A stretch of 64,000 bases of DNA from Candidatus Omnitrophota bacterium. GTDB lineage: Bacteria > Omnitrophota > Gorgyraeia > Gygaellales > Profunditerraquicolaceae. Both the position numbers and the translations under genes were made by a program. The DNA is taken from positions 24,380-88,379 of the forward strand of contig JBAZEH010000002.1 in the NCBI GenBank assembly GCA_041653955.1, read 5' to 3'. The notes under the pieces are model-generated. The model saw only the letters and a list, made by a program, of their open reading frames with translations. It made no database searches and was not told the origin of the DNA. Shown piece after piece: positions 1 to 64,000 of the stretch; position 1 is the stretch's first letter, and each line of letters opens with the position of its first letter.

Positions 1-1381
1 ATCATCCGCCGTAACCATACGCGTCTTTAATGAGAAGCGTAATATACCGGCTATTGTAAAAGAGGCCCTTGCCCTTAAGCCCGGGTTGATCGGGTTCTCT
101 TGTTATATTTGGAATATCAGAAAAATACTGGATATATGCCGCAGGCTTAAAAATATAGACCCACGCCTAAAGATAGTTTTAGGGGGGCCGGAAGTAAGCC
201 CGCGCGCGGAGGAGATACTGGCTAAAGAAGAAGCTGTTGATATGGTGGTAAGAGGCGAAGGGGAGGAGAGTTTCGCGCGATTGATACATATGGGTCCAAG
301 CCGCGTAAAAGGGGTATCCTTTCGCAAGGGTAAAAAGATAATCCATAATCCTGACAGGCCGTTATTACGCGATATCAATAAGATCCCTTCACCGTATCTT
401 GGCGGATTATTTGATCTCCAGGACAAGTCTATCGTAGATATCCCGTTAGAAACCACGCGCGGTTGCGCCTTTCGCTGCGGATACTGTTATTATCATAAGA
501 ATTTACCCACAGTCAGGTATTTTTCTTTGAGCCGGGTAGAGAAGGAGCTTCAGCTTATTCTCTCTAATGAGCCCCGCGAAGTATACCTGATGGACGCTAC
601 ATTTAACGCTAATCCCGAAAGGGCAAAGGAGATATTGAGGGTATTTATCCGCCATAACCGCAGGAGTAACCTGCACGTGGAGTTAAAAGCGGAATTAGTG
701 GATAGCGAGATGGCGTATCTTTTATCGGAGGCAAACGCCAATAATATAGAGATAGGTATCCAAAGCACAGACCCGAAGGCCCTGAGAGTGGTAAACAGGG
801 ATTTTAATAAGGAGAGGTTTAAAAAAGGTATACGCGCTTTAAATAAACAGGGGCTTTATTATGAGATACAGCTTATAGATCTCCTGCCTTACCAGGACTA
901 TAAAAGCCTGATGAGATCTCTGGATTGGCTTTATTCGCTTCATCCGGCGAAGGTGGTGATATTCCGCCTGGCTGTGCTTCCCGGCACTGCACTGCGGGAG
1001 AGGGCGGGAGATTTCGGGATAGAGTATGGCCGCCAGCCGCCTTATTACGCGTATAAAAGCAATAGCATGGATAGGAATGAAACAAAAAAGGTAGAAAGAT
1101 TATTTTATGCCATGGACCGGCTTTATGACAGCAGGGTTTTTCAGAAGACGCTTTATGCATTCAAGAGGAAGACGGGGGTGAAGATATCTGCGATATTAGA
1201 GGATTGGGTTGAATGGGAGGCGCGCTTTACAAGGCACCCGGAGGATTACCCGGAGTTTTTAAACAGGAAATCACCGGTCTTTCTGCAGTATCTTTGCCGT
1301 AAGCACCGTAAACCTTACCTTTATAAGGAACTTTTGCCGGGGTTACTTAAAACTCTGCCTCCTATGTTTTATCATAAATAG
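1..1381 (+). CDS. B12-binding domain radical SAM protein (5' partial; reading frame open to window start, TTG at 86 is only the first start-like codon)
   Basis: Frame 2 is open from nt 2 with no stop. Radical SAM cluster TRGCAFRCGYCYY (CxxxCxxC). The N-terminal cobalamin-binding-like region has the VLGGPE/VRGEGE pattern. Confidence 0.85.
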   Translation, partial: SSAVTIRVFNEKRNIPAIVKEALALKPGLIGFSCYIWNIRKILDICRRLKNIDPRLKIVLGGPEVSPRAEEILAKEEAVDMVVRGEGEESFARLIHMGPSRVKGVSFRKGKKIIHNPDRPLLRDINKIPSPYLGGLFDLQDKSIVDIPLETTRGCAFRCGYCYYHKNLPTVRYFSLSRVEKELQLILSNEPREVYLMDATFNANPERAKEILRVFIRHNRRSNLHVELKAELVDSEMAYLLSEANANNIEIGIQSTDPKALRVVNRDFNKERFKKGIRALNKQGLYYEIQLIDLLPYQDYKSLMRSLDWLYSLHPAKVVIFRLAVLPGTALRERAGDFGIEYGRQPPYYAYKSNSMDRNETKKVERLFYAMDRLYDSRVFQKTLYAFKRKTGVKISAILEDWVEWEARFTRHPEDYPEFLNRKSPVFLQYLCRKHRKPYLYKELLPGLLKTLPPMFYHK

Positions 1382-1458
1382 GTTGCATAAAGCTGTTCTT
1401 TGGAGTAAAGTATATTAAGTGAGTAGTGCCGTAAGCGTAATCCAGCGAAAGGAATATT

Positions 1459-1614
1459 TTGGCCAGAGAAAATTATTCGTATAAGAAATATCAGAAAGAA
1501 TTAGCCAGGAAGAAGAAGGCAGAGGAGAAGAGGCAGAAAAAGCTGGAGAAGAAAGCAGCGGAGGCCGCGCTCGAATCCGGGCAATCCCCCGATGACCAGG
1601 CTGTTTTGGAGTGA
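1459..1614 (+). CDS. hypothetical small Lys/Glu-rich protein (51 aa, TTG start)
   Basis: Hand translation gives LARENYSYKKYQKELARKKKAEEKRQKKLEKKAAEAALESGQSPDDQAVLE. AGGA lies 5 nt upstream. Stop TGA at 1612-1614, 4 nt before the palindromic element. Not in the ORF track (<60 aa). Confidence 0.3.
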   Translation: MARENYSYKKYQKELARKKKAEEKRQKKLEKKAAEAALESGQSPDDQAVLE

Positions 1615-1617
1615 GGT

Positions 1618-1703
1618 AACGCCCAAATCTATCGGATGATTTGGCGTAAACTGTTGTTTTAACGCCCAAATCTATCGGATGATTTGGCGTAAACTGCTGT
1701 TTA
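1618..1703. repeat. tandem 2 x 43-bp palindromic element (copies 41/43 identical), hairpin CCAAATC..GATTTGG
   Basis: Copy 1 (1618-1660) is aacgcccaaatctatcggatgatttggcgtaaactgttgtttt. Copy 2 (1661-1703) is aacgcccaaatctatcggatgatttggcgtaaactgctgttta. A related third copy lies at 38924-38953. Confidence 0.85.
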
Positions 1704-1712
1704 GGAGGTAAA

Positions 1713-1871
1713 ATGGAATATCAGAGTGGTGGATTTGGCGGGCCCAGGGAGATGCATAAGGCAGTATGTTCGGAATGCAAGAAAGAGTGTGAAGTCCCAT
1801 TCAAACCCAGGAATGACCGCCCGATATACTGCAGGGATTGTTATTCAAAGCGCAAGAACGAAGGGCGTTAA
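1713..1871 (+). CDS. small zinc-ribbon protein (52 aa, two CxxC pairs)
   Basis: RBS AGGAGG at 1703-1708, ATG at 1713. Translation MEYQSGGFGGPREMHKAVCSECKKECEVPFKPRNDRPIYCRDCYSKRKNEGR with CxxC..CxxC. Below the ORF-track length cutoff. Confidence 0.6.
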   Translation: MEYQSGGFGGPREMHKAVCSECKKECEVPFKPRNDRPIYCRDCYSKRKNEGR

Positions 1872-1890
1872 TTTTATAGCAGAAGCCTGA

Positions 1891-1933
1891 AAACCGCAAG
1901 GAAAGGGTATTTGGCCTTGCGGTTTTTTGTTTT
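1891..1933 (+). terminator. rho-independent terminator
   Basis: Stem aaaccgcaagg .. ccttgcggtttt followed by tttgtttt. Confidence 0.6.
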
Positions 1934-2016
1934 GCCGTTGCCCCTTGCCATAGCTATATGATATAATAAAACATTATCTATATAATGAGATTTTATACCG
2001 CAGCTTACAGGATAAG

Positions 2017-2730
2017 ATGATAAAGCAATCTATACAGTCGGTGTTTATATGGGTTGTCGGAGTTCTTCTGTTAGTAGTGTTGTTTCTGACTATGGCATTA
2101 CTTTCGGTGCTCCTTTATCCTTTTGACAGGAAACGTAAGATCGTGCACGCACAGTGTTTTTGGTGGGCGGACGCGGTAACGGCCCTGAACCCTTATTGGG
2201 ATGTAAAGGTGAGCGGGCTTGAGAATATAGACCACAAGAGAACATACGTTGCCGTTTCAAACCATCAGAGCCTCGCCGATATCGTGTTGATGTATAAGAC
2301 AAAAATGCAGTTTAAGTGGGTTGCCAAGGATAGCCTGTTTAGGGTGCCTTTGCTCGGATGGAATATGAGCCTTGCCAGGCATATCCGGCTCAGGCGCGGG
2401 AATCTTTCAAGTATCAGGAAGGTATACAGGGAAGCCGGTGAATGGCTGCGCAAGGGTATATCAGTCGTATTCTTTCCGGAAGGGACAAGGGGCAGTGAAG
2501 AAGGGACAGGGGAGTTCCAGAATGGGGCATTCAAGTTGGCGATAAGCAAAAAGGTCCCTATCCTGCCTATTGCGATCACGGGAACGGGAGATGCTATTCC
2601 AAAAGGAAGCTGGCGGTTTACGACCAGGATCTCATGCGCAATAAAGGTTTTACCTCCCATAGAGACCGCAGGATTTCTGCCGGGCGATTTCTCGCGCTTG
2701 CGCGATATGGCCAGGGAAAAATTATCGTAA
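2017..2730 (+). CDS. plsC: 1-acyl-sn-glycerol-3-phosphate acyltransferase
   Basis: NHQSLADI (HX4D acyltransferase motif), FFPEGTRG motif, N-terminal TM helix. Confidence 0.85.
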   Translation: MIKQSIQSVFIWVVGVLLLVVLFLTMALLSVLLYPFDRKRKIVHAQCFWWADAVTALNPYWDVKVSGLENIDHKRTYVAVSNHQSLADIVLMYKTKMQFKWVAKDSLFRVPLLGWNMSLARHIRLRRGNLSSIRKVYREAGEWLRKGISVVFFPEGTRGSEEGTGEFQNGAFKLAISKKVPILPIAITGTGDAIPKGSWRFTTRISCAIKVLPPIETAGFLPGDFSRLRDMAREKLS

Positions 2731-2737
2731 GATCAGT

Positions 2738-3337
2738 ATGAATATTTTTGTGGGTAACTTATCATTCAAGGCCGGTGAAGAGGACCTGAAGAACCTTTTT
2801 AAAAGTTTTGGCGCTGTTGATTCTGTCAGGATCGTGATGGAAAAAAAAGGTAAAAAATCCAGGGGGTTCGGGTTTGTCCAGATGCCTGATGAACAACAGG
2901 CCCTTGCTGCGATAAGCGCCCTGAACGGTAATGAGTTCATGGAGCGCCCCCTTAATGTCAGCCCGGCGCGCTCCAAGCCTGAAGTAGAGCGGGATAAAGG
3001 CGAAGCAAAAGAGCGCCATCTTAAAGCCGATACTAAAGGCCGTAAAGACCCCTGGTATAAGCCGGCTTTTGAGAAGAAAGCAGGAAGATATAAAACAGGG
3101 AGGCGTTCGCGGAGTTTTATGAAGCGGCGCGCCACAACGGGGATAGCCCAGGAGGCTTTGCCTGAGCCTAAGAGCGGGGAGAACCCTATGCGTTGGCGCA
3201 AAAAGCAGGATCAGCCTAAGCCATGGAAGAAGCGGGCAGGCGGTAAGCCCAATCCATTGCGCAGGAACAGGAGGCATTCGCGCCCGCGCCAATCCCTGGT
3301 CGAAAGCCGCAGGAAACCGGGCGGCTATAACAGATGA
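2738..3337 (+). CDS. RRM-domain RNA-binding protein with Arg/Lys-rich C-terminal tail
   Basis: RNP motifs IFVGNLSF (RNP2) and KSRGFGFVQM (RNP1). The basic tail is RRNRRHSRPRQ. Confidence 0.85.
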   Translation: MNIFVGNLSFKAGEEDLKNLFKSFGAVDSVRIVMEKKGKKSRGFGFVQMPDEQQALAAISALNGNEFMERPLNVSPARSKPEVERDKGEAKERHLKADTKGRKDPWYKPAFEKKAGRYKTGRRSRSFMKRRATTGIAQEALPEPKSGENPMRWRKKQDQPKPWKKRAGGKPNPLRRNRRHSRPRQSLVESRRKPGGYNR

Positions 3338-3582
3338 AGTTAAAATTGAACCTTTATCCGGTAGTCCCGGATATGGAAGAAAGGCTTATAGAGATCTTTC
3401 AGGAAGCGGTGGATAACCGCGCAAAGATGCTTGAGATCACTTATGGCGAAGCCGGAGATATTGTCAAGAAGCGCATACTGAATTTTCTGAATAAAAAAGA
3501 GGTCCGCCAGCTTTATTCCCGCTACGAGAAGACGGAAAAGGGGTGGGGGAGGATTTACGTGCATTTTCGCTGGAAAGATTGA
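3334..3582 (+). CDS. hypothetical protein (82 aa)
   Basis: ORF overlaps the RRM gene stop by 4 nt (coupled). No recognisable motif. Confidence 0.45.
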   Translation: MKLKLNLYPVVPDMEERLIEIFQEAVDNRAKMLEITYGEAGDIVKKRILNFLNKKEVRQLYSRYEKTEKGWGRIYVHFRWKD

Positions 3583-3596
3583 GCTTAACTTTTAGG

Positions 3597-3625
3597 TTGA
3601 CAAACCAGTATAAAGGGGGTATACT
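3597..3625 (+). promoter_or_regulatory. sigma70-like promoter TTGACA-17-TATACT (cold-shock leader module copy A)
   Basis: TTGACA at 3597-3602, TATACT at 3620-3625. Near-identical to the promoter at 36863-36890. Confidence 0.6.
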
Positions 3626-3661
3626 TATTTAACAATATAGGTAAAAGATTAGAAGATCGCA

Positions 3662-3705
3662 GGCCGGAAAAGGGCGATAAAGCTAACCTTTCCGGCTTTT
3701 TTCTT
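3662..3705 (+). terminator. leader hairpin + U-tract (attenuator/terminator) inside the 5' region of the zinc-finger/DEAD-box helicase operon
   Basis: ggccggaaaagg..acctttccggc followed by ttttttcttc. The 3' half CTAACCTTTCCGGCTTTTTT is shared with 36945-36964. Confidence 0.6.
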
Positions 3706-3734
3706 CTATGTTCTCTTTCATAAAGGAAACGGCC

Positions 3735-3881
3735 ATGCAAAAGGTAAAGACATCTCATAAGGGGAGGAAGTGCAGGTTTCCGCGCTGCAAGCAGATCTTA
3801 AGTATATATAACCATGAGGAGTATTGCCATATCCATCTGGGAGAGGTTGGGAATGGATATAAGCCTAAAATACATAAATAA
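3735..3881 (+). CDS. small zinc-finger protein (48 aa)
   Basis: Translation MQKVKTSHKGRKCRFPRCKQILSIYNHEEYCHIHLGEVGNGYKPKIHK with C-x4-C..C-H-x-H. Stop is 2 nt before the helicase ATG. Below the ORF-track cutoff. Confidence 0.5.
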   Translation: MQKVKTSHKGRKCRFPRCKQILSIYNHEEYCHIHLGEVGNGYKPKIHK

Positions 3882-3883
3882 CT

Positions 3884-5149
3884 ATGAGACATGAAACAGT
3901 GAATGTGAATAAAGTTAATGCGCCGCAGGCGCCTAATCAGGCCGGCCGGAGCTTTTACGGGCTTGGTATTGTTCCAAAGATACTGGATATCCTTGAGCGC
4001 ATCAAGTTCAAGGCGCCGACTCCGATCCAGTTCAAGGCTATCCCTCTTGCCATAGAAGGCAAGGATGTTATCGGCATAGCGCAGACCGGGACCGGAAAAA
4101 CACACTCTTTTGCCATACCTATGGTGCAGCGCCTCGTTAATATGAAGGGGGTAGGGCTGGTCCTTGCTCCTACGCGCGAGCTGGCCATACAGATAGAAGA
4201 GGCCTTTCAGGGGATAGCCCGTCCGTTCGGGATGAAGAGCGCCTGTCTTATAGGCGGGGCTCCTATGGAGGCGCAGGTGCAGGCGCTGCGCAAGAATCCG
4301 CGGATAGTTATAGCGACCCCCGGGAGGCTTATTGACCATATGAGCCAGTGGAATTTCATTCCCTCTGAAGTATGTATGCTGGTCCTTGATGAGGCAGACC
4401 GGATGCTTGATATGGGGTTTGCCCCGCAGATAACTAAAATACTAAAATTCCTGCCGAAAGAAAGGCAGACAATGCTGTTTTCCGCGACTATACCAAAAGA
4501 GATCATGCATATAGCCGCTACTTACATGAAGCTTCCGGTATCGGTTGAGATCGCTCCTTCCGGGACAACGGCTGAACGCGTGACCCAGGAATTATTTATC
4601 GTTAATAAAGAAGCCAAGCGCAGGCTCCTTGGAAAACTGCTGGCTCAATACCACGGGCCGGTACTTCTTTTTTCGCGGACAAAACATAACGCGCGTAAGA
4701 TCACTATGTCTATACGTGATATGGGGTATAGCTCCGCGGAGATACATTCTAACCGTTCTCTTAGCCAGCGCCGCGAAGCCCTGGATGGCTTTAAATCAGG
4801 CAGGTATAAGGTTCTCGTTGCAACCGATATAGCCGCAAGAGGCATAGATGTAGCAGGGATAGAGCTGGTTATTAATTATGATATACCCGAAGATGCCGAG
4901 AATTACGTGCATCGTATCGGCCGCACCGCGAGGGCAGGGCATAAGGGGCATGCGATATCTTTTGCCACCCCTGACCAGAGCCGCGATGTGAAGGATATTG
5001 AAAAGCTTATCCGTTCCACTCTCCCCGTGTCAAAACATCCCGAAGTCCCATCCGAAGAGTTCTCCGAATCAATGCAGGCGGCCCCCCGCTATAAAGGTAG
5101 AAGGCCGCAGCAAAACCAGAAACGATATAAGTTCCGCCCTCGCCGCTAA
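3884..5149 (+). CDS. DEAD-box ATP-dependent RNA helicase
   Basis: Q-motif region, AQTGTGKT (motif I), VLDEADRMLDMGF (DEAD), SAT, HRIGRTARAG (motif VI), basic C-terminal tail. Confidence 0.9.
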   Translation: MRHETVNVNKVNAPQAPNQAGRSFYGLGIVPKILDILERIKFKAPTPIQFKAIPLAIEGKDVIGIAQTGTGKTHSFAIPMVQRLVNMKGVGLVLAPTRELAIQIEEAFQGIARPFGMKSACLIGGAPMEAQVQALRKNPRIVIATPGRLIDHMSQWNFIPSEVCMLVLDEADRMLDMGFAPQITKILKFLPKERQTMLFSATIPKEIMHIAATYMKLPVSVEIAPSGTTAERVTQELFIVNKEAKRRLLGKLLAQYHGPVLLFSRTKHNARKITMSIRDMGYSSAEIHSNRSLSQRREALDGFKSGRYKVLVATDIAARGIDVAGIELVINYDIPEDAENYVHRIGRTARAGHKGHAISFATPDQSRDVKDIEKLIRSTLPVSKHPEVPSEEFSESMQAAPRYKGRRPQQNQKRYKFRPRR

Positions 5150-5272
5150 ACAACCAATTAAAAGCAGTGGCTGCCCCTGTTTATTTCTTGACAGGATAGG
5201 TATGTTGTGGTAGGTTATATCATATATATCATACTAATCATACTTATATGCTTTTAAATAAGGAGAGCCAGA

Positions 5273-5503
5273 ATGAAGAAGCCGCATATGCCTAAAATGT
5301 ACGGGACGGTCACCATAGGGGAGCGCGGACAGGTCGTTATCCCCGCGGAGGCCAGAAAGCAGTTTCGCCTGAAGGGCGGGGATAAGCTGATAGTGTTTGC
5401 CAACGGAGAAGGGCCAATAGCGCTGTTTCCCTCCGAGCATTTCACCCAGTTCCTGGAGCATACCGCTGAGATGCTCTCTAAAATAAAGAAGGGTAACGCC
5501 TGA
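5273..5503 (+). CDS. AbrB/MazE/SpoVT-family DNA-binding protein
   Basis: GERGQVVIPAEARKQF swapped-hairpin signature. No toxin partner adjacent. Confidence 0.6.
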   Translation: MKKPHMPKMYGTVTIGERGQVVIPAEARKQFRLKGGDKLIVFANGEGPIALFPSEHFTQFLEHTAEMLSKIKKGNA

Positions 5504-5511
5504 CAGGAGCT

Positions 5512-6774
5512 ATGAAGAGAAACGCCGCAATAATATTATTTTTCTTATTAAGTATTTGCCAGGGCAGGGTATCTGCCGAACAGGTGCTTACCTGGAAGGA
5601 TTGTATCAGAGAAGCGCAGAAAAACCACCCGGATCTGATCTCCGCCAAGGAACAGGTGAGCAGGTCAGTTTCCGGCAGGGAGATAACCAAGAGCAGCCTC
5701 CTGCCGCAGGTTACCGCGGATATAGGGGTAACCACCTCAAGGCCTGCCGGTAAATCCAAAAATACCAATACATATGACTATGGGGTAAGCGGTTCGCAGC
5801 TGCTATTTGACGGCACAAAGACCGGGCAGGAGTTAAGGGCTGCCTCGGAGGATATACAGGCAGCGAAAGAGAGTTATCGTTTTACTTCCTCGGATGTGCG
5901 GCTGCGCCTGCGTACTGCGTTCATAAATCTGCTTAAGGCGCAGGAGATGCTGAATGTGACGCAGGATATCTATGAGATAAGAAGAGGAAATGTGCAGCTG
6001 ATCAGTTTAAGGTATGAGTCGGGTTTAGAGCATAGAGGAGCGCTCCTGACAGCTGAGGCAAACCTCGCCCAGGCAAAACTTGAAATAGACAGGGCAAGAA
6101 GGGACCTTGAGGTAGCGCAATCTCAGCTTAATAAAGAATTAGGAAGGAGTGAATTTGTTCCTATGCGCGCGGAAGGTGATTTTGAGGTGAATATGGATAA
6201 AGATAAACCGGATTTTGCCGATATCGCTAAAGATAACCCTTCCGTAAAAAAGCTGTCTTTTTATAAGAATAGCGCGCTGTACGGGCTTAAGGGGGCGTAT
6301 GCTAATTTTGCCCCTACTATTACTGCCCGCTCTACGGCAGGCAGGACCGCTTCGCATTGGCCTCCGAAGAACAGCCGGTGGGACGCGGGCGTAAGTTTAT
6401 CCTGGCCGCTGTTTGAAGGCGGATTGAAGACCGCGCAGCTTGAACAGGCAAAGGCATTATATAAACAATATGAAGCTGATGAGAGGAGCGCAAGAGACGC
6501 GGTTATATATACCCTGGAGGATACCTGGGCAGCATTGCAGGATAATGTGGAGTCGGTAGGGGTGGAGGAAAAGTTCCTTCAGGCGACGCAGGTGCGTTCT
6601 AATATCGCCGAGGCGCAATATTCATTAGGGCTTATGCAGTTTGATAACTGGACGATAATAGAAGATGACCTTGTGCAAAGTAAAAAGAGCCTGTTGAATG
6701 CCCGGGCAAACGCGTTATACGCCGAGGCGAACTGGATACAGGCGAAAGGAGAGACCCTTGAATATGTTGACTAA
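5512..6774 (+). CDS. TolC-family outer membrane efflux protein
   Basis: Signal peptide, two-repeat coiled-coil/beta-barrel OEP architecture, followed by adaptor and MacB genes. Confidence 0.8.
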   Translation: MKRNAAIILFFLLSICQGRVSAEQVLTWKDCIREAQKNHPDLISAKEQVSRSVSGREITKSSLLPQVTADIGVTTSRPAGKSKNTNTYDYGVSGSQLLFDGTKTGQELRAASEDIQAAKESYRFTSSDVRLRLRTAFINLLKAQEMLNVTQDIYEIRRGNVQLISLRYESGLEHRGALLTAEANLAQAKLEIDRARRDLEVAQSQLNKELGRSEFVPMRAEGDFEVNMDKDKPDFADIAKDNPSVKKLSFYKNSALYGLKGAYANFAPTITARSTAGRTASHWPPKNSRWDAGVSLSWPLFEGGLKTAQLEQAKALYKQYEADERSARDAVIYTLEDTWAALQDNVESVGVEEKFLQATQVRSNIAEAQYSLGLMQFDNWTIIEDDLVQSKKSLLNARANALYAEANWIQAKGETLEYVD

Positions 6775-7714
6775 AAAGACCGGATTCGTGATCCTGCTTT
6801 TAGCCGCAGCCGCAGCCGCGTATCTTATTTTATTTTTTAAAGGGGAGAAAGGCCCCTATGAAGAGATGCGGGAGATAAAACCAGCAAGAGGGGCGATAAA
6901 GTCGGTGATATCAACTACCGGCACAATACTACCTAAGAACCGCCTTGAGATAAAACCTCCGGTGAACGGACGGGTAGAGGAGATGTTGGTTAAGGAGGGA
7001 GAAAAGATCAAGGTTGGCCAGATACTTGCCTGGATGAGCTCAACAGAAAGGGCGGCGCTGGTTGACGCGGCGCGGGGAAAGGGAGAGGAAGAGCTTAAAT
7101 ACTGGAAGGAGGCGTATAAGCCTATACCTCTTATCTCTCCTATTGACGGAGAAGTTATTGTGGCTACTACGCAGCCGGGACAAACCGTTATTACCGGCGA
7201 TGCCGTAGTAGTCCTGTCGGATCATCTGATCGCGCGCGCGCAGGTAGATGAGACCGATATAGGCAAGATAAAACTCAAACAGGAGGCAGTGATCACACTG
7301 GATGCCTATCCGGATAAAAAGGTTAATGGAAAGGTAGGGCATATCTATTATGAATCAGAGACGGTGAATAATGTTACGGTATATAAGGTAGATGTCATCC
7401 CGCAGGAGGAAGTGCTTTTCTTCCGCTCGGGGATGAATGCCATGATAGACTTTAAGGAAGATACCAGACCCGATTCCCTTTTGCTCCCGCAGGAAGCCGT
7501 GAGCAGGGATAAGGAGGGTAGTTGGGTGTTGTTAAAGAGAGGTAATAGCAGGGAACCTGAGAAGCGCGCGGTAAAGCTCGGGAATTCCGATGAGAATAAT
7601 GTAGAGATAATCTTTGGGTTGGATGATTCCGATACCGTGGTCGTCAAATCAACTGAATATAAATTGCCTACCGCGGCTACTTCTACAAATCCCTTTATGC
7701 CCAAAAGAAGATGA
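6764..7714 (+). CDS. macA: efflux periplasmic adaptor subunit (MacA/HlyD family)
   Basis: N-terminal TM (MLTKKTGFVILLLAAAAAAYL), then biotinyl/lipoyl-like and beta-barrel adaptor regions. Start taken at the ATG at 6764 rather than the track start 6698. Confidence 0.8.
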   Translation: MLTKKTGFVILLLAAAAAAYLILFFKGEKGPYEEMREIKPARGAIKSVISTTGTILPKNRLEIKPPVNGRVEEMLVKEGEKIKVGQILAWMSSTERAALVDAARGKGEEELKYWKEAYKPIPLISPIDGEVIVATTQPGQTVITGDAVVVLSDHLIARAQVDETDIGKIKLKQEAVITLDAYPDKKVNGKVGHIYYESETVNNVTVYKVDVIPQEEVLFFRSGMNAMIDFKEDTRPDSLLLPQEAVSRDKEGSWVLLKRGNSREPEKRAVKLGNSDENNVEIIFGLDDSDTVVVKSTEYKLPTAATSTNPFMPKRR

Positions 7715-9678
7715 TAGAGTTAAAAGATATACATAAGACATACCAGATGGGCAAGGTGGAAGTGAAAGCCCTGCAGGGGGTCACTTTATCCATTAAAGCC
7801 GGAGAGTTCGTAGCTATTATGGGCCCTTCGGGTTCCGGTAAATCCACCCTGATGCATATTATCGGGTTATTGGATAGCCCGGATAAAGGAGAATATTATT
7901 TATGCGGTAAACGCATGCATGATCTAAGTGAAGAGCAGTCAGCGCTCCTGCGTAACAGGCTTGTGGGGTTTATTTTTCAGCAGTTCCATCTCCTGCCGCG
8001 CATGAGCGCCCTTGAGAACGCGGAGCTGCCCCTTATATATGCCGGCAAGAGGCACCTTAAAGATAAGGCAGCGGAGAAGATACGCGAGGTAGGGTTAGCG
8101 CAGCGTAGTTCTCATCGTCCGAATGAGCTCTCGGGCGGTCAACAGCAAAGAGTGGCTATAGCCAGGGCCCTTGTAAATGAGCCGCTTATTATTATGGCGG
8201 ATGAGCCCACAGGTAACCTGGATTCAAAGAGCAAGGAAGAGATTGTCGGGGTATTGAAGGAGTTGAATAAAAAGGGTAAGACCGTTGTGGTAGTAACCCA
8301 TGAAAATGAGATAGCCGCCCACGCGCAGCGCGTCATTATGATGCGCGACGGTAAGATAGTTTCGGATAAATCCGGCAGCGCTATTGCTGCCTCGGAAAAA
8401 GATGAAGAGCAGGCAAAGGAGGCGTGCCGGAGTTTATCTGATTCCAGGCATAAGGTGGCAGGGGCAGAATTCAGGGATTTTGTTTTTCAGGCGCTTTCTG
8501 CGATGGTCTCTCATAAGGCGCGTTCTTTTCTTTCTATCCTGGGTATCCTTATAGGCGTGGCCGCGGTTATCGCTATGCTGGCCCTCGGGCAGGGCGCTAA
8601 GGAGTCTATCCAGGCGCAGCTCGCGTCATTAGGCTCTAATTTACTGATGATAAGGCCCGGTTCTTCGAGGGTACGCGGCGTCTCCCTTGAAGCAGGGGCA
8701 GTTACCAGGTTTACCTTCGCCGATGTGGCAGCGCTTGAGAAAATGACTGATTTTGTGCGCCGCATTACTCCTACCGTCAGAGGGAGGGCGCAGGTAGTTT
8801 ATGGGAACAGCAACTGGAACACGCAGGTAGAGGGGGCAGGCGCGGATTATGCGCAGATGCGTAATTCCGTTCCCGCGGTAGGCAGGTTTTTCACCGAAGA
8901 GGAAGTGAGGATGAGGGATAAGGTCGCGGTATTAGGCACGACCGTAGTAAAGGAACTTTTCGGGGACGCTAATCCGGTGGGCAGGACGATCAGGATAAAC
9001 CTGATAAATTTCAAAGTGATAGGGATACTGCCGGCAAAGGGCGCGAGCACCTTTCATGACCAGGATGATACTATGCTTATCCCCATAAGCACGGCTATGT
9101 ACCGCCTCCTCGGCAAGGATTATATAGACAGCATCTACGTAGAGGTAACGGATATCACCCGGATGCAGGAGGCAGAGGATGCCATTTCCCGGATGATCAT
9201 TAAGACGCACAGGTTAAGAAAAGATGAGCAGGATTCATTTATGATACGCAATATGGCTGATATAAAGGAAACGCTTGAGGCAACTACCAGGACAATGTCC
9301 ATACTCCTGGGTTGTATCGCCGCGATATCCCTTCTTGTCGGCGGAATAGGTATAATGAATATTATGCTTGTATCAGTTACTGAACGCACCCGAGAGATAG
9401 GCCTGCGTAAGGCGATAGGGGCCACAAACAGGGATATTATGCTGCAGTTTTTGGTTGAGGCAATACTTATGGCTACTATCGGAGGGGTGATCGGCATACT
9501 TTTAGGCAGTGGTGCCGCGGTCATGATAACGGTATTCGCCGGGTGGACAGTCAAGATAACCGCCGCTTCCATAATCCTTGCTACAGTATTTTCATTGGCC
9601 GTAGGAGTAGTATTCGGCCTGTGGCCGGCGCGCCAGGCAGCCCGCCTCGACCCCATAGAGGCATTAAGGTACGAATAA
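7711..9678 (+). CDS. macB: MacB-type ABC transporter (fused ATPase + FtsX permease)
   Basis: Walker A GPSGSGKST, signature LSGGQQQRVAIARAL, Walker B IIMADEPTGNLD, C-terminal 4-TM FtsX-like domain. Confidence 0.9.
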   Translation: MIELKDIHKTYQMGKVEVKALQGVTLSIKAGEFVAIMGPSGSGKSTLMHIIGLLDSPDKGEYYLCGKRMHDLSEEQSALLRNRLVGFIFQQFHLLPRMSALENAELPLIYAGKRHLKDKAAEKIREVGLAQRSSHRPNELSGGQQQRVAIARALVNEPLIIMADEPTGNLDSKSKEEIVGVLKELNKKGKTVVVVTHENEIAAHAQRVIMMRDGKIVSDKSGSAIAASEKDEEQAKEACRSLSDSRHKVAGAEFRDFVFQALSAMVSHKARSFLSILGILIGVAAVIAMLALGQGAKESIQAQLASLGSNLLMIRPGSSRVRGVSLEAGAVTRFTFADVAALEKMTDFVRRITPTVRGRAQVVYGNSNWNTQVEGAGADYAQMRNSVPAVGRFFTEEEVRMRDKVAVLGTTVVKELFGDANPVGRTIRINLINFKVIGILPAKGASTFHDQDDTMLIPISTAMYRLLGKDYIDSIYVEVTDITRMQEAEDAISRMIIKTHRLRKDEQDSFMIRNMADIKETLEATTRTMSILLGCIAAISLLVGGIGIMNIMLVSVTERTREIGLRKAIGATNRDIMLQFLVEAILMATIGGVIGILLGSGAAVMITVFAGWTVKITAASIILATVFSLAVGVVFGLWPARQAARLDPIEALRYE

Positions 9679-9683
9679 CCTTC

Positions 9684-9712
9684 TTGACCAGCCCTTCCAT
9701 CAGCAGTAAAAT
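9684..9712 (+). promoter_or_regulatory. promoter TTGACC-17-TAAAAT with GCAG just upstream of -10
   Basis: TTGACC at 9684-9689, cagcagTAAAAT at 9701-9712. Same architecture at 18589 and 38801. Confidence 0.6.
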
Positions 9713-9732
9713 AAATCACTATAAGGAGCCAT

Positions 9733-11751
9733 ATGAAACCATTCGGTATTAAGGTCCAGACCCGGCTTATATACTCCCTTCTTTTATTACTTTTTGTTTT
9801 TCTCTCCGTTTTTATCTCTTTCAGGATCATAGAGAGGAACGCGATAACCTTACTATTTGAGAATGATGCCTCTGAAAAGGAGCGCGTCTTTGATCAGCTC
9901 CTTCGGCTTAAAGGCGCTTCCCTTGAAGAGATAGCCTTTGATTATACCTATTGGGATGAGATGCTTGCGGCGGTATCCGGAAATGATAAGGCATGGGCTA
10001 ATATGAACTTATCCCTGGTAGCCCTTAACAATTATAATATTAACAGCATTTGGGTATATGATTCAGAAGGGGGAAGATTTTATTCTATAAATGACCTGGA
10101 TGATGATAAGCTTCCGGGGATAGAGTTTCCACAGGAGGTATTTAATCAGCTTCTTGAGAAACGTTTTGCCCACTTTTTTATAGATACTACATCCGGCCTG
10201 ATGGAGATGCGTGCAGCTACCATACACCCCAGCAAGGACGCCCAGAGGCAGAGCCGGCCGCAGGGATACTTTTTTTCCGGGCGCTTATGGACGGATAACT
10301 ATATTAAGGAGATATCGGAGCTTACGGATTCTACCATACAATTAAGGCAATGGTCCGCGGAGGCCGAAGGGCCTGAGAGCGGCCTTAAAAGAGGGGTAGT
10401 CATTTTCTTAAGAGACATTAAAGGATGGGACGGCAGGCCTTTTAAGCAGATGGTGGTTTCCCGGGCCTCGCGCGAGATCAGGGAGTTCAATGAAACATCA
10501 AAGAAATATTTCATATTCATTTTTATCCTGGCCGCGGCCCTGAGTTTTTTATCCGCATTTATGATCATCAAATGGGTGTCGCTTCCGCTGCATTCTATTT
10601 CGGCAGCGTTAAAGGCGGATGACCTGAAGTATATACAGAGATTAAGAAGGGATAAGACTGAATTCGGGGATATCACGCGGCTGATATTTGAATTCTCCAG
10701 GCAGAAGGAGGAATTACGCGCCATACTGGATAAATCCCCGTTTGGAGTTTACGTGGTAAATGATAAAGGGGACGTTGATTATGTAAACCCCGCAATGCTT
10801 GAGATATCCGGGGATACCGAAGAGCAGTTCAGGAGTATCTGTCTTCCTGACCTTCCCGCCTATAAAGAGTCCGGCCTTTGCGACGAAATAAGATCCGTGA
10901 TACGGGAGAGGAAGCCGTTTTACAGGAGGGCCGTCCCGTATACTTCCCCATTCAGCCATAAGGCGACGATAAGAAATATGAGCGGTATGCCGTTTGAAGA
11001 GGAGGGCACGGTCAAGGCGCTAATTTTCGTTGAAGATGTGACCGAGCGGGAGAACCTGGAGAGGATGAAGAGCTCGCTTATACATATGATAGTGCACGAC
11101 CTGAATAATCCCCTGGCGGGGATAATGGGGAATATAGAACTCATGAAGATGGAGATGAAAGACCGGCTTTCCGAAGACCAAAAGAACTATCTTTATTTTA
11201 TGGGTTATAGCGCCAGGCAGATGCGGGATATGGTCTCGGACCTTCTTGATATCAATAAGATGGAAGAGGGTAAATTTAACCTGAAGCTTGAAGATGTGGA
11301 ACTGAACAGTCTTTTTAGCGAGATAAGGGACGCTATGAAAGTTATCGCTAACAGTGATAATAAATCAATTATCACGGAGGTTGCCGCGGGCATGAAGGCG
11401 CGGGCTGACGGCGTGATCTTAAGGAGGATCATAAGCAACCTTATAGGTAATGCCCTAAAATTTACCCCTTCAGGTTCTGCCATAACGGCAGGAGTGCGTT
11501 ACAATGAGAGCCGCGGAGAATTCCTGTTCAGCGTTAAAGACCGGGGAGAGGGTATCCCCAGGGAATACCTGCCCCGTGTCTTTGATAAATTTGTGCAGGT
11601 TGACCCTGCCCAGGCAAAAGCCAGGAGGGGCAAGGGGCTCGGGCTTACTTTTTGCAAGATGGCGGTGGAGGCCCATGGCGGAAGGATATGGGCAGAGAGC
11701 GAAATGGGCGCGGGAAGCACTTTTTATTTTACTATCCCCGATAAAAAATAA
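9733..11751 (+). CDS. sensor histidine kinase (N-terminal sensor/TM, PAS, HisKA, HATPase_c)
   Basis: H-box HDLNNPLAGIMGNIELM. G-boxes in GLGLTFCKMAVEAHGGRIWAESEMGAGSTFYFTIP. No response regulator adjacent. Confidence 0.85.
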   Translation: MKPFGIKVQTRLIYSLLLLLFVFLSVFISFRIIERNAITLLFENDASEKERVFDQLLRLKGASLEEIAFDYTYWDEMLAAVSGNDKAWANMNLSLVALNNYNINSIWVYDSEGGRFYSINDLDDDKLPGIEFPQEVFNQLLEKRFAHFFIDTTSGLMEMRAATIHPSKDAQRQSRPQGYFFSGRLWTDNYIKEISELTDSTIQLRQWSAEAEGPESGLKRGVVIFLRDIKGWDGRPFKQMVVSRASREIREFNETSKKYFIFIFILAAALSFLSAFMIIKWVSLPLHSISAALKADDLKYIQRLRRDKTEFGDITRLIFEFSRQKEELRAILDKSPFGVYVVNDKGDVDYVNPAMLEISGDTEEQFRSICLPDLPAYKESGLCDEIRSVIRERKPFYRRAVPYTSPFSHKATIRNMSGMPFEEEGTVKALIFVEDVTERENLERMKSSLIHMIVHDLNNPLAGIMGNIELMKMEMKDRLSEDQKNYLYFMGYSARQMRDMVSDLLDINKMEEGKFNLKLEDVELNSLFSEIRDAMKVIANSDNKSIITEVAAGMKARADGVILRRIISNLIGNALKFTPSGSAITAGVRYNESRGEFLFSVKDRGEGIPREYLPRVFDKFVQVDPAQAKARRGKGLGLTFCKMAVEAHGGRIWAESEMGAGSTFYFTIPDKK

Positions 11752-11760
11752 TAATAAATC

Positions 11761-12159
11761 ATGAGCCGTTCATACATCAGGATAATAATCACCGCGCTGC
11801 TAATAATACTGGCTGTATATGTGAATATTATCGCCCTAAGGAGAATAAGCCATTACGCGTTGGAGGTATATTTTTACGATAAGCTCTCCGTGGCTTACGA
11901 TATCGGAGGGAGAAAGGGCCTGGAGAAGGAGATCGCCAGGATAAAAGCAACGGAAAAACAGCGGCTCGTGGCGAAGATGGCCGAGGAGTTAGAGGGGAAG
12001 ATCAGCCTTATCCCTGACCCGGCCCCTTTCATTGATAATTCTTTATCAGCGGGCAAGAACAGGATAAGGGCGCTGCGGAGCCTGCGCATTATTGCCATAC
12101 TATTGATCATGGGAATACTCCTGTTAAGGTTCCTTGTTAACCGTAAGCCGGGCAAATAA
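11761..12159 (+). CDS. hypothetical membrane protein (N- and C-terminal TM helices)
   Basis: ORF with hydrophobic termini, immediately downstream of the kinase. Confidence 0.45.
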   Translation: MSRSYIRIIITALLIILAVYVNIIALRRISHYALEVYFYDKLSVAYDIGGRKGLEKEIARIKATEKQRLVAKMAEELEGKISLIPDPAPFIDNSLSAGKNRIRALRSLRIIAILLIMGILLLRFLVNRKPGK

Positions 12160-12167
12160 TTTTTTTC

Positions 12168-12250
12168 TTGACTTTATATGCAAAATATATATAATAATAT
12201 GCAATATATATATAAAGATATGTATAAAGTATATAATCATATGCAAAAAG
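12168..12250 (+). promoter_or_regulatory. AT-rich promoter region with three ATATGCAA direct repeats (TTGACT-16-TATAAT)
   Basis: TTGACT at 12168-12173, TATAAT at 12190-12195. ATATGCAAAAT at 12175, ATATGCAATAT at 12197, ATATGCAAAAAG at 12239. Confidence 0.5.
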
Positions 12251-12274
12251 CATATAACATAAGGAGCGCTTAAG

Positions 12275-13819
12275 ATGAAGCTGCTTAGTAAAAATAAGAT
12301 CAGGCTGCTTAAGCTGTTTTATTCCCATCCCCGGGAGGAGCTTTATATACAGCAGATCGGGCGGCTTTTAGGCAAGAAGCCCGGGGTATTCCAGAGGGCA
12401 CTTGAGGACCTGAACAAGGAGAAGTTAGTTTTGAGTGAATACAAGGCGAATGCCAGGTTCTTTAGGATAAATACCGGGCATTCCATATATAATGAATTAA
12501 AGAGCATAATCTCTAAGTCGGCAAAGATATTGCTTTTGGTATTTTTATTCTGCGTTTCGGTCTTATACGCCGGGGAGAAGCCGTTTGACCTTAAAGGAGC
12601 GATATCCCTCGCCTTTAAGAATAATAAGGATATCCAGATGCAGGAGATGGAGGTAAGGGCGGCGCGCGCTAATATCATGGATGCCCGCAGCCGCTTCCTT
12701 CCTAAGATCAATATGGAAGGTTCATATATCCATAATGATAAGGTTTTCGCGGAGAATATATTTACCGGTTATCGCAATGATAACCAGATAGGCCTTACTC
12801 TCAACGAATCTATTTACAGTGGCGGAGCCAATATCGCTAGTTTCAGGCAGGCGGGTATCGGATTAAGGGCCCAGGAGGAGACCCTGCGCGCCAAGAAGCT
12901 GGATGTGGAGTTTGACGCTAAACGCCTCTATTACGGGCTCCTGCTTGCTTATGAGACCGAGCGTATTGCCAGCGAGGCCCTGGGCCAGGCCAGGGCGCAT
13001 TACGCGGACGTAAAACACAGATTTGACCAGGGAACATCTTCGCGCTTTGACCTTCTGCAATCCGGGGTGCAGGTGTCCCTGCTTGTGCCTGAACTGGTAA
13101 AGGCGAGCAGCGAGATAAAATTGATCCAGGCGGAATTAAATAAACTGTTGGGCTTAAAGATCGGCACGCCCATAGAGATAGAAGGAAGGCTATCTTATGC
13201 CATCTTTGATATTGAAGAGGGGGAGTTCCTTAAGACAGCTTATCTTAACAAACCGGAGATGACGCTGAAGGCCCTGGGGATAGATATTAATAAATGGGGT
13301 ATCCAGATGGCTAAATCCGGTTACCGTCCGCAGGTAGATATGCTGGGTAACTACTATTACCGTTCAAATAATACCGGGGATATGATCAATAGCAACCACA
13401 GGAACTGGAATATAGGGTTTAAGGTCAACATACCGATATTCGAAGGTTTTTCTACAAAGGCAAAGGTAGATGAGGCAAAGGCCCGTTATGCCCAGGCACT
13501 GCTGGATAAAGAGGACCTGAGCGATCAGATCGCAGTGGATGTGCGCCAGGCGTGCCTGAACCTGAAAGAATCCGAGGCAGTGATCAATTCACAGAAAGAC
13601 CATATAGATGAAGCCCGTGAGGCATTAAAGATAGCAGAGATAAGTTATGATGCCGGGGTAGGCACTAATCTTGATGTATTGGACGCGCAGGTCTCGCTTT
13701 CCAAGATACAGCAGAATCTTGCTTCAGCGACTTATGATTACCTTATGGCTGAGGCATATCTTAAGAGGAGCATGGGAGAGAGTTTCCTTAAGGAGGAGAA
13801 AGATGAAAAAAAGAGCTAA
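12275..13819 (+). CDS. TolC-family outer membrane protein with an unusual N-terminal ~85-aa winged-helix-like extension (possible gene fusion or mis-start)
   Basis: N-terminus LKLFYSHPREELYIQQIGRLLGKKPGVFQRALEDLNKEKLVLSEYKANARFFRIN looks wHTH-like. It is followed by a signal-peptide-like stretch KILLLVFLFCVSVLYAG and then OEP repeats. No in-frame ATG precedes the signal peptide. Confidence 0.7.
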   Translation: MKLLSKNKIRLLKLFYSHPREELYIQQIGRLLGKKPGVFQRALEDLNKEKLVLSEYKANARFFRINTGHSIYNELKSIISKSAKILLLVFLFCVSVLYAGEKPFDLKGAISLAFKNNKDIQMQEMEVRAARANIMDARSRFLPKINMEGSYIHNDKVFAENIFTGYRNDNQIGLTLNESIYSGGANIASFRQAGIGLRAQEETLRAKKLDVEFDAKRLYYGLLLAYETERIASEALGQARAHYADVKHRFDQGTSSRFDLLQSGVQVSLLVPELVKASSEIKLIQAELNKLLGLKIGTPIEIEGRLSYAIFDIEEGEFLKTAYLNKPEMTLKALGIDINKWGIQMAKSGYRPQVDMLGNYYYRSNNTGDMINSNHRNWNIGFKVNIPIFEGFSTKAKVDEAKARYAQALLDKEDLSDQIAVDVRQACLNLKESEAVINSQKDHIDEAREALKIAEISYDAGVGTNLDVLDAQVSLSKIQQNLASATYDYLMAEAYLKRSMGESFLKEEKDEKKS

Positions 13820-14642
13820 ATATGTCTTTATTATCCTGGCAGCTTTTATCGCCGGCATCTGGGCGGCGTCATTTATCATACAGAAAGAAAAAAGGGAGCA
13901 CCAGCGGCATATCAAGGTTTCCGGGAATATAGAGGGTGATGACGTGCGCTTATCTTTCAGGGTGAACGGTCAGATCACCGAGCTCCTTACCGATGAAGGA
14001 AGATCCATACGGCAGGGAGATATAGTGGCGCGCCTGAATACCGATGAATTGAGCAAGGAAAAAGCCAATGCCGAGGCAGCCCTTAAGGCGGCGCAATACC
14101 AGTATGAACTGTCTAAAGTTGATTATGAAAGGGCAGAGAAGCTCCTTAAGGCCGGGGCGCTCTCGGCGCAGCAGCGTGATACCGCTAAAACTAAATTTGA
14201 GTCTGACCGTTCGGATGTTGAACAGTTCAAGGCGCAGCTGGAATTGGCTGAAACACGGCTGGGATTTACGGAGTTAGCTTCGCCCCTTGACGGTTATATC
14301 CTTTTAAAGAGTTCCCTTGCCGGGGAGGTGATCCAGCCGGGGACCCCCGTATTTACCGCCGTAGACTTGCATAATATCTGGGTCACCGCTTATATTAATG
14401 AGACGGACCTGGGCAGGGTGAAGCTTAACCAGGAGGCCGAGGTCGCCACCGATACCTATCCCGGCAAGAAATATAAAGGCCGGGTCTCTTTTATCTCCGG
14501 AGAAGCGGAATTTACTCCTAAATTTATCCAGACGCAGGAGGAGAGAGTGAAACTGGTTTACCGGATAAAGGTAAAGGTGGAGAATGATGGTCTTGATCTA
14601 AAACCGGGGATGCCTGCCGATGCGTACATCTCTATAGAATAA
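13803..14642 (+). CDS. HlyD-family efflux adaptor subunit
   Basis: Start MKKRAKYVFIILAAFIAGIWAASFI (TM), coiled-coil hairpin, beta-barrel. Start set at the ATG at 13803 rather than the track start 13671. Confidence 0.8.
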   Translation: MKKRAKYVFIILAAFIAGIWAASFIIQKEKREHQRHIKVSGNIEGDDVRLSFRVNGQITELLTDEGRSIRQGDIVARLNTDELSKEKANAEAALKAAQYQYELSKVDYERAEKLLKAGALSAQQRDTAKTKFESDRSDVEQFKAQLELAETRLGFTELASPLDGYILLKSSLAGEVIQPGTPVFTAVDLHNIWVTAYINETDLGRVKLNQEAEVATDTYPGKKYKGRVSFISGEAEFTPKFIQTQEERVKLVYRIKVKVENDGLDLKPGMPADAYISIE

Positions 14643-14650
14643 ATATCCGT

Positions 14651-15391
14651 ATGGTGACCATAAAGACAGAAGGGCTTACCAAAAAATTCGCTGATCTTAC
14701 CGCGGTAGATAATCTTAACCTTGAGGTAAATGAAGGGGAGATATTCGGGCTCGTGGGCCCCGATGGAGCCGGGAAGACTACAACTATGCGCCTTTTGACC
14801 GGCATATTAAACCCTACTTCAGGCAAGGCGCGTGTTTGCGACAGGGATACCGTAAAAGAGTCGGAGATCTTGAAAGATTCAATTGCTTATATGTCCCAGC
14901 GTTTCGGGCTTTATGAAGAATTAAGTGTCATGGAAAATATCAATTTTTATGCCGATGTTTACGGCGTGGCAAAAGATAAACGAGGAGAGGCTGTTGACAG
15001 GCTCCTGGGTTTTTCGGGGCTGCTTCCTTTTAAACAGCGCTTCGCCGGCAAGCTATCCGGAGGGATGAAGCAGAAATTAGGCCTGGCCTGCGCGCTCATC
15101 CATACCCCCAAAGTACTTTTTCTGGATGAGCCCACCAATGGCGTTGACCCGGTATCCAGGAGGGATTTCTGGGATATACTTTACGACCTGCTTAAGGAAA
15201 AGGTAACTATTTTCTGTTCTACCTGTTATCTTGACGAGGCGGAACGCTGCGGCAGGGTAGGGATGTTGCATAAGGGAAAGTTGCTGCGTTGCGAATCCCC
15301 GGACACTATCAAAAAAGAATATAATGTCAAGACTCTGGAGGAGGCGCTTATCCAGATAATAAAGGAATATGATGGACAACAGCCAAAATGA
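14651..15391 (+). CDS. ABC transporter ATP-binding protein
   Basis: GPDGAGKTT, LSGGMKQKLGLACAL, LFLDEPTNGVD. Confidence 0.9.
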   Translation: MVTIKTEGLTKKFADLTAVDNLNLEVNEGEIFGLVGPDGAGKTTTMRLLTGILNPTSGKARVCDRDTVKESEILKDSIAYMSQRFGLYEELSVMENINFYADVYGVAKDKRGEAVDRLLGFSGLLPFKQRFAGKLSGGMKQKLGLACALIHTPKVLFLDEPTNGVDPVSRRDFWDILYDLLKEKVTIFCSTCYLDEAERCGRVGMLHKGKLLRCESPDTIKKEYNVKTLEEALIQIIKEYDGQQPK

Positions 15392-16334
15392 TATCGCGGT
15401 CAGCGTAGAGAAACTGGAGAAAAGGTTCGGGGATTTTGTCGCCGTAAACCGTATCGATTTTACGGTTCGAAGGGGGGAGATATTCGGGTTTCTCGGGCCT
15501 AACGGAGCGGGGAAATCCACCACTATAAGGATGCTCTGTGGTATTATCCCTCCGACTTCAGGGAATGGGCATGTGGGAGGTTACGATATCATCCGGGAGC
15601 AGCATAAGATCAAAGAGCATATAGGTTATATGTCGCAGAAATTCTCTTTGTATAATGACCTCACCGTAGCGGAAAATATAGATTTTTACAGCGGTTTATA
15701 CAAGATACCCGCCGCGGAGAAAAGGGAGCGTTTTAATGCGGTATTACGCGCGGCGGGGCTGGAAGGGATGGAGTCGAGCCTCACCGTTACCCTTGCCGGA
15801 GGATGGAAACAGCGCCTGGCTTTGGGGTGCGCGCTTTTGCATAAACCGAAGATAATATTCCTTGATGAGCCTACCTCCGGGGTAGACCCTATTACGCGGC
15901 AGAACTTTTGGGATACTATAAAAGGGCTCTCCGCCGAAGGGGTCACTGTCTTTGTTACCACCCATTATATGGATGAAGCGGAGAACTGTAACCGCATGGT
16001 CCTTATTTACCACGGCACTATCATAGCCCAGGGCACACCCCGGGAGATGAAGACTGAGGTGATGAAAAATGAAGTGCTTGAGATCGCGGTCCCTAATTCC
16101 CAGGGGTGGCTTGAGAAGGTGAAGGGTGCCCCTGGCGTAAATAAGGCGGCGCTATTCGGAGCGACGATCCACGCCGTAGTTAATGACAGCGCTATTGCCG
16201 CTACGCAGATAAAAGGGCTCCTTGATAAAGAGAACGCAGGCCCCTTTACCATAAATAAGATATCTCCGTCTCTGGAGGATGTGTTTGTTTGCGCTATAGA
16301 AAACTATGACCAGTCAACCCCTGAAAAGAATTAG
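15369..16334 (+). CDS. ABC transporter ATP-binding protein (second ATPase)
   Basis: GPNGAGKST, LAGGWKQRLALGCAL, IFLDEPTSGVD. Confidence 0.9.
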   Translation: MMDNSQNDIAVSVEKLEKRFGDFVAVNRIDFTVRRGEIFGFLGPNGAGKSTTIRMLCGIIPPTSGNGHVGGYDIIREQHKIKEHIGYMSQKFSLYNDLTVAENIDFYSGLYKIPAAEKRERFNAVLRAAGLEGMESSLTVTLAGGWKQRLALGCALLHKPKIIFLDEPTSGVDPITRQNFWDTIKGLSAEGVTVFVTTHYMDEAENCNRMVLIYHGTIIAQGTPREMKTEVMKNEVLEIAVPNSQGWLEKVKGAPGVNKAALFGATIHAVVNDSAIAATQIKGLLDKENAGPFTINKISPSLEDVFVCAIENYDQSTPEKN

Positions 16335-17445
16335 GGCGATAGCCTATAAGGAGTTTATCCAGATAAAGCGCGACCCCCGTTCGCTGGCCCTGGCCCTTTT
16401 TATCCCTGTTTTCCTGCTTTTTATTTTCGGATACGCCCTTTCGCTGGATATAGACCACGTGCGCACCGTTGTCTGGAACCAGGACCGCTCGCAGTTCTCC
16501 CGCGATTTTCTAATTAATTTCAATAATTCAAAATATTTTAATATAGTCAGGTATACCGATAATTACCGGGATATCGAGCATATGATAGACAGCGGAGAAG
16601 TGCTTATGGCCCTGGTTATCCCCAAGGATTTCTCCCGGTTGATCAGGTCGGGAAAGAGCGCGACAGTGCAATTACTGGTAGACGGAAGCGACGCCAATAC
16701 AGCTACTATAGCCATGGGTTATACGCGCTCCATCGTATCAAAATATAACGCTGACCTTCTGACTGATATGGTTGCCCGGCAGGGGGCCAAACCGTCCAGC
16801 TCCATTGATGCCCGCAGCCGGGTATGGTTCAATATGGGGCTTACCAGCACCTGGTTTATCATACCCGGGGTTATCGCGATGATCATTATGATCATCGCCG
16901 CGCTCCTTACTTCTATATGCGTGGCGCGGGAATGGGAGAGGGGGACGATGGAGCAGCTTATATCCACTCCGGTAAAGGCCCCCGAGTTGATCATCGGTAA
17001 ATTCATACCCTATTTTATCATCGGCATGTTTGACCTGACAGTGGGGTTGATCATGGCCCGCTTCCTGTTCGGGGTCCCTTTCAGGGGGAGCTATCTTCTT
17101 CTTTTCGCTTTAAGTTCGCTTTTTTTAACCGGTGCTTTATCGCAGGGGATACTGATCTCGGTAATAGCCAGGACGCAGTTGATGGCAAGCCAGATAGCTA
17201 CTCTCACGACGATGATACCGACCATACTTCTATCAGGGTTTATATACCCTATTTTCAATATGCCCAAATTCATACAGGTGATCACATATTTTATCCCGGC
17301 GCGCTACTATATCGTTATTTTAAGGGAATTGTTCTTAAAGGGGGGGACCATAAACGTTATGTGGGATGAAAGCGCGTTCCTTCTGGTATTCGCTTTTATG
17401 ATGCTCGGGTCAGCCGTAATAAGGTTCCGTAAAAAGGTGGCGTAA
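16306..17445 (+). CDS. ABC-2 family transporter permease
   Basis: Large N-terminal periplasmic loop followed by 5-6 TM helices, typical of the ABC-2/YhhJ type. Confidence 0.8.
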   Translation: MTSQPLKRIRAIAYKEFIQIKRDPRSLALALFIPVFLLFIFGYALSLDIDHVRTVVWNQDRSQFSRDFLINFNNSKYFNIVRYTDNYRDIEHMIDSGEVLMALVIPKDFSRLIRSGKSATVQLLVDGSDANTATIAMGYTRSIVSKYNADLLTDMVARQGAKPSSSIDARSRVWFNMGLTSTWFIIPGVIAMIIMIIAALLTSICVAREWERGTMEQLISTPVKAPELIIGKFIPYFIIGMFDLTVGLIMARFLFGVPFRGSYLLLFALSSLFLTGALSQGILISVIARTQLMASQIATLTTMIPTILLSGFIYPIFNMPKFIQVITYFIPARYYIVILRELFLKGGTINVMWDESAFLLVFAFMMLGSAVIRFRKKVA

Positions 17446-18572
17446 TGTTTGAACGGGCGATATCAGTATTGGTAAAAGAGTTTAAACAGATCTTCCGCGA
17501 TCCCAGGATGAAGACTATTATCTTTATCAGCCCCCTGATACAGATAATACTTTTTGGATACGCGGCGAATAAAGATATAACTTATGTCCCTGCGGCTGTC
17601 TATGACCGGGATAATACCGCGGAGAGCCGGGGGTTATTGCGCGATTTTACCTATTCCAAATATTTCGTCCCGGAGCATTATATATACAGCGACAGAGAGC
17701 AGGATGAGCTTTTGGATAAAGGCAGGGTCAGCGTCGTTATCCGTATTGACCGCGGTTTCGGAAGGGACCTGAAGGCGGGTAAAGATGCCTCGGTGCAGCT
17801 TGTTTTTGACGGGACTGATTCCAATACGGCAATGATCGTCATGGGGTATGCCAATACTATCGTCGGTAAATACCAGTATAAGTTAATGAAGGATAAGGCG
17901 GATGCGACCGGGAAGGTAAGCGCCGTGCCTGCGGTGGATTTGAGGGACCGGGCCTGGTTTAACGGCAACCTGATATCGCGTAACTATTATCTTCCGGGAG
18001 TCATCGCTACTATAGTCACTATGATGTCGCTGCTTTTGACGGCTATGGCAATAGTAAAAGAGAAAGAGATAGGCACTATGGAGCAGTTGATAGTGAGCCC
18101 GATAAGGCCGATAGAGCTTATCATAGGAAAACTTATGCCTTTTGGCGTGATCGCGCTTATCCAGATCACGCTTATCACCTTTTTAGGGGTGGTATGGTTC
18201 CGCGTCCCTTTAAAAGGAAACCTCCTTTTGCTGCTTTTTTCTACGTGCATATATTTATTTACCACCTTAGGGATAGGGCTCTTTATCTCTACCATCTCTT
18301 CGACCCAGCAGGAAGCGATGATGTCGGTATTCCTTTTTTATATGCCTACGATACTGTTGTCCGGATTCGCTTATCCCATAGCCAATATGCCCAAGGTTAT
18401 CCAGTATTTTACCTTTATTAACCCCTTGCGTTATTTCCTGGTGATCATCAGGGGGATATTCCTGAAGGGGGTAGGTATTGATATACTTTGGGTCCAGATG
18501 GTACCGTTGGCGTTCATGGGGATGCTCGTGATAACCTTAAGCGCGTTTAAGTTCCGAAGGAGCCTGGGATAG
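17445..18572 (+). CDS. ABC-2 family transporter permease (paralog)
   Basis: Same architecture. Homologous to the previous gene. Confidence 0.8.
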   Translation: MFERAISVLVKEFKQIFRDPRMKTIIFISPLIQIILFGYAANKDITYVPAAVYDRDNTAESRGLLRDFTYSKYFVPEHYIYSDREQDELLDKGRVSVVIRIDRGFGRDLKAGKDASVQLVFDGTDSNTAMIVMGYANTIVGKYQYKLMKDKADATGKVSAVPAVDLRDRAWFNGNLISRNYYLPGVIATIVTMMSLLLTAMAIVKEKEIGTMEQLIVSPIRPIELIIGKLMPFGVIALIQITLITFLGVVWFRVPLKGNLLLLLFSTCIYLFTTLGIGLFISTISSTQQEAMMSVFLFYMPTILLSGFAYPIANMPKVIQYFTFINPLRYFLVIIRGIFLKGVGIDILWVQMVPLAFMGMLVITLSAFKFRRSLG

Positions 18573-18588
18573 GAGCATTTTTTCATCA

Positions 18589-18617
18589 TTGACCTTGCCG
18601 TACAATAGCAGTAAAAT
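18589..18617 (+). promoter_or_regulatory. promoter TTGACC-17-TAAAAT (GCAG upstream of -10)
   Basis: TTGACC at 18589-18594, tagcagTAAAAT ends at 18617. Confidence 0.6.
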
Positions 18618-18657
18618 ATAAGAGTGCAGATCAAAGAAGGCTAAAAGGGAGGGATAT

Positions 18658-19053
18658 ATGAAGAGGGGGACCGCACGGGTCATTTTATTATCGGTTTTAT
18701 TCTGTTTGATCCTTTATCCGCTATATGCCCAGGAGGGGTGTCCCGTTAAAGGCGACCTCGCCGGCAGCCATGACGTGAATGATGATGGCGTAGCGGACGT
18801 GGTTTATTATGGCGACGGGAAATATATAACGAAAGCGGAAGCGGACACCAATTATGACGGCGCTTCGGATGTTGTGGTATATATGGAGGAAGGAAAATTC
18901 AAGTCAGCCGAGGCGGATACCGATTATGACGGCACGCACGATAAGAAATTCAACGATGCCGCGGAATTCAACAGCTGGCTGAACGCGAATAACCCGGACT
19001 TCAACGATAAGCTGAACAAGGATGACTGGCGGGTAGATATTCTTAAATTTTAG
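18658..19053 (+). CDS. secreted repeat protein with DxDxDG-type putative Ca-binding motifs
   Basis: Signal peptide. Repeats VNDDGVADVVYYGDG, DTNYDGASDVVVY and DTDYDGTHD. Confidence 0.6.
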   Translation: MKRGTARVILLSVLFCLILYPLYAQEGCPVKGDLAGSHDVNDDGVADVVYYGDGKYITKAEADTNYDGASDVVVYMEEGKFKSAEADTDYDGTHDKKFNDAAEFNSWLNANNPDFNDKLNKDDWRVDILKF

Positions 19054-19090
19054 GTTTTTTAATCAGGCGCGATAAGGGGCTTTGGGTGTA

Positions 19091-20221
19091 ATGCCGCAGG
19101 AAAAGATCAATTTTGATTATTCCGTACCGAATACTCTCCTTATCAAGATAAGCGGGGATTGGGTCATTTCATCGGAGCTCCCATCCGTAAACGAAATAGA
19201 AAAGGCCCTATCCGGGCGCGCAGGTATCACGCAATTATCGTTTGACCTTTCCGGTCTCACCAAATGGGACAGCGGGTTTGTTTCTTTTATCCTCCAGATA
19301 ATCAGGTATTCACAGAATAAAAATATCCATGTCTCCCGCGGGGGGCTCCCGCAGGGAGTAGAAAAGTTCCTCAAACTCGCCCTGAAAGCGAATGAGACGG
19401 AACCAATGCCTCCTCAAGCTGCGCGCCTTACTTTTCTGGCGATGGTCGGGGATAAGGCGATCAAGATAAGGGAGGGTGTGCTTTCCCTTCTTGATTTTTT
19501 GGGTGAGATAGCTTTTGCTTTTTGGAGATTCTTCAGGGGGAAGGCATATTTTTGCCGTGATGACTTTGTTTATATCGTGCAAAGGTGCGGCGTGGATGCC
19601 TTGCCTCTTGTTTCCCTGATAAGCATGCTGGTAGGGATTATCCTCGCGTTTGTGGGAGTTATACAACTTGAACTGTTCGGGGCGCAGATATTCATTGCCG
19701 ATATCGTGGGTATTGCCATGGTGCGCGTGATGGGGGCCGTGATGACAGGCATACTGCTTTCAGGCCGCACAGGAGCCTCTTTTGCTGCGGAATTGGGTAT
19801 TATGCAAACGAATGAAGAGGTAGACGCCTTAAGGACCCTGGGGGTCAACCCGGTTGAATACCTGGTTATGCCGCGTGTCCTGGCGTTGATCATCATGATG
19901 CCTCTTTTGACGATATATGCCGACCTTATGGGTATAATAGGAGGGTTTGCCGTAAGCACGGGCTTTTTGGGTATAAATCCGGTAGAATATTTAAACCACA
20001 CCAAGGATGCCGTGACCTTGAACAATTTATGGATAGGGATCACGCATGGCCTTGTGTTCGGGATTATTATTTCGGTAGCCGGGTGCCTGCGCGGCATCAG
20101 GTGCGGGAGGAGTGCCGCAGGGGTAGGAGAGGCGACCACTTCGGCGGTAGTATCCGCGATCACGGGTATTGTGATCGCGACAGCGATAATCACATTTATC
20201 TGTCAGGTATTAAGGGTATAG
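19091..20221 (+). CDS. mlaE: MlaE-family ABC permease with N-terminal STAS (MlaB-like) domain
   Basis: N-terminal ~110 aa are STAS-like. The C-terminus is the conserved MlaE permease core (5 TM). The track start is TTG at 19082; first ATG at 19091. Confidence 0.75.
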   Translation: MPQEKINFDYSVPNTLLIKISGDWVISSELPSVNEIEKALSGRAGITQLSFDLSGLTKWDSGFVSFILQIIRYSQNKNIHVSRGGLPQGVEKFLKLALKANETEPMPPQAARLTFLAMVGDKAIKIREGVLSLLDFLGEIAFAFWRFFRGKAYFCRDDFVYIVQRCGVDALPLVSLISMLVGIILAFVGVIQLELFGAQIFIADIVGIAMVRVMGAVMTGILLSGRTGASFAAELGIMQTNEEVDALRTLGVNPVEYLVMPRVLALIIMMPLLTIYADLMGIIGGFAVSTGFLGINPVEYLNHTKDAVTLNNLWIGITHGLVFGIIISVAGCLRGIRCGRSAAGVGEATTSAVVSAITGIVIATAIITFICQVLRV

Positions 20222-20224
20222 GAT

Positions 20225-20998
20225 ATGGCGCAGATCCCAGGGCCTATTATTGAAGTCCGCGATCTTAAACTGGCCTACGATAACTATGTCGTAATGCGCG
20301 GCCTGAACTTTAAGATTTTTAAAGGGAATATTTTTATTGTCATGGGAGGAAGCGGTTGCGGTAAGAGTACCCTGCTTAAGGCCCTTATCGGATTAAATGC
20401 CCCACAGAAAGGCAAGGTTTTATATAATGGCGCTGACTTCTGGGCCGCGGATGATGCGGGGCAGGAAGCGATCATGCGGCGTTTCGGGATCCTTTATCAG
20501 GGAGGGGCATTGTGGAGTTCGCTGACATTGGGTGAGAATGTGGCGCTTCCCTTACAGCTTTATTCAGGCCTCTCTGCGGGACAGATACGGGAGGTTGCGG
20601 CATTGAAACTTTCGCTGGTTGGCCTTGGAGGGTATGAAGAACTTTATCCTTCCGAGATAAGCGGAGGGATGCGTAAGAGGGCCGGCCTGGCGCGGGCGAT
20701 CGCGCTTGATCCGGATATAATATTTTTTGATGAACCTTCGGCTGGGCTTGACCCCGTGAATGCGCGGGCCCTTGATGACTTAATACTGGAGCTGCGCGAT
20801 ACGCTGGGGGCTACCATAGTAGTAGTCACGCACGAACTCGCCAGCATATTCGCGATAGGGGATAACTCCATATTCCTTGACGCGGAAACTAAAACAATGA
20901 TAGCGGAAGGCAACCCAAAAGAACTGTTAGCCAATTCAGATAACCCCAAGGTCATTCAGTTTTTAACCAGGGGAGAGAAGCAAGGAGCCGGAAAATGA
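20225..20998 (+). CDS. mlaF: MlaF-family ABC ATP-binding protein
   Basis: GGSGCGKSTL, ISGGMRKRAGLARAI, IFFDEPSAGLD. Confidence 0.85.
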   Translation: MAQIPGPIIEVRDLKLAYDNYVVMRGLNFKIFKGNIFIVMGGSGCGKSTLLKALIGLNAPQKGKVLYNGADFWAADDAGQEAIMRRFGILYQGGALWSSLTLGENVALPLQLYSGLSAGQIREVAALKLSLVGLGGYEELYPSEISGGMRKRAGLARAIALDPDIIFFDEPSAGLDPVNARALDDLILELRDTLGATIVVVTHELASIFAIGDNSIFLDAETKTMIAEGNPKELLANSDNPKVIQFLTRGEKQGAGK

Positions 20999-21699
20999 GC
21001 AAGAGAGCGAATAAGACCTCGATAGGCGTTTTTGTGGTGGGCGCGGTAGTTTTGCTGGTGATAGCCATACTGGTATTCGGTTCGGGGGACCTGTTCAAAC
21101 ATTCGGATAAATATGTCCTTTTTTTTGATGGTTCGGTAAAGGGGCTCTCCGAGGGCGCTCCGGTAATATTCCGGGGGGTTAAGATAGGCAATGTCAAGGA
21201 TATCAGCCTGCTTTATGACCCGGGCACAAAGAAGGTGTTGATACCCGTTATAGTGGATGTAGAGCTTTCGCGCGTAAAGGGTGCTCCGGAGAAGCGCGGT
21301 TACGCCGATTACAACATATTAGTAAAGCAGGGTTTAAGGGCTAAGCTGGAAATACAGAATTTTATAACCGGACAACTTATGTTATCCCTGGATTTTTATC
21401 CGGACAGGGAGGAGAAGGTGTACGGCCTTATCAAGGAGTACCCTGAGCTGCCGGCATTGCCGATATCCCCGGATATATTTGAGTTGATGAATGATATCCC
21501 CGTAAAAGAGATCTCTTCTAACCTGGAGAAGATGACTTCGGGGGTAAGCAAGCTGATAAATTCAGAGGGCTTTTACGGGCTCAAGACGCTTTTACAGGAG
21601 TTAACTATGACTGCGCGCTCCATAAGGTTCCTGACCGAATATCTTGAAGAGCATCCTGAAGCATTCTTAAAAGGAAAACCGAGAGCAAAAGGAGAGTAA
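20995..21699 (+). CDS. mlaD: MlaD-family MCE-domain protein
   Basis: N-terminal TM followed by an MCE domain. Confidence 0.75.
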   Translation: MSKRANKTSIGVFVVGAVVLLVIAILVFGSGDLFKHSDKYVLFFDGSVKGLSEGAPVIFRGVKIGNVKDISLLYDPGTKKVLIPVIVDVELSRVKGAPEKRGYADYNILVKQGLRAKLEIQNFITGQLMLSLDFYPDREEKVYGLIKEYPELPALPISPDIFELMNDIPVKEISSNLEKMTSGVSKLINSEGFYGLKTLLQELTMTARSIRFLTEYLEEHPEAFLKGKPRAKGE

Positions 21700-21700
21700 G

Positions 21701-22327
21701 ATGAGAAATATTATCTGCCTGTCCCTTATTTTATTTCTAAGCGGGTGTGTATCCATCCCGAACAGCCCCAAATCTAAATTTTACACGCTTAAAGCAGTGA
21801 GCCCGGATAATACCGGTGAGCAGATCAGCCTTTCGCCAGGGATGATACTGGGCGTGGGGCCGGTCACGGTACCCCAATACCTGAACCGTCCGCAGATGGT
21901 AACCCAGGATAAAGACGGTATGCTTAAATTCTCCGAGTTTGACCGTTGGGGAGAGCCATTGGAGCTGGCGTTGACGCGCCTGCTTGCTACCAACCTGTCA
22001 ACAATCGCAGCAGAAGGAAATATTGAGGTATATCCATGGAACCCGGTTATCCCGGTGAACTATCAGGTGTTCGCCGATATAGTAAGGATGGAGAGCCAAC
22101 TAAACGGTGATATGCTCCTGGTATTGCAGTGGTCTATTATTGATGCGCAGGCGAATAGGATGGTATTTACGAAAAGGTTTGAGTCCAGGAAACCGATCAG
22201 CCCCAATAACTATTCGGGGATGGTTGAGGTATTGAGCGCTTCATTTGCGTCTTTCAGCAGAGAGGTTGCAGAGGAAGTTTCTAAGCTCGCAGTGCAAACG
22301 AAAAAGGCAAACAATGACACAAACTAG
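21701..22327 (+). CDS. ABC-type transport auxiliary lipoprotein (PqiC/YmbA-like)
   Basis: Lipobox LSGCVS. DRWGEPLE region typical of the family. Confidence 0.65.
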   Translation: MRNIICLSLILFLSGCVSIPNSPKSKFYTLKAVSPDNTGEQISLSPGMILGVGPVTVPQYLNRPQMVTQDKDGMLKFSEFDRWGEPLELALTRLLATNLSTIAAEGNIEVYPWNPVIPVNYQVFADIVRMESQLNGDMLLVLQWSIIDAQANRMVFTKRFESRKPISPNNYSGMVEVLSASFASFSREVAEEVSKLAVQTKKANNDTN

Positions 22328-23228
22328 CGCGGAAATGAATAGGCGGCAGATATACGCAACAAGGGTCTCCATGTTTGGCGCGCTGGCGATCTTTTTTATT
22401 TCCGCAGGCGCGGGGCTTGCCTTAGACTCCATAACATTGCTGCTGGATGCCTCTGCCAGCCTGGTGATATTGGCCGTGGCATTTTTCATGCATACTTCCA
22501 TAAAGAAATTACAGTCTCCTCCTGACAGGTTCTTTAATTTTGGTTACGGAAAATACGAGCCTTTGACCCTTATAGCGCAAGGCGTATTGATAATTACTAC
22601 CTGCCTGATCAGCATAAAGTTCGCCCTGCAGGATATAATACACGCTGATAACGTAGAGGATTACGGGATAGCCGTAATAGCCACTTTCTTAGCAGGCATA
22701 ATAGGGATATTCGTCACCACGTATATTAAGCGCAGCGCCAGGCTCACTCATTCTCAGATACTGGATACCGCGGGGATGCACTGGCTTGCCGATACGCTTA
22801 TGTCTTTTGGGGTTTGCGCGGGGTTCGCCTTAGGGTTTATCCTGCAGGAGCTCGGTTATTACAGGATAACCCCTTATGTAGACCCGGTAATGGCTATAGT
22901 GCTCGCGCTTATCCTTATCCGGATGCCTATACGGATCATCATGCGTAATGGCCTTGAGCTTCTGGACGCCGTGCCTCCGGGAGATATTCATAAGAAAGTG
23001 GTTGAGGTAGCCCAGGGGCATAAACCGAAATCATTCGGTATCCATCGCCTCAGGACCAGGAAGGCGGGGGAGAGGGTGTTCGCGGATATATGTTTTATCG
23101 TAAAAGAGGACCTCACCGTAGCGCAGGTGCAGGAGTTGGCTGATAATTTTGAGCGCGACCTGAAGGAGCTTTTACCGGTTTCCGACGTGGTGGTATATTT
23201 CAAGCCGCGTCCGGGAGCCGGTAAATAG
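22314..23228 (+). CDS. cation diffusion facilitator (CDF) family transporter
   Basis: Six TM helices and a C-terminal cytoplasmic domain. Start at the ATG at 22314 (MTQTS...), overlapping the upstream stop. Confidence 0.7.
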   Translation: MTQTSAEMNRRQIYATRVSMFGALAIFFISAGAGLALDSITLLLDASASLVILAVAFFMHTSIKKLQSPPDRFFNFGYGKYEPLTLIAQGVLIITTCLISIKFALQDIIHADNVEDYGIAVIATFLAGIIGIFVTTYIKRSARLTHSQILDTAGMHWLADTLMSFGVCAGFALGFILQELGYYRITPYVDPVMAIVLALILIRMPIRIIMRNGLELLDAVPPGDIHKKVVEVAQGHKPKSFGIHRLRTRKAGERVFADICFIVKEDLTVAQVQELADNFERDLKELLPVSDVVVYFKPRPGAGK

Positions 23229-23242
23229 AAATATAAAAACAA

Positions 23243-23378
23243 TTGACGGACCGTTGTTTTGGGTGTATAAAAATACCAGGGAATAGATTTGGGTTTGGGA
23301 GCTAAAGAAGCTTCCAAAGGCTATTGGATGGTCGGGCCGCCATCTGTGATAATACAGGATGGCGGTCTTTTATTTTTT
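23243..23378 (+). ncRNA. candidate small RNA / leader: promoter TTGACG-17-TATAAA followed ~65 nt later by a strong intrinsic terminator
   Basis: TTGACG at 23243-23248 and TATAAA at 23266-23271. Terminator stem ccgccatc..gatggcgg at 23337-23365 plus tcttttatttttt. Confidence 0.3.
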
Positions 23379-23401
23379 AGTACAGAAAAAAGGAGGCGCT
23401 T

Positions 23402-24400
23402 ATGTCCTTTGATAATGTCCCCAGCCCCGATGAGATAATTGACGTAGGTAAAAAGAAGTTAGGCGATGCCTGGAAATATATCCCCTGGTTTATAGGTATA
23501 TTTCTGCTTTTAGGGGCCGCCAGGGGCATGATATATTCTATAGGCCCGGATGAGGTCGGCGTGATACAGCGTTTCGGCAAGTATGCGGGGTTAAGTTCTC
23601 CCGGGCTGCACGCCAAGATACCTTTCGGCATAGATAAGGTAACCCCTATAAAAGTAGAGAAGGTCTTTAAGGAGGAATTCGGCTTTAAGACCATGCAGGC
23701 GGGAGTAAGGAGCAGGTATGGCCGGGGGGATTATCTTGATGAATCCCTGATGCTTACGGGAGACCTGAATATACTGGATGTGCGCTGGATAGTGCAGTTT
23801 CGGATAAAGGATGCAGTAAAATTGATGTTTGCCACGCGTAACCCCCTCAATAATATCCGCGATATATCGGAAGTGGTTATGCGGCGTTTTGTGGGGGATT
23901 ATTCCGTGGATGAAGTATTGACCGTAAAAAGAGAGGAGATAGATGACCTCTCTCAGCAGGAGATACAGAGGATACTGGACAGCTATAATGTGGGGGTCCA
24001 GATAGTTACCGTTAAGCTGCTGGATGTAAACCCGGCGGAGAAGGTAAAGCCGGCATTCAACGAAGTCAATGAGGCCAAGCAGGAGAAGGAGAAGATGATC
24101 AACCAGGCCTGGGAGGCATATAATAAAGTGATCCCCAAGGCCCGCGGCACCGCGGAAAAGACTATCCGCGAAGCGGAAGGCTATGCCATTGATAAGGTGA
24201 ACCGCGCGAAAGGGGAATCCGAGCGTTTCCTTGCCACGCTGAAGGAGTATAAAAAGGCGCCGGAGATAACAAAAAAAAGGATGTATCTGGAGACTATGGC
24301 GGAGGTCCTGCCTGAAGCAAGGGAGAAATATATTATCGATAAAGAGCAGGGCTCTATCCTGCCTCTTTTGGATATAAATAAGAAGGGGGGTGAGCGCTGA
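23402..24400 (+). CDS. hflK: FtsH protease modulator HflK (SPFH/band-7)
   Basis: N-terminal TM, SPFH domain, pairing with the hflC gene that follows. Confidence 0.85.
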   Translation: MSFDNVPSPDEIIDVGKKKLGDAWKYIPWFIGIFLLLGAARGMIYSIGPDEVGVIQRFGKYAGLSSPGLHAKIPFGIDKVTPIKVEKVFKEEFGFKTMQAGVRSRYGRGDYLDESLMLTGDLNILDVRWIVQFRIKDAVKLMFATRNPLNNIRDISEVVMRRFVGDYSVDEVLTVKREEIDDLSQQEIQRILDSYNVGVQIVTVKLLDVNPAEKVKPAFNEVNEAKQEKEKMINQAWEAYNKVIPKARGTAEKTIREAEGYAIDKVNRAKGESERFLATLKEYKKAPEITKKRMYLETMAEVLPEAREKYIIDKEQGSILPLLDINKKGGER

Positions 24401-25362
24401 TGAAGAACGGGGCATTCGGGACTATTTTAGGGGTTATTATTGCGATAGCAGCCGTTGTTTTTCTCGCTTTTATCACCGGGGCGGTATATATCGTGAATGA
24501 AACACAGCAGGTTGTGATCACCCAGTTCGGCAAGCCTGTAGGAGAGCCCGTTACTTCGGCGGGCCTGCATTTCAAGACCCCGTTGATCCAGCAGGCGCAT
24601 TATTTTGAGAAGAGGTTATTGGATTGGGACGGGGACCCGAACCAGATACCGACCAAGGATAAAAAATATATCTGGGTGGATACGATCGCGCGCTGGACAA
24701 TAGTGGACGCGCTTAAGTTTCTGCAGTCGGTAGGCAATGAGATGGGCGTCCAGGGAAGGTTAGACGATATAATAAATTCCGCGACCAGAGACGCGGTCAC
24801 CAGCCATCTTCTGGTTGAAGCGGTCCGTAATTCAAACCGTATCCTTGAATCTGGCTCGGAGGGCGGCGAAGACGTGATCGTTACGGATGAGGCGCTGGAG
24901 CGTATCGGGGTGGGAAGGCAGATGCTGGAAAGTTTTATTCTTGAGAAGTCTAATGTGCTCGCGCCGCAATACGGCATAGAGATCAGGGACGTGCGCATAA
25001 AGAGGATAAATTACGTGGAGGACGTGCGTAATAAGGTATATGACCGCATGATCGCCGAAAGGAAACGCGCGGCGGAAAAATACCGCTCTGAAGGCCAGGG
25101 GAAGTCCGCTGAGATAGAAGGCCAGGTAGCCAAGGAGTTAAAAGAGATCACTTCGGAGGCGTACCGCCAGGCGCAGGTGATCACTGGCAAGGCAGATGCC
25201 GAGGCAGTTTCTATTTACGCTAATGCGTATAACCAGGACGAACAGTTTTATTCTTTCCTGAAAACCCTGGAGACCTATAAGGAAACGATTGATGATAAGT
25301 CAACCGTGATACTGACTACGGACAGCGATTATTATAGATACCTGAAGTCGCTGGATAAGTGA
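24400..25362 (+). CDS. hflC: FtsH protease modulator HflC
   Basis: SPFH domain, coupled to hflK (ATGA overlap). Confidence 0.85.
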   Translation: MKNGAFGTILGVIIAIAAVVFLAFITGAVYIVNETQQVVITQFGKPVGEPVTSAGLHFKTPLIQQAHYFEKRLLDWDGDPNQIPTKDKKYIWVDTIARWTIVDALKFLQSVGNEMGVQGRLDDIINSATRDAVTSHLLVEAVRNSNRILESGSEGGEDVIVTDEALERIGVGRQMLESFILEKSNVLAPQYGIEIRDVRIKRINYVEDVRNKVYDRMIAERKRAAEKYRSEGQGKSAEIEGQVAKELKEITSEAYRQAQVITGKADAEAVSIYANAYNQDEQFYSFLKTLETYKETIDDKSTVILTTDSDYYRYLKSLDK

Positions 25363-25410
25363 GTTGCCGGCAAGGCAATAGATAGCAGTTAACCATATAA
25401 TTTATTAATA

Positions 25411-25453
25411 TAGGGCTCTCTTCATTATGAGGAGGGCCCTATTTGCATTTTTT
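25411..25453 (+). terminator. rho-independent terminator after hflC
   Basis: tagggctctc..gagggcccta followed by tttgcatttttt. Confidence 0.6.
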
Positions 25454-25490
25454 AATACTACGCAAGCAGGCCATATCGCGGAGATAGCGC

Positions 25491-25519
25491 TTGCCATAAT
25501 ATGCCGGCAGCAGTATAAT
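25491..25519 (+). promoter_or_regulatory. promoter TTGCCA-17-TATAAT (gcagcag upstream of -10)
   Basis: TTGCCA at 25491-25496, ggcagcagTATAAT ends at 25519. Confidence 0.6.
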
Positions 25520-25547
25520 TCTATCTTGGGAAAAAGGAGGGGGCCCG

Positions 25548-25952
25548 ATGGATAAGCTTTACCAGGATACGGAGAAAAGGCAGACCGAACGCATAGATGT
25601 AAACTTCGTGGTGATATATAATGTTAATTCACCTCTATCGGTGCGGATGATGGTGGGGAACCAGGAGGTCGTGGCAATAGCCGTAAATCTTTCCGAAGGC
25701 GGTATAGCCATATCCACGAACTATGAACTTCCGGTCTCAACCCTCGTAAAAATAAGATTCATACTTTTGAATGAAAAATCCCCTGTTATCTCGGAGCGCA
25801 TGAAATCAATAGAAGTTACCGGGGATGTGCGCCATAGTTTTCTTAACCAGAAGAATGTTTATCAGATAGGGATCTCTTTTATTGATTTAGCCGATTCCGA
25901 ACGCCAGTTTATCGCCGGTTTTATTAAATTAGAGAAGCGCTCGCGGCAATAG
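25548..25952 (+). CDS. PilZ-domain (c-di-GMP binding) protein
   Basis: RQTERID (RxxxR) and NLSEGG (D/NxSxGG) motifs. Confidence 0.8.
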   Translation: MDKLYQDTEKRQTERIDVNFVVIYNVNSPLSVRMMVGNQEVVAIAVNLSEGGIAISTNYELPVSTLVKIRFILLNEKSPVISERMKSIEVTGDVRHSFLNQKNVYQIGISFIDLADSERQFIAGFIKLEKRSRQ

Positions 25953-26963
25953 ATGGAAAAGGTAAGATACGAAGTAGACCCGCATAACCGGTTAGTCAGT
26001 TTTAAAGCCGGAAAAGGCGCTACGCCCTCTTTGTTCAGGCAGGTCCTGGACGGAGAATTCAAACCCGGTAAGAATAATAACTTAACTTACCATATCAAAG
26101 CCCCCCTTAACTACGGTATCAAAACCCCATATCAGGTAAGGTTAAAAGGCATCTGGTCGCTGGATAAGGACCATAACCTGGTTTTTACGCTTGATGGATC
26201 AGGGAGGCAGGCTTCAGGGGAGCGACTGATCATCCGCGCGGATATGATAAGCGCGGAAAAGAATTCCCTTTTATTCGCGGTTACTACCATGAGGAATGGC
26301 CCTGTTCCGTCAGCGTATATCCTTAAGCTTGAGGGCGCCTGGCAGGCGGATGAGCGTAATCGTATTATCTTCAAAGCAGAGAGGGAGAACAATAGAAGCG
26401 ATATCCTCACCTTTGACGGGATATGGGAGATAGATAAACGGTATCAGATATCTTATAAATATGAGAAGAAGAACCTCGCGCGCAAGACAAAGCGCGCCCA
26501 TACTATTTCTTTTAAAGGTTCATGGAGCATAAAAGATAAAGCGAAGATAGCCTATATTATGGATATGGCTACCGGTTCGGTGATGAATTTCAAGGCAAGT
26601 GCCGGTATATTCAGGGGTAATTATATAAAATATGAGGTGGGCATAGGGCGGTTGCGTAAAGGAAGGCCGGCGAGAAGGGCGATAGTGCTTTTTGGGAGCT
26701 GGAAGATAAAGAAGGGCGCCGGGCTGGTCTTTGAGGTAGAGCGCGGCAGGAGGGGGATCCAGGATATTTCATTCGGGGCCGAGGTCCGCGTTACGCCCAG
26801 GGATACGCTTTTATTCCGCCTTAAAGACGGGGCAAACAGGAAGCTGGGAGCGGAGTTGGAACTGACGCGCAGGATCAGCGGGCTGGACGGGGAATCATAT
26901 ATACGCATGCTTAAATCAGGCAGAGAATATTCAATGTTGGCAGGCGCGGGATTGAGGTGGTAA
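25953..26963 (+). CDS. hypothetical protein with five internal repeats, translationally coupled to the PilZ gene
   Basis: Repeats LKGIWSLDKDHNLVFTL, LEGAWQADERNRIIFKA, FDGIWEIDKRYQISYKY, FKGSWSIKDKAKIAYIM and LFGSWKIKKGAGLVFEV. The PilZ stop is immediately followed by this ATG. Confidence 0.6.
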   Translation: MEKVRYEVDPHNRLVSFKAGKGATPSLFRQVLDGEFKPGKNNNLTYHIKAPLNYGIKTPYQVRLKGIWSLDKDHNLVFTLDGSGRQASGERLIIRADMISAEKNSLLFAVTTMRNGPVPSAYILKLEGAWQADERNRIIFKAERENNRSDILTFDGIWEIDKRYQISYKYEKKNLARKTKRAHTISFKGSWSIKDKAKIAYIMDMATGSVMNFKASAGIFRGNYIKYEVGIGRLRKGRPARRAIVLFGSWKIKKGAGLVFEVERGRRGIQDISFGAEVRVTPRDTLLFRLKDGANRKLGAELELTRRISGLDGESYIRMLKSGREYSMLAGAGLRW

Positions 26964-26969
26964 AATATT

Positions 26970-27104
26970 ATGGCAGAGTGGCGTCCGGCAATAGAATGCC
27001 CTAAATGCGGCAGCGCTGATACGCGTTTCATAGAGCCTCATTACGAGATGTCGGTATACGAGTGTAATATATGCGGTTGCCGCTTTGAAACAGAGGATGA
27101 TTGA
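26970..27104 (+). CDS. small zinc-ribbon protein (44 aa)
   Basis: Translation [44 protein letters not shown] with CxxC..CxxC. Below the ORF-track cutoff. Overlaps the msrBA start region. Confidence 0.45.
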
Positions 27105-28149
27105 TATATTTAAGCGGCTGATATATATATCGCTAACCTTATTTTTTATTATCTTTATTATCTCGGCTCCGGCCGCGGAGGTGGAAAATATGAACGAGCC
27201 TGAGAAGACAGGGAAGATAAACATTTATAATGCGCGTACCGGGAAGATAGAGGAAGTAGAAAAGGTTTATAAGACCGATGAAGAATGGAAGAAGATGCTT
27301 ACACCTGAGCAGTTCAAGATCATGCGCCGCAAAGGGACTGAACCGCCGGCAACGGGTAAGTGTGATCTTCCAAAAAAGGGCGGGATATACCAGTGCGCGG
27401 GTTGCGGCACCGATCTTTTCGGTGTAACCGCTAAATTTGAATCCGGCAGCGGATGGCCGAGTTTCTGGGAGCCGGTTTCGCAGTTGAATATAAGGATAGA
27501 GGCAGATGATAGTTTCGGGATGCGCAGGATCGAGGCGCTTTGCGCCCGTTGCGGCGCGCACCTGGGCCATATTTTTGATGACGGGCCCCCGCCTACAGGG
27601 AAGCGTTACTGTATAAACTCGGCAGCGCTTAAATTGATCATGGTTGATAAGATATATAAGGAAAAGACAGAGAAGGCGGTTTTTGCCGCAGGTTGTTTCT
27701 GGGGTGTGGAGTCGGCATTCAGGCAGGTAAAAGGAGTAGTCAGCGTGACTTCTGGATTTACCGGAGGCCGCACTAAGGACCCTACTTATGAGCAGGTCTC
27801 AACCGGCAAGACCGGACACGCGGAGGCTGTAGAAGTTGAATATGACCCGGCAACGCTCTCTTACGAACAGCTTCTTGGTTTATTCTGGAATATCCATGAT
27901 CCTACTACGCCCAACAGGCAGGGCCCGGATATAGGAAACCAGTATCGCTCTGCGATATTCTATTATACGCCAGAACAGGAGAAGGCAGCGCGTTTATCCA
28001 GGGAAAAACTGGAGGGGTCAGGCAGATATAAGGGGCATATAACGACAGAGATAACTCCAGCCGGTGATTTTTACAAGGCAGATGAGTATCATCAGCGTTA
28101 TTATGAGAAGCGCGGGTTGAAGCCCGGGTGTATCTTTCCTTTTGAATAG
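27085..28149 (+). CDS. msrAB: bifunctional methionine sulfoxide reductase MsrB-MsrA with signal peptide
   Basis: N-terminal signal peptide. MsrB zinc/catalytic CxxC pairs and RYCINSAAL. MsrA GCFWGVE. The start may be the ATG at 27097. Confidence 0.85.
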
Positions 28150-28176
28150 TCCGCGCGGATAAAAACGGAGGGGAAA

Positions 28177-28302
28177 ATGAAAGTGCAGAAGACAGGTGAA
28201 AGGTACAGGTGCAGCGTATGCGGCAATGAAGTAACGGTAACGAAGGTAGGGGGCGGGGAACTGGTGTGCTGCGAGAAACCGATGGAGAAGATGGAAGGAT
28301 AA
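28177..28302 (+). CDS. desulforedoxin (41 aa)
   Basis: Translation MKVQKTGERYRCSVCGNEVTVTKVGGGELVCCEKPMEKMEG with CxxC..CC desulforedoxin signature. Below the ORF-track cutoff. Confidence 0.7.
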   Translation: MKVQKTGERYRCSVCGNEVTVTKVGGGELVCCEKPMEKMEG

Positions 28303-28325
28303 ACAACAGCAGGAGGGTATTTATC

Positions 28326-28904
28326 ATGGCTAAGTCGATAAAGGGGACAAAGACCGAGAAAAATCTGCTCGTGGCTTTTGCCGGGGAGTCTCAAGCGAGG
28401 AACAGGTATACTTATTTTTCCAGCGCAGCGAAGAAGGAGGGCTACGAACAGATAGCCGCTATTTTTGCCGAGACAGCCGATAATGAAAAAGAACACGCTA
28501 AGGTATTTTTTAAATACCTTGAAGGCGGCGACGTAGAGATAACCGCGAGTTATCCCGCGGGCATGATCAGGGACACAAAGAGCAACCTCGAGGAAGCCGC
28601 GGCCGGTGAAAATATGGAGTGGACAACGCTTTATTCAGATTTCGGAAAGACAGCTAAAGACGAAGGGTTTCTTGAAATAGCGCGCTCTTTTGAGCATATA
28701 GCAAAAGTCGAGAGTTTTCATGAGTCAAGATACAGGAGGCTTATCAATAATATATCTAACGGAGAAGTATTCAAAAAGAAATCAGCGGTAAGGTGGCATT
28801 GCATAAATTGCGGTTATGTGTTTGAAGGAGATATCGCTCCCAGAGAGTGCCCTGCCTGCAGGCACCCGCAGTCATTCTATGAGCTTCTGGCGGAGAATTA
28901 TTAA
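28326..28904 (+). CDS. rubrerythrin
   Basis: Ferritin-like di-iron E..EXXH motifs. C-terminal rubredoxin-like CINCG..CPAC. Start at the ATG at 28326 rather than the track start 28266. Confidence 0.85.
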   Translation: MAKSIKGTKTEKNLLVAFAGESQARNRYTYFSSAAKKEGYEQIAAIFAETADNEKEHAKVFFKYLEGGDVEITASYPAGMIRDTKSNLEEAAAGENMEWTTLYSDFGKTAKDEGFLEIARSFEHIAKVESFHESRYRRLINNISNGEVFKKKSAVRWHCINCGYVFEGDIAPRECPACRHPQSFYELLAENY

Positions 28905-29755
28905 TAGCCGCGGGCCTTGGCTATTGTTCTTAAGCGGCAGATTACTTCTTTTATGGTCTTATCCGGGGTAGAGGCGCCGCCGGTAATACCCACGCTTTTG
29001 ATTCCCGGGAACCACGAACGTTTCAAGCCTTCTTTTGACCTTATCCAGTAGCTGTTTTTATTGATCGACTTAGATATCTCATATAACCTTTTGGTGTTGG
29101 CGCTCGTCTTGGAACCTACGATGAGCATTATTTCATTCTTAAGGGGCATACTTTTTATCTCTTTTTGCTTAAGGCGCGTGGGCCTGCATACGGTATTAAA
29201 AAATTTAAGGTCCGGTACGGTTCTTTTTAATGCCCGCACTATTTTAAATACCTTATCTATATTCTGGGTTGATTGCACGACCACGCAGGCCTTCTTTGTT
29301 TTTTTAAGCGCCCTGAAAGGTATATTTTTTATAGCGTCTATGACTATGGCCTTTCCCTCCAGTTGCCCGGCAATACCGCGGACCTCATCATGTCTTTTGT
29401 CGCCGATGATAATGATTTTACGGCCTGACTTTTCCATATTCGCGGCTATCCTGTGTATCTCTTTTACCATGGGGCATGTGGCGTCTATTATTTTATATCC
29501 GAGCCTCTCGGCTCTTTTTACCGTATCCAGGCTTGCCCCGTGCGCGCGCAGTATAAGGGCCCTGCCTTTTCCTTCATCAAGGCGCCGTATCTTTTGAATC
29601 CCGGAGCGGTGTATGTCGCGGACTACATCTTCATTATGGACTATATCACCGAGCATGCAGGCGTTTTTCTTTTCTGCCGCCGTGCGTATGGCGATATTTA
29701 TCGCCCGCCTTACCCCGAAACAGAACCCCGCGGACTTAGCCAGGTTTATTCTCAT
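28901..29755 (-). CDS. ispH: 4-hydroxy-3-methylbut-2-enyl diphosphate reductase
   Basis: N-terminus MRINLAKSAGFCFGVRRAI. Conserved Cys for the 4Fe-4S cluster. Confidence 0.85.
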   Translation of the reverse strand: MRINLAKSAGFCFGVRRAINIAIRTAAEKKNACMLGDIVHNEDVVRDIHRSGIQKIRRLDEGKGRALILRAHGASLDTVKRAERLGYKIIDATCPMVKEIHRIAANMEKSGRKIIIIGDKRHDEVRGIAGQLEGKAIVIDAIKNIPFRALKKTKKACVVVQSTQNIDKVFKIVRALKRTVPDLKFFNTVCRPTRLKQKEIKSMPLKNEIMLIVGSKTSANTKRLYEISKSINKNSYWIRSKEGLKRSWFPGIKSVGITGGASTPDKTIKEVICRLRTIAKARGY

Positions 29756-30612
29756 AGATATTCCTTTTTTATAAGGGCCCGCGCGGCTATAAAGGTTTTT
29801 CTCATCCCGCTTACATGCGCCTTTCCGGAAAAGATATCGTAATCTTTATTCTCTATATCTTTTAATATCCTTTCATAAAATTCTTTCATCAGCCCTGAAA
29901 CATACCTGCAGGAGGGTTTTTTTATCATCTTTATGCCGGGAGAAGAGCGCGAGTAATATTCACGCGCCCTTTTTATCTGCATCTTTAACATCTCGCGGAA
30001 ACCTTCATTGAGATTCTCTTTTTTCAGGTCTTCTTCAGAGATGCCGTAGCGGGCCAGTTCTTCCTGGGGTATATATATCCTGTCTCTTTTAAGGTCTTCC
30101 TTTATATCTCTTATGATATTGGTTAGTTGCATGGCTATCCCCAGGTCCAGGGCGTATGTCTCGGCATCATCATTATCGTAACCGAAGATCTTTAACATGA
30201 CCAGCCCTACTACACCGGCGACCTTGTAGCAGTAGTCGTAAAGTTCACTGAAATCAGCGTAACGGGTTTTCGTTATGTCCAGGCGCATCCCGTCAATGAG
30301 CGCATGGAAGTAATTGAGGGAGATATTGTATTTTCTGACTGTATGCCTGAAGGCAAAAAATAGATCATTTTGCAGCTGCGCATCCGTATACACGGCGTAT
30401 ATGTTATTCTTCAATTTCTCCAGGTCTTCCGAGACGGAAGAAGAGTAGCTGTCTAAAGTTTCATCGCTTATCCTGCATACGGAGTAGATCGAATACGCGG
30501 CATAACGTATCTCTTTAGGCAGGAATAGGGAGGCAAAATAGAAGTTGCCGGCAGAACGCCTGGTTATGTTTGCGGCTTCCCTGAATCCGGACATTATCTC
30601 ATGTTTATTCAT
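29752..30612 (-). CDS. squalene/phytoene synthase family protein
   Basis: Trans-isoprenyl diphosphate synthase head-to-head fold. YCYKVAGVVGLVM and Asp-rich regions. Confidence 0.75.
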   Translation of the reverse strand: MNKHEIMSGFREAANITRRSAGNFYFASLFLPKEIRYAAYSIYSVCRISDETLDSYSSSVSEDLEKLKNNIYAVYTDAQLQNDLFFAFRHTVRKYNISLNYFHALIDGMRLDITKTRYADFSELYDYCYKVAGVVGLVMLKIFGYDNDDAETYALDLGIAMQLTNIIRDIKEDLKRDRIYIPQEELARYGISEEDLKKENLNEGFREMLKMQIKRAREYYSRSSPGIKMIKKPSCRYVSGLMKEFYERILKDIENKDYDIFSGKAHVSGMRKTFIAARALIKKEYL

Positions 30613-30613
30613 A

Positions 30614-31654
30614 TTATATCTTAAGCACCTGCCTGGAATAATCCGCGATACACTTCTTATATTCGGGGCGCATTCTGGTTGAGGAATTTATAGCGAGGGC
30701 CTTATCAAGCAGGATGTTGATCTCTTCCCTGGCGAAATCCGGGGTCCCGGATCCTTTTAATATCCGGCGTATGGCTGACAGGTCTTTTAACCCCGCGGTA
30801 TCCTTAGACAGTATCTTTCTTATGGCGAGTTTCCCTTTTTTATCAGCGTGATTATAGGCATGCCATATAAGTATGGTTTTTTTGGATTCTTTCAGGTCGG
30901 TGAGGATGGATTTGCCTATTACCCTGGATGAAGAAAAGATGCCTATCATATCATCTTTTATCTGGAAGGCCCTGCCGAGGGATATCCCGAATTCATATAA
31001 TTTATCTGTTTCTTCTTTTTTTGCGCCTGCCAGGGTAGCGCCTATTGTCAGGGGAGCGGCAAAGGTATAATTAGAGGTTTTCAGGTCATATATTTTATAT
31101 ATATCATTCCTGGTTATCCTGGCGATATCCTTTGCCCCGGCCAGCAGTTCGATGAACTCTCCGCTCCCGGTGAGGAAGGCCGCTTCTACCAGTTTTTTAA
31201 GGGCTGATTCCTTACGCAGAAGTTCCTCTTTTACCGAGAGGAAGGAGTGTATCGCCATCGCGTAGAGTACGTCGCCTAATACTATTGCCAGGTCTTCCCC
31301 GGTAAATTTGATATTCTTATATTCCGCCAGGGAGTGGTTTAGCATTGCGTGCATGGATGGTTTACCGCGGCGGGTAGAGGATCTATCGATAATATCGTCG
31401 TGCACGAGCATGAAGTCGTGCAGAAGCTCCAGGGATACCGCGGCCCTATAGAGGCCTTTCGGAGCTTTTCTGGCGTAACCCATATACCCCATGATGAAAA
31501 GGATAGGGCGCACGCGCTTGCCTTCACGCGATACAAACTCTTTTATATTATCGTAAAGGAGGGGAGAGATCTTCCGCAGGGAGTGCTTATTTCTTATATC
31601 CGCCGCGTATCCTTTAAGTTCGTTATTAACCTTCTTTTTTATTTTCAAAAACAT
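30614..31654 (-). CDS. polyprenyl (geranylgeranyl) diphosphate synthase
   Basis: FARM LVHDDIIDRSSTRRG and SARM KDDMIG motifs. Confidence 0.8.
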   Translation of the reverse strand: MFLKIKKKVNNELKGYAADIRNKHSLRKISPLLYDNIKEFVSREGKRVRPILFIMGYMGYARKAPKGLYRAAVSLELLHDFMLVHDDIIDRSSTRRGKPSMHAMLNHSLAEYKNIKFTGEDLAIVLGDVLYAMAIHSFLSVKEELLRKESALKKLVEAAFLTGSGEFIELLAGAKDIARITRNDIYKIYDLKTSNYTFAAPLTIGATLAGAKKEETDKLYEFGISLGRAFQIKDDMIGIFSSSRVIGKSILTDLKESKKTILIWHAYNHADKKGKLAIRKILSKDTAGLKDLSAIRRILKGSGTPDFAREEINILLDKALAINSSTRMRPEYKKCIADYSRQVLKI

Positions 31655-31700
31655 ATATTTATGATAGCATAAAGCAGAGTTATTTCAATTCAATTAAAAG

Positions 31701-32591
31701 ATGATAAAGGACCTTTTAAGAGCGTTAAGGCTGCCTTTTATAGTTGCCGGCGTCATTCCTTTTGTCTTTGGTTCTTTGATAGAAAGGTGCAATTTTAATC
31801 TTCCTGCTTTTATCTTTGGGTTGTTTGCCGTATCCTGCACCCATCTTAGCGCGAACTTGATAAACGATTACTCCGATGCCGAAAGCGGTGTGGACGCCAT
31901 AGACGCGAGATTCTTTGGCTTTTTCGGCGGTTCTAAACTTATACAGGAGGGGGTTTTATCCGGGAGGTCTTATTTCGCCATGGCGGTATTGTTCGGTTTT
32001 ATCGCTCTTTTTTCGGTTATATCCCTGGCATTCCTGTTGAACGGAGCCGCGGTATTGGCATATTTCACGGCGATAATCCTGTTGAGCTGGGCTTATTCCG
32101 TGAAACCTTTGCAGCTGGCTTATCGGGGCCTGGGGGAGATAGTTGTTTTTATCCTTTTTGGCCCGGTCCCGTTAATGGGGGGTTATTATATCCAGAGCGG
32201 GATATTCCCGGATATAAGGAGTTTTATGCTTTCACTTCCTTTCGGATTTCTTACTGCCGCTATACTTTTGGCGAATGAGGCCCCTGATGTTAGCGAAGAC
32301 AGGAGGGCGGGTAAGAGGACGTGGGCTGTGCTTGCGGGAGGGAAGAATGTTTTTATTCTTTATTCCGTGTTGACCGTTTTGGGTTTTGCCTCGGTGTTTT
32401 TGAATATATCCATAGGTTATCTCGGTATTAAAGCGCTGCCAGCCATCTTTTTTATTGTTCCCGCGCTCAAGGCAGCAGGTATATTGAGGCGCGATTACCG
32501 GAATAAGGAGAAAATGATTGTTTCTTCAAGGCTTGCTATCGGCACGCAGGCCTTTGCCGGCATATCCCTGGTTATAAGTTTGCTGATATGA
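31701..32591 (+). CDS. UbiA-family aromatic prenyltransferase (MenA/UbiA-like)
   Basis: NDYSDAESGVD (NDxxDxxxD), multi-TM. Confidence 0.75.
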   Translation: MIKDLLRALRLPFIVAGVIPFVFGSLIERCNFNLPAFIFGLFAVSCTHLSANLINDYSDAESGVDAIDARFFGFFGGSKLIQEGVLSGRSYFAMAVLFGFIALFSVISLAFLLNGAAVLAYFTAIILLSWAYSVKPLQLAYRGLGEIVVFILFGPVPLMGGYYIQSGIFPDIRSFMLSLPFGFLTAAILLANEAPDVSEDRRAGKRTWAVLAGGKNVFILYSVLTVLGFASVFLNISIGYLGIKALPAIFFIVPALKAAGILRRDYRNKEKMIVSSRLAIGTQAFAGISLVISLLI

Positions 32592-33715
32592 AAAAAGCCG
32601 TTATTATAGGAGGCGGGTTCGCCGGATTGAGCGCGGCAAAAAGGTTCTTTGCGCAAAAGGGCGCCCTGTCGGTTACTCTTATAGACAGAAAACCGACATT
32701 TGATTTCCTCCCGGCCTTACCGGATATCATCGGGAGGAATATAGCCCCCGCGTACCTGAAAGCGGATATAAAAGCGATCTCGCGCAGGTTAGGTTTTGAT
32801 TTTATAAATGAAGAAGTCATTGGCGTGGATCTGGCACAGAACAAAGTAAATACTGTTTCTTCGGGCGTGTATTATGATTATCTTTTGATCTCAAGCGGCA
32901 GCCAGACCAACTTTTACGGTAATGCCGCGATAGAGAAGAATGCTTATCTTCTTGACAGGGTGGACGATGCCGCGAAGATAGCGCGGGCGGTAAAGGAAAA
33001 TGGCTTTACTGATTTTGTGGTTTGCGGAGGCGGTTATACGGGGATAGAGTTAGCCACTAATCTAAAAAAACTTTTGAATAGATTATGGCGTACTGATAAG
33101 GTAGTGATAGTAGAGCGGCAGCCGGATATATTGGGGCCCCTTCCGCAGTGGATGAAGGATTACGCGCGGGATAACCTGCGCAGGCTGGATATAGAGATCC
33201 TGGCTGCAACTACGGTAGAGCATATAAATGGACGTGAGATCATGCTCTCGGGAGGCAGGGGATTTGATAACGCGATGCTTATCTGGGCCGCCGGGGTAAA
33301 GAGCGGTGATTTTATCCGGAAAATGGACCTGGAGAAGAACCCGCAGGGCAGGCTAAAAGTTGATGAATATTTAAGGATAAACAGGAATTGTTACGCGGCT
33401 GGAGATGCCGCGTTGTTTTCTTACCGGGGCGGTACCTTAAGGATGGCGGTCCAGTTTTCCATAATGGAAGGTCTTATCGCGGCGGTGAATATCTTGCGGG
33501 ATGCGCGGGGGATGAAACCCGCGGCGTACCTCCCGGTTGACCTGGGTTATGTGATACCTATGGCTAATGATCTTTCCTGCGGAAGTATTTTGGGTATGGA
33601 CCTTAAAGGCAGGATACCTACGGCGCTGCATTATTTTATGTGCCTTTACCGTTCTTACGGATGGAATAACAAGGCAGGTTTTGCCAAAGACCTGTTAAGA
33701 GGAGGTGGGAGATGA
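32588..33715 (+). CDS. NAD(P)/FAD-dependent oxidoreductase (type II NADH:quinone oxidoreductase-like)
   Basis: GGGFAG dinucleotide fold. A second Rossmann motif VVCGGGYTGIE. Confidence 0.7.
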   Translation: MKKAVIIGGGFAGLSAAKRFFAQKGALSVTLIDRKPTFDFLPALPDIIGRNIAPAYLKADIKAISRRLGFDFINEEVIGVDLAQNKVNTVSSGVYYDYLLISSGSQTNFYGNAAIEKNAYLLDRVDDAAKIARAVKENGFTDFVVCGGGYTGIELATNLKKLLNRLWRTDKVVIVERQPDILGPLPQWMKDYARDNLRRLDIEILAATTVEHINGREIMLSGGRGFDNAMLIWAAGVKSGDFIRKMDLEKNPQGRLKVDEYLRINRNCYAAGDAALFSYRGGTLRMAVQFSIMEGLIAAVNILRDARGMKPAAYLPVDLGYVIPMANDLSCGSILGMDLKGRIPTALHYFMCLYRSYGWNNKAGFAKDLLRGGGR

Positions 33716-34104
33716 CGGATCTGGCGGTATTCATCTTAAGGCTCGCGATAGGAGTGGTTTTCTCCGGCCACGGGCTTCAGAAAGCTTTTGGGCTTTTTGG
33801 AGGTCCGGGTATCAACGCATTCTCCGGTATGCTTTCGGGCTTAGGTTTTGCCCCGGCTTTATTGTGGGCTTACGCGGTAGCATACATTGAATTGATCGCG
33901 GGCGTCTTTCTGATAGCCGGGCTGTTCACGCGCGTATCTTCGCTGCTGCTTATAATTATCATGGTTGTGGCCGCGGTCAAAGTCCATCTGCGAAACGGTT
34001 TTTTTCTGCAGAACGGAGGATTTGAATATATATTCGTGTTGACCTGCGCGCTGCTTGCCATATTGATCAACGGAGCGGGGAGTTTCAGTTTTTCTAAAAA
34101 GTAA
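33712..34104 (+). CDS. DoxX-family membrane protein
   Basis: Four TM helices. LRLAIGVVFSGHGLQKAFG typical of DoxX. Confidence 0.65.
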   Translation: MTDLAVFILRLAIGVVFSGHGLQKAFGLFGGPGINAFSGMLSGLGFAPALLWAYAVAYIELIAGVFLIAGLFTRVSSLLLIIIMVVAAVKVHLRNGFFLQNGGFEYIFVLTCALLAILINGAGSFSFSKK

Positions 34105-34119
34105 GAAAGGAGAACGGAA

Positions 34120-34308
34120 ATGGCGAACAATAAAGAAGTATGTGTGGGTGGTGTAATATTCTCTACCGCGGGGATATTGCTGCTTTTGGGCGCGGCGTTT
34201 GATATCCTGCCTGTTTCCGATAATCTGGCGATATTCCTCGGAATCGCCTGTTTTATCATCGCAGGCGCCATAAAAAAGATCATGAAGGGCGGAAGCTGCT
34301 GCAAATAG
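34120..34308 (+). CDS. small membrane protein (2 TM, C-terminal CCK)
   Basis: ORF of 62 aa, hydrophobic. Confidence 0.35.
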   Translation: MANNKEVCVGGVIFSTAGILLLLGAAFDILPVSDNLAIFLGIACFIIAGAIKKIMKGGSCCK

Positions 34309-34313
34309 AATAA

Positions 34314-36035
34314 ATGGATGAACATAATATTCTGATTTTTCTTATCCAGGTAGTCATCCTGCTTGGGTTTGCCAGGATGCTTGGGGAGTTGTTCCGTATC
34401 TGGAAACAGCCCGCGCTCACCGCGGAGATAATGGTCGGAGTGATATTCGGCCCTACTATCCTGGGCCGCTTTTTCCCTTCGGTGAGCCGGTACATATTCC
34501 CCGCCGAACCCCTGCAGGCAGCCATGCTTGAAACGATCGCGTGGCTGGGAGTATTCTTTTTTCTCCTGGAGATGGGGCTGGAGCTGGATTTTTCAAGCGC
34601 CTGGAGGCAGAGGGGAAATGCATTAAAGATCGCGCTGTCGGATATAATCATCCCGATGGCAATTGCTTTTATTCCCGCTTTTTTTATCCCGTCTCATTAC
34701 CTGGTTGACCCTGATCAGAGGCTGATATTCGCGTTCTTTATTGCTACTGTAATGACAATAAGCGCTTTGCCTATCGCGGCCCGCGCCCTGCGCGACCTGG
34801 ATATCTATAAGACCGACCTGGGTTTTCTTATCATGTCGGCACTTTCCGTAAATGATATTATCGGATGGCTGATCTTTACATTGATCCTGGGGTTTTTTAC
34901 TCAAATGGATATACAGGTATCCAGGGTGATCATTATACTGTTGTCCACGCTGGGTTTCACCGTATTCTGCCTTACGGTAGGGAGGCGCTGGGCAGATATT
35001 GTTGTTACCAGGATAAAAGAGAAGAATATCCCGGAGCCGGCCGGCTCACTTACCTTCATCTGCATACTGGGTTTTCTTTGCGGGGCCATAACGCAGAAAA
35101 TAGGCATACACGCCTTATTCGGTTTCTTCGTAGCCGGGGTCATGGTCGGCGGGGCTAAGGCCCTTCCTGAGAGGACGCGCCACGTTATCTCGCAGATGGT
35201 TTATGCCATATTTGTCCCTCTTTTCTTTGCCAGCATAGGCCTGCGCGTAGATTTCGTGAAGAATTTTGATATTTTTATTGTTTTGATCCTGATCGTTATC
35301 GGTATATTCGGAAGGTTCATAGGCGCATGGATAGGGGTCAACTTGAGCAGCGTTTCGCGCGTGAACCGGCTTACCATAGCAATAGCGCATACGCCCGGGG
35401 GGTCAATGGAGATAGTCGTGGGTATCCTGGCGCTGCAGTATAACCTGATCACTGAACCGATATTCGTGGGTATTGTTTTTAGCGCCGTATTCTCTTCGGT
35501 CATACTCGGGCCATGGCTAAGGCACGCCGTTTTAAAGCGTGAAGAGATAAATATAATGGAATTTTCCCGGACCCATAATATCATCGCGAATATGAAGTCA
35601 ACCGAACGTAACGCAGCAATGCAGGAACTTTGTTCGCTGGTAGCCGAGCAGGGGAATACGCCGCATCCTGAAGCCTTATATAGGGCTGTCGCGGCAAGAG
35701 AGAATACTATGGGCACGGCGATAGAGGAGGGGATCGCCCTTCCGCATGCGCGCATCCCGCGCCTGGTCAAACCCGTTATCGCTCTCGGGATATCTGAAGC
35801 CGGGATAGAGTGGGATTCACCTGACGGCAAGCCAACGCACCTTATCTTTTTGATCCTTACCCCCAGGGAGGATGATTGGATCCAGGTGCAGATATTGCGC
35901 ATTATATCCAAGGCCATGAGCAGCAAAAAAATAAGGGACGCGTTTTTATCCGCCGGGGAGCGCCATAATATCTGGCATATACTACAGCAGGTATTTACCC
36001 CGCATCAGATAGTAAGAAAAAAGGAGCGGCGCTGA
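34314..36035 (+). CDS. cation:proton antiporter (CPA family) fused to a C-terminal PTS EIIA(Ntr)-type domain
   Basis: About 12 TM helices of the Na_H_Exchanger type. C-terminal EIIA type-2 fold with GIALPHARIP (phosphorylatable His). Confidence 0.75.
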   Translation: MDEHNILIFLIQVVILLGFARMLGELFRIWKQPALTAEIMVGVIFGPTILGRFFPSVSRYIFPAEPLQAAMLETIAWLGVFFFLLEMGLELDFSSAWRQRGNALKIALSDIIIPMAIAFIPAFFIPSHYLVDPDQRLIFAFFIATVMTISALPIAARALRDLDIYKTDLGFLIMSALSVNDIIGWLIFTLILGFFTQMDIQVSRVIIILLSTLGFTVFCLTVGRRWADIVVTRIKEKNIPEPAGSLTFICILGFLCGAITQKIGIHALFGFFVAGVMVGGAKALPERTRHVISQMVYAIFVPLFFASIGLRVDFVKNFDIFIVLILIVIGIFGRFIGAWIGVNLSSVSRVNRLTIAIAHTPGGSMEIVVGILALQYNLITEPIFVGIVFSAVFSSVILGPWLRHAVLKREEINIMEFSRTHNIIANMKSTERNAAMQELCSLVAEQGNTPHPEALYRAVAARENTMGTAIEEGIALPHARIPRLVKPVIALGISEAGIEWDSPDGKPTHLIFLILTPREDDWIQVQILRIISKAMSSKKIRDAFLSAGERHNIWHILQQVFTPHQIVRKKERR

Positions 36036-36175
36036 TATTTTACCTTGACATAACCTGTTTTATAGAGGTAATATAAGATACAAATAAGTATCCCGTAACG
36101 GAACAGGGAAAGCAACCGAAGATAAGACAACTTTACGGGTTGTCTTTTTTGTTTTTGAGAGGGCGGTAAAAAAAT

Positions 36176-36838
36176 ATGTGTCCGGAAAGCGCTTTGGGTA
36201 ACCTGGATCACGGCACGCACCTGTGCAGTATTTACAGGGATAAAAATGAGCAGCTATCGTCCGTACTCTCTTATATAAAAGGCGGGCTGTTTAGGGGAGA
36301 TAAGATCATCAGCATCCTGACCGAGGGTACCAGGAGCATATTCGTTAAGACCCTTTCGGATCTTGGGCTGGAATTAGAAAAGTGCAGAGAATGGGGGCAG
36401 TTCATCTTTATTGACGATAAAGAGTTCTATCTGGGCCAGGGCTGCTTTGACCCTGACAGGATAATACAGATGGTAACGCAGGAGCAGAATAACGCGGCAA
36501 TGTCTGGTTATAAGGGGGTAAGAGGGATAGCTGAAATGGATTGTTTCCTTTCCAGGGCCCCTGGGACAGAGAAGTTGATAGAGTATGAATCAAACCTGAA
36601 TTATTTCTTCCCGGGAAGCAGGCTTACATCCATATGCCATTACAGGGAGGACCTTTTTGATGAGGATACCCTGTTGGGGGTTTTATATACCCATCCTAAG
36701 GCGATAATTTACGGCAAACTGTATGATAACCATTATTATATACCCCCAGAGCAGTTCCCGGCGCGCCTAAAAGACGGCTCTATACCCGGCACATACAGGT
36801 TATTAAGGGACACATTAATTGCGCAGGGTCCTTTATGA
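36176..36838 (+). CDS. MEDS-domain protein (standalone sensory domain)
   Basis: HLCSIYRDKNEQL near the N-terminus and ICHYREDLFDEDTLLGVLYTHP near the C-terminus resemble MEDS conserved blocks. Confidence 0.5.
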   Translation: MCPESALGNLDHGTHLCSIYRDKNEQLSSVLSYIKGGLFRGDKIISILTEGTRSIFVKTLSDLGLELEKCREWGQFIFIDDKEFYLGQGCFDPDRIIQMVTQEQNNAAMSGYKGVRGIAEMDCFLSRAPGTEKLIEYESNLNYFFPGSRLTSICHYREDLFDEDTLLGVLYTHPKAIIYGKLYDNHYYIPPEQFPARLKDGSIPGTYRLLRDTLIAQGPL

Positions 36839-36862
36839 GGGGCGGCAGGCATATTATTTTGA

Positions 36863-36890
36863 TTGACAAATCCAAAAAAGGTGGTATACT
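36863..36890 (+). promoter_or_regulatory. sigma70-like promoter TTGACA-16-TATACT (cold-shock leader module copy B)
   Basis: TTGACA at 36863-36868, TATACT at 36885-36890. Confidence 0.6.
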
Positions 36891-36924
36891 AACGTTGGTA
36901 GTAAATAAGAGATTAGAAAGTCTA

Positions 36925-36964
36925 GGGCCGGGAGGTTTAGATATCTAACCTTTCGGCTTTTTTT
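36925..36964 (+). terminator. leader hairpin + U-tract (attenuator) in the cspA 5' UTR
   Basis: gggccgggagg..aacctttcggc followed by ttttttt. The 3' half is shared with copy A. Confidence 0.6.
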
Positions 36965-37012
36965 GTTTCTGTCGTTATTTACTATAATTCGAAAGAAAGG
37001 AGGAAGTAAATA

Positions 37013-37213
37013 ATGGCAAGAGGAAAAGTAAAGTGGTTCTCAAACCAGAAAGGCTACGGCTTTATCACTCCCGAGTCGGGCAATGATGTATTTGTGCATC
37101 ATAGCGCGATACAAGGCGAGGGTTACAAGTCCTTAGACGAAGGGCAGGAAGTCGAATTCGAGGTGGAGCAGGGCCCTAAAGGTGAACAAGCTACTAAAGT
37201 AGTGAAGTTATAA
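37013..37213 (+). CDS. cspA: cold-shock protein (CspA family)
   Basis: RNP1 KGYGFI, RNP2 VFVHH. 66 aa. Confidence 0.9.
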
Positions 37214-37228
37214 CCTTGAAAAAAAGAA

Positions 37229-37266
37229 CAAACCCGGTCCCATTCAGGGGCCGGGTTTGTTTTTAA
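37229..37266 (+). terminator. rho-independent terminator
   Basis: aaacccggtccc..ggggccgggttt followed by gttttt. Confidence 0.7.
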
Positions 37267-37281
37267 CAGAAGGAGGAGCAG

Positions 37282-37488
37282 ATGCACACAGGCAAGATAA
37301 AGAAGTTAGTGCGTGACAGGGGGTTCGGGTTTATCAGCGATACGGACGGAAGGGAAGTATTCTTTCATCAGTCAAGCCTTCTGGATACAAAATTTGATAT
37401 TCTTAACGAAGAGCAGGCGGTAGAGTTTGAGATAGAGGATTCACCTAAGGGCCCGCGCGCCATCAATGTGCGTATCGCTCAAAAATAA
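37282..37488 (+). CDS. cold-shock domain protein (second Csp paralog)
   Basis: RGFGFI and VFFH motifs. 68 aa. Confidence 0.85.
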   Translation: MHTGKIKKLVRDRGFGFISDTDGREVFFHQSSLLDTKFDILNEEQAVEFEIEDSPKGPRAINVRIAQK

Positions 37489-37511
37489 CGGTATATTAAC
37501 CGTCTAAAATA

Positions 37512-38798
37512 ATGAAAGTAATACTTATAGAACCGGCCGCAGCAGAGGCTAACGTATACAGTAAGTTATGCATGCCTCTTATGGGGCCGGTCTATCTGGG
37601 GACCATACTTAAGAACAGGGGGCATGAGGTCAGTATATATAATGAAGATATGTATACGCCCGATTATTCCAGGCTGGACGCGGATATAATAGGTATCTCT
37701 ATACTTACTTCTACCGCCAGGCGCGGATATGAGATAGCCGGGATGTTCCCGAAAGAGAAGGTGATCATAGGCGGGGTTCATGCCAGCCTTTTGCCCGATG
37801 AGGCGCTTCAATTTGCCAGGCAGGTAGTGGTAGGAGAAGCGGAAGAGGTTATCGCAGATGTAGTAGAAGGCAGGAATAGGGAGCCGATCGTGCAGGGTAC
37901 CCGGCCGCAGGACCTGGATAGCCTGCCTTATCCGGATTTCTCCCTGATAAAAGGTTATAAGGCATCCCCCATAGTCATGCCTATATCTACTTCAAGGGGC
38001 TGCCCTTTTGATTGTATTTTCTGTTCCGTGACAAAGATGTTTGGCCGTGAATACAGGTTCCGCAGCGCGGGAAATGTCATGGGAGAGATAGAATCAAGGA
38101 ACGCGAGGTCTTTTTTCTTTTGCGACGATAATTTTACCGCGCACCCGGAACGCACGCGTGCGCTGCTTGGACTCATGCTGGAACGCAAGGTCCCAAGCTG
38201 GAGCTGTCAGGTGCGCTGCGATGCGGCAAAGGATGATGAACTCCTGGACCTTATGGCGCGCGCCGGATGTTCCGTAGTATGCGTGGGTTTTGAATCCATT
38301 AACCAGAAGACCCTGCAGGCGTATAAGAAGAAACAGAGTGTGGATGATATAATAAAATCTATCCGTTCCTTCCGCAGGAAGAAACTCAGGATACACGGGA
38401 TGTTCGTCCTGGGAGGGGATGATGACAATGAAAAGACCGTATGGGATACCCTTAAGTTCGCAGTAAAAGAGAAGATAGATACCATTCAGATGATGATCCT
38501 TACGCCCGTGCCGGGGACGAAGCTGCATGAAGAGTTGACGAAAGATGACCGCATCCTTAGCCACGATTGGAGCCTGTATGACGGCCAACATGTCGTTTTT
38601 AAACCGAAGTTGATATCGGCTAAGCAGCTGCAGATGAACGTGGTCAGGGCGTATATCAGGTTTTACTCTCTTTCCAAGTCATTATCCCTGCTCATAAGGA
38701 TGCGTTTTCGTAACGCGATGTTCCGTTTCATAGGATACAGGATCATCCACGAATGGGTCCGGCATAACCATAAGATGCACTGGCTGCTTCAGATTTGA
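37512..38798 (+). CDS. B12-binding domain radical SAM protein
   Basis: N-terminal cobalamin-binding-like domain. TSRGCPFDCIFCS (CxxxCxxC). Confidence 0.85.
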   Translation: MKVILIEPAAAEANVYSKLCMPLMGPVYLGTILKNRGHEVSIYNEDMYTPDYSRLDADIIGISILTSTARRGYEIAGMFPKEKVIIGGVHASLLPDEALQFARQVVVGEAEEVIADVVEGRNREPIVQGTRPQDLDSLPYPDFSLIKGYKASPIVMPISTSRGCPFDCIFCSVTKMFGREYRFRSAGNVMGEIESRNARSFFFCDDNFTAHPERTRALLGLMLERKVPSWSCQVRCDAAKDDELLDLMARAGCSVVCVGFESINQKTLQAYKKKQSVDDIIKSIRSFRRKKLRIHGMFVLGGDDDNEKTVWDTLKFAVKEKIDTIQMMILTPVPGTKLHEELTKDDRILSHDWSLYDGQHVVFKPKLISAKQLQMNVVRAYIRFYSLSKSLSLLIRMRFRNAMFRFIGYRIIHEWVRHNHKMHWLLQI

Positions 38799-38800
38799 CC

Positions 38801-38829
38801 TTGACCATTAAGCCATCCGGCAGTAAAAT
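38801..38829 (+). promoter_or_regulatory. promoter TTGACC-17-TAAAAT (GCAG upstream of -10)
   Basis: TTGACC at 38801-38806 (a second TTGACC at 38795), ccggcagTAAAAT ends at 38829. Confidence 0.6.
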
Positions 38830-38855
38830 ACTTTATAACTGCGGGAGGATGGCTG

Positions 38856-38948
38856 ATGTTAAAAAAAGAAATAATTATCTTGGCAACTCTTCAATATAGG
38901 GAGGGTTGCCTTTTTATTGGAATAACGCCCAAACCTATCTGATAGTTT
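38856..38948 (+). CDS. possible 30-aa upstream ORF terminating inside the palindromic element
   Basis: GGAGGA then 7 nt then ATG at 38856. Translation MLKKEIIILATLQYREGCLFIGITPKPI. Stop TGA lies in the loop ctatcTGAtag. Confidence 0.2.
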
Positions 38949-38953
38949 GGTGT
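38924..38953 (+). promoter_or_regulatory. third copy of the palindromic element (aacgcccaaacctatctgatagtttggtgt), 23 nt upstream of an ATG
   Basis: Aligns with 1618-1647. The stem change T>C is compensated by A>G (CCAAAC/GTTTGG). Followed by CTGTTG and AGGAGG as in copy 2. Confidence 0.7.
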
Positions 38954-38976
38954 GCCTGTTGGGCAAGGAGGATGGT

Positions 38977-39315
38977 ATGCGACTTGAAGAATTAAAAGGG
39001 AAACTCGTGCTTTTTAAGTTTGCCGATGAGATAAGAGGGGATCTTTCTCTTTTTCAGATCTACAAGGATGAGATGTGGGCAGTGGTCACGGGTATTGACG
39101 ACGTGGGCATCTGGATAGAGAACCCATCCTATGAACTCGGGGTATGGTGGAATGATAAGGGCGAGCTGGTCCCCCCGGCTAAACAGGTAAAAGAGAAAGT
39201 AAAGACAGATATACTTATCGCCTGGCGTTATATCAAAGGGCTGATGAACGTTGAAGATGACCGTTTCCAGAGGGTAAAGAGCGAGAGCCTGCCGGGATTC
39301 CAGGCCTATAAATAG
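38977..39315 (+). CDS. hypothetical protein (112 aa)
   Basis: AAGGAGG then 6 nt then ATG at 38977 (MRLEELKGKL...). The track start at 38947 is a TTG inside the element. Confidence 0.5.
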   Translation: MRLEELKGKLVLFKFADEIRGDLSLFQIYKDEMWAVVTGIDDVGIWIENPSYELGVWWNDKGELVPPAKQVKEKVKTDILIAWRYIKGLMNVEDDRFQRVKSESLPGFQAYK

Positions 39316-39327
39316 GATAAAACCGAT

Positions 39328-40158
39328 ATGACAATAAGGCTGCTGGTCCTTATACTAATATTAATAGCGATACTGGTTTTTGCCCTTAAATATATCGAGG
39401 CCTGGGGGATATTTTTCCCTACGAAGGATATCGGCTGGTATCCTTCGGACGTGAATATGCCGTTTGAGGATATATATGCCAAGACAAAGGATGGCGCGAC
39501 GGTGAACGGCTGGTTTATCCCGCGTGAAGGCGCCAGGTATACCTTATTATTCTTTCACGGGAATGCCGGGAATATACAGCATAGGCTGGATAAAATGCTC
39601 ATGCTTTGGGAGTCAGGCTTAAATATATTCATTATTGATTACAGGGGTTTCGGTAAAAGCGAAGGCAGGATGACTGAAGAAGGTTTTTATATTGACGCGG
39701 ATACTGCCTATGGATACCTGGTGAAGACACGCGGTATAAAACCGGAAGAGATAATTATATACGGTGAGTCACTGGGGACCGCGGTAGCGGTAGACCTGGC
39801 TTCGAGGGCTAGGGCCGCGGGCGTGATACTGGAAGGGGCCTTTTCTAACGGGCGGGATATGGCAAAAAAGATATATCCGTTTTTTCCCGGGTTCATTTTT
39901 TCAAACAAATTCAATTCCCTAAAAAAGATAAAAGCGTCAGCTATGCCTAAATTATTTATTCATAGCGTGGATGACGAAATAGTGCCTTTTGCTTTCGCCA
40001 GGAAGCTTTATCAGGCTGCCCCCGGTCCCAAGGAATTCGCAGAGTTAAGCGGGGGGCATAATACCTGTTTTATGGATTCCAGGGAGAAGTATATCTCTTC
40101 TATAACCGGATTTATAAGGAGGATTCATGAAGGTAAGGATATATTACCATCATACTGA
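39328..40158 (+). CDS. alpha/beta hydrolase (membrane-anchored)
   Basis: HGNAGN (oxyanion region), GESLGT (GxSxG), N-terminal TM. Confidence 0.75.
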   Translation: MTIRLLVLILILIAILVFALKYIEAWGIFFPTKDIGWYPSDVNMPFEDIYAKTKDGATVNGWFIPREGARYTLLFFHGNAGNIQHRLDKMLMLWESGLNIFIIDYRGFGKSEGRMTEEGFYIDADTAYGYLVKTRGIKPEEIIIYGESLGTAVAVDLASRARAAGVILEGAFSNGRDMAKKIYPFFPGFIFSNKFNSLKKIKASAMPKLFIHSVDDEIVPFAFARKLYQAAPGPKEFAELSGGHNTCFMDSREKYISSITGFIRRIHEGKDILPSY

Positions 40159-40519
40159 TTGCGGTAAGGTAGTTTATTACGGGAAATACCTTGAGTTCCT
40201 TGAGGAGGCGCGCACGGAGTATTTTGACGAGAGAGGGTTACTCCTGAAGGAACTGGAGAAGCAGGGAGTATATTTTGTGGTCGCACGGCAGGAGATAGAC
40301 TATAAATACCCGGCTTTTTACGGGGATATTCTTACTATTAAAACTACGGTTTCCGGTATTTCTTCCGTGAAGGCCGTATTTGAATGCGAGATCACTAATC
40401 AGGATAACAAGGTAATCTCCACGGCGAAAACAATCCTTGTCTGCGTAAGCCGCGAACTAAAACCGCAGGCTATGCCGCAGGAACTACGCGAGAAACTTTC
40501 GGATAAAGGCAATAAATAA
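40127..40519 (+). CDS. YbgC/4HBT-family acyl-CoA thioesterase (hot-dog fold)
   Basis: HHTDCGKVVYYGKYLEFLEEARTEY typical YbgC N-terminus. Confidence 0.75.
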   Translation: MKVRIYYHHTDCGKVVYYGKYLEFLEEARTEYFDERGLLLKELEKQGVYFVVARQEIDYKYPAFYGDILTIKTTVSGISSVKAVFECEITNQDNKVISTAKTILVCVSRELKPQAMPQELREKLSDKGNK

Positions 40520-41223
40520 TGCGAATAACCTTAAAGGCTGCACTATTATTTATTTTTTTGTTTAGCGCTGTATCGGCGGCCATGGGCGATACGCTTTATC
40601 TTAAGAACGGACGCAAGATAAAGGGGGTTATCCAGCGGGACACGCCTGAATATGTGGATTTGGGAGTCGGCTCTGGTTCTGTTAGGTTTTACCGCGCGGA
40701 GATAGAGCGTATAGAGTTTTCGTCAGAGGAGCAAAACCGCGGATTAGAGAAGAATTGGGAGATAGAGCGCTTAAGGAAAGAGGAGAGGCTGGCTGAACAC
40801 CGGAGATTGGAAAAAGAGATTGAAGATGCCATGCCCAAAGAGGCCGAGGTCCGCAGCAAAGACGGGCATCTCTTTGTCAATGCATTATTGAATAGGAAGA
40901 CGACCGCCAGGTTTCTGGTAGATACCGGCGCTTCTATGATTGTGGTTTCCGCGCAGATAGCGAAAAAACTGAATGTAGATATAAAAGGCAATGATGCCAG
41001 CGAGATAAATATAACGCTGGCGGATGGCAGGGAGATATCAGGCAGGTACTTTAAGCTGGATACTATAAGCGTAGGCGAGGCCGTTGCAGAGGATATTGAC
41101 GCGGCAGTCATCTTGCAGGAGGATGCCTTTACGGATTTTGACGGGGTCCTCGGTATGTCATTCCTTAAATTATTCAAGTTTTCCATAGACCCGCAGGGAA
41201 ATAAGTTTATCCTGAACAAATAA
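40519..41223 (+). CDS. retropepsin-like (clan AA) aspartic protease with N-terminal signal/TM
   Basis: FLVDTGASMIVVS (DTGA active site). Confidence 0.7.
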   Translation: MRITLKAALLFIFLFSAVSAAMGDTLYLKNGRKIKGVIQRDTPEYVDLGVGSGSVRFYRAEIERIEFSSEEQNRGLEKNWEIERLRKEERLAEHRRLEKEIEDAMPKEAEVRSKDGHLFVNALLNRKTTARFLVDTGASMIVVSAQIAKKLNVDIKGNDASEINITLADGREISGRYFKLDTISVGEAVAEDIDAAVILQEDAFTDFDGVLGMSFLKLFKFSIDPQGNKFILNK

Positions 41224-41236
41224 TATTTATATTTGA

Positions 41237-41506
41237 ATGCGTAACGATAAAGCCTTCAAGTCATTTGTATTCTTAAGCGGCAGCGGGTGCATGCTGCCTT
41301 TTCTGATGATATTCAATCTTTTTTTTGGGTGGATATTCCTGAGGCCTGCCCATTGGCTCATCGTTGAGAGTATATTAGTCCTGTTTTTTGTGGTCAACGG
41401 CTTGATAATGACGCGCAGGGTAATCTCTGCTCCCGGGGAGGAGGATGACGTTATAGATGTAGAGGCGAAAGTCGTGGATGAAAAGCGAAAGATAGGAAGC
41501 AGCTAA
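41237..41506 (+). CDS. small membrane protein (2 TM)
   Basis: ORF of 89 aa, hydrophobic core. Terminator-like hairpin accttg-tt-caaggt + T8 follows at about 41548-41572. Confidence 0.35.
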   Translation: MRNDKAFKSFVFLSGSGCMLPFLMIFNLFFGWIFLRPAHWLIVESILVLFFVVNGLIMTRRVISAPGEEDDVIDVEAKVVDEKRKIGSS

Positions 41507-41600
41507 CCTTTTATTTGACTTTTTACGTATTTATGTTAGCATACACCTTGTTCAAGGTCGTTTTTTTTGAATAATGATATCTAAAAGGAGGAACGGTTAA

Positions 41601-43766
41601 ATGTCGGCAGTCAATTTTTTATGGTTAGCCCCTGTAGGTTCAATAATAGCACTTTTGTTCGCCTGGTACCTCGCGGCTTCTATCATGAAGAAAGGCGAAG
41701 GCAATGATAAGATGCGCGAGATAGCACAGGCAGTGCGGGTGGGCTCAAGGGCGTATTTAAAGAGGCAGTATTTAGGCGTATCTATATTTTTTCTGGTAGT
41801 ATTCTGCGTCCTTATGGTCCTGGCCATAAATAAATACCTGGTTATATTTGTTCCGTTCGCATTCCTCACCGGCGGCCTCTTCTCCGGCCTGGCTGGTTTT
41901 ATCGGTATGTCTATAGCTACCCAGGCGTCATCCCGTACCACTAATGAAGCAATGAAGGGTTTAAATTGCGGGCTGCGGGTGGCGTTTAATAGCGGCGCGG
42001 TCATGGGTATGGTGGTCGTGGGGTTAGGGCTCCTGGACCTGTCTATATGGTATTTTTTCTTAAATGCTTATTACGGAAGCTATAGTATCCCCGCGTGGAT
42101 ACCGCAATGGTTGTCTCCGTACCTTACATGGGCCTTTCAGGCGCACCCGTTACCTATCGGGACAGATAAGATCACCGCTATTACTTCCACGATGCTTTGT
42201 TTTGGTATGGGCGCCAGTTCGCAGGCGTTATTTGCCCGCGTGGGCGGAGGCATATTCACCAAGGCTGCGGATGTCGGCGCGGATTTAGTCGGTAAAGTTG
42301 AAGCGGGCATTCCCGAGGATGACCCGCGTAACCCCGCGGTTATCGCGGATAATGTGGGCGATAATGTAGGAGACGTGGCGGGTATGGGCGCGGACCTTTA
42401 TGAGTCTTACGTGGGTTCTATCGTGGCTACCGCGGCTTTAGGCGTGGCTGCGGGTTTGGGGGTTTCCGGGGTTACTGTTCCTATGGTAATGGCCGCGGTA
42501 GGGGTGGTGGCTTCCATTGTCGGGACATTCTTTGTCAGGTGCAGGGAAGAGTCTACTCAAAAGATATTATTGGTGGCGTTAAGAAAGGGGATATTTGTCA
42601 GCGCCGGATTAGTGGCCCTGATATCTTATTTCCTGGTTAAATATACTCTCGGTATTGAGCATATGGGAGTTTACTGGTCGGTATTATCGGGTTTGATCGC
42701 CGGAGTATTAATAGGATTATCTACCGAATATTTTACCTCAAGCCATTTTAAACCCACGCGGTCAATAGCCGAGGCGTCTTTAACCGGGCCCGCGACCGTT
42801 ATTATCGGGGGTATATCGGTAGGGATGATGTCAACGGCGATACCGGTGATCGTAATAGGCGTCGCGATATTATTGAGCTATTTTCTTTCGGGCGGCGCCG
42901 CTAATCCTAACGCCGGACTTTACGGAGTGGGGATTTCCGCGGTAGGCATGCTTTCTACCCTTGGAATAACACTGGCTACCGATGCCTATGGCCCGGTTGC
43001 TGATAATGCCGGAGGTAACGCGCAGATGGCGGGCCTTGATCCTGAGGTAAGGAAAAGGACGGATGCCCTGGATTCATTGGGCAATACTACCGCCGCTACG
43101 GGCAAAGGTTTTGCTATAGGTTCCGCGGCCTTGACCGCGCTTGCTTTAATAGCCGCTTATCGCGACCAGGTATCTTTATACGGGAAAGAGCTTAGCTTAA
43201 ACCTCATGCAGCCGAGTGTGCTGGTGGGCTTATTTATTGGGGCTATGCTGCCTTTCGCGTTCTGTTCTATGACGATGAGCGCGGTAGGGAGGGCGGCAGG
43301 AAAGATCGTAGTAGAAGTGCGTAGGCAGTTCAAGGAGATACTCGGGTTGATGGAAGGCAAGGCTAAGCCGGATTATGCGCGTTGCGTGACCATAGCCACT
43401 TCAGCGGCGCAGAAAGAGATGATCATCCCATCGCTCATGGCGATAATAGCTCCTATTGCCGTAGGGCTATTAGTCGGTGTAGAAGCTGTGGCAGGGCTTT
43501 TGACCGGAGCGACCGTAACAGGGTTTGCGTTGGCGGTAATGATGGCGAATTCCGGCGGCGCCTGGGATAATGCCAAGAAATATATAGAGGAAGGCCATTA
43601 CGGAGGGAAAGGTTCTCCCGCGCATAAGGCAGGGGTTGTCGGCGATACGGTAGGGGATCCTTTTAAAGATACCTCCGGCCCAAGCCTGAATATACTCATC
43701 AAGCTTATGTCCATGGTTTCGATAGTTTTCGCATCCTTCGTCATCTCCAACTCTTTCTTCAAATAG
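41601..43766 (+). CDS. hppA: membrane-bound proton-translocating pyrophosphatase
   Basis: [28 protein letters not shown], about 16 TM helices. Confidence 0.9.
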
Positions 43767-43823
43767 GGACACCTTTTCTGCCAATCGAGGGACACCCTTT
43801 TAGCCAAAGCTAAGGGTGTCCCT
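43765..43823. repeat. left inverted repeat with internal REP hairpin; overlaps the hppA stop codon
   Basis: agggacaccttttctgccaatcgagggacacccttttagccaaagctaagggtgtccct. Confidence 0.8.
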
Positions 43824-43830
43824 TTTCTTT

Positions 43831-44313
43831 TCAGGTTGAGTCGACAAGATCCAAAAGCTTGCTTTTGTTTCCTAAAGTCCTATTTCTATAACTGCTCCAG
43901 ATATATTCCATTGGCGACTGAGTTAATCCTTTCCTGACCGGATTCATTTCTACATAGTACACGCACTCTAGAAAATAATCATCTTTTTGTATAATCATAC
44001 TCTTGAATCTGCCTTGCCAAAGATGACCTACTTTTCTGTATTTCTTATTAAACCATGTAGTGTATGTTTGGGTTATACCTTGCATGAGGATAGGAAGATT
44101 CTCGGGTTGTTTGGGTTGTAATATTAAATGAATGTGATTGGGCATAAGGCAATAGCAGAATAATTTGAAAAGATATTTTTTCTTATAATGTTTTAACAAT
44201 TGTAAATACTTAGCAAAATCAGAATCCTCCAGAAATATTCTTTCTCTTTGATTCCCCCTGTTAACAACGTGATAGCATACATTATTTAACAGAATTCTTG
44301 CTCCTCGTGGCAT
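43831..44313 (-). CDS. RAYT / IS200-like Y1 (HUH) transposase
   Basis: HUH motif [15 protein letters not shown] and [12 protein letters not shown] (Tyr region) typical of TnpA_REP. RBS aaaaggaggt upstream. Confidence 0.75.
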
Positions 44314-44394
44314 TTATACCACCTCCTTTTAAATAAATAGACGTACTTAATTGCATTTTCTAACAACAAATTTTTACTCTTAATTTTACTCTTA

Positions 44395-44453
44395 AGGGAC
44401 ACCCTTAGCTTTGGCTAAAAGGGTGTCCCTCGATTGGCAGAAAGGGTGTCCCT
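44395..44453. repeat. right inverted repeat with internal REP hairpin
   Basis: agggacacccttagctttggctaaaagggtgtccctcgattggcagaaagggtgtccct. Confidence 0.8.
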
Positions 44454-44497
44454 AAAATAGTTATTTTTGTTGGGTTTTGTGGTATAATAAGCCCGTT

Positions 44498-45100
44498 ATG
44501 GATGATATTGAGTTTGTCCGCAGGTGTGTTAAAGGGGACAAGCGTTCGTGGGATGCGTTTGTAGAGCGGTACGCGTCCTTAATATACAATTATATTCATA
44601 GCACCCTCAAGATAAAAGGCCATACCTTTTCGCAGGAAAATATCAACGACCTCTTCCAAGAGATAATCCTTTCCTTATTCAAAGATAATTTCAGGAAATT
44701 AAGCACTTTTAAGGGCAGGAACGGCTGTAGCTTAGCCAGCTGGCTAAGGCAGGTGACTGTCAATTTTACTATTGACCACCTGCGCAGATTAAAACCCGCG
44801 CTTTCTCTTAATAATGATATAGGAGATAACTTAAGTTTCGCGGATATGCTGGTTTCTGATTCTCCGCCTGTAACCGATACCTTGAATCAGGAGGAAAGGC
44901 TTATGCACCTGAAGGATTGCATTGAAAGGCTCGGGATTAATGATAAGTATTTCCTGGAGCTGCATATTTATAGGGGGCTGAGTATAGAAGAGTTGAGGGT
45001 ATTCTTAAAAGTTTCACGCGCGGCTGCCGATATGCGTAAATCCCGTATTGTTGAGCGGTTGAAGGAGTGTTTCAGAAAAAAAGGGCTTATTTTACGTTAG
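44498..45100 (+). CDS. ECF-type RNA polymerase sigma factor (sigma-70 regions 2 and 4)
   Basis: Region 2 starts at about FVERYASLIYNYIH. Region 4 HTH LSIEELRVFLKVSRAAADMRKSR. An extended -10 TGgTATAAT at 44480-44488 lies just upstream of the ATG. Confidence 0.75.
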   Translation: MDDIEFVRRCVKGDKRSWDAFVERYASLIYNYIHSTLKIKGHTFSQENINDLFQEIILSLFKDNFRKLSTFKGRNGCSLASWLRQVTVNFTIDHLRRLKPALSLNNDIGDNLSFADMLVSDSPPVTDTLNQEERLMHLKDCIERLGINDKYFLELHIYRGLSIEELRVFLKVSRAAADMRKSRIVERLKECFRKKGLILR

Positions 45101-45143
45101 ATTTCCGGAGCAGTTGCGTCTATTGTAGAGGGAAGGAAGTGAG

Positions 45144-45851
45144 ATGACGCAGGAAAGATTGGAAGAATTAATAAGGGCGGTGTATAGAAGATGGAAAGAG
45201 GCGCAAGGCCCGGCGCAGGATCCGCATCCGGATGAGGAGGCCTGGGTTTCTTTTCTTGAAGGAAAGCTGGGGGCAAAAGATGAGGCGCGCGTAAAAAAGC
45301 ACCTGGTAGCCTGCCAGGGCTGCTCTGAGGTTCTGGCTGTGCTGGCCCGGTTGAGACAGGTACCCGGGGAAACGCCGCCTAAAGCGCTGATAGAATACGC
45401 CAAAAGCCTGGTCGCAGCGCAAGATATAAATTCCGCCGCGCAGATAGTCATTATGCTCAAGGAGAAGGCAATGGAGGTATTGTCCATTACCGGGGATATC
45501 CTTATAGGCAGGGAGTTTATCCCTGCGCCTGTGTTGCGCAGCCGCCGGATAAAAGAATTTAAGGATGAGATCACCGTCTTAAAGGATTTTAAAGATATAA
45601 GAGTAGAGGTAAGAATAGAGAGGAAGGGAGCTCATCTATTTGATATGTTCGTATATGTTAAAGATAAACAGGCTAATCGCGTAATCAGGGACCTTAGGGT
45701 CACCCTCCTTAAAGACGATTTAGAGCTTGAATCCTACCTCACATCTTCAGACAAGGTAACTTTTGAGCACGTGCTGGCCGGTAAATATAATATTGAGATA
45801 TCGAATATTGACGACAAGATCGCTTCAGTATTGCTGGACATAAGAAAATAA
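45144..45851 (+). CDS. zinc-finger (ZAS-type) anti-sigma factor, cytoplasmic
   Basis: HLVACQGCSEVL (H-x3-C-x2-C). Position directly after the ECF sigma gene. No TM. Confidence 0.65.
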   Translation: MTQERLEELIRAVYRRWKEAQGPAQDPHPDEEAWVSFLEGKLGAKDEARVKKHLVACQGCSEVLAVLARLRQVPGETPPKALIEYAKSLVAAQDINSAAQIVIMLKEKAMEVLSITGDILIGREFIPAPVLRSRRIKEFKDEITVLKDFKDIRVEVRIERKGAHLFDMFVYVKDKQANRVIRDLRVTLLKDDLELESYLTSSDKVTFEHVLAGKYNIEISNIDDKIASVLLDIRK

Positions 45852-45856
45852 TAAGG

Positions 45857-48058
45857 ATGGAAGAAGCGGATACTTTGGTCTTGGAGATATTAAGGCAGGA
45901 CGGCGCGCTTGCGATGAGTATCATGGAAGGCGATGGGCTCGTCCAGACCGTAAAACACTACAGCAGCCTCACCGTATCATTCTCCGAAATAAATAAGATA
46001 TGCCGGGAAGTGATGTCTATAGTCAGCAGGGCCAGCAGGAAAGGCGCCCTGCTTTCTGATTATACGGATAACATTAAAAGGGCGGGGCAGATGCTATGGG
46101 ACCATCTGTTGACGCGCCAAGTCAAGGGTAAGCTGGCCTCGACAATGATCAAAGACCTCATTCTTTCCATAGACGAAGAGTTGATTAATATCCCGTGGGA
46201 ACTGCTTTATGACGGACAAGATTTTTTATGCTTAAAATTCAATCTGGGGAGGTTAGTCAGGACTAAAGAGCCGGTCGTAGTTAAGGCATACCGCAGCTTA
46301 AAGAGCGCCCCAAGGATGTTGATATTGGCTGACCCTACAGGAGACCTGAGGTCTGCCTACCTTGAAGGGCTGTATATAAAGAACCAGTTTGAACGCAAGA
46401 GGGGCCAGATAGGGGTAGATTTTAAATCCACCCGTATCGACGCGCTATATGTAAAGAAGAACTTGCGCGATTACGATATAGTGCATTTTGCCGGCCACTG
46501 CGAATATGACGAGGGTGATCCGCGGAATAGCGGATGGATCCTGAATGACGGAAGGTTCACTACGGCAGAAGTGCTCGCTTTAGGTGAAAGCCTTTCTTTT
46601 CCGAGCCTGATATTCTCTAATGCCTGTTATTCGGCAAAGGCCGCAGCCGGTACGGCAGAGGAGGATTACCACGAAAAAAACTATAGCCTCGCATCCGCGT
46701 TCCTGTTTTCCGGGGTCAGGCATTATATCGGCACTATATGGAAAGTGGAAGACCCCGTAAGCCTTTTCTTTGCCAAAGAATTCTACGCGCATCTGGTCAA
46801 AGGCGATTCTGTAGGCGAATGCATTCGCCTCTCACGCCTGAAGTTGATAAAGGAGTATGGTATCGGTGCCATATTATGGGCAAGTTACCTTCTTTACGGG
46901 GACCCTAATTTCGTATTGTTCAGGCGCAAGCCGCGTGCCGTGCCGTTTAAATTCAGGAGGGATATCTCTTCGTATAAGAGGGGGCTGGCAGGAGTTCTCA
47001 TTGCGCTTTTTGCCATATCCGCGGTTTTATTCCTGCATATCTGGTTGCCTGCGAGGAACCCTACGGCCATCTTTTCACTAATGAGATCCAGGAGATTATT
47101 CCTTAAAGGCGATAATCGGGAGGTTATCTCCATCTGCAGCGGGATCATAGAGAAAGAGCCTTCTTTCCTCGCGGTTTATCCGTTGATCGCGGATACGTAC
47201 GAGAGGCTGGGAGATAGGGGCAGCGCTTTGAGGTATTATTTTGATTACGCCCTTGCCAGCGAAAAGAAGAGGGATAAAAGGCATCTATCATCGGCTTATA
47301 TCGGTATCGCGTGGTGTTATCATCAACAAGGGGTACGCCAGGAGGCCCTTGATTTTTATAATAAGGCGGTCGCGTTAAGCAGGCAGACACGCGACAAATT
47401 GAATGAGGCTTCCGCCCTAAGAAAACTAGCGGTCTGGCATATAGATAAGGAGGATTACGATAAGGCGCTTGAGTTGCTGACAAAAAGCTCAGAGATCAAC
47501 CGTGAAAGAAAAGGCTCAAAAGAGCACGCTTACAATCTTGCCTGCGATTATTTTGATATGGGCCTGGTTTTTGCCAATAAGGATGATTATCCCGCGGCTA
47601 AGGAGTTTTATCATAAGAGCCGTGTTATATTCGAGAAGCTTAACCTGAGGAACGAATTAAGCGACTGTTATTTCAACATAGGAGAGATATGCTTTTTTGA
47701 GAAAGAATACCATAAGGCCCTTGATTATTATATGCGGGGGCTGAAGATAGAAGAATCGCAGGGGAACAGGCCGGGCCTGGCGAGCGGTTATAATATGATA
47801 GGCGAATTATACGCGCAGATGAACAACTTTGATGAGGCCGAAAGGTTCTTTGACCGTTCGATAATTATCTCCAGAAAAATAAATGCGCGCCCGGAATTGG
47901 CGTCCGCGTGCTATAATATGGGTATTCTTTATAAAAATAAAGGCAAGAAAAATAAGGCGCGGGATTACCTGAGGCAGGCGCAGGAGATATACCGGTTGAC
48001 GGATATATCCTGTTACGAGGAGATAAAAGAGGAGCTTATAAGCCTGGATAGCATATAG
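45857..48058 (+). CDS. CHAT-domain (caspase-like) protein with central TM helix and C-terminal TPR repeats
   Basis: Caspase-like His/Cys dyad in HFAGHCEYDEGD and IFSNACYS. TM GLAGVLIALFAISAVLFLHIWL. Six or more TPR-like repeats. Start 6 nt after the anti-sigma stop. Confidence 0.8.
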   Translation: MEEADTLVLEILRQDGALAMSIMEGDGLVQTVKHYSSLTVSFSEINKICREVMSIVSRASRKGALLSDYTDNIKRAGQMLWDHLLTRQVKGKLASTMIKDLILSIDEELINIPWELLYDGQDFLCLKFNLGRLVRTKEPVVVKAYRSLKSAPRMLILADPTGDLRSAYLEGLYIKNQFERKRGQIGVDFKSTRIDALYVKKNLRDYDIVHFAGHCEYDEGDPRNSGWILNDGRFTTAEVLALGESLSFPSLIFSNACYSAKAAAGTAEEDYHEKNYSLASAFLFSGVRHYIGTIWKVEDPVSLFFAKEFYAHLVKGDSVGECIRLSRLKLIKEYGIGAILWASYLLYGDPNFVLFRRKPRAVPFKFRRDISSYKRGLAGVLIALFAISAVLFLHIWLPARNPTAIFSLMRSRRLFLKGDNREVISICSGIIEKEPSFLAVYPLIADTYERLGDRGSALRYYFDYALASEKKRDKRHLSSAYIGIAWCYHQQGVRQEALDFYNKAVALSRQTRDKLNEASALRKLAVWHIDKEDYDKALELLTKSSEINRERKGSKEHAYNLACDYFDMGLVFANKDDYPAAKEFYHKSRVIFEKLNLRNELSDCYFNIGEICFFEKEYHKALDYYMRGLKIEESQGNRPGLASGYNMIGELYAQMNNFDEAERFFDRSIIISRKINARPELASACYNMGILYKNKGKKNKARDYLRQAQEIYRLTDISCYEEIKEELISLDSI

Positions 48059-48067
48059 GAGATTACT

Positions 48068-48631
48068 ATGAGGTATGTATCGCTGTTGATCGCGGTTTTA
48101 TTTTTATTGAATATCGCAGGCTGCTCTATTCCTGTGTCTTCAACCAGAAGCTCTTTATGCAGCTTTACGAAAGAGGAGAAGAGAAGTAAAAGTATGTTTA
48201 TGGCGAAGAGCGCGGTTACCGTTAAGGATTTCCGCGAGAACGAGGCATACGAGGAAGACATGGAAGGCCTTAAAGAAGATGTAGAGGAGTATATCTTGCT
48301 GCATCCTGAATTGAGCGAACAGGTAAAAAATGACTTGCGCCAGATAAAGGTAACGCGGGGGATGGGGGAAGAGGAAGTACTTTTATTATTAGGTAAACCG
48401 GATAAGATGATGCGGTCCGCGGCTAAAGGTAAATACGGGGCTTCGCAGGTGTGGATATATAAGATAAACAAGATACGGGCGTTCACCATATTCATCTTTC
48501 CGGTATTTTTCCCCCATGAAGCGTATTACCTGTATTTTAGAGATGGCGCCCTGGCTGAGATAGAAAGACATTCCCTTAAACAGACTGTCCAGCAGGGTAA
48601 AGATTCAATACCGGGAGAGAGAAGGAATTGA
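48068..48631 (+). CDS. hypothetical lipoprotein
   Basis: Lipobox LLNIAGCS. Confidence 0.5.
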   Translation: MRYVSLLIAVLFLLNIAGCSIPVSSTRSSLCSFTKEEKRSKSMFMAKSAVTVKDFRENEAYEEDMEGLKEDVEEYILLHPELSEQVKNDLRQIKVTRGMGEEEVLLLLGKPDKMMRSAAKGKYGASQVWIYKINKIRAFTIFIFPVFFPHEAYYLYFRDGALAEIERHSLKQTVQQGKDSIPGERRN

Positions 48632-48653
48632 TACCGTGAGCCGGGAGGATAAT

Positions 48654-49061
48654 ATGAAAGTAATACCGATCATCTGCCTGGCAGCGCTTCTTCTGCTATC
48701 GGCGGGAGATGTTTATGCCCAGAATCAATCACCGCAGCCCGAAGAGCAGGATGCTGTGATTGAGGCTACAGCCGGAGAATATTTTACTATCAATCTTGAG
48801 TCTAATCAGGTGCTGGGATTGAAATGGCGGCTCGCCAAGCCCATTGATCCGGATATGGTTAAACTCATAAACGTAAAGTTCCAACGGGCCACCGCCAGGA
48901 TATTGGCCATACCCGGAGAAGAGACCTGGAGATTCAGGGCAATGAAATCAGGTACGACGATTATACATTTAAAGTACACAAGCTCCTCTAATAGAAACGC
49001 CCCGCCCAAACAGGAGAAGATATTTACGATAAACGTAAAAGAACCTCCTAAATCAAAATAA
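48654..49061 (+). CDS. hypothetical secreted protein
   Basis: GGGAGGA RBS, ATG at 48654, signal peptide MKVIPIICLAALLLLSAGDVYA. Confidence 0.5.
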   Translation: MKVIPIICLAALLLLSAGDVYAQNQSPQPEEQDAVIEATAGEYFTINLESNQVLGLKWRLAKPIDPDMVKLINVKFQRATARILAIPGEETWRFRAMKSGTTIIHLKYTSSSNRNAPPKQEKIFTINVKEPPKSK

Positions 49062-49144
49062 AGGCCCAGGAACAACCCCCTGTATAAAAAATACCGTTAG
49101 ATCGGGCTTCTTCTTTCGTCTATTGTTCTTGAAAGGAGGAGTAA

Positions 49145-50704
49145 ATGAAAAAATATATTGTGTTTGGGGCAATAGCGGTTTTCTTTTGTTTTTGTGTGGG
49201 GTTTGAATGTTTGGCAGAGGAGTTGTCATGGCAGAATATCAGCAGGGAGAATATGGATTTGAGGGCACTCCTGGTGGATGCGGATAATCCGGCTAATATT
49301 TATATAGGGGCGTCCGGCAGGATTCTAAAAACAGCCGATAGCGGGGATATCTGGAGGAATGCGCTCTCGGTAAAAGGAGGAGACCCGCGCATAAACTTCT
49401 TATCTTTTGATTATGGCCGTAAAGATCATTTATACGCCGCTACGGGAAACGGGTTGTTTTATAGCCTCAACCGGGGAGACACCTGGAAGAGGATATTTAG
49501 AGGGAAGGATTATCTTGAGAGTGAGTGCACCTGCGTGGCAGTTTTACCGGGCATTATTTACCTTGGGACGAAAGGAGGGTTGTTTACCAGCCAGAACAGG
49601 GGCCGCAGCTGGCGTAAGGAACCGGGAGAATTAGGCAGCAGCCCGATCGCGGCTTTAGCGTCTGATTCAGGAGGGCCCGCGTATATCTATGCCGCTACTA
49701 CGAACAGCGTATTCATAAATAAACACCGCGGCGGGGCATGGGAGAAGGCTATTATCGGAGGGTTGTCCAGAAGAGATACTATTGAAACAGAAGGGGGAGA
49801 TGAATATAGCGATGAAGAGGAGTTATCTTCCGGCATAAGGCATATTGCCATTGACCCTCGTAATCCGGATTGCCTTTACGCCGCTACATCCGAGGGCATA
49901 TATAAAAGTTGCGACCGGGGGCGTGCCTGGGAGGCATTTGCGTCTTACGGGTTGCTTAATAAAGAAACAAGTTTTATCCTTTTTTCCGGCAGGGGGAGCC
50001 TTTATGCTATTAGCAGGGGAGGGATATTTGAGTATGGAGGGGGCCGCTGGCAAGAGTTATCGATCGGCCTGGCTGCGGAAAAGATAAGGTTTTTGGCTTC
50101 GGATAAACATAATAATTTATACGCCGCCTGCGATAGAGGGTTATTTAAGACAATACGGACCGGCTATATCCCCGCGGAAGGTACAATCTCATTATATTAT
50201 GAAGGTGAGCCCGGGATCCGGGATATCCAGAAGGCGGCTATTCAATACGCGGAGGTGGGCGCGAATAAGATAAAAGAGTGGAGAAGGCGCGCGGCCAGGA
50301 AGGGGATATTGCCGCGGCTTACCGTTGGATTAGACAGAAGCGCCACGGATCTCTGGCATTGGGAATCCGGCTCAAGCACAAAGGTTGAGGATGATATATT
50401 AAGGAAAGGGCGCGATGTTATAGAATGGGATATAACTTTAAGCTGGGATCTAAGCGAGCTTATATGGAGCAGCGAGCAAACTTCAATAGATGCGCGCTCG
50501 CGGCTGATGGTGCAGTTGCGCGAAGATATACTGGATGAGGTGACGAAATTATACTTTGAACGCATAAGGGTAAAGGTGGAGCTGGATAGCCTGTCTATTG
50601 AAGATAGAAAGAAGAGATTTGACAGGGAACTTAAATTGAAAGAGCTTACCGCCTCTCTTGACGGGCTTACAGGAGGATATTTTTCATCACGCATTATAGA
50701 CTAA
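49145..50704 (+). CDS. secreted beta-propeller-like protein (BNR/Ycf48-like repeats) with C-terminal coiled region
   Basis: Signal peptide. Repeated SxDxGxxW-like motifs: ADSGDIWRN, NRGDTWKRI, NRGRSWRKE, HRGGAWEKA, DRGRAWEAF. Confidence 0.6.
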   Translation: MKKYIVFGAIAVFFCFCVGFECLAEELSWQNISRENMDLRALLVDADNPANIYIGASGRILKTADSGDIWRNALSVKGGDPRINFLSFDYGRKDHLYAATGNGLFYSLNRGDTWKRIFRGKDYLESECTCVAVLPGIIYLGTKGGLFTSQNRGRSWRKEPGELGSSPIAALASDSGGPAYIYAATTNSVFINKHRGGAWEKAIIGGLSRRDTIETEGGDEYSDEEELSSGIRHIAIDPRNPDCLYAATSEGIYKSCDRGRAWEAFASYGLLNKETSFILFSGRGSLYAISRGGIFEYGGGRWQELSIGLAAEKIRFLASDKHNNLYAACDRGLFKTIRTGYIPAEGTISLYYEGEPGIRDIQKAAIQYAEVGANKIKEWRRRAARKGILPRLTVGLDRSATDLWHWESGSSTKVEDDILRKGRDVIEWDITLSWDLSELIWSSEQTSIDARSRLMVQLREDILDEVTKLYFERIRVKVELDSLSIEDRKKRFDRELKLKELTASLDGLTGGYFSSRIID

Positions 50705-50721
50705 GAACCGGGATACTTCTT

Positions 50722-50744
50722 GCTTTGGCTTAAGGAGTGTCCCT
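50722..50744. repeat. degenerate solo REP-like half-site related to the RAYT flanking repeats
   Basis: gctttggcttaaggagtgtccct versus agctttggctaaaagggtgtccct in IR-R. Confidence 0.4.
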
Positions 50745-50825
50745 TGAATATGGTTGAATTACGCGGCCCGATAGTCTATAATAGGTTATTAAATAACCCC
50801 AAAGGTAAGAAAGGAGCGGTAAGCT

Positions 50826-51752
50826 ATGTACAGTGATGATATAAAGCATATAATAGAGAATATTGAAAAAGTCATTGTCGGTAAGACCGAAACGGTGAAG
50901 CTTTTGCTTGTCGGGCTCCTTACCAAGGGGCATATTTTAATAGAAGATGTGCCCGGACTTGGAAAAACAACTCTTGCCCTTGCCCTTGCCAAATCAATAA
51001 GCGCTGATTTTAAGAGGATACAGTTTACTCCCGACCTTCTCCCTTCGGATGTATCCGGAGGTTTTGTCTATAGCCCCAAGACAGGGGAATTTGATTTTAA
51101 GAAGGGGCCGGTTTTTACGAATATACTTTTAGCCGATGAGATCAACAGGACTACCCCCCGGACGCAGTCGGCGCTGCTTGAATGCATGCAGGAGTATAAT
51201 GTCTCTTTGGACGGGAAGACATTCGCCCTGCCCAATCCCTTCATAGTGGTCGCTACCCAGAATCCCATAGAATATCAGGGGACCTACCCTTTGCCTGAAG
51301 CCCAGATAGACAGGTTCTCAATGAAGATAAGCATGGGGTATCTGCGCGCCGAGGAGGAAGTGAAGGTTATATCGGGGCAAAAGGTGCAGCATCCTATTGA
51401 AGGCCTGCAGCCGGCGATGACGCTTGAGAAAGTTTTACAACTGCAGGAAGAAGTAAAGAAGGTCCAGGTTTCGGCTAACGTTATGGATTATATCGTGAAA
51501 CTCGTTTCCGGTACCCGCAACAGAGAAGAGGTAAAATTAGGAGCCAGCCCCCGCGCCTCTATCGCTCTTATGAAGGCAAGTTCAGCGTGGGCCCTGCTTG
51601 AAGGAAGGGATTACGTTATCCCGGAAGACGTGGTGAACCTTCTTCCCTGGGTATTGAAGCACAGGATAATATTACAGCCTAAAGCGTTGATCGCCGGCAA
51701 AAGCCCGGAATCTGTGGTTTCTGATCTCTTAAAAGTCACTCCCATCCCTTAA
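50826..51752 (+). CDS. MoxR-family AAA+ ATPase
   Basis: Walker A GLGKTT, Walker B LLADEINR, sensor regions. Confidence 0.85.
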   Translation: MYSDDIKHIIENIEKVIVGKTETVKLLLVGLLTKGHILIEDVPGLGKTTLALALAKSISADFKRIQFTPDLLPSDVSGGFVYSPKTGEFDFKKGPVFTNILLADEINRTTPRTQSALLECMQEYNVSLDGKTFALPNPFIVVATQNPIEYQGTYPLPEAQIDRFSMKISMGYLRAEEEVKVISGQKVQHPIEGLQPAMTLEKVLQLQEEVKKVQVSANVMDYIVKLVSGTRNREEVKLGASPRASIALMKASSAWALLEGRDYVIPEDVVNLLPWVLKHRIILQPKALIAGKSPESVVSDLLKVTPIP

Positions 51753-51761
51753 AAAGCGGAT

Positions 51762-52997
51762 ATGCTTAAGATATACCTTAAAAGGTGGCTCTTCCTTTTT
51801 ATCCTCATTATATCCAACCTGCTTATAGCGCTTCGCACATCATTGAATTTCTTTTTCATGTTTTTCTGGTTCCTGGTTTCCCTGGTATTTATCAGCCTGG
51901 GGTGGATTGCCATAGAATATTTCGGGATAAGCCTCTTTTTGTCAAGAAGGACCACTACCAAGCTGGAAGAAGATGATATAGTAGAAATAGAGACTGTAAT
52001 TAAGAATAAAAGTTTACTGCCGTTATTTAATTTTATCCTGGAGGACCATCTTACCTGCGCTGCTACCGGGGAAAAGAGGCATAGATCTTTGTTAGAGTAT
52101 GTCGCGCCCCGTTCAACGGTTACCTTGAACTACCGCTGCCAGTGCCCGAAAAGGGGCAGGTATGAAATAGGCCCTTTTGATATTTATCTTTTTGACCCAT
52201 GGGGCCTCTTTTTTATAAAGAAGACGTTCTTTGTGTATTCCGAGTTATACGTATATCCGCGTACTTTCAATATACCCAAATTTCCCGCCTTGGCGAAAGG
52301 GACCGCTCCCTGGTACGGGATAGAGACCAGCCGCGTAAGCGGTGATGACCATGAATTTTATGGTATCAGGGAATATAAGCCGGGAGACCCGATAAAAAGG
52401 ATACACTGGTTCTCCAGCGCCCGCCAGAACAAACTGATAGTTAAGCAGTTCCAGCACCAGGTATTTTTCAGGGCGACCGTCATCTTTAACCTTAACAAAG
52501 ACAGGAACTATGGGGAAGGAAAGGACAGCGTAGCGGAATACATCATCAAGATAGCCGCTTCCGTAGTTAAATATTTTATTGACCGTAACGTCTCCGTGGA
52601 ACTCATAGCGCATATAGGGGAAACGGTCCATATTCCTTTTAATAAGGGGCCGGAGCACCTTGAGGATATCTTCAGGCTTCTGACCATAGCCGAGGCGGAG
52701 AGCAGGGTCGGGCTGGATGAGTTATTCCAGGAATTCGCACCTTATATACCTAATGATTCCAGCTTGATCGCGATAGTGCCGGATGAAGACTGGGAGTTTT
52801 TATCCGCGATGTTATCATTGAGAGTCAGGAATGTTTCGCTGATACCGCTGATATTGAACTCTTCTTCGTTCCTGCGCCCTTCCCAGATAGACAGGGACAG
52901 GGGGCCTTCGCAGATAAAATCTTCGCAGGCGTTTGACGCCGCGCCCATATTCTTCTCTCGCGGCGATAACCTGGGGCAGGTTTTTCTTAAATATTAA
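51762..52997 (+). CDS. DUF58-family protein (MoxR partner), N-terminal TM
   Basis: Position after MoxR. Conserved DUF58 region DHEFYGIREYKPGDPIKRIHW. Confidence 0.7.
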   Translation: MLKIYLKRWLFLFILIISNLLIALRTSLNFFFMFFWFLVSLVFISLGWIAIEYFGISLFLSRRTTTKLEEDDIVEIETVIKNKSLLPLFNFILEDHLTCAATGEKRHRSLLEYVAPRSTVTLNYRCQCPKRGRYEIGPFDIYLFDPWGLFFIKKTFFVYSELYVYPRTFNIPKFPALAKGTAPWYGIETSRVSGDDHEFYGIREYKPGDPIKRIHWFSSARQNKLIVKQFQHQVFFRATVIFNLNKDRNYGEGKDSVAEYIIKIAASVVKYFIDRNVSVELIAHIGETVHIPFNKGPEHLEDIFRLLTIAEAESRVGLDELFQEFAPYIPNDSSLIAIVPDEDWEFLSAMLSLRVRNVSLIPLILNSSSFLRPSQIDRDRGPSQIKSSQAFDAAPIFFSRGDNLGQVFLKY

Positions 52998-55685
52998 ATG
53001 AAAGAAAAAGACCGTTATCTGTTACCGGAGATATTATTTACCTTTCTTCTTATAGAGTCGGTGATCCTTCTCTTCGGAGAGATCATCCATCCTTACGGCG
53101 CGTACCTCTCTCTTGGGTTGATGGGCGGTTTTGCTATCAGCTGGTTTATACGTAATATGCATGTCCCCCTGACCAGGATTAGCGTGAATATCGCTATCCT
53201 GGGGGTTTTCGCCTGGATAGTATATTCGCTGGTAAACTCATCTTTTCTTTATAGAGAGATCATCGCCATATTTATACGAGGGCTGTTTATTATAGAGATC
53301 ATCTTAAGCCTTAATATCCGCTATGCCTCCTTCCTTACATATATCCAGGTCTTAAGCGTCCCTTTATTTATGTGTTTTCCCATATTTGTCAGTGATTACA
53401 ATGAAGGGCATATAGTATTAGTTTTATCTTATATTATTTTCTGGATAATAATACTGAAGATAAAATTCTACGCGTTTGTCAAGGTGCATGAAGAAAAAAG
53501 GATCGGCAGGTACGCGCACCTGTTTGTTTTCGCGTTGATCCTTTTAATTATTTTATCTCTGGCCTGGTTTCTTTTTAAACGCACTGCGCTAAGCGGGATC
53601 GAAAAAGGGGGAGTGCTTTTTGAGGAACACATAGGATCGCAGGCGCAGGGCGATCTGCTGGAGAAGGAGTATTACAGCCTTCAGGACCAGATACAGAAAG
53701 AGATATCGGATATGATACCCGGCCTTGATTTTCAGGAAGACAGGCAGGAGACTCTCACGCTGCTTAGTTTGCTGATAAAGGAATCTCCGACTATTGCCGA
53801 GGTCCGCAAGGCAAGGCTTGGGCTTATCAGCCGCCTGAGGGAGCCGGGGCCAGGATTAGAGAAGGCAAAAGGCGAAGAGATAACCGATGCCATACAGAAA
53901 TACGTAGAAAAAAAGATCCGGTTTAATATGAAAAGGACCACTGATAATATAGCGGATAACCTTAAAAAGAATAGATTCAACCTGGCGGATATATTCTCTG
54001 TTTCGGAGAAGATGAACAAGATGCAAAATGCCAAATCAAGGGAAGAGATAAGAAAATATGCCGGGGAGATGAAGGATATTATTAACGCCTCTTCCGCGGG
54101 GGACCAGCCTAAGAGAGAGTTGTGTAAACTCATAGAGAAACTTAAAGATTGGAAAACATTTGATACCTATCGCAATAAGGCGGACGCTTTGGATAAAAGA
54201 GCCGATACTATGGATGAACGGCCAGGGGAAGAGTTAAGAGACCTGCTTTCACAGATCGGGAATGCGGAGCGTTCTTCAGAGTTAAAAGAAACGGAAAAGA
54301 ACGCGGAGAAGTTCAAGGGAGGGCTTTCGCTTAAAGATAAAGACGCATCCGATAAGGCAAGTGAGCTCCTGGGCCTTAAGTCGGATATGGCGCTATCCGA
54401 TAAGGCCGGGCTGCTCAAAGATGAGATAAAAGACCTTAAGATACCAGATGATTCCCGTCAGGAACTGGAAGAGCGGGTAGAAGGCATTAGAGACGCGGAT
54501 GGTCATCGCAAGTTTTCCGAAGAATTATCGGGATACCAGGACAAGATAGATGAAAACAGGGTGGATATCCCGGCGGAAACGGAGGAGTTGTTAGATATAA
54601 AAGCCCACCTTCTTTTTAACGCCAAGAAAGAGGATATCAGGGGGGAACTTCAAAAAAGCAATCTGCCTGATAAGGGGGAGCGTTTTATGGGAGACCTGGA
54701 AAAGCTTGAGGAAGCCGAAGAGATAGACAAGCTGGTTTCAGATACCGATAAATTAAAGGGGCAGATAAGAGAGATGTCGGAACAGGGGCTTATTTCAAAG
54801 TTATCCACAGACAAGCTGATACGGGATATGGGCGAGATCGCAGAGATATTGTTATCTAAATTGAAGGCAGGCGAGATCTCCAAAGAAGGCAGGAAGGGGC
54901 GGGATAGGCGCATGAGCGCCGATTACCGCGATGAGCTTATCAGGTCTATTGAAGAATCTTCTTTGGATACGGATAAAAAAGAAACCTTAAAACAGCTCGC
55001 GCAGGCATTGGATAACGCGCAAAATATTTCTCAGCTTGAAAGTGTAAGGGAGATGACGGATAAGGAGCTTAAAGAATTACCCTCGGAGAAAACAAAGAGG
55101 GATGATATTGAGAAGATCAGGGGATCCTTTGAGAGTTCCTTTAAAACGAAGAGTATATTTATGACTGAAGAGAATCTTGCCGCTTTGAGAGAAAAAACGA
55201 ACGAGTTGCGCGAAATTAATCCCCAGGCGGCGGAAAAGATCGAGGCGGAATTAATGAAAATAAGGGATAGCCGTACCGCCGAAGAATTGAAGAAGCGCGT
55301 AGACGGATTTAAGGAACTCATGGATTCCCGGGAGCAGGAGTTGAAGGAACAGGTAAAGGAGCAAAAGAAAGAGGAGGGGGATCCGCAGATATATATCCTG
55401 CCTGTTAACCCGGTTATGCCCCCGGGTTCTTCGCTTACTTTAGCGGCGGTAGCCGTTTATAATAAGACATTTATCAAGGCGCTCGTTCCGGAAGCCAAAT
55501 GGTTTTCTTCCCAGCCGCATATCGCCTGGGTGGATAATTCGGGCACGATACACACTATGGCGAAAGGAAGCACGCAAATATACGCCAGATACGGCGGCAA
55601 AGAAAGCCAAAAGGTGCAAGTTACGGTTGTAGATAGTATAGACGAACAAATAAGCAAGGCAGTAGAGAGGGCACTTGTAAGATAA
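52998..55685 (+). CDS. large membrane protein: N-terminal multi-TM domain, long K/E-rich coiled-coil, C-terminal Big_2 Ig-like domain
   Basis: Seven or more hydrophobic helices in the first 200 aa. About 550 aa of charged repeats. The C-terminus KGSTQIYARYGGKESQKVQVTVVD is Big_2-like. Confidence 0.6.
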   Translation: MKEKDRYLLPEILFTFLLIESVILLFGEIIHPYGAYLSLGLMGGFAISWFIRNMHVPLTRISVNIAILGVFAWIVYSLVNSSFLYREIIAIFIRGLFIIEIILSLNIRYASFLTYIQVLSVPLFMCFPIFVSDYNEGHIVLVLSYIIFWIIILKIKFYAFVKVHEEKRIGRYAHLFVFALILLIILSLAWFLFKRTALSGIEKGGVLFEEHIGSQAQGDLLEKEYYSLQDQIQKEISDMIPGLDFQEDRQETLTLLSLLIKESPTIAEVRKARLGLISRLREPGPGLEKAKGEEITDAIQKYVEKKIRFNMKRTTDNIADNLKKNRFNLADIFSVSEKMNKMQNAKSREEIRKYAGEMKDIINASSAGDQPKRELCKLIEKLKDWKTFDTYRNKADALDKRADTMDERPGEELRDLLSQIGNAERSSELKETEKNAEKFKGGLSLKDKDASDKASELLGLKSDMALSDKAGLLKDEIKDLKIPDDSRQELEERVEGIRDADGHRKFSEELSGYQDKIDENRVDIPAETEELLDIKAHLLFNAKKEDIRGELQKSNLPDKGERFMGDLEKLEEAEEIDKLVSDTDKLKGQIREMSEQGLISKLSTDKLIRDMGEIAEILLSKLKAGEISKEGRKGRDRRMSADYRDELIRSIEESSLDTDKKETLKQLAQALDNAQNISQLESVREMTDKELKELPSEKTKRDDIEKIRGSFESSFKTKSIFMTEENLAALREKTNELREINPQAAEKIEAELMKIRDSRTAEELKKRVDGFKELMDSREQELKEQVKEQKKEEGDPQIYILPVNPVMPPGSSLTLAAVAVYNKTFIKALVPEAKWFSSQPHIAWVDNSGTIHTMAKGSTQIYARYGGKESQKVQVTVVDSIDEQISKAVERALVR

Positions 55686-57862
55686 TGCGGTATAGAAGAG
55701 CAGGGATAAGTTTTTTTATTTTGTGTTTTTCATTTTTTTTGTTATCGCGGTATGCTTTGTGCGGTTATGCCGCCACGGAATACCGTGAAATAAATACCCC
55801 TGAAGGCAAGGTTATCACCGGGTTAGACAGGGAGAATGCCTTAAGTAAGTTTGGCCCGCCTGAACGCGCGAGCGAAGACCTTTGGAATTATACCATCCCG
55901 GAGAATTTTTTTATTTCATTCTCCAGCCATACCTTTTCCACGCTTCATCTTTATCCGCGCCGCCCAAACGGCTCCGTTGGGGTCCCCCTGGAGTTTAAGG
56001 TGCTGGGTTATCAGTCGGATACCCAGATAAAAGATATTACCCAATACGCCAGATTACTAATAAATAAGCCGAAGGATTTTATTTTTAAGGGGCCTGGCGT
56101 TATCATTCCTAAGAAGACCGGAGAATACCAGATATTAGCCGAATATAACGGTATTTTCAGTAATCCTTCTTATCTGGCCATAGAAGAATCTTCGGGGCCC
56201 CGGAAAGAAAAGGTGGTAAGCATAAACATATTGCCTTACAAGCCCGTTATCCCTTATAAAGGGCGCCAGGAATTTGTGGCGCTGGCCGTATTCCAGGATC
56301 ATATGGGCAGATACCATATAAAGGATATAAGCGCCAGGGCGGATTGGCATATCTCACAGGATAAAGAGGTGCTTAAAAATAGAGACAACACAATTTTCGC
56401 CGTATCCCCGGGAGAGGCGGACGTATTATGCAGATATATGAACTCGCAGAGTTATCCGCAGGAAGTCTCCGTGTCGCAGCAGCCCGGGCTGGCTAACCAG
56501 GCCTTAAAGCATATTACACTGCTTCCGGACCTGCTTTTGTCCGCCTCCGGAGAGAAAATAAAACTCAGGGTATTCGGAAGCTACAGGGATAACAGGGTAG
56601 AAGAAATAACGGGTAAAGTAAGGTGGGAGACCAGCAACAAAAATATATTGAGCCCGATAAAAGACGGGGAGTCCCTGGCGAATTCGGCAGGTATTACCGA
56701 AGTATACGCGATCTTAGACGGTATCAAGAGCTCTCCGGCAAAGATCATTATTGCCGACAGGCAGGGCAGCGCGGTACCCCCCGAGTTTACGGAAGGCAAA
56801 ATTGAACCGGATAAACTGGTAAGTGATATACGCCGCGAAACGAATAAGTTGCAGGAGGAGCTATCCGCGGAAGAGAAGAGGCTAGCCTTTATAAAAATAA
56901 CACCTGATACTTTGGAGGTCCCGCTTGGCGAGAGCGCGCAGATGGAGGCCCTGGGGATATATAGCGATAAATCCCGGGAGGATTTGACGAACCTGGGAGA
57001 ATGGTTGAGTTCAGATAACGGTATTGTTAAGGTTCTCGGAGGCAAGGTCAGCACCTTTTCGCAGGGGGAGGCGACGGTATATTTGAAATTCAGGGATGTG
57101 AAGAGTTTGCCGGCAGCTGTTAAGGTGGGAGGGGCTAAGTTGCTTTCTATAATATTATCTCCGCAGGATTTGAAGATATCCATGAGGCAGAGGCCCCTCA
57201 TCAAGGCGGAGGGCTATTTCAGCGATTCATCGCGTAAGGATATAAGTTCCCTGGTTACCTGGGAATTTACCAGGGCGGGGATAATTAAGATAAAAGAAGG
57301 AAAGGTGATCCCTCTTAAGTTCGGCAGCAGCGGGATAACGGCAGAATATTCGGGGATAAAGAGCCTGCAGGCGAACATCTCGGTTATCATCACTATGGGA
57401 TGGATAATATATATGTTCGCAAGATGGGCCATTTTCTTATTGCTGGGGATATTTGCGATATTCGCAGCCTTTTATGCCCTGACCGAAGAGAAAAAAAGTG
57501 AAATGAAAAATTGCTTAGATGATGATCCGCGCGAGTTCATGGTAAAACTCTACGGGAATACGGAGAGCATCCTGGGATTCTTTGGTTTAAGGCGCAGGGA
57601 ATGGATGACGCCTCTTCATTATGCCGGTAAGGTCCAGGATAAATATTCCATAGAGAATGATATTTTTTCCAAACTTACCGTTAAATTCGAAGAAGCTAAA
57701 TACAGCCTCCACTCTATTTCCCGCTCCGATGCCTCTTGCGCTCTAAATGACTACAATAATTTTATCAAGGCGGTCCTCGCGCGGCACAATAAGCTGTCAC
57801 TGTTTTTAAGATACTGCACAGCTATTTTTAACCGCAAACCCCTCTTCATCCCCAACAGATAA
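55685..57862 (+). CDS. secreted/membrane protein with multiple Big_2 Ig-like domains, TM helix and C-terminal DUF4129-like domain
   Basis: Signal peptide. Repeated Ig-like modules (AEYNGI, AEYSGI ends). TM WAIFLLLGIFAIFAAFYAL. TPLHYAG region. Confidence 0.6.
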   Translation: MRYRRAGISFFILCFSFFLLSRYALCGYAATEYREINTPEGKVITGLDRENALSKFGPPERASEDLWNYTIPENFFISFSSHTFSTLHLYPRRPNGSVGVPLEFKVLGYQSDTQIKDITQYARLLINKPKDFIFKGPGVIIPKKTGEYQILAEYNGIFSNPSYLAIEESSGPRKEKVVSINILPYKPVIPYKGRQEFVALAVFQDHMGRYHIKDISARADWHISQDKEVLKNRDNTIFAVSPGEADVLCRYMNSQSYPQEVSVSQQPGLANQALKHITLLPDLLLSASGEKIKLRVFGSYRDNRVEEITGKVRWETSNKNILSPIKDGESLANSAGITEVYAILDGIKSSPAKIIIADRQGSAVPPEFTEGKIEPDKLVSDIRRETNKLQEELSAEEKRLAFIKITPDTLEVPLGESAQMEALGIYSDKSREDLTNLGEWLSSDNGIVKVLGGKVSTFSQGEATVYLKFRDVKSLPAAVKVGGAKLLSIILSPQDLKISMRQRPLIKAEGYFSDSSRKDISSLVTWEFTRAGIIKIKEGKVIPLKFGSSGITAEYSGIKSLQANISVIITMGWIIYMFARWAIFLLLGIFAIFAAFYALTEEKKSEMKNCLDDDPREFMVKLYGNTESILGFFGLRRREWMTPLHYAGKVQDKYSIENDIFSKLTVKFEEAKYSLHSISRSDASCALNDYNNFIKAVLARHNKLSLFLRYCTAIFNRKPLFIPNR

Positions 57863-57976
57863 TCAAAAACAGCTGTTCATACCATAAATCTCTTGCAATT
57901 GAATTATATTTATGATAATTTATAACCCTATTCCCTAACATCTTATATAACCCCTTATTCACAAAACGCGAGAGAT

Positions 57977-58297
57977 ATGGCTATATTACATCTGACGGAC
58001 GGAACTTTCAAAAGTGAGGTCCTTGATTCCGACCTCCCGGTGCTGGTGGATTTCTGGGCGACCTGGTGCGGCCCCTGCAGGATGATCGCTCCTATTGTCG
58101 AGGAACTGGCCGAAGAATACAAGGACAGGTTGAAGATAGGCAAGATAGATATAGACGATAACCCTAAAACCCCCACGCGTTACGGGGTGATGTCCATACC
58201 CACGCTCATGTTCTTTAAGCAGGGCCAGGTCGCCGGGCAACTAGTAGGGGCCTTAAGCAGGTCCGAGCTGAAGAAGAAGATCGAAGAAAACCTTTAA
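57977..58297 (+). CDS. trxA: thioredoxin
   Basis: WCGPC active site. Confidence 0.9.
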   Translation: MAILHLTDGTFKSEVLDSDLPVLVDFWATWCGPCRMIAPIVEELAEEYKDRLKIGKIDIDDNPKTPTRYGVMSIPTLMFFKQGQVAGQLVGALSRSELKKKIEENL

Positions 58298-59388
58298 TGA
58301 AAAGGATATTTATAGCGGCCACTAAGCAGAATGACGGGAAGACTACTGTGGCGCTTGGCCTGATCTTCAATTTTCAGAAGAAGTTCAGGAATATCGGCTT
58401 TATTAAACCGGTAGGGCAAAGATACCTGGAAGAAGCGGGCTTTAAGGTGGACGAGGACTCGGTACTGATAGAGGGTTCACTTAAGCTGTGCGGTATAAAT
58501 TGCCGGCTCAAGGATATGAGCCCCGTAGCCGTAGAAAAAGGCTTTACCGAGAAATATATAAATGCCCCGGACCCCAGGCCTATTACCAAGCAGATCAGGG
58601 ATTCATTCAAGAGGGTGGCCTTTAAGAAGGACCTGGTGATCATTGAAGGGACAGGCCACGCCGGGGTAGGGTCGATCTTTGACCACTCTAATGCCGTAGT
58701 AGCGAGGCGTTTGCGCTCAAAGGTGGTGCTTATCTCATCCGGAGGGATAGGCAGGCCTATAGATGAGATCGTGCTGAATAAGGCGCTCTTTGAAAAGGAG
58801 GGGGTTAAGGTCCTGGGCGTGATCGTGAATAAGGTGATGCCCGAGAAATTCGGCAAGATAAGCCGCCTTATAAAGAAAGGATTAAAAAGAAAGGGTATTG
58901 AGTTGCTGGGGGTTATCCCTTATACCCCTTCTCTTTCGCATCCTACGATAAGGCAGCTGCTGGAGGAGACTGATTACTCCCTGTTATATCCTTCAAGCGA
59001 TGAATCTTTGGATAGCCATGTCTCCAAAATAGTAGTGGGGGCGATGCAGCCAAAAGACGCGGTAAAGTATATCACCGACCACAGCCTGGTGATCACTCCC
59101 GGAGACCGCGAGGATATAATAAGGCTTACCCTGGACCTTTACGCCAAAGGGTGTAAGGCCGCGGGGATAGTTTTGACCGGGGATTTCGTGACAGGAGAGG
59201 AATTCATAAAACAGGCAAAAGACGCCGGTATACCCGTATTATTAGCCAAGCCGGATACCTATACTACCGTTTCCCAGATACACGGCTTGACCGTTAAGAT
59301 CAGGCCGGCCGATAAAGAGAAGATAGAGATAGCAAAAGGATTAATACATAACTACGTAGATATGAATAAAATCATCAAGGGGATGTAA
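58297..59388 (+). CDS. Pta N-terminal-like protein (P-loop CobQ/MinD-type domain + DRTGG domain), separate from the catalytic Pta
   Basis: ATKQNDGKTTVALGL P-loop. C-terminal DRTGG-like region PGDREDI..VLTGDF. Confidence 0.65.
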   Translation: MKRIFIAATKQNDGKTTVALGLIFNFQKKFRNIGFIKPVGQRYLEEAGFKVDEDSVLIEGSLKLCGINCRLKDMSPVAVEKGFTEKYINAPDPRPITKQIRDSFKRVAFKKDLVIIEGTGHAGVGSIFDHSNAVVARRLRSKVVLISSGGIGRPIDEIVLNKALFEKEGVKVLGVIVNKVMPEKFGKISRLIKKGLKRKGIELLGVIPYTPSLSHPTIRQLLEETDYSLLYPSSDESLDSHVSKIVVGAMQPKDAVKYITDHSLVITPGDREDIIRLTLDLYAKGCKAAGIVLTGDFVTGEEFIKQAKDAGIPVLLAKPDTYTTVSQIHGLTVKIRPADKEKIEIAKGLIHNYVDMNKIIKGM

Positions 59389-59389
59389 A

Positions 59390-60319
59390 ATGGATATTGT
59401 ATCTAAGATCAGGGCTCGCGCAAAAACAAATATAAAGACAATAGTTTTGCCGGAATTTGAAGATGAACGCGTGAGGGATGCCGCGAAATTCATTGAAAAG
59501 GAGGGGATCGCCAGGGTCGTATTGTTGGATAGCGGTAAGATAGATAAGAAAAAGCAGGAAGAGTACGCGAACCAATATTATGAGCTGCGTAAGGCAAAAG
59601 GCATCAGCCCGCAAGACGCCGCGAAGGTACTTGAAGACTCTCTTTATTACGCCGCGATGATGACGCGTTCTGGTGAAGCGGACGGATTTGTCGCCGGGGC
59701 AAGCCACACTACTCCCGATGTGGCAAGGGCGGCAATGCAGTGCCTGGGGGTGAATGACAGGATAAATATCGCCTCAAGCTGTTTTGTCATGGGTGTCCCG
59801 GATTCAAAATACGGAGAAGAGGGCGCGTTCATATTCGCTGATTGCGGCATAGTCCCCGATCCGAATCCGCGCCAGTTAGCATGCATAGCCATATCTAATG
59901 CCGAGTTGGCCGGAAAAGTACTGGGCATACCGCCGAGAGTGGCGCTATTGAGCTACTCCACAAAAGGCTCCGCGAAAGGCAGGGTAGTCAACAGGGTGAT
60001 CGAGGCCCTTGAGATAGCAAAACAGATGCAGCCCGGCCTGTTGATCGACGGAGAACTGCAGGTAGATGCCGCTATAGTGCCTGAAGTCGCAAATATAAAA
60101 TATCCGGGCAGCCTGCTTAAGGGCAGGGCTAATGTCCTGATATTCCCGAATCTGGAGGCAGGGAATATAGGGTATAAACTTGTGCAAAGGTTAGCCGGGG
60201 CGCGGGCGATCGGGCCCATAATCGTAGGCTTGAACAAGCCATGCAGCGACCTTTCGCGCGGCTGCGTGGTTGAGGATATAATAGATTGCGTGGCGGTGAC
60301 CGCCATAAGGGCTCAATAA
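59390..60319 (+). CDS. pta: phosphate acetyltransferase (PTA_PTB catalytic domain)
   Basis: Phosphate acetyl/butyryl transferase fold. Followed by ackA. Confidence 0.8.
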   Translation: MDIVSKIRARAKTNIKTIVLPEFEDERVRDAAKFIEKEGIARVVLLDSGKIDKKKQEEYANQYYELRKAKGISPQDAAKVLEDSLYYAAMMTRSGEADGFVAGASHTTPDVARAAMQCLGVNDRINIASSCFVMGVPDSKYGEEGAFIFADCGIVPDPNPRQLACIAISNAELAGKVLGIPPRVALLSYSTKGSAKGRVVNRVIEALEIAKQMQPGLLIDGELQVDAAIVPEVANIKYPGSLLKGRANVLIFPNLEAGNIGYKLVQRLAGARAIGPIIVGLNKPCSDLSRGCVVEDIIDCVAVTAIRAQ

Positions 60320-61371
60320 TGAATATACTCGTCATAAACAGCGGAAGCTCTTCAATAAAATACACGCTCTTTGATATGCCGGCGGAAAAGTGCCTGATGC
60401 ACGGAGTGATCGAGCATATAGCGGAGAAGGGGTCAAAGATAAAGGACCATTATGAGGGGCTTAAAATAGTTTTAGGAAGGGTCAAACGCGTAGACCTGGT
60501 GGGCCACAGGGTGGTGCACGGAGCGGAGAAGTTCAAAAAACCTATCTTGATCAATCCATCCGTGATCCGCAAGATAAGGGATTGTTCGCGCCTGGCGCCT
60601 TTGCATAATCCGGCTAACCTCGCGGGGATAATGGCGTGCAAGAAACTGCTGCCCGGAGTAAGGCAGACGGCGGTATTTGACACCGCGTTTCATCAGACCC
60701 TCCCCGATTACGCTTATGTATATGGGCTGCCTTACTCGTATTACAAAAGATTCGGCATAAGGAAGTATGGTTTTCACGGCACGAGCCATGAATATGTCGC
60801 CCATGAGGCGGCCCGGCGCCTTGGCAGGCCCGGAGGGGGGCTTAAGCTGATCACCTGTCATTTGGGCAACGGCTGCAGTATTGCCGCCGTAGACAGGGGC
60901 AGGTCAATTGATACGAGTATGGGTTTTACGCCTTTAGAAGGGCTGGTTATGGGTACCCGCTGCGGCGATATTGATCCTGCGCTGGTCACCTATATAATGC
61001 AAAGAGAGAAATTAGATATAGCCCAGATAGAGGCTATTTTGAATAAGTCCAGCGGCCTTAAGGGAGTATCCGGAGTAAGTAATGATATGCGGGTATTGGA
61101 AGCCAGGGCCAGGACCAGAGACGGGCGCGCGAAATTAGCGGTGGATATCTTTATTTACCGCATAAAGAAATATATCGGGGCCTATACCGCGGTAATGTCA
61201 GGCTGCGACTGCCTCGTATTCACCGGGGGGATAGGGGAGAATCAGAAGAGGGTCAGGGATGAGATATGCAAAGGGCTTTTTTCGCACTTGAGAAAGAAAC
61301 CCAGGATAATGGTCATCCCTACCAATGAAGAGCTGATGATCGCCCGCAAGAGCTGTAAACTGGTAAGATGA
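60319..61371 (+). CDS. ackA: acetate kinase
   Basis: N-terminus [19 protein letters not shown] and HLGNG motifs. Start at the ATG at 60319 overlapping the pta stop (taATG). Confidence 0.85.
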
Positions 61372-61381
61372 GGAGCTAACA

Positions 61382-61732
61382 ATGCAAAGGACAATCTTAA
61401 AATCAAAAATACATTCCGCTAACGTAACAGAGGCGAACCTTTATTATGAGGGGAGCATCACCATAGATGTTTCCCTTATGGAGAAGGTGGATATCCTGCC
61501 TCATGAGAGGGTAGAGGTGCTTAATCTTAACAACGGGCAGCGCCTGGAAACTTACGCTATTGAAGGCGAGAGAGGCTCGGGAGTGGTCTGCCTTAACGGG
61601 CCTGCTGCGCGCGGCGCCTGCCCGGGAGACAAAGTGATCATTCTCGCCTACGCCATAGTTGAAGATAAAGATGCCAAAACGATAAAGCCAAAGGTGATCA
61701 GGGTTGACGGAAAAAACCATGTTAAAGATTAG
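61382..61732 (+). CDS. panD: aspartate 1-decarboxylase
   Basis: [29 protein letters not shown] (self-processing G-S site). Confidence 0.85.
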
Positions 61733-62255
61733 GGTTTTCGGAGAACCTATACTTAGAAGTAAGGCGAAAGCGGTCAAGGAGGCGACCTCTGAATGCCGTG
61801 ATATATTAAGCGCTATGGCGCAATTGATGTACGCGGAGTCAGGTATCGGCCTGGCCGCGCCACAGGCGGGGATCAACGCCTCTATGATAGTGGTGGATAT
61901 GGGCACCGGGCTTTATAAACTATTGAACCCGAGGATAACCAGGAAGGAAGGCTTCCAGGTAACGGGGGAGGGGTGCCTTAGTGTCCCGGGTATATGCGTA
62001 AAGGTCAGGCGCGCTAATAAAGTTACACTTAAGGCAGAAGATGAATACTTCAAGCCTGTTACCATAGAGGCTGAAGGGCTGCTGGCGTGCGTATTCCAGC
62101 ATGAGATAGACCATTTGCATGGTAAGCTTATTGTTGATTATGCCCCGTTATTCCAGAGGCTAAAGATAAAAAACAAGCTGAAAAAGCTGGAGAAGAGGTC
62201 GCAAGATGAAAGAGTGCCCGAATCAAAAGGAAAACCTGGAAAATTGCAATTGTAG
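61719..62255 (+). CDS. def: peptide deformylase
   Basis: [19 protein letters not shown] motifs. Confidence 0.85.
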
Positions 62256-62403
62256 TTATGAACCCTGTTCGCGCAAAGGGTTATGCTGCGCATGCGTGCT
62301 ATACCACCGCAAGAACGGCGAAATACCCGCCTGTTTCTTTACTTCCGCAGAGGAAAAGAGCTATGACCGCTCGATCAGTAATTTTATCCGGGCTCAAAGA
62401 TGA
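62206..62403 (+). CDS. hypothetical Cys-rich small protein (65 aa, 8 Cys)
   Basis: C-x5-C-x-C-x4-C..CC-x-C pattern. Overlaps the def 3' end by 50 nt in another frame. Confidence 0.35.
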
Positions 62404-63266
62404 AAAATAAACTGCCTTCCTGGTTTAAACAGGAGATACCCGATGCCGCGGTGCGCGGCAGGATACAGATGTTCTCCGAATTTAATGTCAATACCGTGTG
62501 CAGCCTGGCAAAGTGCCCTAATTTAAGCGCGTGTTTTAAGGACCTCAAATTTACCTTTATGATATTAGGGGATACCTGCACCAGGGGCTGCAGGTTTTGC
62601 GGTATAAATAAAAAAGAAAAAGAACCCCTGCCCCTGGATGAAAATGAACCTGACCGCCTTAGCCAGATAGCCAGGGTGCTTAAATTGAAGTTCATAGTTA
62701 TTACTTCCGTTACCCGGGATGATCTTGTTGACGGGGGAGCGGCGCAGTTTGTCAGGAGTATAAAATTGTTGCATGGCATAAGTAAAGATATCAAAATAGA
62801 GGCGCTGGTACCGGATTTTTCCGGCAGCGGCGCCGCCATTAAGGCCGTAGTGGAAGCAGGGCCATCCATATTCGCGCATAATATTGAAACAGTTAAGCGG
62901 CTATATGGGAGATTAAGGCCGGGAGCGGATTATGATAGGTCCTTGGGGGTTTTGAGTAAAGCCAGAGAGGTCAGCCCTTCCCTTGTGACTAAGTCTTCAC
63001 TTATCCTGGGAATGGGAGAAACAGAAGATGAAGTGATATACGCTATGCAGGATCTTAGGCAGAGCGGATGCGATATCCTTACTTTAGGGCAATATTTGGC
63101 CCCTTCAGAAAAACATTTTCCGGTTGAGGAGTTTATCGGTATTGAGCAGTTTGAGAATTACCGCCGCACCGGCAAGCAGTTAGGTTTTAAAGCGGTATTA
63201 TCAGGGCCAAAGGTACGCAGTTCTTATAAGGCAGAGGAGGTTTTTAATGAGCTCAACTACCTATGA
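62400..63266 (+). CDS. lipA: lipoyl synthase
   Basis: CPNLSAC (auxiliary cluster) and CTRGCRFC (radical SAM). Confidence 0.9.
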
Positions 63267-64000
63267 CCTGGTCATAATAGGGGCGGGCCCGGCCGGCCTG
63301 ACTGCCGCGCTTTACTCCGGGCGTTCACGGTTAAATACGCTTTTATTGGAGAAGATGGGCCCGGGAGGCAGGATACTGCTTACGGAGACAATAGAGAATT
63401 TTCCCGGTTTCAGGGGAGGAGTAAATACCTCTGAGTTGATACAGCGCATGCAGGAGCAGGTTACGGATTTAGGGGTGAAGATAGTATTAGAACAGGCAGA
63501 TGAGATAGACCTGAAGGCGATGAGCGTAAAGGCGGGCTCCGGTTTTTATTCGGCAGGCGCCATAATAATCGCTACGGGGGCGCATCCGCGCAGCCTTGGG
63601 GTACCCGGGGAGGAGAAGTTAACCGGCAGGGGCGTTTCTTATTGCGCTACATGCGATGCCCCATTATACAGGGGGAAGGAAGTCGTTATAGCAGGCGGAG
63701 GGAACGCCATGGCGGAGGAGGCTCTTTATTTGACGCGTTTTGCCGATTCAGTCACTATTATCCACAGGAGGGATGAATTACGCGCCTCACCTATATTGCA
63801 GGAGAAGCTCAAGGAGAACAATAAGATCCATTTCAAGTTGAGCAGCGTGATTACAGGCATAGAAGGCGGGATGAGGGTTGAGGGGGTAAAAATAAGAGAC
63901 CTTAAGAGTCAGAGCGATGAGATATCGCGCTGCGACGGTGTTTTTGTTTATATAGGTTATATCCCGGATACGGGATTTCTAAAAGATAAATTGCAATTGG
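63247..64000 (+). CDS. trxB: thioredoxin-disulfide reductase (3' partial)
   Basis: N-terminus [23 protein letters not shown]. Redox-active CATCDA. Runs off the window end. Confidence 0.85.
   Translation, partial: MSSTTYDLVIIGAGPAGLTAALYSGRSRLNTLLLEKMGPGGRILLTETIENFPGFRGGVNTSELIQRMQEQVTDLGVKIVLEQADEIDLKAMSVKAGSGFYSAGAIIIATGAHPRSLGVPGEEKLTGRGVSYCATCDAPLYRGKEVVIAGGGNAMAEEALYLTRFADSVTIIHRRDELRASPILQEKLKENNKIHFKLSSVITGIEGGMRVEGVKIRDLKSQSDEISRCDGVFVYIGYIPDTGFLKDKLQL

Follow-up and report, generated by a model that had tools for sequence, protein, structure and literature searches.

MIRUs of mycobacteria and the boxB module of pneumococcal BOX elements are built from units of 40-50 nt that form direct tandem arrays of variable number. 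MIRUs overlap stop and start codons and are not hairpin modules, and BOX elements need boxA and boxC ends; we know of no MIRU or BOX element that nests in its own loop or abuts a Shine-Dalgarno (SD) sequence. The miniature elements derived from IS200/IS605 (PATE-like), which depend on HUH single-strand transposition, can insert into single-stranded loops. REP and REPIN elements are mobilised by RAYT (Y1) transposases (PMC3116915, PMC3337134, PMC5581495), and the Rickettsia palindromic elements (RPEs) have been reviewed in PMC10969869. Here we compare these systems with a palindromic element found in three copies in a 64-kb window of an Omnitrophota genome, the window being the whole stretch of DNA that was analysed. 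The three copies probably belong to a phylum-wide family of palindromic repeats of about 44 nt, which would be non-autonomous mobile DNA of the REP/RPE/MITE kind.

The preliminary description of the window had reported a tandem pair of palindromic units and a third copy further along, each downstream of a B12-binding radical SAM (rSAM) gene and upstream of a small or uncharacterized ORF. These observations were borne out. Plus-strand matches to the motif ACGCCCAAAYCTATCNGATRRTTTGG lie at 1619-1644, 1662-1687 and 38925-38950, and 100 dinucleotide shuffles yielded no match by chance. The whole units occupy 1619-1659, 1662-1702 and 38925-38964 on the same strand; relaxed regex scans and a full unfiltered covariance-model scan found no further clear copy in the 64 kb. 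The tandem repeat is as close as had been stated, with 41 of 43 positions identical and 2 different between 1618-1660 and 1661-1703. The two rSAM genes end at 1381 and 38798. Units 1 and 2 are placed between a conserved K-rich small ORF and a gene for a 52-aa Zn-ribbon protein (1713-1871; CxxC-x17-CxxC, PF23477/TIGR04272), and unit 3 is placed between a terminator-like hairpin and a 112-aa gene (38977-39315), the product of which is conserved in Omnitrophota and has no family match.

Each unit folds into two hairpins, P1 and P2. In unit 1, P1 (1619..1647, plus strand) consists of ACGCC(C)AAAUC, the loop UAUCGGAU and the arm GAUUUGGCGU, with one bulged C, and P2 (1648..1659) reads AAAC-UGUU-GUUU, followed by a 2-nt linker, UA, at 1660-1661. 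P1 of unit 2 (1662..1690) is identical to that of unit 1, and its P2 (1691..1702, AAAC-UGCU-GUUU) directly adjoins the SD of the Zn-ribbon gene. This SD (AGGAGG, 1703-1708) and the ATG at 1713-1715 are host sequence beside the units, all on the plus strand. P1 of unit 3 (38925..38953) consists of ACGCC(C)AAACC, the loop UAUCUGAU and the arm AGUUUGGUGU, and includes one G.U pair and one C.A mismatch, the latter at the loop-closing pair; P2 (38954..38964) reads GCC-UGUUG-GGC. Here too host sequence follows, with the SD AAGGAGG at 38965-38971 and the ATG of the 112-aa gene at 38977-38979. With our covariance model (CM R2), the three units score 43.9 bits (E=5e-10; 1619-1659), 49.5 bits (E=1.4e-11; 1662-1703) and 36.7 bits (E=4.7e-8; 38925-38964). 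This layout corrects the earlier picture in several respects. The distance between the element and AGGAGG, given as 10-25 nt, is actually 0-1 nt, and the "CTGTTG box" thought to follow the palindrome is the loop of the second hairpin, P2. The hairpin core that had been drawn is real, but its extent was underestimated: P1 pairs further out (ACGCC...GGCGU or GGUGU), around the bulged C. The change of T to C in one arm, matched by A to G in the other, between copies 1-2 and copy 3 is a real compensatory change.

Related copies define the unit more generally as about 44 nt (42-45 nt) of P1 plus P2. P1 spans 29 nt with 10 pairs and one bulged C. Its foot, (A/G)CAC-C ... G-GUG(U/C), carries a conserved CACC/GGUG, and its inner stem of 5-6 bp is free in sequence below the loop UAUCGGAU. 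P2 has a stem of 4-6 bp, again free in sequence, and a pyrimidine-rich loop (UUUCU, UUACU, UUGU, CUCCU). Single units fold better than shuffled sequence (z -2.9 to -3.5), and the predicted structure leaves the SD unsequestered. A covariance model built from 15 copies and rebuilt from 58 identified 86 copies (82 distinct) in the window and roughly 45 Omnitrophota loci. Across the 82 distinct copies, standard pairs fill 95.8% of cells, compared with 71% in shuffles and 35-46% in slid controls, figures in which pairing is favoured by an alignment fitted to the model, although the variety of the stems is plain in the raw sequences nonetheless. The covariation proposed earlier is supported on this alignment, with double-sided changes at 14 of 15 pairs and 288 compensatory cells, values that none of 500 shuffles reached. 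The inner P1 stem, for example, occurs as CCCAAAC/GUUUGG, CCCUGGC/GCCAGG, CCUUGCC/GGCAAG and CCCGGCC/GGCCGG, and stem positions 7-9 show four to six different pair types with complementarity kept. Variation is almost absent at the C5-G33 pair and at loop positions A14, G18 and A19; of the 82 copies, 74 have G17, 81 have G18 and 81 have A19, and the loop reads UGA in place of GGA throughout one genome (loci L002, L010 and L028). With 12 G.U pairs and 11 A.C mismatches there is no excess of the former, so the data are neutral as to whether RNA or DNA is the folded strand. The part of the preliminary description that called the palindrome a functional cis-element stands to this extent: base pairing in the unit is real, conserved and accompanied by abundant covariation, and the unit is located in the mRNA leader next to the ribosome-binding site. 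Its proposed role as the mark of an rSAM module does not, as discussed below.

The family extends well beyond this genome. A scan of one genome per species with the strict 23-nt pattern CCCAAAYCTATCNGATNNTTTGG returned 39 loci; these come from 23 assemblies, which contribute up to 8 each. Assembly labels are Omnitrophota or Omnitrophica for 20 of the 23, and all but one of the 23 are Omnitrophota-type metagenome-assembled genomes (MAGs). Two assemblies bear third-party "Planctomycetales" labels, and their copies are the full unit. The match in a "Gammaproteobacteria" assembly (L036) was rejected as a true copy; it has neither foot nor P2, and we take it to be the one chance match that we estimate a 19-base pattern would have in 596 Gb. 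Unselected DNA has a modest density, roughly 1 site per 30-50 kb. Many species share an identical 23-nt core, whereas P2 is nearly uniform in sequence among the dispersed copies of one genome and differs between genomes. Rfam 15 gave no match at gathering score and nothing relevant at E<=10 for 1382-2020 and 38790-39000, viral contigs scanned with the motif gave no match, and the literature searched contained no description of such an element in Omnitrophota. Contigs from the same species (L120-L123) are identical to the window and thus carry no information on polymorphism. We class the family as a previously undescribed interspersed palindromic repeat of Omnitrophota, with SD-adjacent placement and self-nesting as its unusual features.

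The placement of the copies with respect to genes is distinctive. The copy classes and orientation statistics rest on an SD-based classification, greedy ORF calling having been noisy. Among the 86 copies, 23 lie in sense with an SD and start codon adjoining, 20 are followed by another unit, 3 lie antisense beside an SD (L129, L031, L017), at least 7 are in GGGACNGTCCC hairpins, and the remainder occupy other intergenic or ORF positions. In the sense copies at an SD, the start codon comes 24-31 nt after P1. Their downstream genes encode Amt, P-II, YebC, ComEC, MTA phosphorylase (MTAP), S15, ACP, two SDRs, SRPBCC, CBM11, membrane proteins and the Zn ribbon; these are mutually unrelated, and related genomes carry the unit before different genes. 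In at least 13 loci, which come from different samples, 1-5 units precede the Zn-ribbon gene. Many copies fall in short intercistronic gaps, as judged from the noisy greedy ORF calls. The right flank after P2 starts with a purine at +1 in 83 of 85 copies and at +2 in 78 of 85, with AAGGAGG, GAUGG, GGAUUC and GGGGAC as recurrent flanks and ^AAGGAGG, UAUCG^GAUGG, ^GGAUUC and GAAG^GGGAC as recurrent junctions. GGA occurs within 6 nt of the right flank in 29 of 85 copies, which makes any target rule only approximate. With two purines after P2 that are often the start of GGAG or GGAU, copies tend to end immediately 5' of an SD. We asked whether a perfect SD is itself part of the element and rejected this, as 58 AGGAGG-plus-start sites have no unit and 15 have one. 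A riboswitch or thermometer was rejected, since the genes downstream bear no relation to one another and the structure does not sequester the SD, and a consensus scan found no promoter within the unit.

Comparison of filled and empty sites gives signs of mobility. The leader of the Zn-ribbon gene is empty in L052 and L070 ("...agaaataaaAGGAGGaaacATG") and in L054 and L060 ("ataaactaaaaaAGGAGGtaacATG"), and in L061, L056, L066 and L075 it is broken exactly at the SD by one, two or nested units. The H+-PPase leader shows the same contrast. A promoter, TTGACw-N17-TAGCAT, is common to L128, the window (41601) and L126, and three tandem units stand before the SD in L128 and none in the other two. 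For the 112-aa gene, 5 of 6 orthologous loci have empty leaders, and in L129 a unit lies antisense, 5 nt from the SD. Units also form direct tandem arrays of 1-4 with a period of 43-45 nt, and they nest: nine loci (L005, L008, L016, L018, L021, L030, L056, L061, L066) have a complete unit within the loop of another, at UAUCG^GAU. Excising the nested unit in silico restores an outer unit that is identical to the neighbouring copy at 41 of 42 positions (L008) or 39 of 42 (L030). In several genomes, units sit in the loops of stereotyped terminator-like hairpins (GGGACNGTCCCC-loop-GGGGACNGTCCC, then a T-run), and the same hairpins also occur empty, with GAAG or UUCG loops. The K-rich small ORF contains 1-3 units in frame, with the frame kept (42 nt in L067, 132 nt in L069, and also L087 and L075); L062 and L057 are empty alleles, and L068 keeps a solo P2. 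Junctions between filled and empty sites, including ...aaagc^GGATTC in the K-rich ORF, show no target-site duplication. There are no terminal inverted repeats, as the ends of the unit are not inverted repeats of each other. It is from these comparative patterns that we infer mobility.

How might so small a unit move? We propose that its folded single strand would be recognised by a trans-acting enzyme specific for the structure. An HUH/Y1 single-strand transposase of the IS200/IS605 or RAYT type is the candidate we find most plausible, since enzymes of this class require hairpin ends, leave the target unduplicated and recognise a target that is short and fixed. A similar short target would be on offer in SD sequences, in terminator loops and in the loop of the unit itself. 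Once inserted, the unit would be transcribed in leader or intercistronic RNA as two closed hairpins with the SD free, and insertions beside an SD may therefore be tolerated. If mRNA stability or translation were affected, that would be a secondary consequence. The window itself has a Y1_Tnp gene at 43834-44313 on the minus strand. This gene is flanked by other hairpins, GGGACACCC-N16-GGGTGTCCC, and its homologue in L008 is flanked by GCGCCTGACCCCTTT repeats and not by the unit. A RAYT/REP link through Y1_Tnp was rejected, given that the flanking hairpins differ and the covariance model scores them at only E=0.6-3.6. In all, the Y1_Tnp genes checked in the window and L008 yielded no transposase tied to the unit.

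The patterns above can be read in other ways, the first of which goes back to the preliminary description: the palindrome as a DNA operator for a dimeric transcription factor, or as the marker of an rSAM plus small-protein module (RiPP-like or lipid-modification). P1 is indeed an imperfect palindrome, and both sites in the window follow a B12-rSAM gene at a distance of under 1 kb. However, the arms change sequence freely and stay complementary, which makes a dimeric-regulator operator unlikely; P2 has no sequence conservation at all, and many copies lie in short intercistronic gaps, where a promoter would not be expected. The association with rSAM genes does not extend beyond the window. Only 7 of 39 motif-selected loci have an rSAM homologue of any kind, and a Pfam scan of 21 downstream proteins identified no radical SAM protein among them. 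Scanning metagenomes at the protein level returned 80 loci with a gene for a Zn-ribbon homologue, in which the cross-table of unit and rSAM reads 0/11/5/64 (both in none, a unit upstream in 11, an rSAM gene in 5, neither in 64). The two loci closest by Zn-ribbon identity, L040 (92%) and L041 (91%), keep the orthologue of the first rSAM gene upstream and have no unit, and the neighbours of the 112-aa gene vary between genomes. The double linkage in the window is coincidental and reflects a conserved local synteny of small RNA-metabolism genes with rSAM in this lineage (L011, L125). The preliminary description had itself named two findings that would speak against its proposal, and both were made: no rSAM association elsewhere, and many unrelated copies, as for a generic REP. 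We consider the operator or rSAM-marker reading almost certainly wrong, and a false lead is thereby removed, since the palindrome marks no rSAM plus small-peptide module. Another reading would make the unit a MIRU-like intercistronic minisatellite that needs no dedicated transposase and grows, shrinks and spreads through slippage during replication, through recombination or through gene conversion from leader to leader. The direct tandem arrays of 1-4 units with a 43- to 45-nt period fit this, as do their intergenic location in operons, their co-orientation with the genes and the 41/43 identity of the window pair. However, slippage leaves unexplained the single units with clean junctions at many unlinked sites, the precise insertions into unit and terminator loops, and the purine bias of the right flank. 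We judge this account very improbable.

A cis-regulatory RNA module is a more substantial rival. In this reading, the SD-like GGA loop of P1 would be bound by a conserved trans factor that tunes the translation or stability of many highly expressed genes, with dispersal by duplication as a secondary matter. Candidate factors are a CsrA-like protein, another RNA-binding protein (the neighbouring Zn ribbon, an RRM protein or Csp) or the 30S subunit. The strong sense bias at the SD (23 sense vs 3 antisense), with P2 adjoining the SD, points in this direction, as do the nearly invariant loop U-A-x-x-G-G-A-U above covarying stems, the repeated presence of 1-5 units before the Zn-ribbon gene in at least 13 loci, and a core identical across many species. 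The unit also resembles CsrA/RsmA leaders and the layout of two-site CsrA targets in that the GGA of the P1 loop is followed by another GGA in the SD. However, the position before the GGA departs from the A(N)GGA rule, UGA replaces GGA throughout one genome, copies occur outside leaders, and tblastn of the window and 39 loci, a partial sample, found no CsrA homologue; a CsrA site is therefore unlikely. Against a regulatory module of any kind stand the copies in an ORF, in terminator loops, in antisense and nested within other units, where the insertion ruins the outer loop. Orthologous leaders in close relatives lack the unit, related genomes have it before different genes, G.U pairs (12 vs 11 A.C) show no excess, and the SD is not sequestered. 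On balance we regard the regulatory-module reading as unlikely. The mobile-repeat and regulatory-RNA readings are not mutually exclusive. The unit might be a mobile regulatory cassette, a 44-nt portable leader whose P1 is read by an Omnitrophota-conserved factor; related to this is the idea of a new SD-targeting single-strand transposition, with units among the smallest mobile ones known. The features read could be the GGA loop, the bulged C and the CACC/GGUG foot, and the reader the Zn ribbon, an RRM protein, Csp or the ribosome. If so, each transposition beside an SD would recruit a new gene into a post-transcriptional regulon. We offer this combination as a speculative proposal with rather low odds of being correct.

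A mobile palindromic repeat, the reading we prefer, has consequences of its own. Omnitrophota is a phylum without cultured members, and the repeat family is newly documented there. Such repeats affect MAG assembly and gene calling, and the covariance model would let others annotate the units. Filled and empty sites are natural markers by which strains can be typed. Should the hairpins affect translation or the stability of mRNA, they would supply regulatory variation in Omnitrophota.

Set against described mobile repeats, the Omnitrophota unit shares several traits with REP/REPIN elements. Like them, it is a short (20-40 nt) imperfect palindrome with bulges, multi-copy and mostly intergenic, homogeneous within a genome and different between lineages, and it lacks target duplications and, apart from the hairpin, terminal inverted repeats; the window also contains a Y1_Tnp gene. 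There are differences as well. REPINs are inverted doublets, whereas Omnitrophota units are direct tandem or nested, with only one inverted neighbour seen (L007). The GTAG of REPs is absent 5' of the window copies, which have GTAA, TTAA and ATAA there; GTAG, TTAG or GAAG precedes the foot only in terminator-loop copies of other genomes. In REP/RAYT systems the cognate RAYT gene has the same repeats on both sides in inverted orientation, whereas other hairpins border the local Y1 gene, and the second hairpin, P2, belongs to the Omnitrophota unit and not to REPs. REPs are mostly found 3' of genes, in contrast to copies just 5' of an SD in sense orientation, and conservation of a 23-nt core across many species is likewise unlike REPs.

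RPEs offer a parallel for a palindromic selfish repeat that is found both between genes and in frame within ORFs that stay open. However, RPEs are about 100-150 bp long, encode a conserved peptide and are confined to Rickettsia, whereas the Omnitrophota unit is 44 nt and mostly non-coding; its in-frame copies occur in one small ORF family only, where the translated peptide is incidental. As with MIRU and boxB, units lie within operons and are co-oriented with the genes, with which they would be transcribed. Miniature elements derived from IS200/IS605 (PATE-like) share the hairpin ends, the lack of terminal inverted repeats and target-site duplications, a bias on one flank and the capacity to enter single-stranded loops. 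They differ in that no autonomous parent with the ends of our unit was found and the target is loose (RR or GGA), and described PATEs are larger than the 44 nt of this unit. A MITE of a DDE transposase would have terminal inverted repeats and a target-site duplication, and the unit has neither. Altogether, the Omnitrophota repeat unites a number of unusual traits: a length of 44 nt, nesting in its own loop, the lack of a target duplication, a tendency to lie immediately 5' of the SD and occasional in-frame copies.

The Zn-ribbon gene, which encodes a 52-aa CxxC-x17-CxxC protein, sits in a neighborhood of RNA-metabolism or cold-shock type that recurs in the window (1713-5149 and 37013-37488) and at three other loci (L011, L030, and L125). 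In the window, this comprises genes for an RRM protein (2738-3337), an Smr protein (3334-3582), and a DEAD-box helicase (3884-5149), as well as two Csp genes (37013-37488). On other Omnitrophota contigs, the Zn-ribbon, RRM, Smr, DEAD-box helicase, and Csp genes adjoin one another and genes for B12-binding radical SAM proteins. This context suggests that the Zn-ribbon protein is associated with RNA.

Directly 5' of the Zn-ribbon gene is a conserved partner, a lysine-rich ORF of 51 aa (1459-1614, + strand; MARENYSYKKYQKELARKKK...). Using tblastn, we found it at 20 of the 80 loci that encode Zn-ribbon homologs, with further cases recognized by eye. In other genomes, the C-terminal part of this ORF contains one to three in-frame copies of the 44-nt unit, the dispersed repeat made up of hairpins P1 and P2.

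The region just upstream of the third window copy (unit 3) contains, in order on the + strand, a promoter-like site (TTGACC-N17-TAAAAT, 38801-38829) and a terminator-like hairpin of 11 bp with a T-run (38882-38910). The hairpin is also kept in the related locus L129. A 28-codon ORF (38857-38943, + strand), preceded by GGGAGG, crosses this hairpin and ends at a UGA in the P1 loop of unit 3; it is probably fortuitous, since it is not conserved in L129. The 112-aa protein encoded at 38977-39315 (+ strand) belongs to a tightly conserved family, and the search with it recovered 416 homologs. Among the 120 matches listed, nearly all are 112 aa long, with 72 to 83% identity, and the named sources are all Omnitrophota/Omnitrophica or unclassified "bacterium." Searches of Pfam and NCBIfam gave no match to this protein.

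Some Omnitrophota genomes use a terminator hairpin of stereotyped and nearly identical sequence, GGGACNGTCCCC-GAAG/UUCG-GGGGACNGTCCC, with a T-run after it (L002 2641-2667 and L009 6119-6145; class B loci L003, L009, L020, L025, and L037). It is a dispersed repeat in its own right, and its loop often holds a 44-nt unit. Runs of a AAAGCGCAAAAC-type short repeat directly 3' of the unit (L038 5399-5480; L039 2823-2900) come from one genome (JAQUQA01) and represent a separate local family.

The window also encodes a 160-aa Y1_Tnp transposase, IS200-like or RAYT-like (43834-44313, - strand). On either side of its gene lies a hairpin repeat, GGGACACCC-N16-GGGTGTCCC, the two copies being inverted (43766-43830 and 44396-44455). 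The foot of this hairpin, ACACC/GGUGU, is similar to the P1 foot of the 44-nt unit in other genomes; the covariance model of the unit matched the flanking hairpins only at E=0.6-3.6. A Y1_Tnp homolog in L008 (4533-4072) has flanking repeats that differ from those of the window gene. Elsewhere in the window, positions 23291-23345 (+ strand) give a full-length match to nhaA-I RNA (RF03057; Na+ riboswitch class). This match scores 53.3 bits, where the gathering score is 37, and has AGGAGG and the ATG of a 332-aa ORF ∼50 nt downstream.

Follow-up and report, generated by a model that had tools for sequence, protein, structure and literature searches.

In model organisms, control of the cold-shock response relies on mRNA stability and translation. 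For E. coli, Jiang, Fang, Bae and Inouye reportedly proposed in 1996-1998 that the cold box, present at the 5' end of the cspA, cspB, cspG, cspI and csdA (deaD) mRNAs, is a site of CspA-dependent attenuation, and E. coli CspA, CspE and CspC are known for antitermination at intrinsic terminators. In B. subtilis, Csp proteins alter read-through at intrinsic terminators (PMC8307031). With regard to direct sensing by RNA, a passage in PMC4914106 states that all RNA thermometers known at the time regulate translation initiation.

The window analyzed here, a 64-kb stretch of DNA from an Omnitrophota bacterium, carries two copies of an element that invites comparison with these systems. Omnitrophota are uncultivated and, to our knowledge, nothing is known of their gene regulation. 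The two copies have a common architecture consisting of a sigma-70 promoter, a 5' box A(A/G)AGAUUAG, a hairpin with the loop box CUAA and the 3' arm CCUUU(N)CGGC, and a U-tract. Similar to the E. coli cold box, the 5' box is short, conserved and located close to or at the RNA 5' end, and csp and DEAD-box helicase genes have it in common, with AAGAUUAG found in the Csp, Csp2 and Zn-finger/helicase leaders alike. A proposed effect on transcript elongation or attenuation that closes an autoregulatory loop would be a further likeness. However, direct reading reveals no sequence similarity (UGACGUACAGA in the cold box versus AAGAUUAG), RF01766, the Rfam cspA thermoregulator (an enterobacterial mRNA thermosensor) that includes the cold box, gives no meaningful alignment, and the E. 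coli leaders, from a different phylum, are at least 160 nt long and lack a U-tract terminator. In contrast, the Omnitrophota element incorporates a second box, complementary to the first, as well as a canonical terminator.

A match to RF01766, raised for comparison in the original prediction, did not materialize: copy B scored 51.2 bits, below the gathering score of 78, in an alignment carried by the coding sequence, and copy A gave no hit at E values up to 10. RF01766 is likewise the leader of a cspA-like gene, and the CspA subtype described below also has alternative pairings around the Shine-Dalgarno sequence (SD) and AUG, but RF01766 acts on translation and stability and not via a terminator. 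Csp-modulated terminators (E. coli; B. subtilis CspB/CspD, PMC8307031) are comparable in that Csps act on nascent hairpins and csp UTRs carry 'cold shock boxes', although the terminators affected there are not dedicated conserved leaders of csp or helicase genes. With PyrR, TRAP, T-box and riboswitch platforms the element has in common a promoter, a 5' strand able to pair with the terminator 3' arm, a putative anti-antiterminator hairpin (P1) and genes dependent on read-through, but it is far smaller than these classical attenuators (~55 nt), with no leader peptide, recognizable aptamer or known effector. In an Rfam 15 scan at gathering score neither copy matched any family, the only hit in the window being nhaA-I at 23291-23345, and our literature search found no description of such a leader.

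RESULTS

Two copies of the element in the window

Both copies were located where the original prediction had placed them, copy A at 3597-3702 and copy B at 36863-36964. The features of the two loci are as follows.

3597-3625, forward strand: copy A promoter, -35 TTGACA (3597-3602), 17-nt spacer, -10 TATACT (3620-3625), predicted start near 3632
3644-3652, forward strand: copy A 5' box AAAGAUUAG, putative 5' strand of P1 or, alternatively, of the antiterminator helix
3653-3662, forward strand: copy A variable segment X AAGAUCGCAG, with GAUC a possible P1 partner of GAUU in the 5' box and AUCGC (3656-3660) able to pair with loop GCGAU (3674-3678)
3663-3702, forward strand: copy A predicted intrinsic terminator P2 (fold, covariance model 60.5 bits, stem covariation), with 5' arm GCCGGAAAAGG (3663-3673), loop (3674-3686) ending in CUAA (3683-3686), 3' arm CCUUUCCGGC (3687-3696) and U-tract (3697-3702)
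3735-3881, forward strand: small Zn-finger ORF of 48 aa, reached first by read-through of copy A, starting 33 nt after the U-tract
3884-5149, forward strand: DEAD-box RNA helicase (DEAD 8.6e-49, Helicase_C 1.5e-28), 2 nt after the Zn-finger ORF
36863-36890, forward strand: copy B promoter, -35 TTGACA (36863-36868), 16-nt spacer, -10 TATACT (36885-36890), predicted start near 36897
36897-36907, forward strand: copy B 5' extension GGUAGUAAAUA, a feature of the CspA subtype only
36908-36916, forward strand: copy B 5' box AGAGAUUAG (sequence reading, covariance model)
36917-36926, forward strand: copy B variable segment X AAAGUCUAGG, complementary to its own loop through GUCUA (36920-36924) and UAGAU (36938-36942)
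36927-36964, forward strand: copy B predicted intrinsic terminator P2 (fold, covariance model 53 bits), with 5' arm GCCGGGAGG (36927-36935), loop (36936-36948) ending in CUAA (36945-36948), 3' arm CCUUUCGGC (36949-36957) and U-tract (36958-36964)
36973-37015, forward strand: second hairpin of copy B in the cspA 5' UTR, in which CGUUAUUUACU pairs with the AUG-containing AGUAAAUAAUG, with the SD in the loop
37013-37213, forward strand: CspA-like cold-shock-domain protein, 66 aa (CSD 3.8e-30)
37282-37488, forward strand: second cold-shock-domain protein, 68 aa, MHTGKIKK... (domain search)

As had been noted, the promoters are near-identical and close to the sigma-70 consensus, both with -35 TTGACA and -10 TATACT. 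A promoter scan scored 11 out of 12 consensus positions for each copy, and the promoter string had zero chance matches in shuffled sequence. The promoter string given earlier for copy B contained a surplus A, the true spacer being 16 nt and not 17, and the terminated RNA is predicted to be ~70 nt long as opposed to the ~85 nt originally proposed. The block GATTAGAANNTCNNNGGCCGG, common to both copies, occurs exactly twice in the 64 kb; at three or fewer mismatches there are 3 matches in the window versus 1.05 expected. A covariance model run over the window found no true third copy. The candidate at 1874-1928 (26.8 bits) has neither boxes nor promoter and is an ordinary terminator that follows a small ORF; its orthologues in L001 and L029 are of the same kind.

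The hairpin of copy A has a predicted energy of -22.5 kcal/mol (z -2.9 versus shuffles) and that of copy B -21.6 kcal/mol (z -3.3). Across the family, pairing in the P2 stem amounts to 89.5%, two positions vary in a compensatory manner (G-C/A-U; C-G/U-A/G-C), and every U-tract column reads T in no fewer than 69 of the 71 covariance-model hits. P2 thus has the GC-rich stem-loop followed by a U run of a predicted intrinsic terminator; a simple terminator scanner missed both copies because the loop exceeds 8 nt.

The genes 3' of the copies are also those originally named, the Zn-finger ORF and DEAD-box helicase for copy A and a cold-shock-domain protein for copy B. No Pfam family above threshold and no PDB relative was found for the Zn-finger protein, whose homologues number only ~20 and are annotated as hypothetical. 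An exact-sequence lookup of the helicase protein returned no contig on record. The second cold-shock-domain gene has no leader of its own in the window, and in other genomes its own copy of the element precedes it.

The element is conserved upstream of cold-shock and helicase genes in Omnitrophota

A check put forward earlier, that the module should also precede csp and DEAD-box genes in related genomes, came out clearly in its favor. The element was found at 66 of 80 Omnitrophota helicase loci and not in the other 14, within the sequence examined; these 80 loci and the window together gave 71 covariance-model hits. A pattern search recovered the element from at least 119 metagenome contigs as well, almost always 5' of Zn-finger/helicase or csp genes, for a total of 181 elements (about 160 distinct) from Omnitrophota genomes and metagenome contigs. 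When the search was blind to the downstream gene, 104 out of 111 callable ORFs were the Zn-finger ORF plus helicase, the helicase alone or one of the two Csps; rarer downstream genes were PlsC-like acyltransferase and FabK-like genes. Based on these sequence comparisons, the two copies are members of a conserved family across Omnitrophota and not the result of a local duplication. The earlier description of the module as duplicated is misleading, as the copies represent separate, individually conserved subtypes of an old family.

A promoter of the form TTGAC-N16-20-TAnAnT precedes 156 of the 181 elements. The distance from the -10 to the 5' box has a mode of 7 nt (44 cases), which often puts the 5' box right at the start of the RNA. 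At the other end, the distance from the U-tract to the start codon in the Zn-finger type has a median of 31 nt and a minimum of 12, and is 30 nt or less in 50 out of 104 cases, leaving no space for a second promoter, so that transcription of these genes has to pass through the terminator. Likewise, a scan of the copy B region found no promoter on the forward strand between the terminator and cspA. The element probably sets the amount of transcription that reaches the cold-shock and helicase genes.

This spacing bears on the proposal, made earlier as an alternative, that the element is a trans-acting independent sRNA family of ~55-70 nt with an incidental upstream position. Each copy does have its own promoter and terminator, and attenuator-derived RNAs can work in trans in other bacteria (PMC6614838). 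However, the copies have a fixed orientation and a fixed place immediately 5' of one recurring set of gene families. In half of the Zn-finger type, the element stops at most 30 nt short of the start codon, with no room for a promoter, and the 5' end of the CspA-subtype RNA complements post-terminator sequence, which is meaningful only in a read-through transcript. The need for read-through, together with the helix described below that competes with the terminator, favors a cis-acting attenuator over a free-standing sRNA, which we consider very improbable.

Two invariant boxes may form a helix that competes with the terminator

Positions G4, U6, U7, A8 and G9 of the 5' box are invariant in 71 of 71 covariance-model hits, and GAUUAG and CUAACCUU are invariant in all 71 or nearly so, the model applied to L001-L080 having been trained on box-containing sequences; the pattern search demanded both boxes, so box conservation in L081-L199 is partly by construction. 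The 5' box and the loop box with the upper 3' arm are reverse complements at 8 of 9 positions, with a conserved A.C mismatch. An alternative helix can therefore be drawn between the 5' box and CUAACCUUU, of 4 bp, the A.C mismatch and a further 4 bp, that captures the CCUUU of the terminator. RNAs ending after CCUUU were predicted to fold into this helix in 8 of 9 test cases from different subtypes, and RNAalifold returned it as the consensus in two alignments. It is 98.7% paired, the sole variation being A to G opposite U; its base is built from two invariant boxes and hence displays no compensatory covariation. The invariance of the boxes points to a role beyond pairing, for example protein contact.

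We also compared segment X with the 5' half of the P2 loop (Y). Pairing of X with its own partner averaged -1.53 kcal/mol versus -1.09 kcal/mol with swapped partners (1 in 5000 permutations), a 4-mer complement was present in 0.52 of own pairs versus 0.25 of crossed pairs, and double changes were found in all 5 pairs. The copy B-type core GTCTA pairs with its own loop at a frequency of 0.83 versus 0.07 with loops of other subtypes. On the negative side, only 58.5% of cells pair in a fixed register, a minimum free energy shuffle and swap test revealed no clear excess of X:Y pairing (0.50-0.60 versus 0.59 native, at the same energy), and the large subtype with the arm CCGCCAAGG has no X:Y pairing. 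Overall, statistical support for the X:Y pairing in these alignments is moderate. An H-type pseudoknot, with P2 and a helix between the 5' end and the loop formed together, was set aside as sterically unlikely, since the geometry leaves no linker between CUAA and CCUUU.

Computed energies favor the terminator form by 9-11 kcal/mol at 10-37°C. Thermodynamics alone would thus always predict termination, the terminator form being more stable at all temperatures computed. With an antiterminator so much weaker than the terminator, control would be kinetic or factor-assisted.

Additional pairings in the CspA subtype

Copy B has further complementarity that surrounds the terminator. The 5' extension GGUAGUAAAUA complements the post-terminator sequence UUAUUUACUA and is also nearly identical to the start-codon region. 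The GGUAGUAAAUA:UUAUUUACUA helix (P0) is 97% paired with no covariation, and no conserved complementarity for a P0-like enclosing helix was seen by eye in copy A or the Zn-finger subtype. By this comparison P0 seems to be specific to the CspA subtype. The fold of 36896-37020 has a z score of -4.8, and the second hairpin in the cspA 5' UTR is conserved in CspA-type orthologues. A second TATAAT upstream of cspA, suggested earlier, is indeed present as a string at 36983-36988, but a promoter role is not supported, as it has no -35 and lies inside the conserved hairpin, with CGUUAUUUACU extending into it.

DISCUSSION

The original reading of the module as a transcription-attenuation leader is supported by its conservation, by the 12-30 nt between terminator and start codon at many loci and by the competing helix. 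We consider it probable that the element is a cis-acting terminator/antiterminator attenuator of an Omnitrophota cold-shock and RNA-chaperone regulon. In the mechanism that we propose, a strong near-consensus promoter would fire constantly and the first 55-70 nt of RNA would adopt one of two mutually exclusive folds. In the terminator form, the 5' box would pair with X (P1), and the GC-rich P2 and U-tract would halt RNA polymerase. In the antiterminator form, the 5' box would instead pair with the loop box and upper P2 3' arm, withdrawing CCUUU from the terminator; in about half of the sequences X may additionally pair with the 5' half of the P2 loop. All of the antiterminator has been made when the last five terminator bases are still missing, so it would form first, and given the 9-11 kcal/mol advantage of the terminator form, termination would require a fast refold. 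Cold, or scarcity of free RNA chaperone, would slow this refold and allow the polymerase to read through, and the resulting Csp proteins and helicase would restore fast refolding and termination in a homeostatic loop. We infer the signal, which may be cold, Csp or the Zn-finger/helicase pair, as well as its direction and the formation of the helix in vivo.

A possible, though unlikely, alternative is sequence-specific protein-mediated antitermination or attenuation, where the boxes would be putative binding sites instead of, or besides, pairing partners. Candidate binders are either Csp paralogue, the small and basic Zn-finger protein whose gene shares a transcript with that of the helicase, and a neighboring RRM protein. 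A protein on CUAACCUUUR would block the hairpin, with a positive effect, and one on the 5' box would free CCUUU, giving negative autoregulation similar to the E. coli cold box. Consistent with protein binding, the boxes are invariant, in contrast to a covarying terminator stem and a drifting X segment and loop, a degree of constraint that exceeds the needs of pairing. Furthermore, the loop box variant CUGACC is found only alongside the 5' box variant GUUUAG, the L085 and L089 variants retain both boxes despite a decayed terminator stem, and the regulated operons encode RNA-binding proteins. ACCUUUG/A also resembles the U-rich heptamers favored by B. subtilis CspB, but Csp proteins are generally of low sequence specificity. 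Csps do change terminator read-through (PMC8307031). The Zn-finger protein, on the other hand, has no characterized relatives, and protein binding leaves the reverse complementarity of the boxes unexplained. It is compatible with the two-fold model and may be layered onto it.

Somewhat less likely again, in our estimation, is that the attenuator operates as a protein-independent, co-transcriptional 'cold-on' RNA thermosensor, in which the AU-rich, mismatched antiterminator would outlast the time available for terminator formation in the cold, turning on an entire cold-shock regulon through intrinsic termination, and which would double as a sensor of RNA-chaperone capacity, as Csp and the helicase would accelerate the refold. 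Such an element would resemble RNA thermometers in its possible direct sensing of temperature by RNA structure, but would differ from them in acting on transcription termination and in switching on in the cold.

Because the terminator form is always the thermodynamic optimum, and P1 is in many copies located right at the 5' end, the element could also be a constitutive leaky terminator with a stabilizing 5' hairpin, giving fixed low read-through and protection of the mRNA 5' end with no sensing. We regard this as improbable, as a fixed damper needs no two invariant, mutually complementary boxes, its restriction to one functional gene set would be unexpected, and a consensus-strength promoter followed by a strong terminator would seem wasteful unless read-through is regulated. 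A small-molecule riboswitch with an aptamer made from the two boxes would account for the conserved core, the terminator expression platform and the alternative pairing, but can practically be dismissed given a tiny core of two mutually pairing boxes of 6-9 nt, the lack of an Rfam riboswitch match, and a regulon of RNA chaperones, helicase and lipid genes and not a metabolic pathway or transporter. A leader-peptide attenuator was rejected by direct reading, as the leader has no SD, start codon or conserved frame and UAG lies inside the invariant box.

The cis-acting attenuator that we favor is readily accessible, since a small element (~55 nt) with sigma-70 consensus promoters and a canonical terminator is testable with E. 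coli RNA polymerase or a reporter. If read-through is intrinsically temperature-dependent, the element would be the first of a new type of RNA thermometer, and synthetic biology would gain a compact part that is induced by cold. The element defines a regulon from sequence alone, made up of two Csps, the Zn-finger/DEAD-box helicase pair and lipid-remodeling genes, and suggests that the response of Omnitrophota to cold shock and RNA-folding stress is controlled by premature transcription termination.

Two copies of a promoter-leader-terminator element

Direct reading of the sequence confirmed both elements of the original prediction, here called copies A and B, each with a promoter, a 5' box A(A/G)AGAUUAG, a hairpin (P2; loop box CUAA, 3' arm CCUUU(N)CGGC) and a U-tract. 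ORF and domain calls also bore out the genes expected behind them, a small Zn-finger ORF and a DEAD-box helicase for copy A and a CSD gene for copy B.

Copies A and B and neighbouring genes in the window
2017-2730, +, PlsC-like acyltransferase, upstream of copy A
2738-3337, +, RRM-type RNA-binding protein, upstream of copy A
3334-3582, +, Smr-domain protein, immediately upstream of copy A
3597-3602, +, copy A -35 TTGACA, spacer 17 nt
3620-3625, +, copy A -10 TATACT
3644-3652, +, copy A 5' box AAAGAUUAG
3663-3673, +, copy A hairpin 5' arm GCCGGAAAAGG
3683-3686, +, copy A loop box CUAA
3687-3696, +, copy A hairpin 3' arm CCUUUCCGGC
3697-3702, +, copy A U-tract
3735-3881, +, Zn-finger ORF, 48 aa, downstream of copy A
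3884-5149, +, DEAD-box helicase, after the Zn-finger ORF
36863-36868, +, copy B -35 TTGACA, spacer 16 nt
36885-36890, +, copy B -10 TATACT
36908-36916, +, copy B 5' box AGAGAUUAG
36927-36935, +, copy B hairpin 5' arm GCCGGGAGG
36945-36948, +, copy B loop box CUAA
36949-36957, +, copy B hairpin 3' arm CCUUUCGGC
36958-36964, +, copy B U-tract
37013-37213, +, CSD protein, downstream of copy B
37282-37488, +, second CSD protein, after the first
37512-38798, +, B12-binding radical SAM protein, directly 3' of the two csp genes

Both promoters match the consensus at 11 of 12 positions in a promoter scan, with 0 chance matches to the promoter string expected in 64 kb; the promoter first given for copy B is present, but its string carries one A in excess. 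The block GATTAGAANNTCNNNGGCCGG, common to both copies, has only two perfect matches in 64 kb, and on folding the hairpins beat shuffles (z -2.9 for copy A, -3.3 for copy B). The predicted terminated RNA is ~70 nt long, not ~85 nt as proposed.

A family of leaders in Omnitrophota

Helicase orthologues (73-87% identity) were found in 80 genome contigs, labelled Candidatus Omnitrophota or, in third-party assemblies, 'uncultured Planctomycetales'. Conservation upstream of csp/DEAD-box genes in relatives, a check named in the original prediction, is seen at most of these helicase loci (L001-L080), which carry the same module in the order TTGACA-17-TATAAT, (A)AAGAUUAGRR, GCCGY-AAAGG, loop with terminal ACUAA, CCUUU-RCGGY and U-tract. 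No element was found in the flanking sequence covered at 14 of the 80, at several of which the sequence ends early or the Zn-finger gene lies inside a longer operon. A metagenome scan with the pattern AGATTAG-N18-48-CTAACCTTT-N0-1-CGGNTTTT, which in part imposes the motif conservation of the resulting set, gave matches in at least 119 contigs (L081-L199); the elements from all sources number at least 181, ~160 of them distinct. A covariance model (CM) trained on 90 collected elements, all box-containing, returned only copies A and B in the window (60.5 and 53 bits); the 80 genome loci gave 69 matches with E no higher than 1e-4. We rejected 1874-1928 (CM 26.8 bits) as a third member; it is a terminator of the usual kind that follows a small ORF and has neither promoter nor boxes. 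L098 carries an element identical to copy A, and L001 one closely related to it; copy B falls in a 'CspA subtype' that is conserved in its own right (L005, L055, L103, L169, L198 and others). Because each groups with different conserved relatives, they are old paralogues of one motif family and not the local duplication first suggested.

To survey targets blind to the downstream gene, we scored the first same-strand ORF with a Shine-Dalgarno (SD) sequence behind 121 pattern-derived elements (matches listed). The target was the Zn-finger ORF in 65, the helicase directly in 7, a CspA-like protein in 21, a second Csp type (MHTGKIKK...) in 11, a FabK-like gene in 1 and another gene in 6, and 10 elements lay at a contig end. 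Thus 104 of 111 callable cases among the matches listed had a Zn-finger/helicase or Csp target. A PlsC-like acyltransferase is a further target in the genome set; in L023, for example, the leader stands in front of an operon of plsC, the Zn-finger ORF and the helicase. From what Csp proteins and DEAD-box helicases are known to do, we infer that these targets, with the neighbours of copy A in the window, are the gene set of a cold-shock or RNA-structure stress regulon.

Several neighbouring features recur. The acyltransferase gene elsewhere has its own leader copy or is the first gene of an operon with the Zn-finger ORF and helicase (L009, L023, L043), and in L165 the radical SAM gene again lies behind a csp region under leader control. 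Several genomes encode, beside the helicase/acyltransferase cluster, a small Cys-rich protein (...KECEVPFKP..DRPIYCRDCYSKRK...; window 1713-1871, +; L023 5213-5371). Its gene in the window precedes the 1874-1928 terminator, which has a stem, CCGCAAGG/CCUUGCGG, similar to leader P2. An nhaA-I (Na+) riboswitch (RF03057; 23291-23345, +; 53.3 bits, gathering score 37) is the sole Rfam gathering-level match in the window. The Zn-finger protein has no relative in Pfam or PDB. Its ORF starts with ATG in the window; the aligned start codon of 104 orthologues among L001-L199 is ATC in 42, ATT in 31 and ATG in 26, each 4-6 nt 3' of a GGAGGTG Shine-Dalgarno. We take this as a sign of widespread, infC-like AUC/AUU initiation, and non-ATG starts probably explain why gene callers logged only ~20 homologues, all 'hypothetical'.

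Promoter spacing and the need for read-through

In the Zn-finger type, the U-tract ends a median of 31 nt from the start codon (minimum 12; at most 30 nt in 50 of 104). A gap of 30 nt or less leaves no space for a promoter and 5' UTR, so transcription of the genes behind it has to pass the terminator. A recognisable -35/-10 lies upstream of 156 of 181 elements. The distance from the -10 to AGAUUAG has its mode at 7 nt (44 cases), placing the 5' box at the extreme RNA 5' end; in other elements, both window copies among them, an extension of 12-29 nt precedes it. Judged by sequence, a consensus-strength promoter, an immediate strong terminator and read-through-dependent genes make up the anatomy of an attenuator.

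Predicted mutually exclusive RNA structures

In a CM alignment of 71 matches found through helicase synteny (A3), P2 is 89.5% paired with covariation at two positions (G-C, G-U and A-U at one; C-G, U-A, U-G and G-C at the other). A local 5' hairpin, P1, pairs AAGAUU with an AAUCUU-like variable segment after the 5' box (X) and is 80% paired; its variation is one-sided because the 5' strand is invariant. All 71 matches agree at 5'-box positions G4, U6, U7, A8 and G9 and at the C, U, A, C and U of CUAACCUU. The boxes are mutually reverse-complementary (AAAG:CUUU, an A.C mismatch, UUAG:CUAA), and the alternative box:box helix is 98.7% paired, with A to G opposite U as sole variation, and is the RNAalifold consensus in two independent alignments. 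It would exclude P2 because it takes CCUUU of the terminator 3' arm. For RNAs ending after CCUUU, ahead of the last CGGC, it is the MFE structure in 8 of 9 test sequences. There it is lengthened by pairing of X with the 5' half of the P2 loop (Y), in pairs that vary with subtype: AUCGC:GCGAU in copy A, GUCUA:UAGAU in copy B, and AACUU:AAGUU, AUCAU:AUGAU and UCUU:AAGA in further subtypes. At full length, the MFE fold is in every case the terminator form, which beats the best UUAG:CUAA-containing fold by 9-11 kcal/mol at 37, 25 and 10 C.

The complementarity of the box:box base helix is real and without covariation. Sequence comparison gives moderate support to X:Y pairing. Own partners give -1.53 kcal/mol versus -1.09 for swapped ones, as low in 1 of 5000 permutations, a statistic that overstates independence given the phylogenetic relatedness of the sequences; a complementary 4-mer occurs in 0.52 of own versus 0.25 of crossed pairs. 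All five pairs show double changes, with a covariation score above 500 of 500 shuffles. An MFE-based shuffle test of X:Y gave almost no excess, only 58.5% of cells are paired in fixed register, and the pairing is absent from the CCGCCAAGG subtype.

Two variants were also observed. A CUGACC loop box occurs solely with a GUUUAG 5' box (3/3; L060 3771-3827, L015 842-894, L029 567-618), and GUUUAG is also found alongside the usual CUAACC. This is not a simple compensatory pair, and it hints at a contact beyond Watson-Crick pairing. In L085 (827-878) and L089, both metagenomic, the boxes and X:Y complementarity are kept upstream of a divergent Zn-finger ORF (M.KKLKTSA.GRKC...) and the terminator stem has decayed (MFE -6 kcal/mol, no better than shuffles).

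A putative second layer in copy B

RNAs of the CspA subtype are predicted to begin with (N)GUAGUAAAUAA (36897-36907), which is complementary to UUAUUUACUA just past the terminator (within 36973-36988). Over 14 sequences the pairing in this helix is 97%, without covariation, and its duplex energy is -10 to -19 kcal/mol in ~20 of 25. UUAUUUACUA also pairs with UAGUAAAUAAUG around the AUG in a conserved hairpin with the SD in its loop (z -4.8). We note that GUAGUAAAUAA is near-identical to the start-codon region AAGUAAAUAAUG (37004-37015, +), both being complementary to CGUUAUUUACUAUAAU (36973-36988) downstream of the terminator. Competition among these three segments could control whether read-through transcripts are translated, and looks like a second, translational switch confined to them, functionally like the E. 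coli cspA mRNA thermosensor without homology to it. The 'second TATAAT' of the original prediction is the tip of the UUAUUUACUA strand and has no -35 in the promoter scan. Some orthologues (L109, L134, L192) carry large structured insertions within the cspA-leader hairpin.

A model for conditional termination

A two-state attenuator would account for these findings. With the terminator formed, the pairings would be 5' box:X (P1) and P2; with the antiterminator formed, they would be 5' box:CUAACCUUU and X:Y. Each segment would have a partner in either state. The antiterminator is complete ahead of the terminator yet far less stable, so termination would need a rapid refold with polymerase at the U-tract. 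Cold would slow strand exchange and stabilise the AU-rich helix, favouring read-through, as might too little free RNA chaperone; the newly made Csp proteins and helicase would then bring termination back. Cold or RNA-chaperone shortage is our best inference for the signal. Such an attenuator would parallel the autoregulation proposed for the E. coli cold box. The mechanism also fits reports that Csp proteins alter read-through at intrinsic terminators and that csp leaders bear conserved boxes (PMC8307031).

The main rival, or an added layer, is that a protein also reads the boxes. Their strict invariance argues for this, as do the A.C mismatch, itself conserved, and the linkage of the GUUUAG and CUGACC variants. 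Short terminator-to-start spacers and a fixed position ahead of genes make the sRNA initially offered as an alternative unlikely.

Neither copy matches a family in Rfam 15, and our literature searches turned up no account of a leader of this kind or of how Omnitrophota regulate cold shock. Among known systems, the element comes nearest to the E. coli cold box, to classical terminator/antiterminator leaders and to the effects of Csp proteins on terminators. It differs from these in sequence, very small size and phylum, and in that a canonical terminator forms the core of this csp/helicase leader. PMC4914106 states that the RNA thermometers known at that time all act on translation; by that account a cold-responsive terminator switch, if true, would be new among RNA thermometers.

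Follow-up and report, generated by a model that had tools for sequence, protein, structure and literature searches.

A probable REPtron between hppA and an ECF sigma factor gene in an Omnitrophota genome

What occupies the space between the membrane pyrophosphatase gene hppA and an ECF-type sigma factor gene in the Omnitrophota DNA analysed here, a stretch of 64 kb referred to below as the window? The entire interval from the hppA stop codon to the sigma promoter is taken up by a small gene and the inverted repeats around it, which could be read as an insertion sequence, as the edge of an acquired island, as host regulatory DNA or as a resident transposase gene among its own repeats. The original prediction placed here a 160-aa RAYT-type Y1/HUH gene on the minus strand between inverted REPs, and profile, motifs and fold all agree with it. 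With a probability of roughly 0.8, we interpret the locus as a REPtron, i.e., a chromosomal gene for a RAYT-type HUH/Y1 nuclease, probably single-copy and vertically inherited, that lies between an inverted pair of its cognate REPs. The window RAYT encodes a single-strand DNA transposase that has been domesticated, and the flanking REP is presumably the repeat on which it acts. The features are as follows.

41601-43766, plus strand: hppA, membrane pyrophosphatase (Pfam H_PPase, 901 bits; NCBIfam sodium-translocating pyrophosphatase)
43764-43824, unstranded: left inverted-repeat arm, 61 nt, half-REP plus REP hairpin, 98% complementary to the right arm
43765-43787, plus strand: outer 23-nt half-unit of the left arm, AGGGACACCTTTTCTGCCAATCG, corresponding to the first 23 nt of the AATCGG-type REP (family profile E = 0.005)
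43788-43823, unstranded: REP hairpin of the left arm, AAAGCT loop type (family profile E = 2e-13)
43823-43831, plus strand: T-tract TTTTCTTTT, immediately 3' of the hppA-side hairpin
43831-44313, minus strand: RAYT gene, 160 aa (Pfam Y1_Tnp, 8e-16; NCBIfam REP_Tyr_transpos; predicted fold)
44320-44328, minus strand: RAYT Shine-Dalgarno sequence AAGGAGGTG, called from sequence, with an AGGAGG/GGGAGG block kept in ten loci
44337-44363, minus strand: RAYT upstream block TTAGAAA-N-CGTCTAT, aligned in the 8 loci that retain the upstream REP
44394-44454, unstranded: right inverted-repeat arm, 61 nt (hairpin 44395-44430, half-unit 44431-44453)
44480-44488, plus strand: extended -10 of the sigma gene, TGGTATAAT, 9 nt upstream of the ATG
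44498-45100, plus strand: ECF-type sigma factor gene (TIGR02937 sigma70-ECF, 61 bits, cutoff 42.9; Pfam Sigma70_r2)
50709-50744, unstranded: possible decayed REP hairpin, 3' of the last sigma-cluster gene, weak fold

Assignment of the protein to the RAYT family rests on profile, conserved motifs and predicted fold. The translated reading frame contains the segments NHIHLIL and WQGRF, with an HUH motif at H60/H62, the catalytic tyrosine at Y120 and the pair N124-P125. It scores 80.5 bits against the equivalog model NF047646 (REP_Tyr_transpos), 0.5 bit above the cutoff of 80. Membership of IS200 was rejected, the score on that profile being 18.8 bits at a cutoff of 55. The AlphaFold model (pLDDT 86.8) finds 4ER8, the E. 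coli TnpA-REP, as its best PDB match over the full length (E = 3e-8, TM 0.71/0.69), while IS200/IS605 TnpA structures reach TM values of 0.5-0.56. By direct sequence comparison with 4ER8 (E = 1.8e-3), H60-I-H62 and Y120-VEM-N124-P125 align with its HUH motif and Tyr115. An alignment with 42 homologs of 56-81% identity to the window protein has 36 invariant columns, and H60, H62, W99, Q100, Y120, N124 and P125 are unchanged throughout. Among 120 homologs listed, nearly all measure 157-165 aa and most exactly 160. The AT-rich interior noted originally is real: the RAYT reading frame has a GC content of 34.4%, compared with 51.3% for hppA and 47.4% for the window. Since values of 31-39% were found at all ten loci examined, low GC is a trait of the whole RAYT gene family. 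The upstream block TTAGAAA-N-CGTCTAT occurs once in the window (0.01 expected) and is, judging by its conservation, a probable RAYT promoter or regulatory site. A reading as an ECF-type promoter (GAAA-N-CGTC) was dropped, since the spacing is approximately 12 nt instead of the 16-17 nt needed.

The two arms were originally described as a 58/59 inverted pair of 59-nt repeats. They do form an inverted pair, but each is 61 nt long, and direct comparison gives 60/61 complementary positions with a lone mismatch at 43774. Likewise, the left repeat had been said to begin inside the hppA stop codon; it overlaps the stop, and in fact the whole TAG (43764-43766) lies within the arm. The predicted distance of 44 nt from the end of the right arm to the sigma ATG (44498), and the position upstream of the extended -10, were confirmed from the coordinates. 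Each arm consists of a 36-nt REP hairpin and a 23-nt half-REP; the outer unit, AGGGACACCyTTTCTGCCAATCG, repeats the first 23 nt of a REP. The family profile matches the right arm with E = 2e-13 for the hairpin and 7e-6 for the half-unit. A hairpin with a 10-bp stem had been proposed. There is indeed one in each arm, AGGGACACCCTT-TT-AGC-CAAA-GCT-AAGGGTGTCCCT, but its stem has 12 bp, followed by a 2-nt bulge, a 3-bp upper stem and a 4-nt loop. Folded as DNA it reaches -16.6 kcal/mol (z = -5), and none of 200 shuffled sequences was as stable. The 10-mer REP core, allowing at most one mismatch, occurs 14 times in the window against 2.4 expected. An Rfam scan of 43400-44800 returned chance-level matches only, far under the gathering scores. 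That the arms are almost identical here suggests that sequence was recently copied, or converted, from one flank to the other. Since arms have diverged from each other in relatives, arm identity is no general requirement.

Towards hppA, the REP hairpin has a predicted RNA fold of -29.9 kcal/mol and is followed by UUUUCUUUU. T-runs stand in the same place in the related loci L080, L031, L016, L118, L120 and L123, and a hairpin with a T-tract 3' of hppA is found in most species, including two without a RAYT there. From folding and this comparison with relatives, hairpin and T-tract probably act as an intrinsic hppA terminator; a promoter and terminator scan called sub-stems only, not the full REP hairpin. 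The suggested influence on hppA termination thus becomes plausible, the hairpin being followed by a T-tract in the window and most relatives. The companion suggestion of an influence on sigma expression was not borne out: the TGnTATAAT promoter, 6-9 nt ahead of the ATG, keeps its TATAAT in 8/8 species compared, independently of the RAYT/REP element. K is the C-terminal residue of the hppA product, in the window as in all relatives examined.

The REP hairpin is one of a family whose members are dispersed, mostly outside genes, over many Omnitrophota genomes, several to a genome. A scan with the stem pattern yielded more than 113 loci; most of the matches listed come from Omnitrophota MAGs, in which a perfect stem occurs as many as 6 times per genome. 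The apparent density is at least a few perfect copies per Mb. With more than 100 related hairpins in Omnitrophota genomes, the REP family postulated at the outset is real. ORFs take up 86% of the sequence under a greedy longest-ORF mask (a stop-to-stop mask covered 94% and was too permissive), yet 74 of 108 REP hairpins lie wholly outside them. A T-run on one side accompanies 28/108 of them, and hairpins without a RAYT are far commoner than those with one. The loop, left unconstrained in the search, shows a consensus common to 105/124 hairpins, and two loop subtypes can be distinguished. Loops are more similar within than between genomes, a value reached by 0/2000 permutations. The window's own variant, TTTTAGCC..., was recovered by a scan of JGI metagenomes at the window locus alone, other copies carrying other loop variants. 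Across 105 oriented hairpins, a conserved tetranucleotide at -4 to -1 (GT[AG]G foot) is absent.

Two higher-order arrangements recur. All 22 REP doublets (22/22) are inverted and pair both loop subtypes, with a 14-nt spacer in 16 of them. Composites of a half-REP and a REP keep an identical 23-nt register in 27/27 cases at other loci, and the 59-61-nt arms are instances of this recurrent module, the first 23 nt of one REP followed by a complete REP. For this half-REP plus REP module in 23-nt register we found no description in the REP/RAYT literature searched, nor did our literature search yield a published description of REPs or RAYTs in Omnitrophota.

Beyond the flanking arms, one further REP copy, of marginal significance, occurs in the window. 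A degenerate solo REP had been reported at 50722-50744. A possible degenerate copy lies there, but as a full-length hairpin at 50709-50744; it matches the REP at 27/36 positions in a hand alignment and has a marginal family profile E of 0.33 (blastn 0.6). At the orthologous spot, L081 carries a genuine REP doublet. As the window offers this one marginal extra copy, we infer the REP population of this genome from its relatives.

Comparison with relatives shows conserved synteny. The order hppA-RAYT-sigma is common to five lineages (the window, L080, L113, L118 and L123), and hppA-sigma-antisigma-CHAT is kept in these and in L031 and L016. The original prediction had called for a search for an empty site at the hppA-sigma junction of relatives. 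Two lineages indeed have no RAYT there, but the site is not empty, as it holds a REP doublet, and five lineages including the window carry the gene. The doublet of L016 agrees in subtypes and orientation with the flanks of RAYT in L118, but encloses no gene. Hairpins of the type GGGACACCC flank 10/10 related RAYT loci, eight on both sides in inverted orientation and two downstream only. RAYT and its flanks were encountered in at least three genomic contexts: the hppA-sigma junction, a DUF192/secretion-gene context common to the genomes behind L116 and L121, and a third; the unit has therefore changed place, or was rearranged, at some stage. L120 and L071 have a different neighbour at the junction beside RAYT or REP, thus breakpoints coincide with the site over long time scales. 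Pairwise identities of RAYT and hppA are correlated (Spearman 0.72), the window contains one RAYT copy, and a scan found no close RAYT relatives on viral contigs.

Among known systems, REPtrons and GGGGWSAS "TIRtrons" come closest. A REPtron is a tnpA-REP/RAYT gene flanked by REPs, with E. coli TnpA-REP (4ER8) as the model (PMC3333891, PMC3479197, PMC8266576). Shared with it are the HUH/Y1 core with Y---NP, 4ER8 as top structural match, the position of the window gene between inverted REPs, and REPs that are imperfect palindromes with a bulge; in relatives, two REP subtypes alternate in orientation as in BIMEs, and the copies are dispersed and mostly extragenic. Differences from E. coli are the remote sequence similarity of the window RAYT (E = 1.8e-3), the absence from Omnitrophota REPs of the GTAG tetranucleotide that is conserved at the 5' foot in canonical ones, a lower apparent copy number of at least a few perfect copies per Mb, and the host phylum. 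The missing foot, the profile margin of 0.5 bit, the multiple contexts, the one marginal extra REP copy in the window and the loop variant confined to the window locus in the JGI metagenomes are the points at which the locus sits less easily with a REPtron. REPINs, two inverted REPs acting as a non-autonomous mobile unit (PMC3116915, PMC3337134), resemble the inverted hairpin doublets of the relatives (22/22, with the short 14-nt spacer in 16), the enclosure of RAYT by one REP of each orientation, and the L016 junction doublet with its match to the L118 flanks. Unlike in REPINs, the two halves of a doublet are of different loop subtypes, a free doublet is absent from the window, and the family has the half-REP plus REP composite in 23-nt register as a second module. 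IS200/IS605 TnpA shares the HUH/Y1 fold and the hairpin-recognising chemistry; the window RAYT differs by Y---NP instead of Y---Q, by inverted instead of direct hairpins, by the lack of a nearby tnpB and by its single copy in the window.

A further relationship is indicated with the TIRYTs of TIRtrons (Di Nocera et al. 2013, PMC3733652), which correspond to subclass 2.1 (Quentin et al. 2018, PMC6006769) and group 1 (Bertels et al. 2017, PMC5581495). The repeat core GGGGACAC, present in the flanks of L080, L116, L118, L120, L121 and L123, fits the published TIR motif GGGGWSAS; the window counterpart, AGGGACAC, matches it at 7/8 positions. The window motifs NHIH / WQ / YVEMNP are nearest to the subclass signature NHVH / W[EQ] / YIELNP. 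A 235-aa plasmid protein of Rhodospirillum rubrum, flanked by a perfect 19-nt inverted repeat bearing GGGGTCAG, shares 41% identity with the window RAYT in an ungapped alignment ending at residue 143; the protein's likeness to subclass 2.1/group 1 is thus drawn from motif similarity and identity to one plasmid protein. At 160 aa, the window RAYT is without the C-terminal extension of approximately 75 aa found in that subclass (median length 238 aa). Quentin et al. (PMC6006769) report no REP-like structures adjoining subclass 2.1 genes, whereas the present RAYT is flanked by 36-nt hairpins that belong to a dispersed family. That a core-only TIRYT/subclass 2.1 enzyme maintains a genuine two-subtype, BIME-like REP population across Omnitrophota is an idea we put forward tentatively. 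If it held, "TIRs" and REPs would be one phenomenon, the 23-nt register (27/27) and the 14-nt spacer (16/22) would be footprints of the points at which the enzyme cuts and joins, and the L016 doublet would be either a REPIN derived from a REPtron minus its gene or the kind of REPIN into which a RAYT became nested.

The resemblance to TIRtrons raises the question whether RAYT and the two 61-nt arms transpose as a unit, with the arms as terminal inverted repeats of an autonomous insertion sequence. The 60/61 identity of the arms, the recurrence of a REP-promoter block-RAYT-REP unit in at least three contexts and the position of the nearest plasmid relatives (approximately 40% identity) between perfect inverted repeats with the GGGGTCAG motif would all suit such an element. 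Yet it is present once in 64 kb, the exact arm is confined to the window locus in the JGI metagenomes, and two of the three contexts are each common to more than one genome (hppA-sigma in five lineages, DUF192 in L116/L121). In addition, RAYT divergence follows hppA divergence, most hairpins come without a RAYT, the IS200 profile failed and the arms are diverged in relatives, so that we regard autonomous transposition as very unlikely. Even more improbable is that the element marks the edge of an accessory island at 44.5-50.7 kb, acquired or rearranged in recent times and comprising the sigma/CHAT cluster, as originally proposed. REP-like sequences at both cluster ends in the window and the changed neighbours at the junction in L120 and L071 gave some reason for this view. 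However, the 50.7-kb copy is statistically marginal, the GC content of the region is 46.5% against 47.4% for the window, and the cluster adjoins hppA in no fewer than six further lineages, whether or not RAYT is present. Given this conservation, the sigma/CHAT cluster is not an accessory island.

The terminator-like hairpin leads to another alternative, namely that RAYT is an inactive relic and that the hairpins are host regulatory DNA (hppA terminator, sigma-promoter insulator) kept by transcriptional selection alone. It agrees with the hairpin and T-tract 3' of hppA in most species, the two without RAYT included, with the one-sided T-runs of 28/108 family hairpins, and with effects of REPs on termination and mRNA stability as described in PMC3733652. 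Against it stand a full-length RAYT with invariant catalytic residues, whose Shine-Dalgarno sequence and upstream block are kept across homologs of 56-81% identity, and a loop conservation that exceeds the needs of a terminator stem. Moreover, genome-specific loops, the 23-nt register in 27/27 composites and the 14-nt spacer in 16/22 doublets point to an active sequence-specific process. We therefore consider the relic interpretation unlikely.

For the REPtron, we infer catalysis on these REPs and the direction of REP spread by homology with E. coli TnpA-REP. RAYT would bind the REP hairpin in single-stranded DNA, cut via Tyr120 with the metal held by His60 and His62, and rejoin the strands; it would thereby spread and homogenise the REPs of its own genome rather than move itself. 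At this locus, the hppA-side hairpin with its T-tract most likely ends hppA transcription, and such a terminator would in addition insulate RAYT, which is convergent with hppA, and the sigma promoter downstream.

An account can thus be given of the 690 bp that separate hppA from the sigma gene: they contain no island boundary and a likely terminator hairpin. The kind of element is already known; the phylum Omnitrophota is new to it as far as the literature was searched. REP/RAYT biology thus gains an uncultured phylum with small genomes, along with a RAYT resembling the little-studied GGGGWSAS/TIRYT type that possesses a hairpin REP family. Testable hints at the cutting and joining sites come from the 23-nt half-units and from the doublets, which are inverted, heterotypic and mostly have a 14-nt spacer, and the presence or absence of RAYT at one orthologous junction may offer a route to the history of REP doublet and transposase.

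The element at the junction of hppA (membrane pyrophosphatase, 41601..43766, plus strand) and the ECF sigma factor gene (44498..45100, plus strand) is a real, well-formed REPtron, i.e., a gene for a REP-associated tyrosine transposase (RAYT) flanked by REPs, the same arrangement as described earlier (PMC3333891, PMC6006769). Its parts are located as follows:

43764-43824, left inverted arm, 61 nt, 60/61 positions complementary to the right arm
43831-44313, minus strand, RAYT open reading frame (ORF), 160 aa
44337-44363, minus strand, conserved non-coding block TTGTTAGAAA-N14-CGTCTATT, situated approximately 10 nt upstream of the Shine-Dalgarno sequence of RAYT
44394-44454, right inverted arm, 61 nt, 60/61 positions complementary to the left arm

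Each arm carries a 36-nt hairpin, AGGGACACCCTT-TT-AGC-CAAA-GCT-AAGGGTGTCCCT, with a DNA fold of -16.6 kcal/mol (z approximately -5), and an outer 23-nt unit that duplicates nt 1-23 of such a hairpin. The left arm contains the TAG stop codon of hppA (43764-43766), 7 nt separate the left hairpin foot from the RAYT stop codon, and the sigma ATG (44498) lies 44 nt beyond the right arm end. Thus, the element occupies the entire hppA-sigma spacer. The original prediction was right in identifying a RAYT with REPs, and its ORF, inverted arms (61 rather than 59 nt long) and positions of the flanking genes were confirmed. A 12-nt tandem duplication, TTTTACTCTTAA x2 (44372-44395), directly adjoins the right arm on its inner side and was not seen in the upstream regions of relatives. 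Metagenome contigs from other samples, L002/L133 (window 43779-45038) and L138 (44394-45396), start or end within the inverted-repeat arms; assemblies of the locus in other samples break at the repeat.

The protein matches Pfam Y1_Tnp (8e-16) and barely exceeds the NCBIfam cutoff for REP-associated tyrosine transposases (80.5 bits vs 80). In the PDB, only E. coli TnpA-REP (4ER8) was matched by sequence, H60-I-H62 being aligned to its HUH motif and Y120 to its catalytic tyrosine, so that by homology the catalytic mechanism would be the same. 4ER8 is also the best match (TM 0.71) of the predicted structure (built from 42 homologs, pLDDT 86.8), IS200/IS605 transposases being poorer (TM 0.5-0.56). 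Membership in IS200 itself was rejected, as the NCBIfam model failed (18.8 bits vs cutoff 55). Most of the best 120 of 1823 hits have exactly 160 aa, and where a source gives a name, they are labelled Omnitrophota. H60, H62, W99, Q100, Y120, N124 and P125 are invariant in the 42 homologs (56-81% identity to the window protein), and a strong Shine-Dalgarno sequence is kept in 10/10 loci. The block TTGTTAGAAA-N14-CGTCTATT, probably a promoter or operator, is kept in all eight loci that retain the upstream REP (window and seven related) and missing from the related loci L076 and L032, which have both lost this REP. RAYT is a maintained gene and not decaying.

Among known types, TIRYT/TIRtron of Di Nocera et al. 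(PMC3733652) is nearest by sequence and repeat motif; the inverted repeats of this type have GGGGWSAS in common, which fits GGGGACAC observed here (in the window, 7 of 8 positions agree). Of the subclasses of Quentin et al., 2.1 most resembles the motifs NHIH, WQ and YVEMNP, but the window RAYT lacks the C-terminal extension, and hairpin REPs adjoin it, which were not found beside subclass 2.1 genes (PMC6006769). In contrast to canonical REPs, the repeats here lack the GTAG foot; upstream of oriented family hairpins among the matches listed, no GTAG-like foot was conserved. A Rhodospirillum rubrum plasmid encodes a 235-aa Y1 'transposase' (L141; NC_007641.1, 32160-33788) with 41% ungapped identity to RAYT, which lies between perfect inverted repeats of 19 nt with GGGGTCAG. 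A 235-aa Y1 'transposase' of approximately 40% identity was also observed on an Iodobacter fluviatilis plasmid (L142; NZ_CP025783.1, 4650-6308), the flanking inverted repeats of both plasmid genes having 19-26 nt and containing GGGGTCAG. Our literature search found no paper connecting Omnitrophota with REPs or RAYTs.

The repeat family was searched with AGGGACACCC-N12-20-GGGTGTCCCT in one genome per species, a pattern that sets the stems and leaves the loops free. It yielded at least 113 loci, mostly in Omnitrophota MAGs. Among the matches listed, a genome holds up to 6 copies, the span is almost always 36 nt, and 105 of 124 hairpins share the loop consensus TTTyw-GCy-AA-(AGCT or TCGG)-rA, whose alternatives define two discrete loop subtypes (AAAGCT and AATCGG type). 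Of 108 copies listed, 74 do not overlap any ORF, coding DNA making up 86% of the sequence. Three arrangements recur, namely the lone hairpin, the inverted doublet and a half-unit plus hairpin module, the window's type. All 22 doublets listed are forward-reverse and pair both subtypes, with a 14-nt spacer in 16 of them, while the half-unit module has a spacer of exactly 13 nt in 27/27 listed cases and thus a 23-nt register. Loops listed differ by 3.2 mismatches within and 5.3 between genomes (0/2000 permutations as extreme), the signature expected from propagation or homogenisation inside each genome. Typical copies and doublets also occur in a MAG labelled Firestonebacteria (L011) and in several 'uncultured Planctomycetales' MAGs (e.g., L023, L033, L045), which may be due to imprecise taxonomic labels, contaminated bins or a broader distribution.

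Family hairpins accompany RAYT in 10/10 related loci examined, typically an AAAGCT-type hairpin upstream and an inverted AATCGG-type hairpin downstream. Since the two flanks of relatives are unlike each other, the 60/61 arm identity is specific to the window's lineage, which points to one flank having been copied recently from the other. RAYT has 31-39% GC in every species vs 40-47% in the surrounding DNA; its AT-richness is hence a family trait and does not indicate recent import. Close relatives were not found on the viral contigs scanned. Pairwise identities of RAYT and hppA correlate (Spearman 0.72, from non-independent pairs and with much signal from one divergent taxon), which fits mainly vertical descent. 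The order hppA-REP-RAYT-REP-sigma-antisigma-CHAT is common to the window, L080, L113, L118 and L123. L120 and L076 keep hppA-RAYT with a different or unknown right neighbour, L116 and L121 carry RAYT with its flanks beside DUF192 and secretion genes, and L032 in yet another location. In L120 (JAZDLA010000088.1) and L071 (CAWDSS010000010.1), a different neighbour adjoins hppA-RAYT or the sigma cluster, and the change falls precisely on the REP/RAYT junction, a repeat site with which breakpoints of rearrangement coincide over long periods.

The hppA-side RNA hairpin folds with -29.9 kcal/mol and is followed by UUUUCUUUU, and T-runs follow it in most relatives, which makes the proposed role of the REP hairpin in hppA termination plausible. 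For sigma expression downstream, on which an influence was also proposed, we compared the window (44455-44500), L080, L113, L118, L123, L031, L016 and L071. In all eight species TATAAT is perfectly conserved, mostly as TGnTATAAT, 6-9 nt before the ATG, and the sigma promoter is independent of the element. No Shine-Dalgarno sequence precedes the sigma ATG in these eight species, which together with the short distance of TATAAT suggests a leaderless mRNA.

The region of 44.5-50.7 kb had been taken for a likely recently rearranged or accessory island. We observe that the sigma/CHAT cluster is kept beside hppA with or without RAYT and has ordinary GC content, which does not support this view. The cluster (44498-50704), syntenic in several Omnitrophota species, encodes the ECF sigma factor, a 235-aa protein matching zf-HC2 weakly, a 733-aa CHAT+TPR protein, a small protein, a chagasin-family peptidase inhibitor and a BNR-repeat protein. 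The window sigma scores sub-threshold (32.8 bits vs 100) with the model of RpoE-like sigma factors associated with type III-E CRISPR; the trio of sigma, anti-sigma-like protein and CHAT protease recalls the Craspase RpoE-Csx30-Csx29 logic. The predicted solo REP near 50.7 kb extends to a full-length degenerate hairpin (50709-50744; 27/36 by hand alignment), non-significant alone (profile E = 0.33), and is plausible as a decayed REP since the orthologous position is occupied by a genuine doublet in one relative.

In L031 and L016, hppA adjoins sigma with a REP doublet alone between them, in L016 with the subtypes and orientation of the L118 RAYT flanks. This contrast of RAYT presence and absence at an orthologous junction and the very regular repeat modules are the most useful leads.
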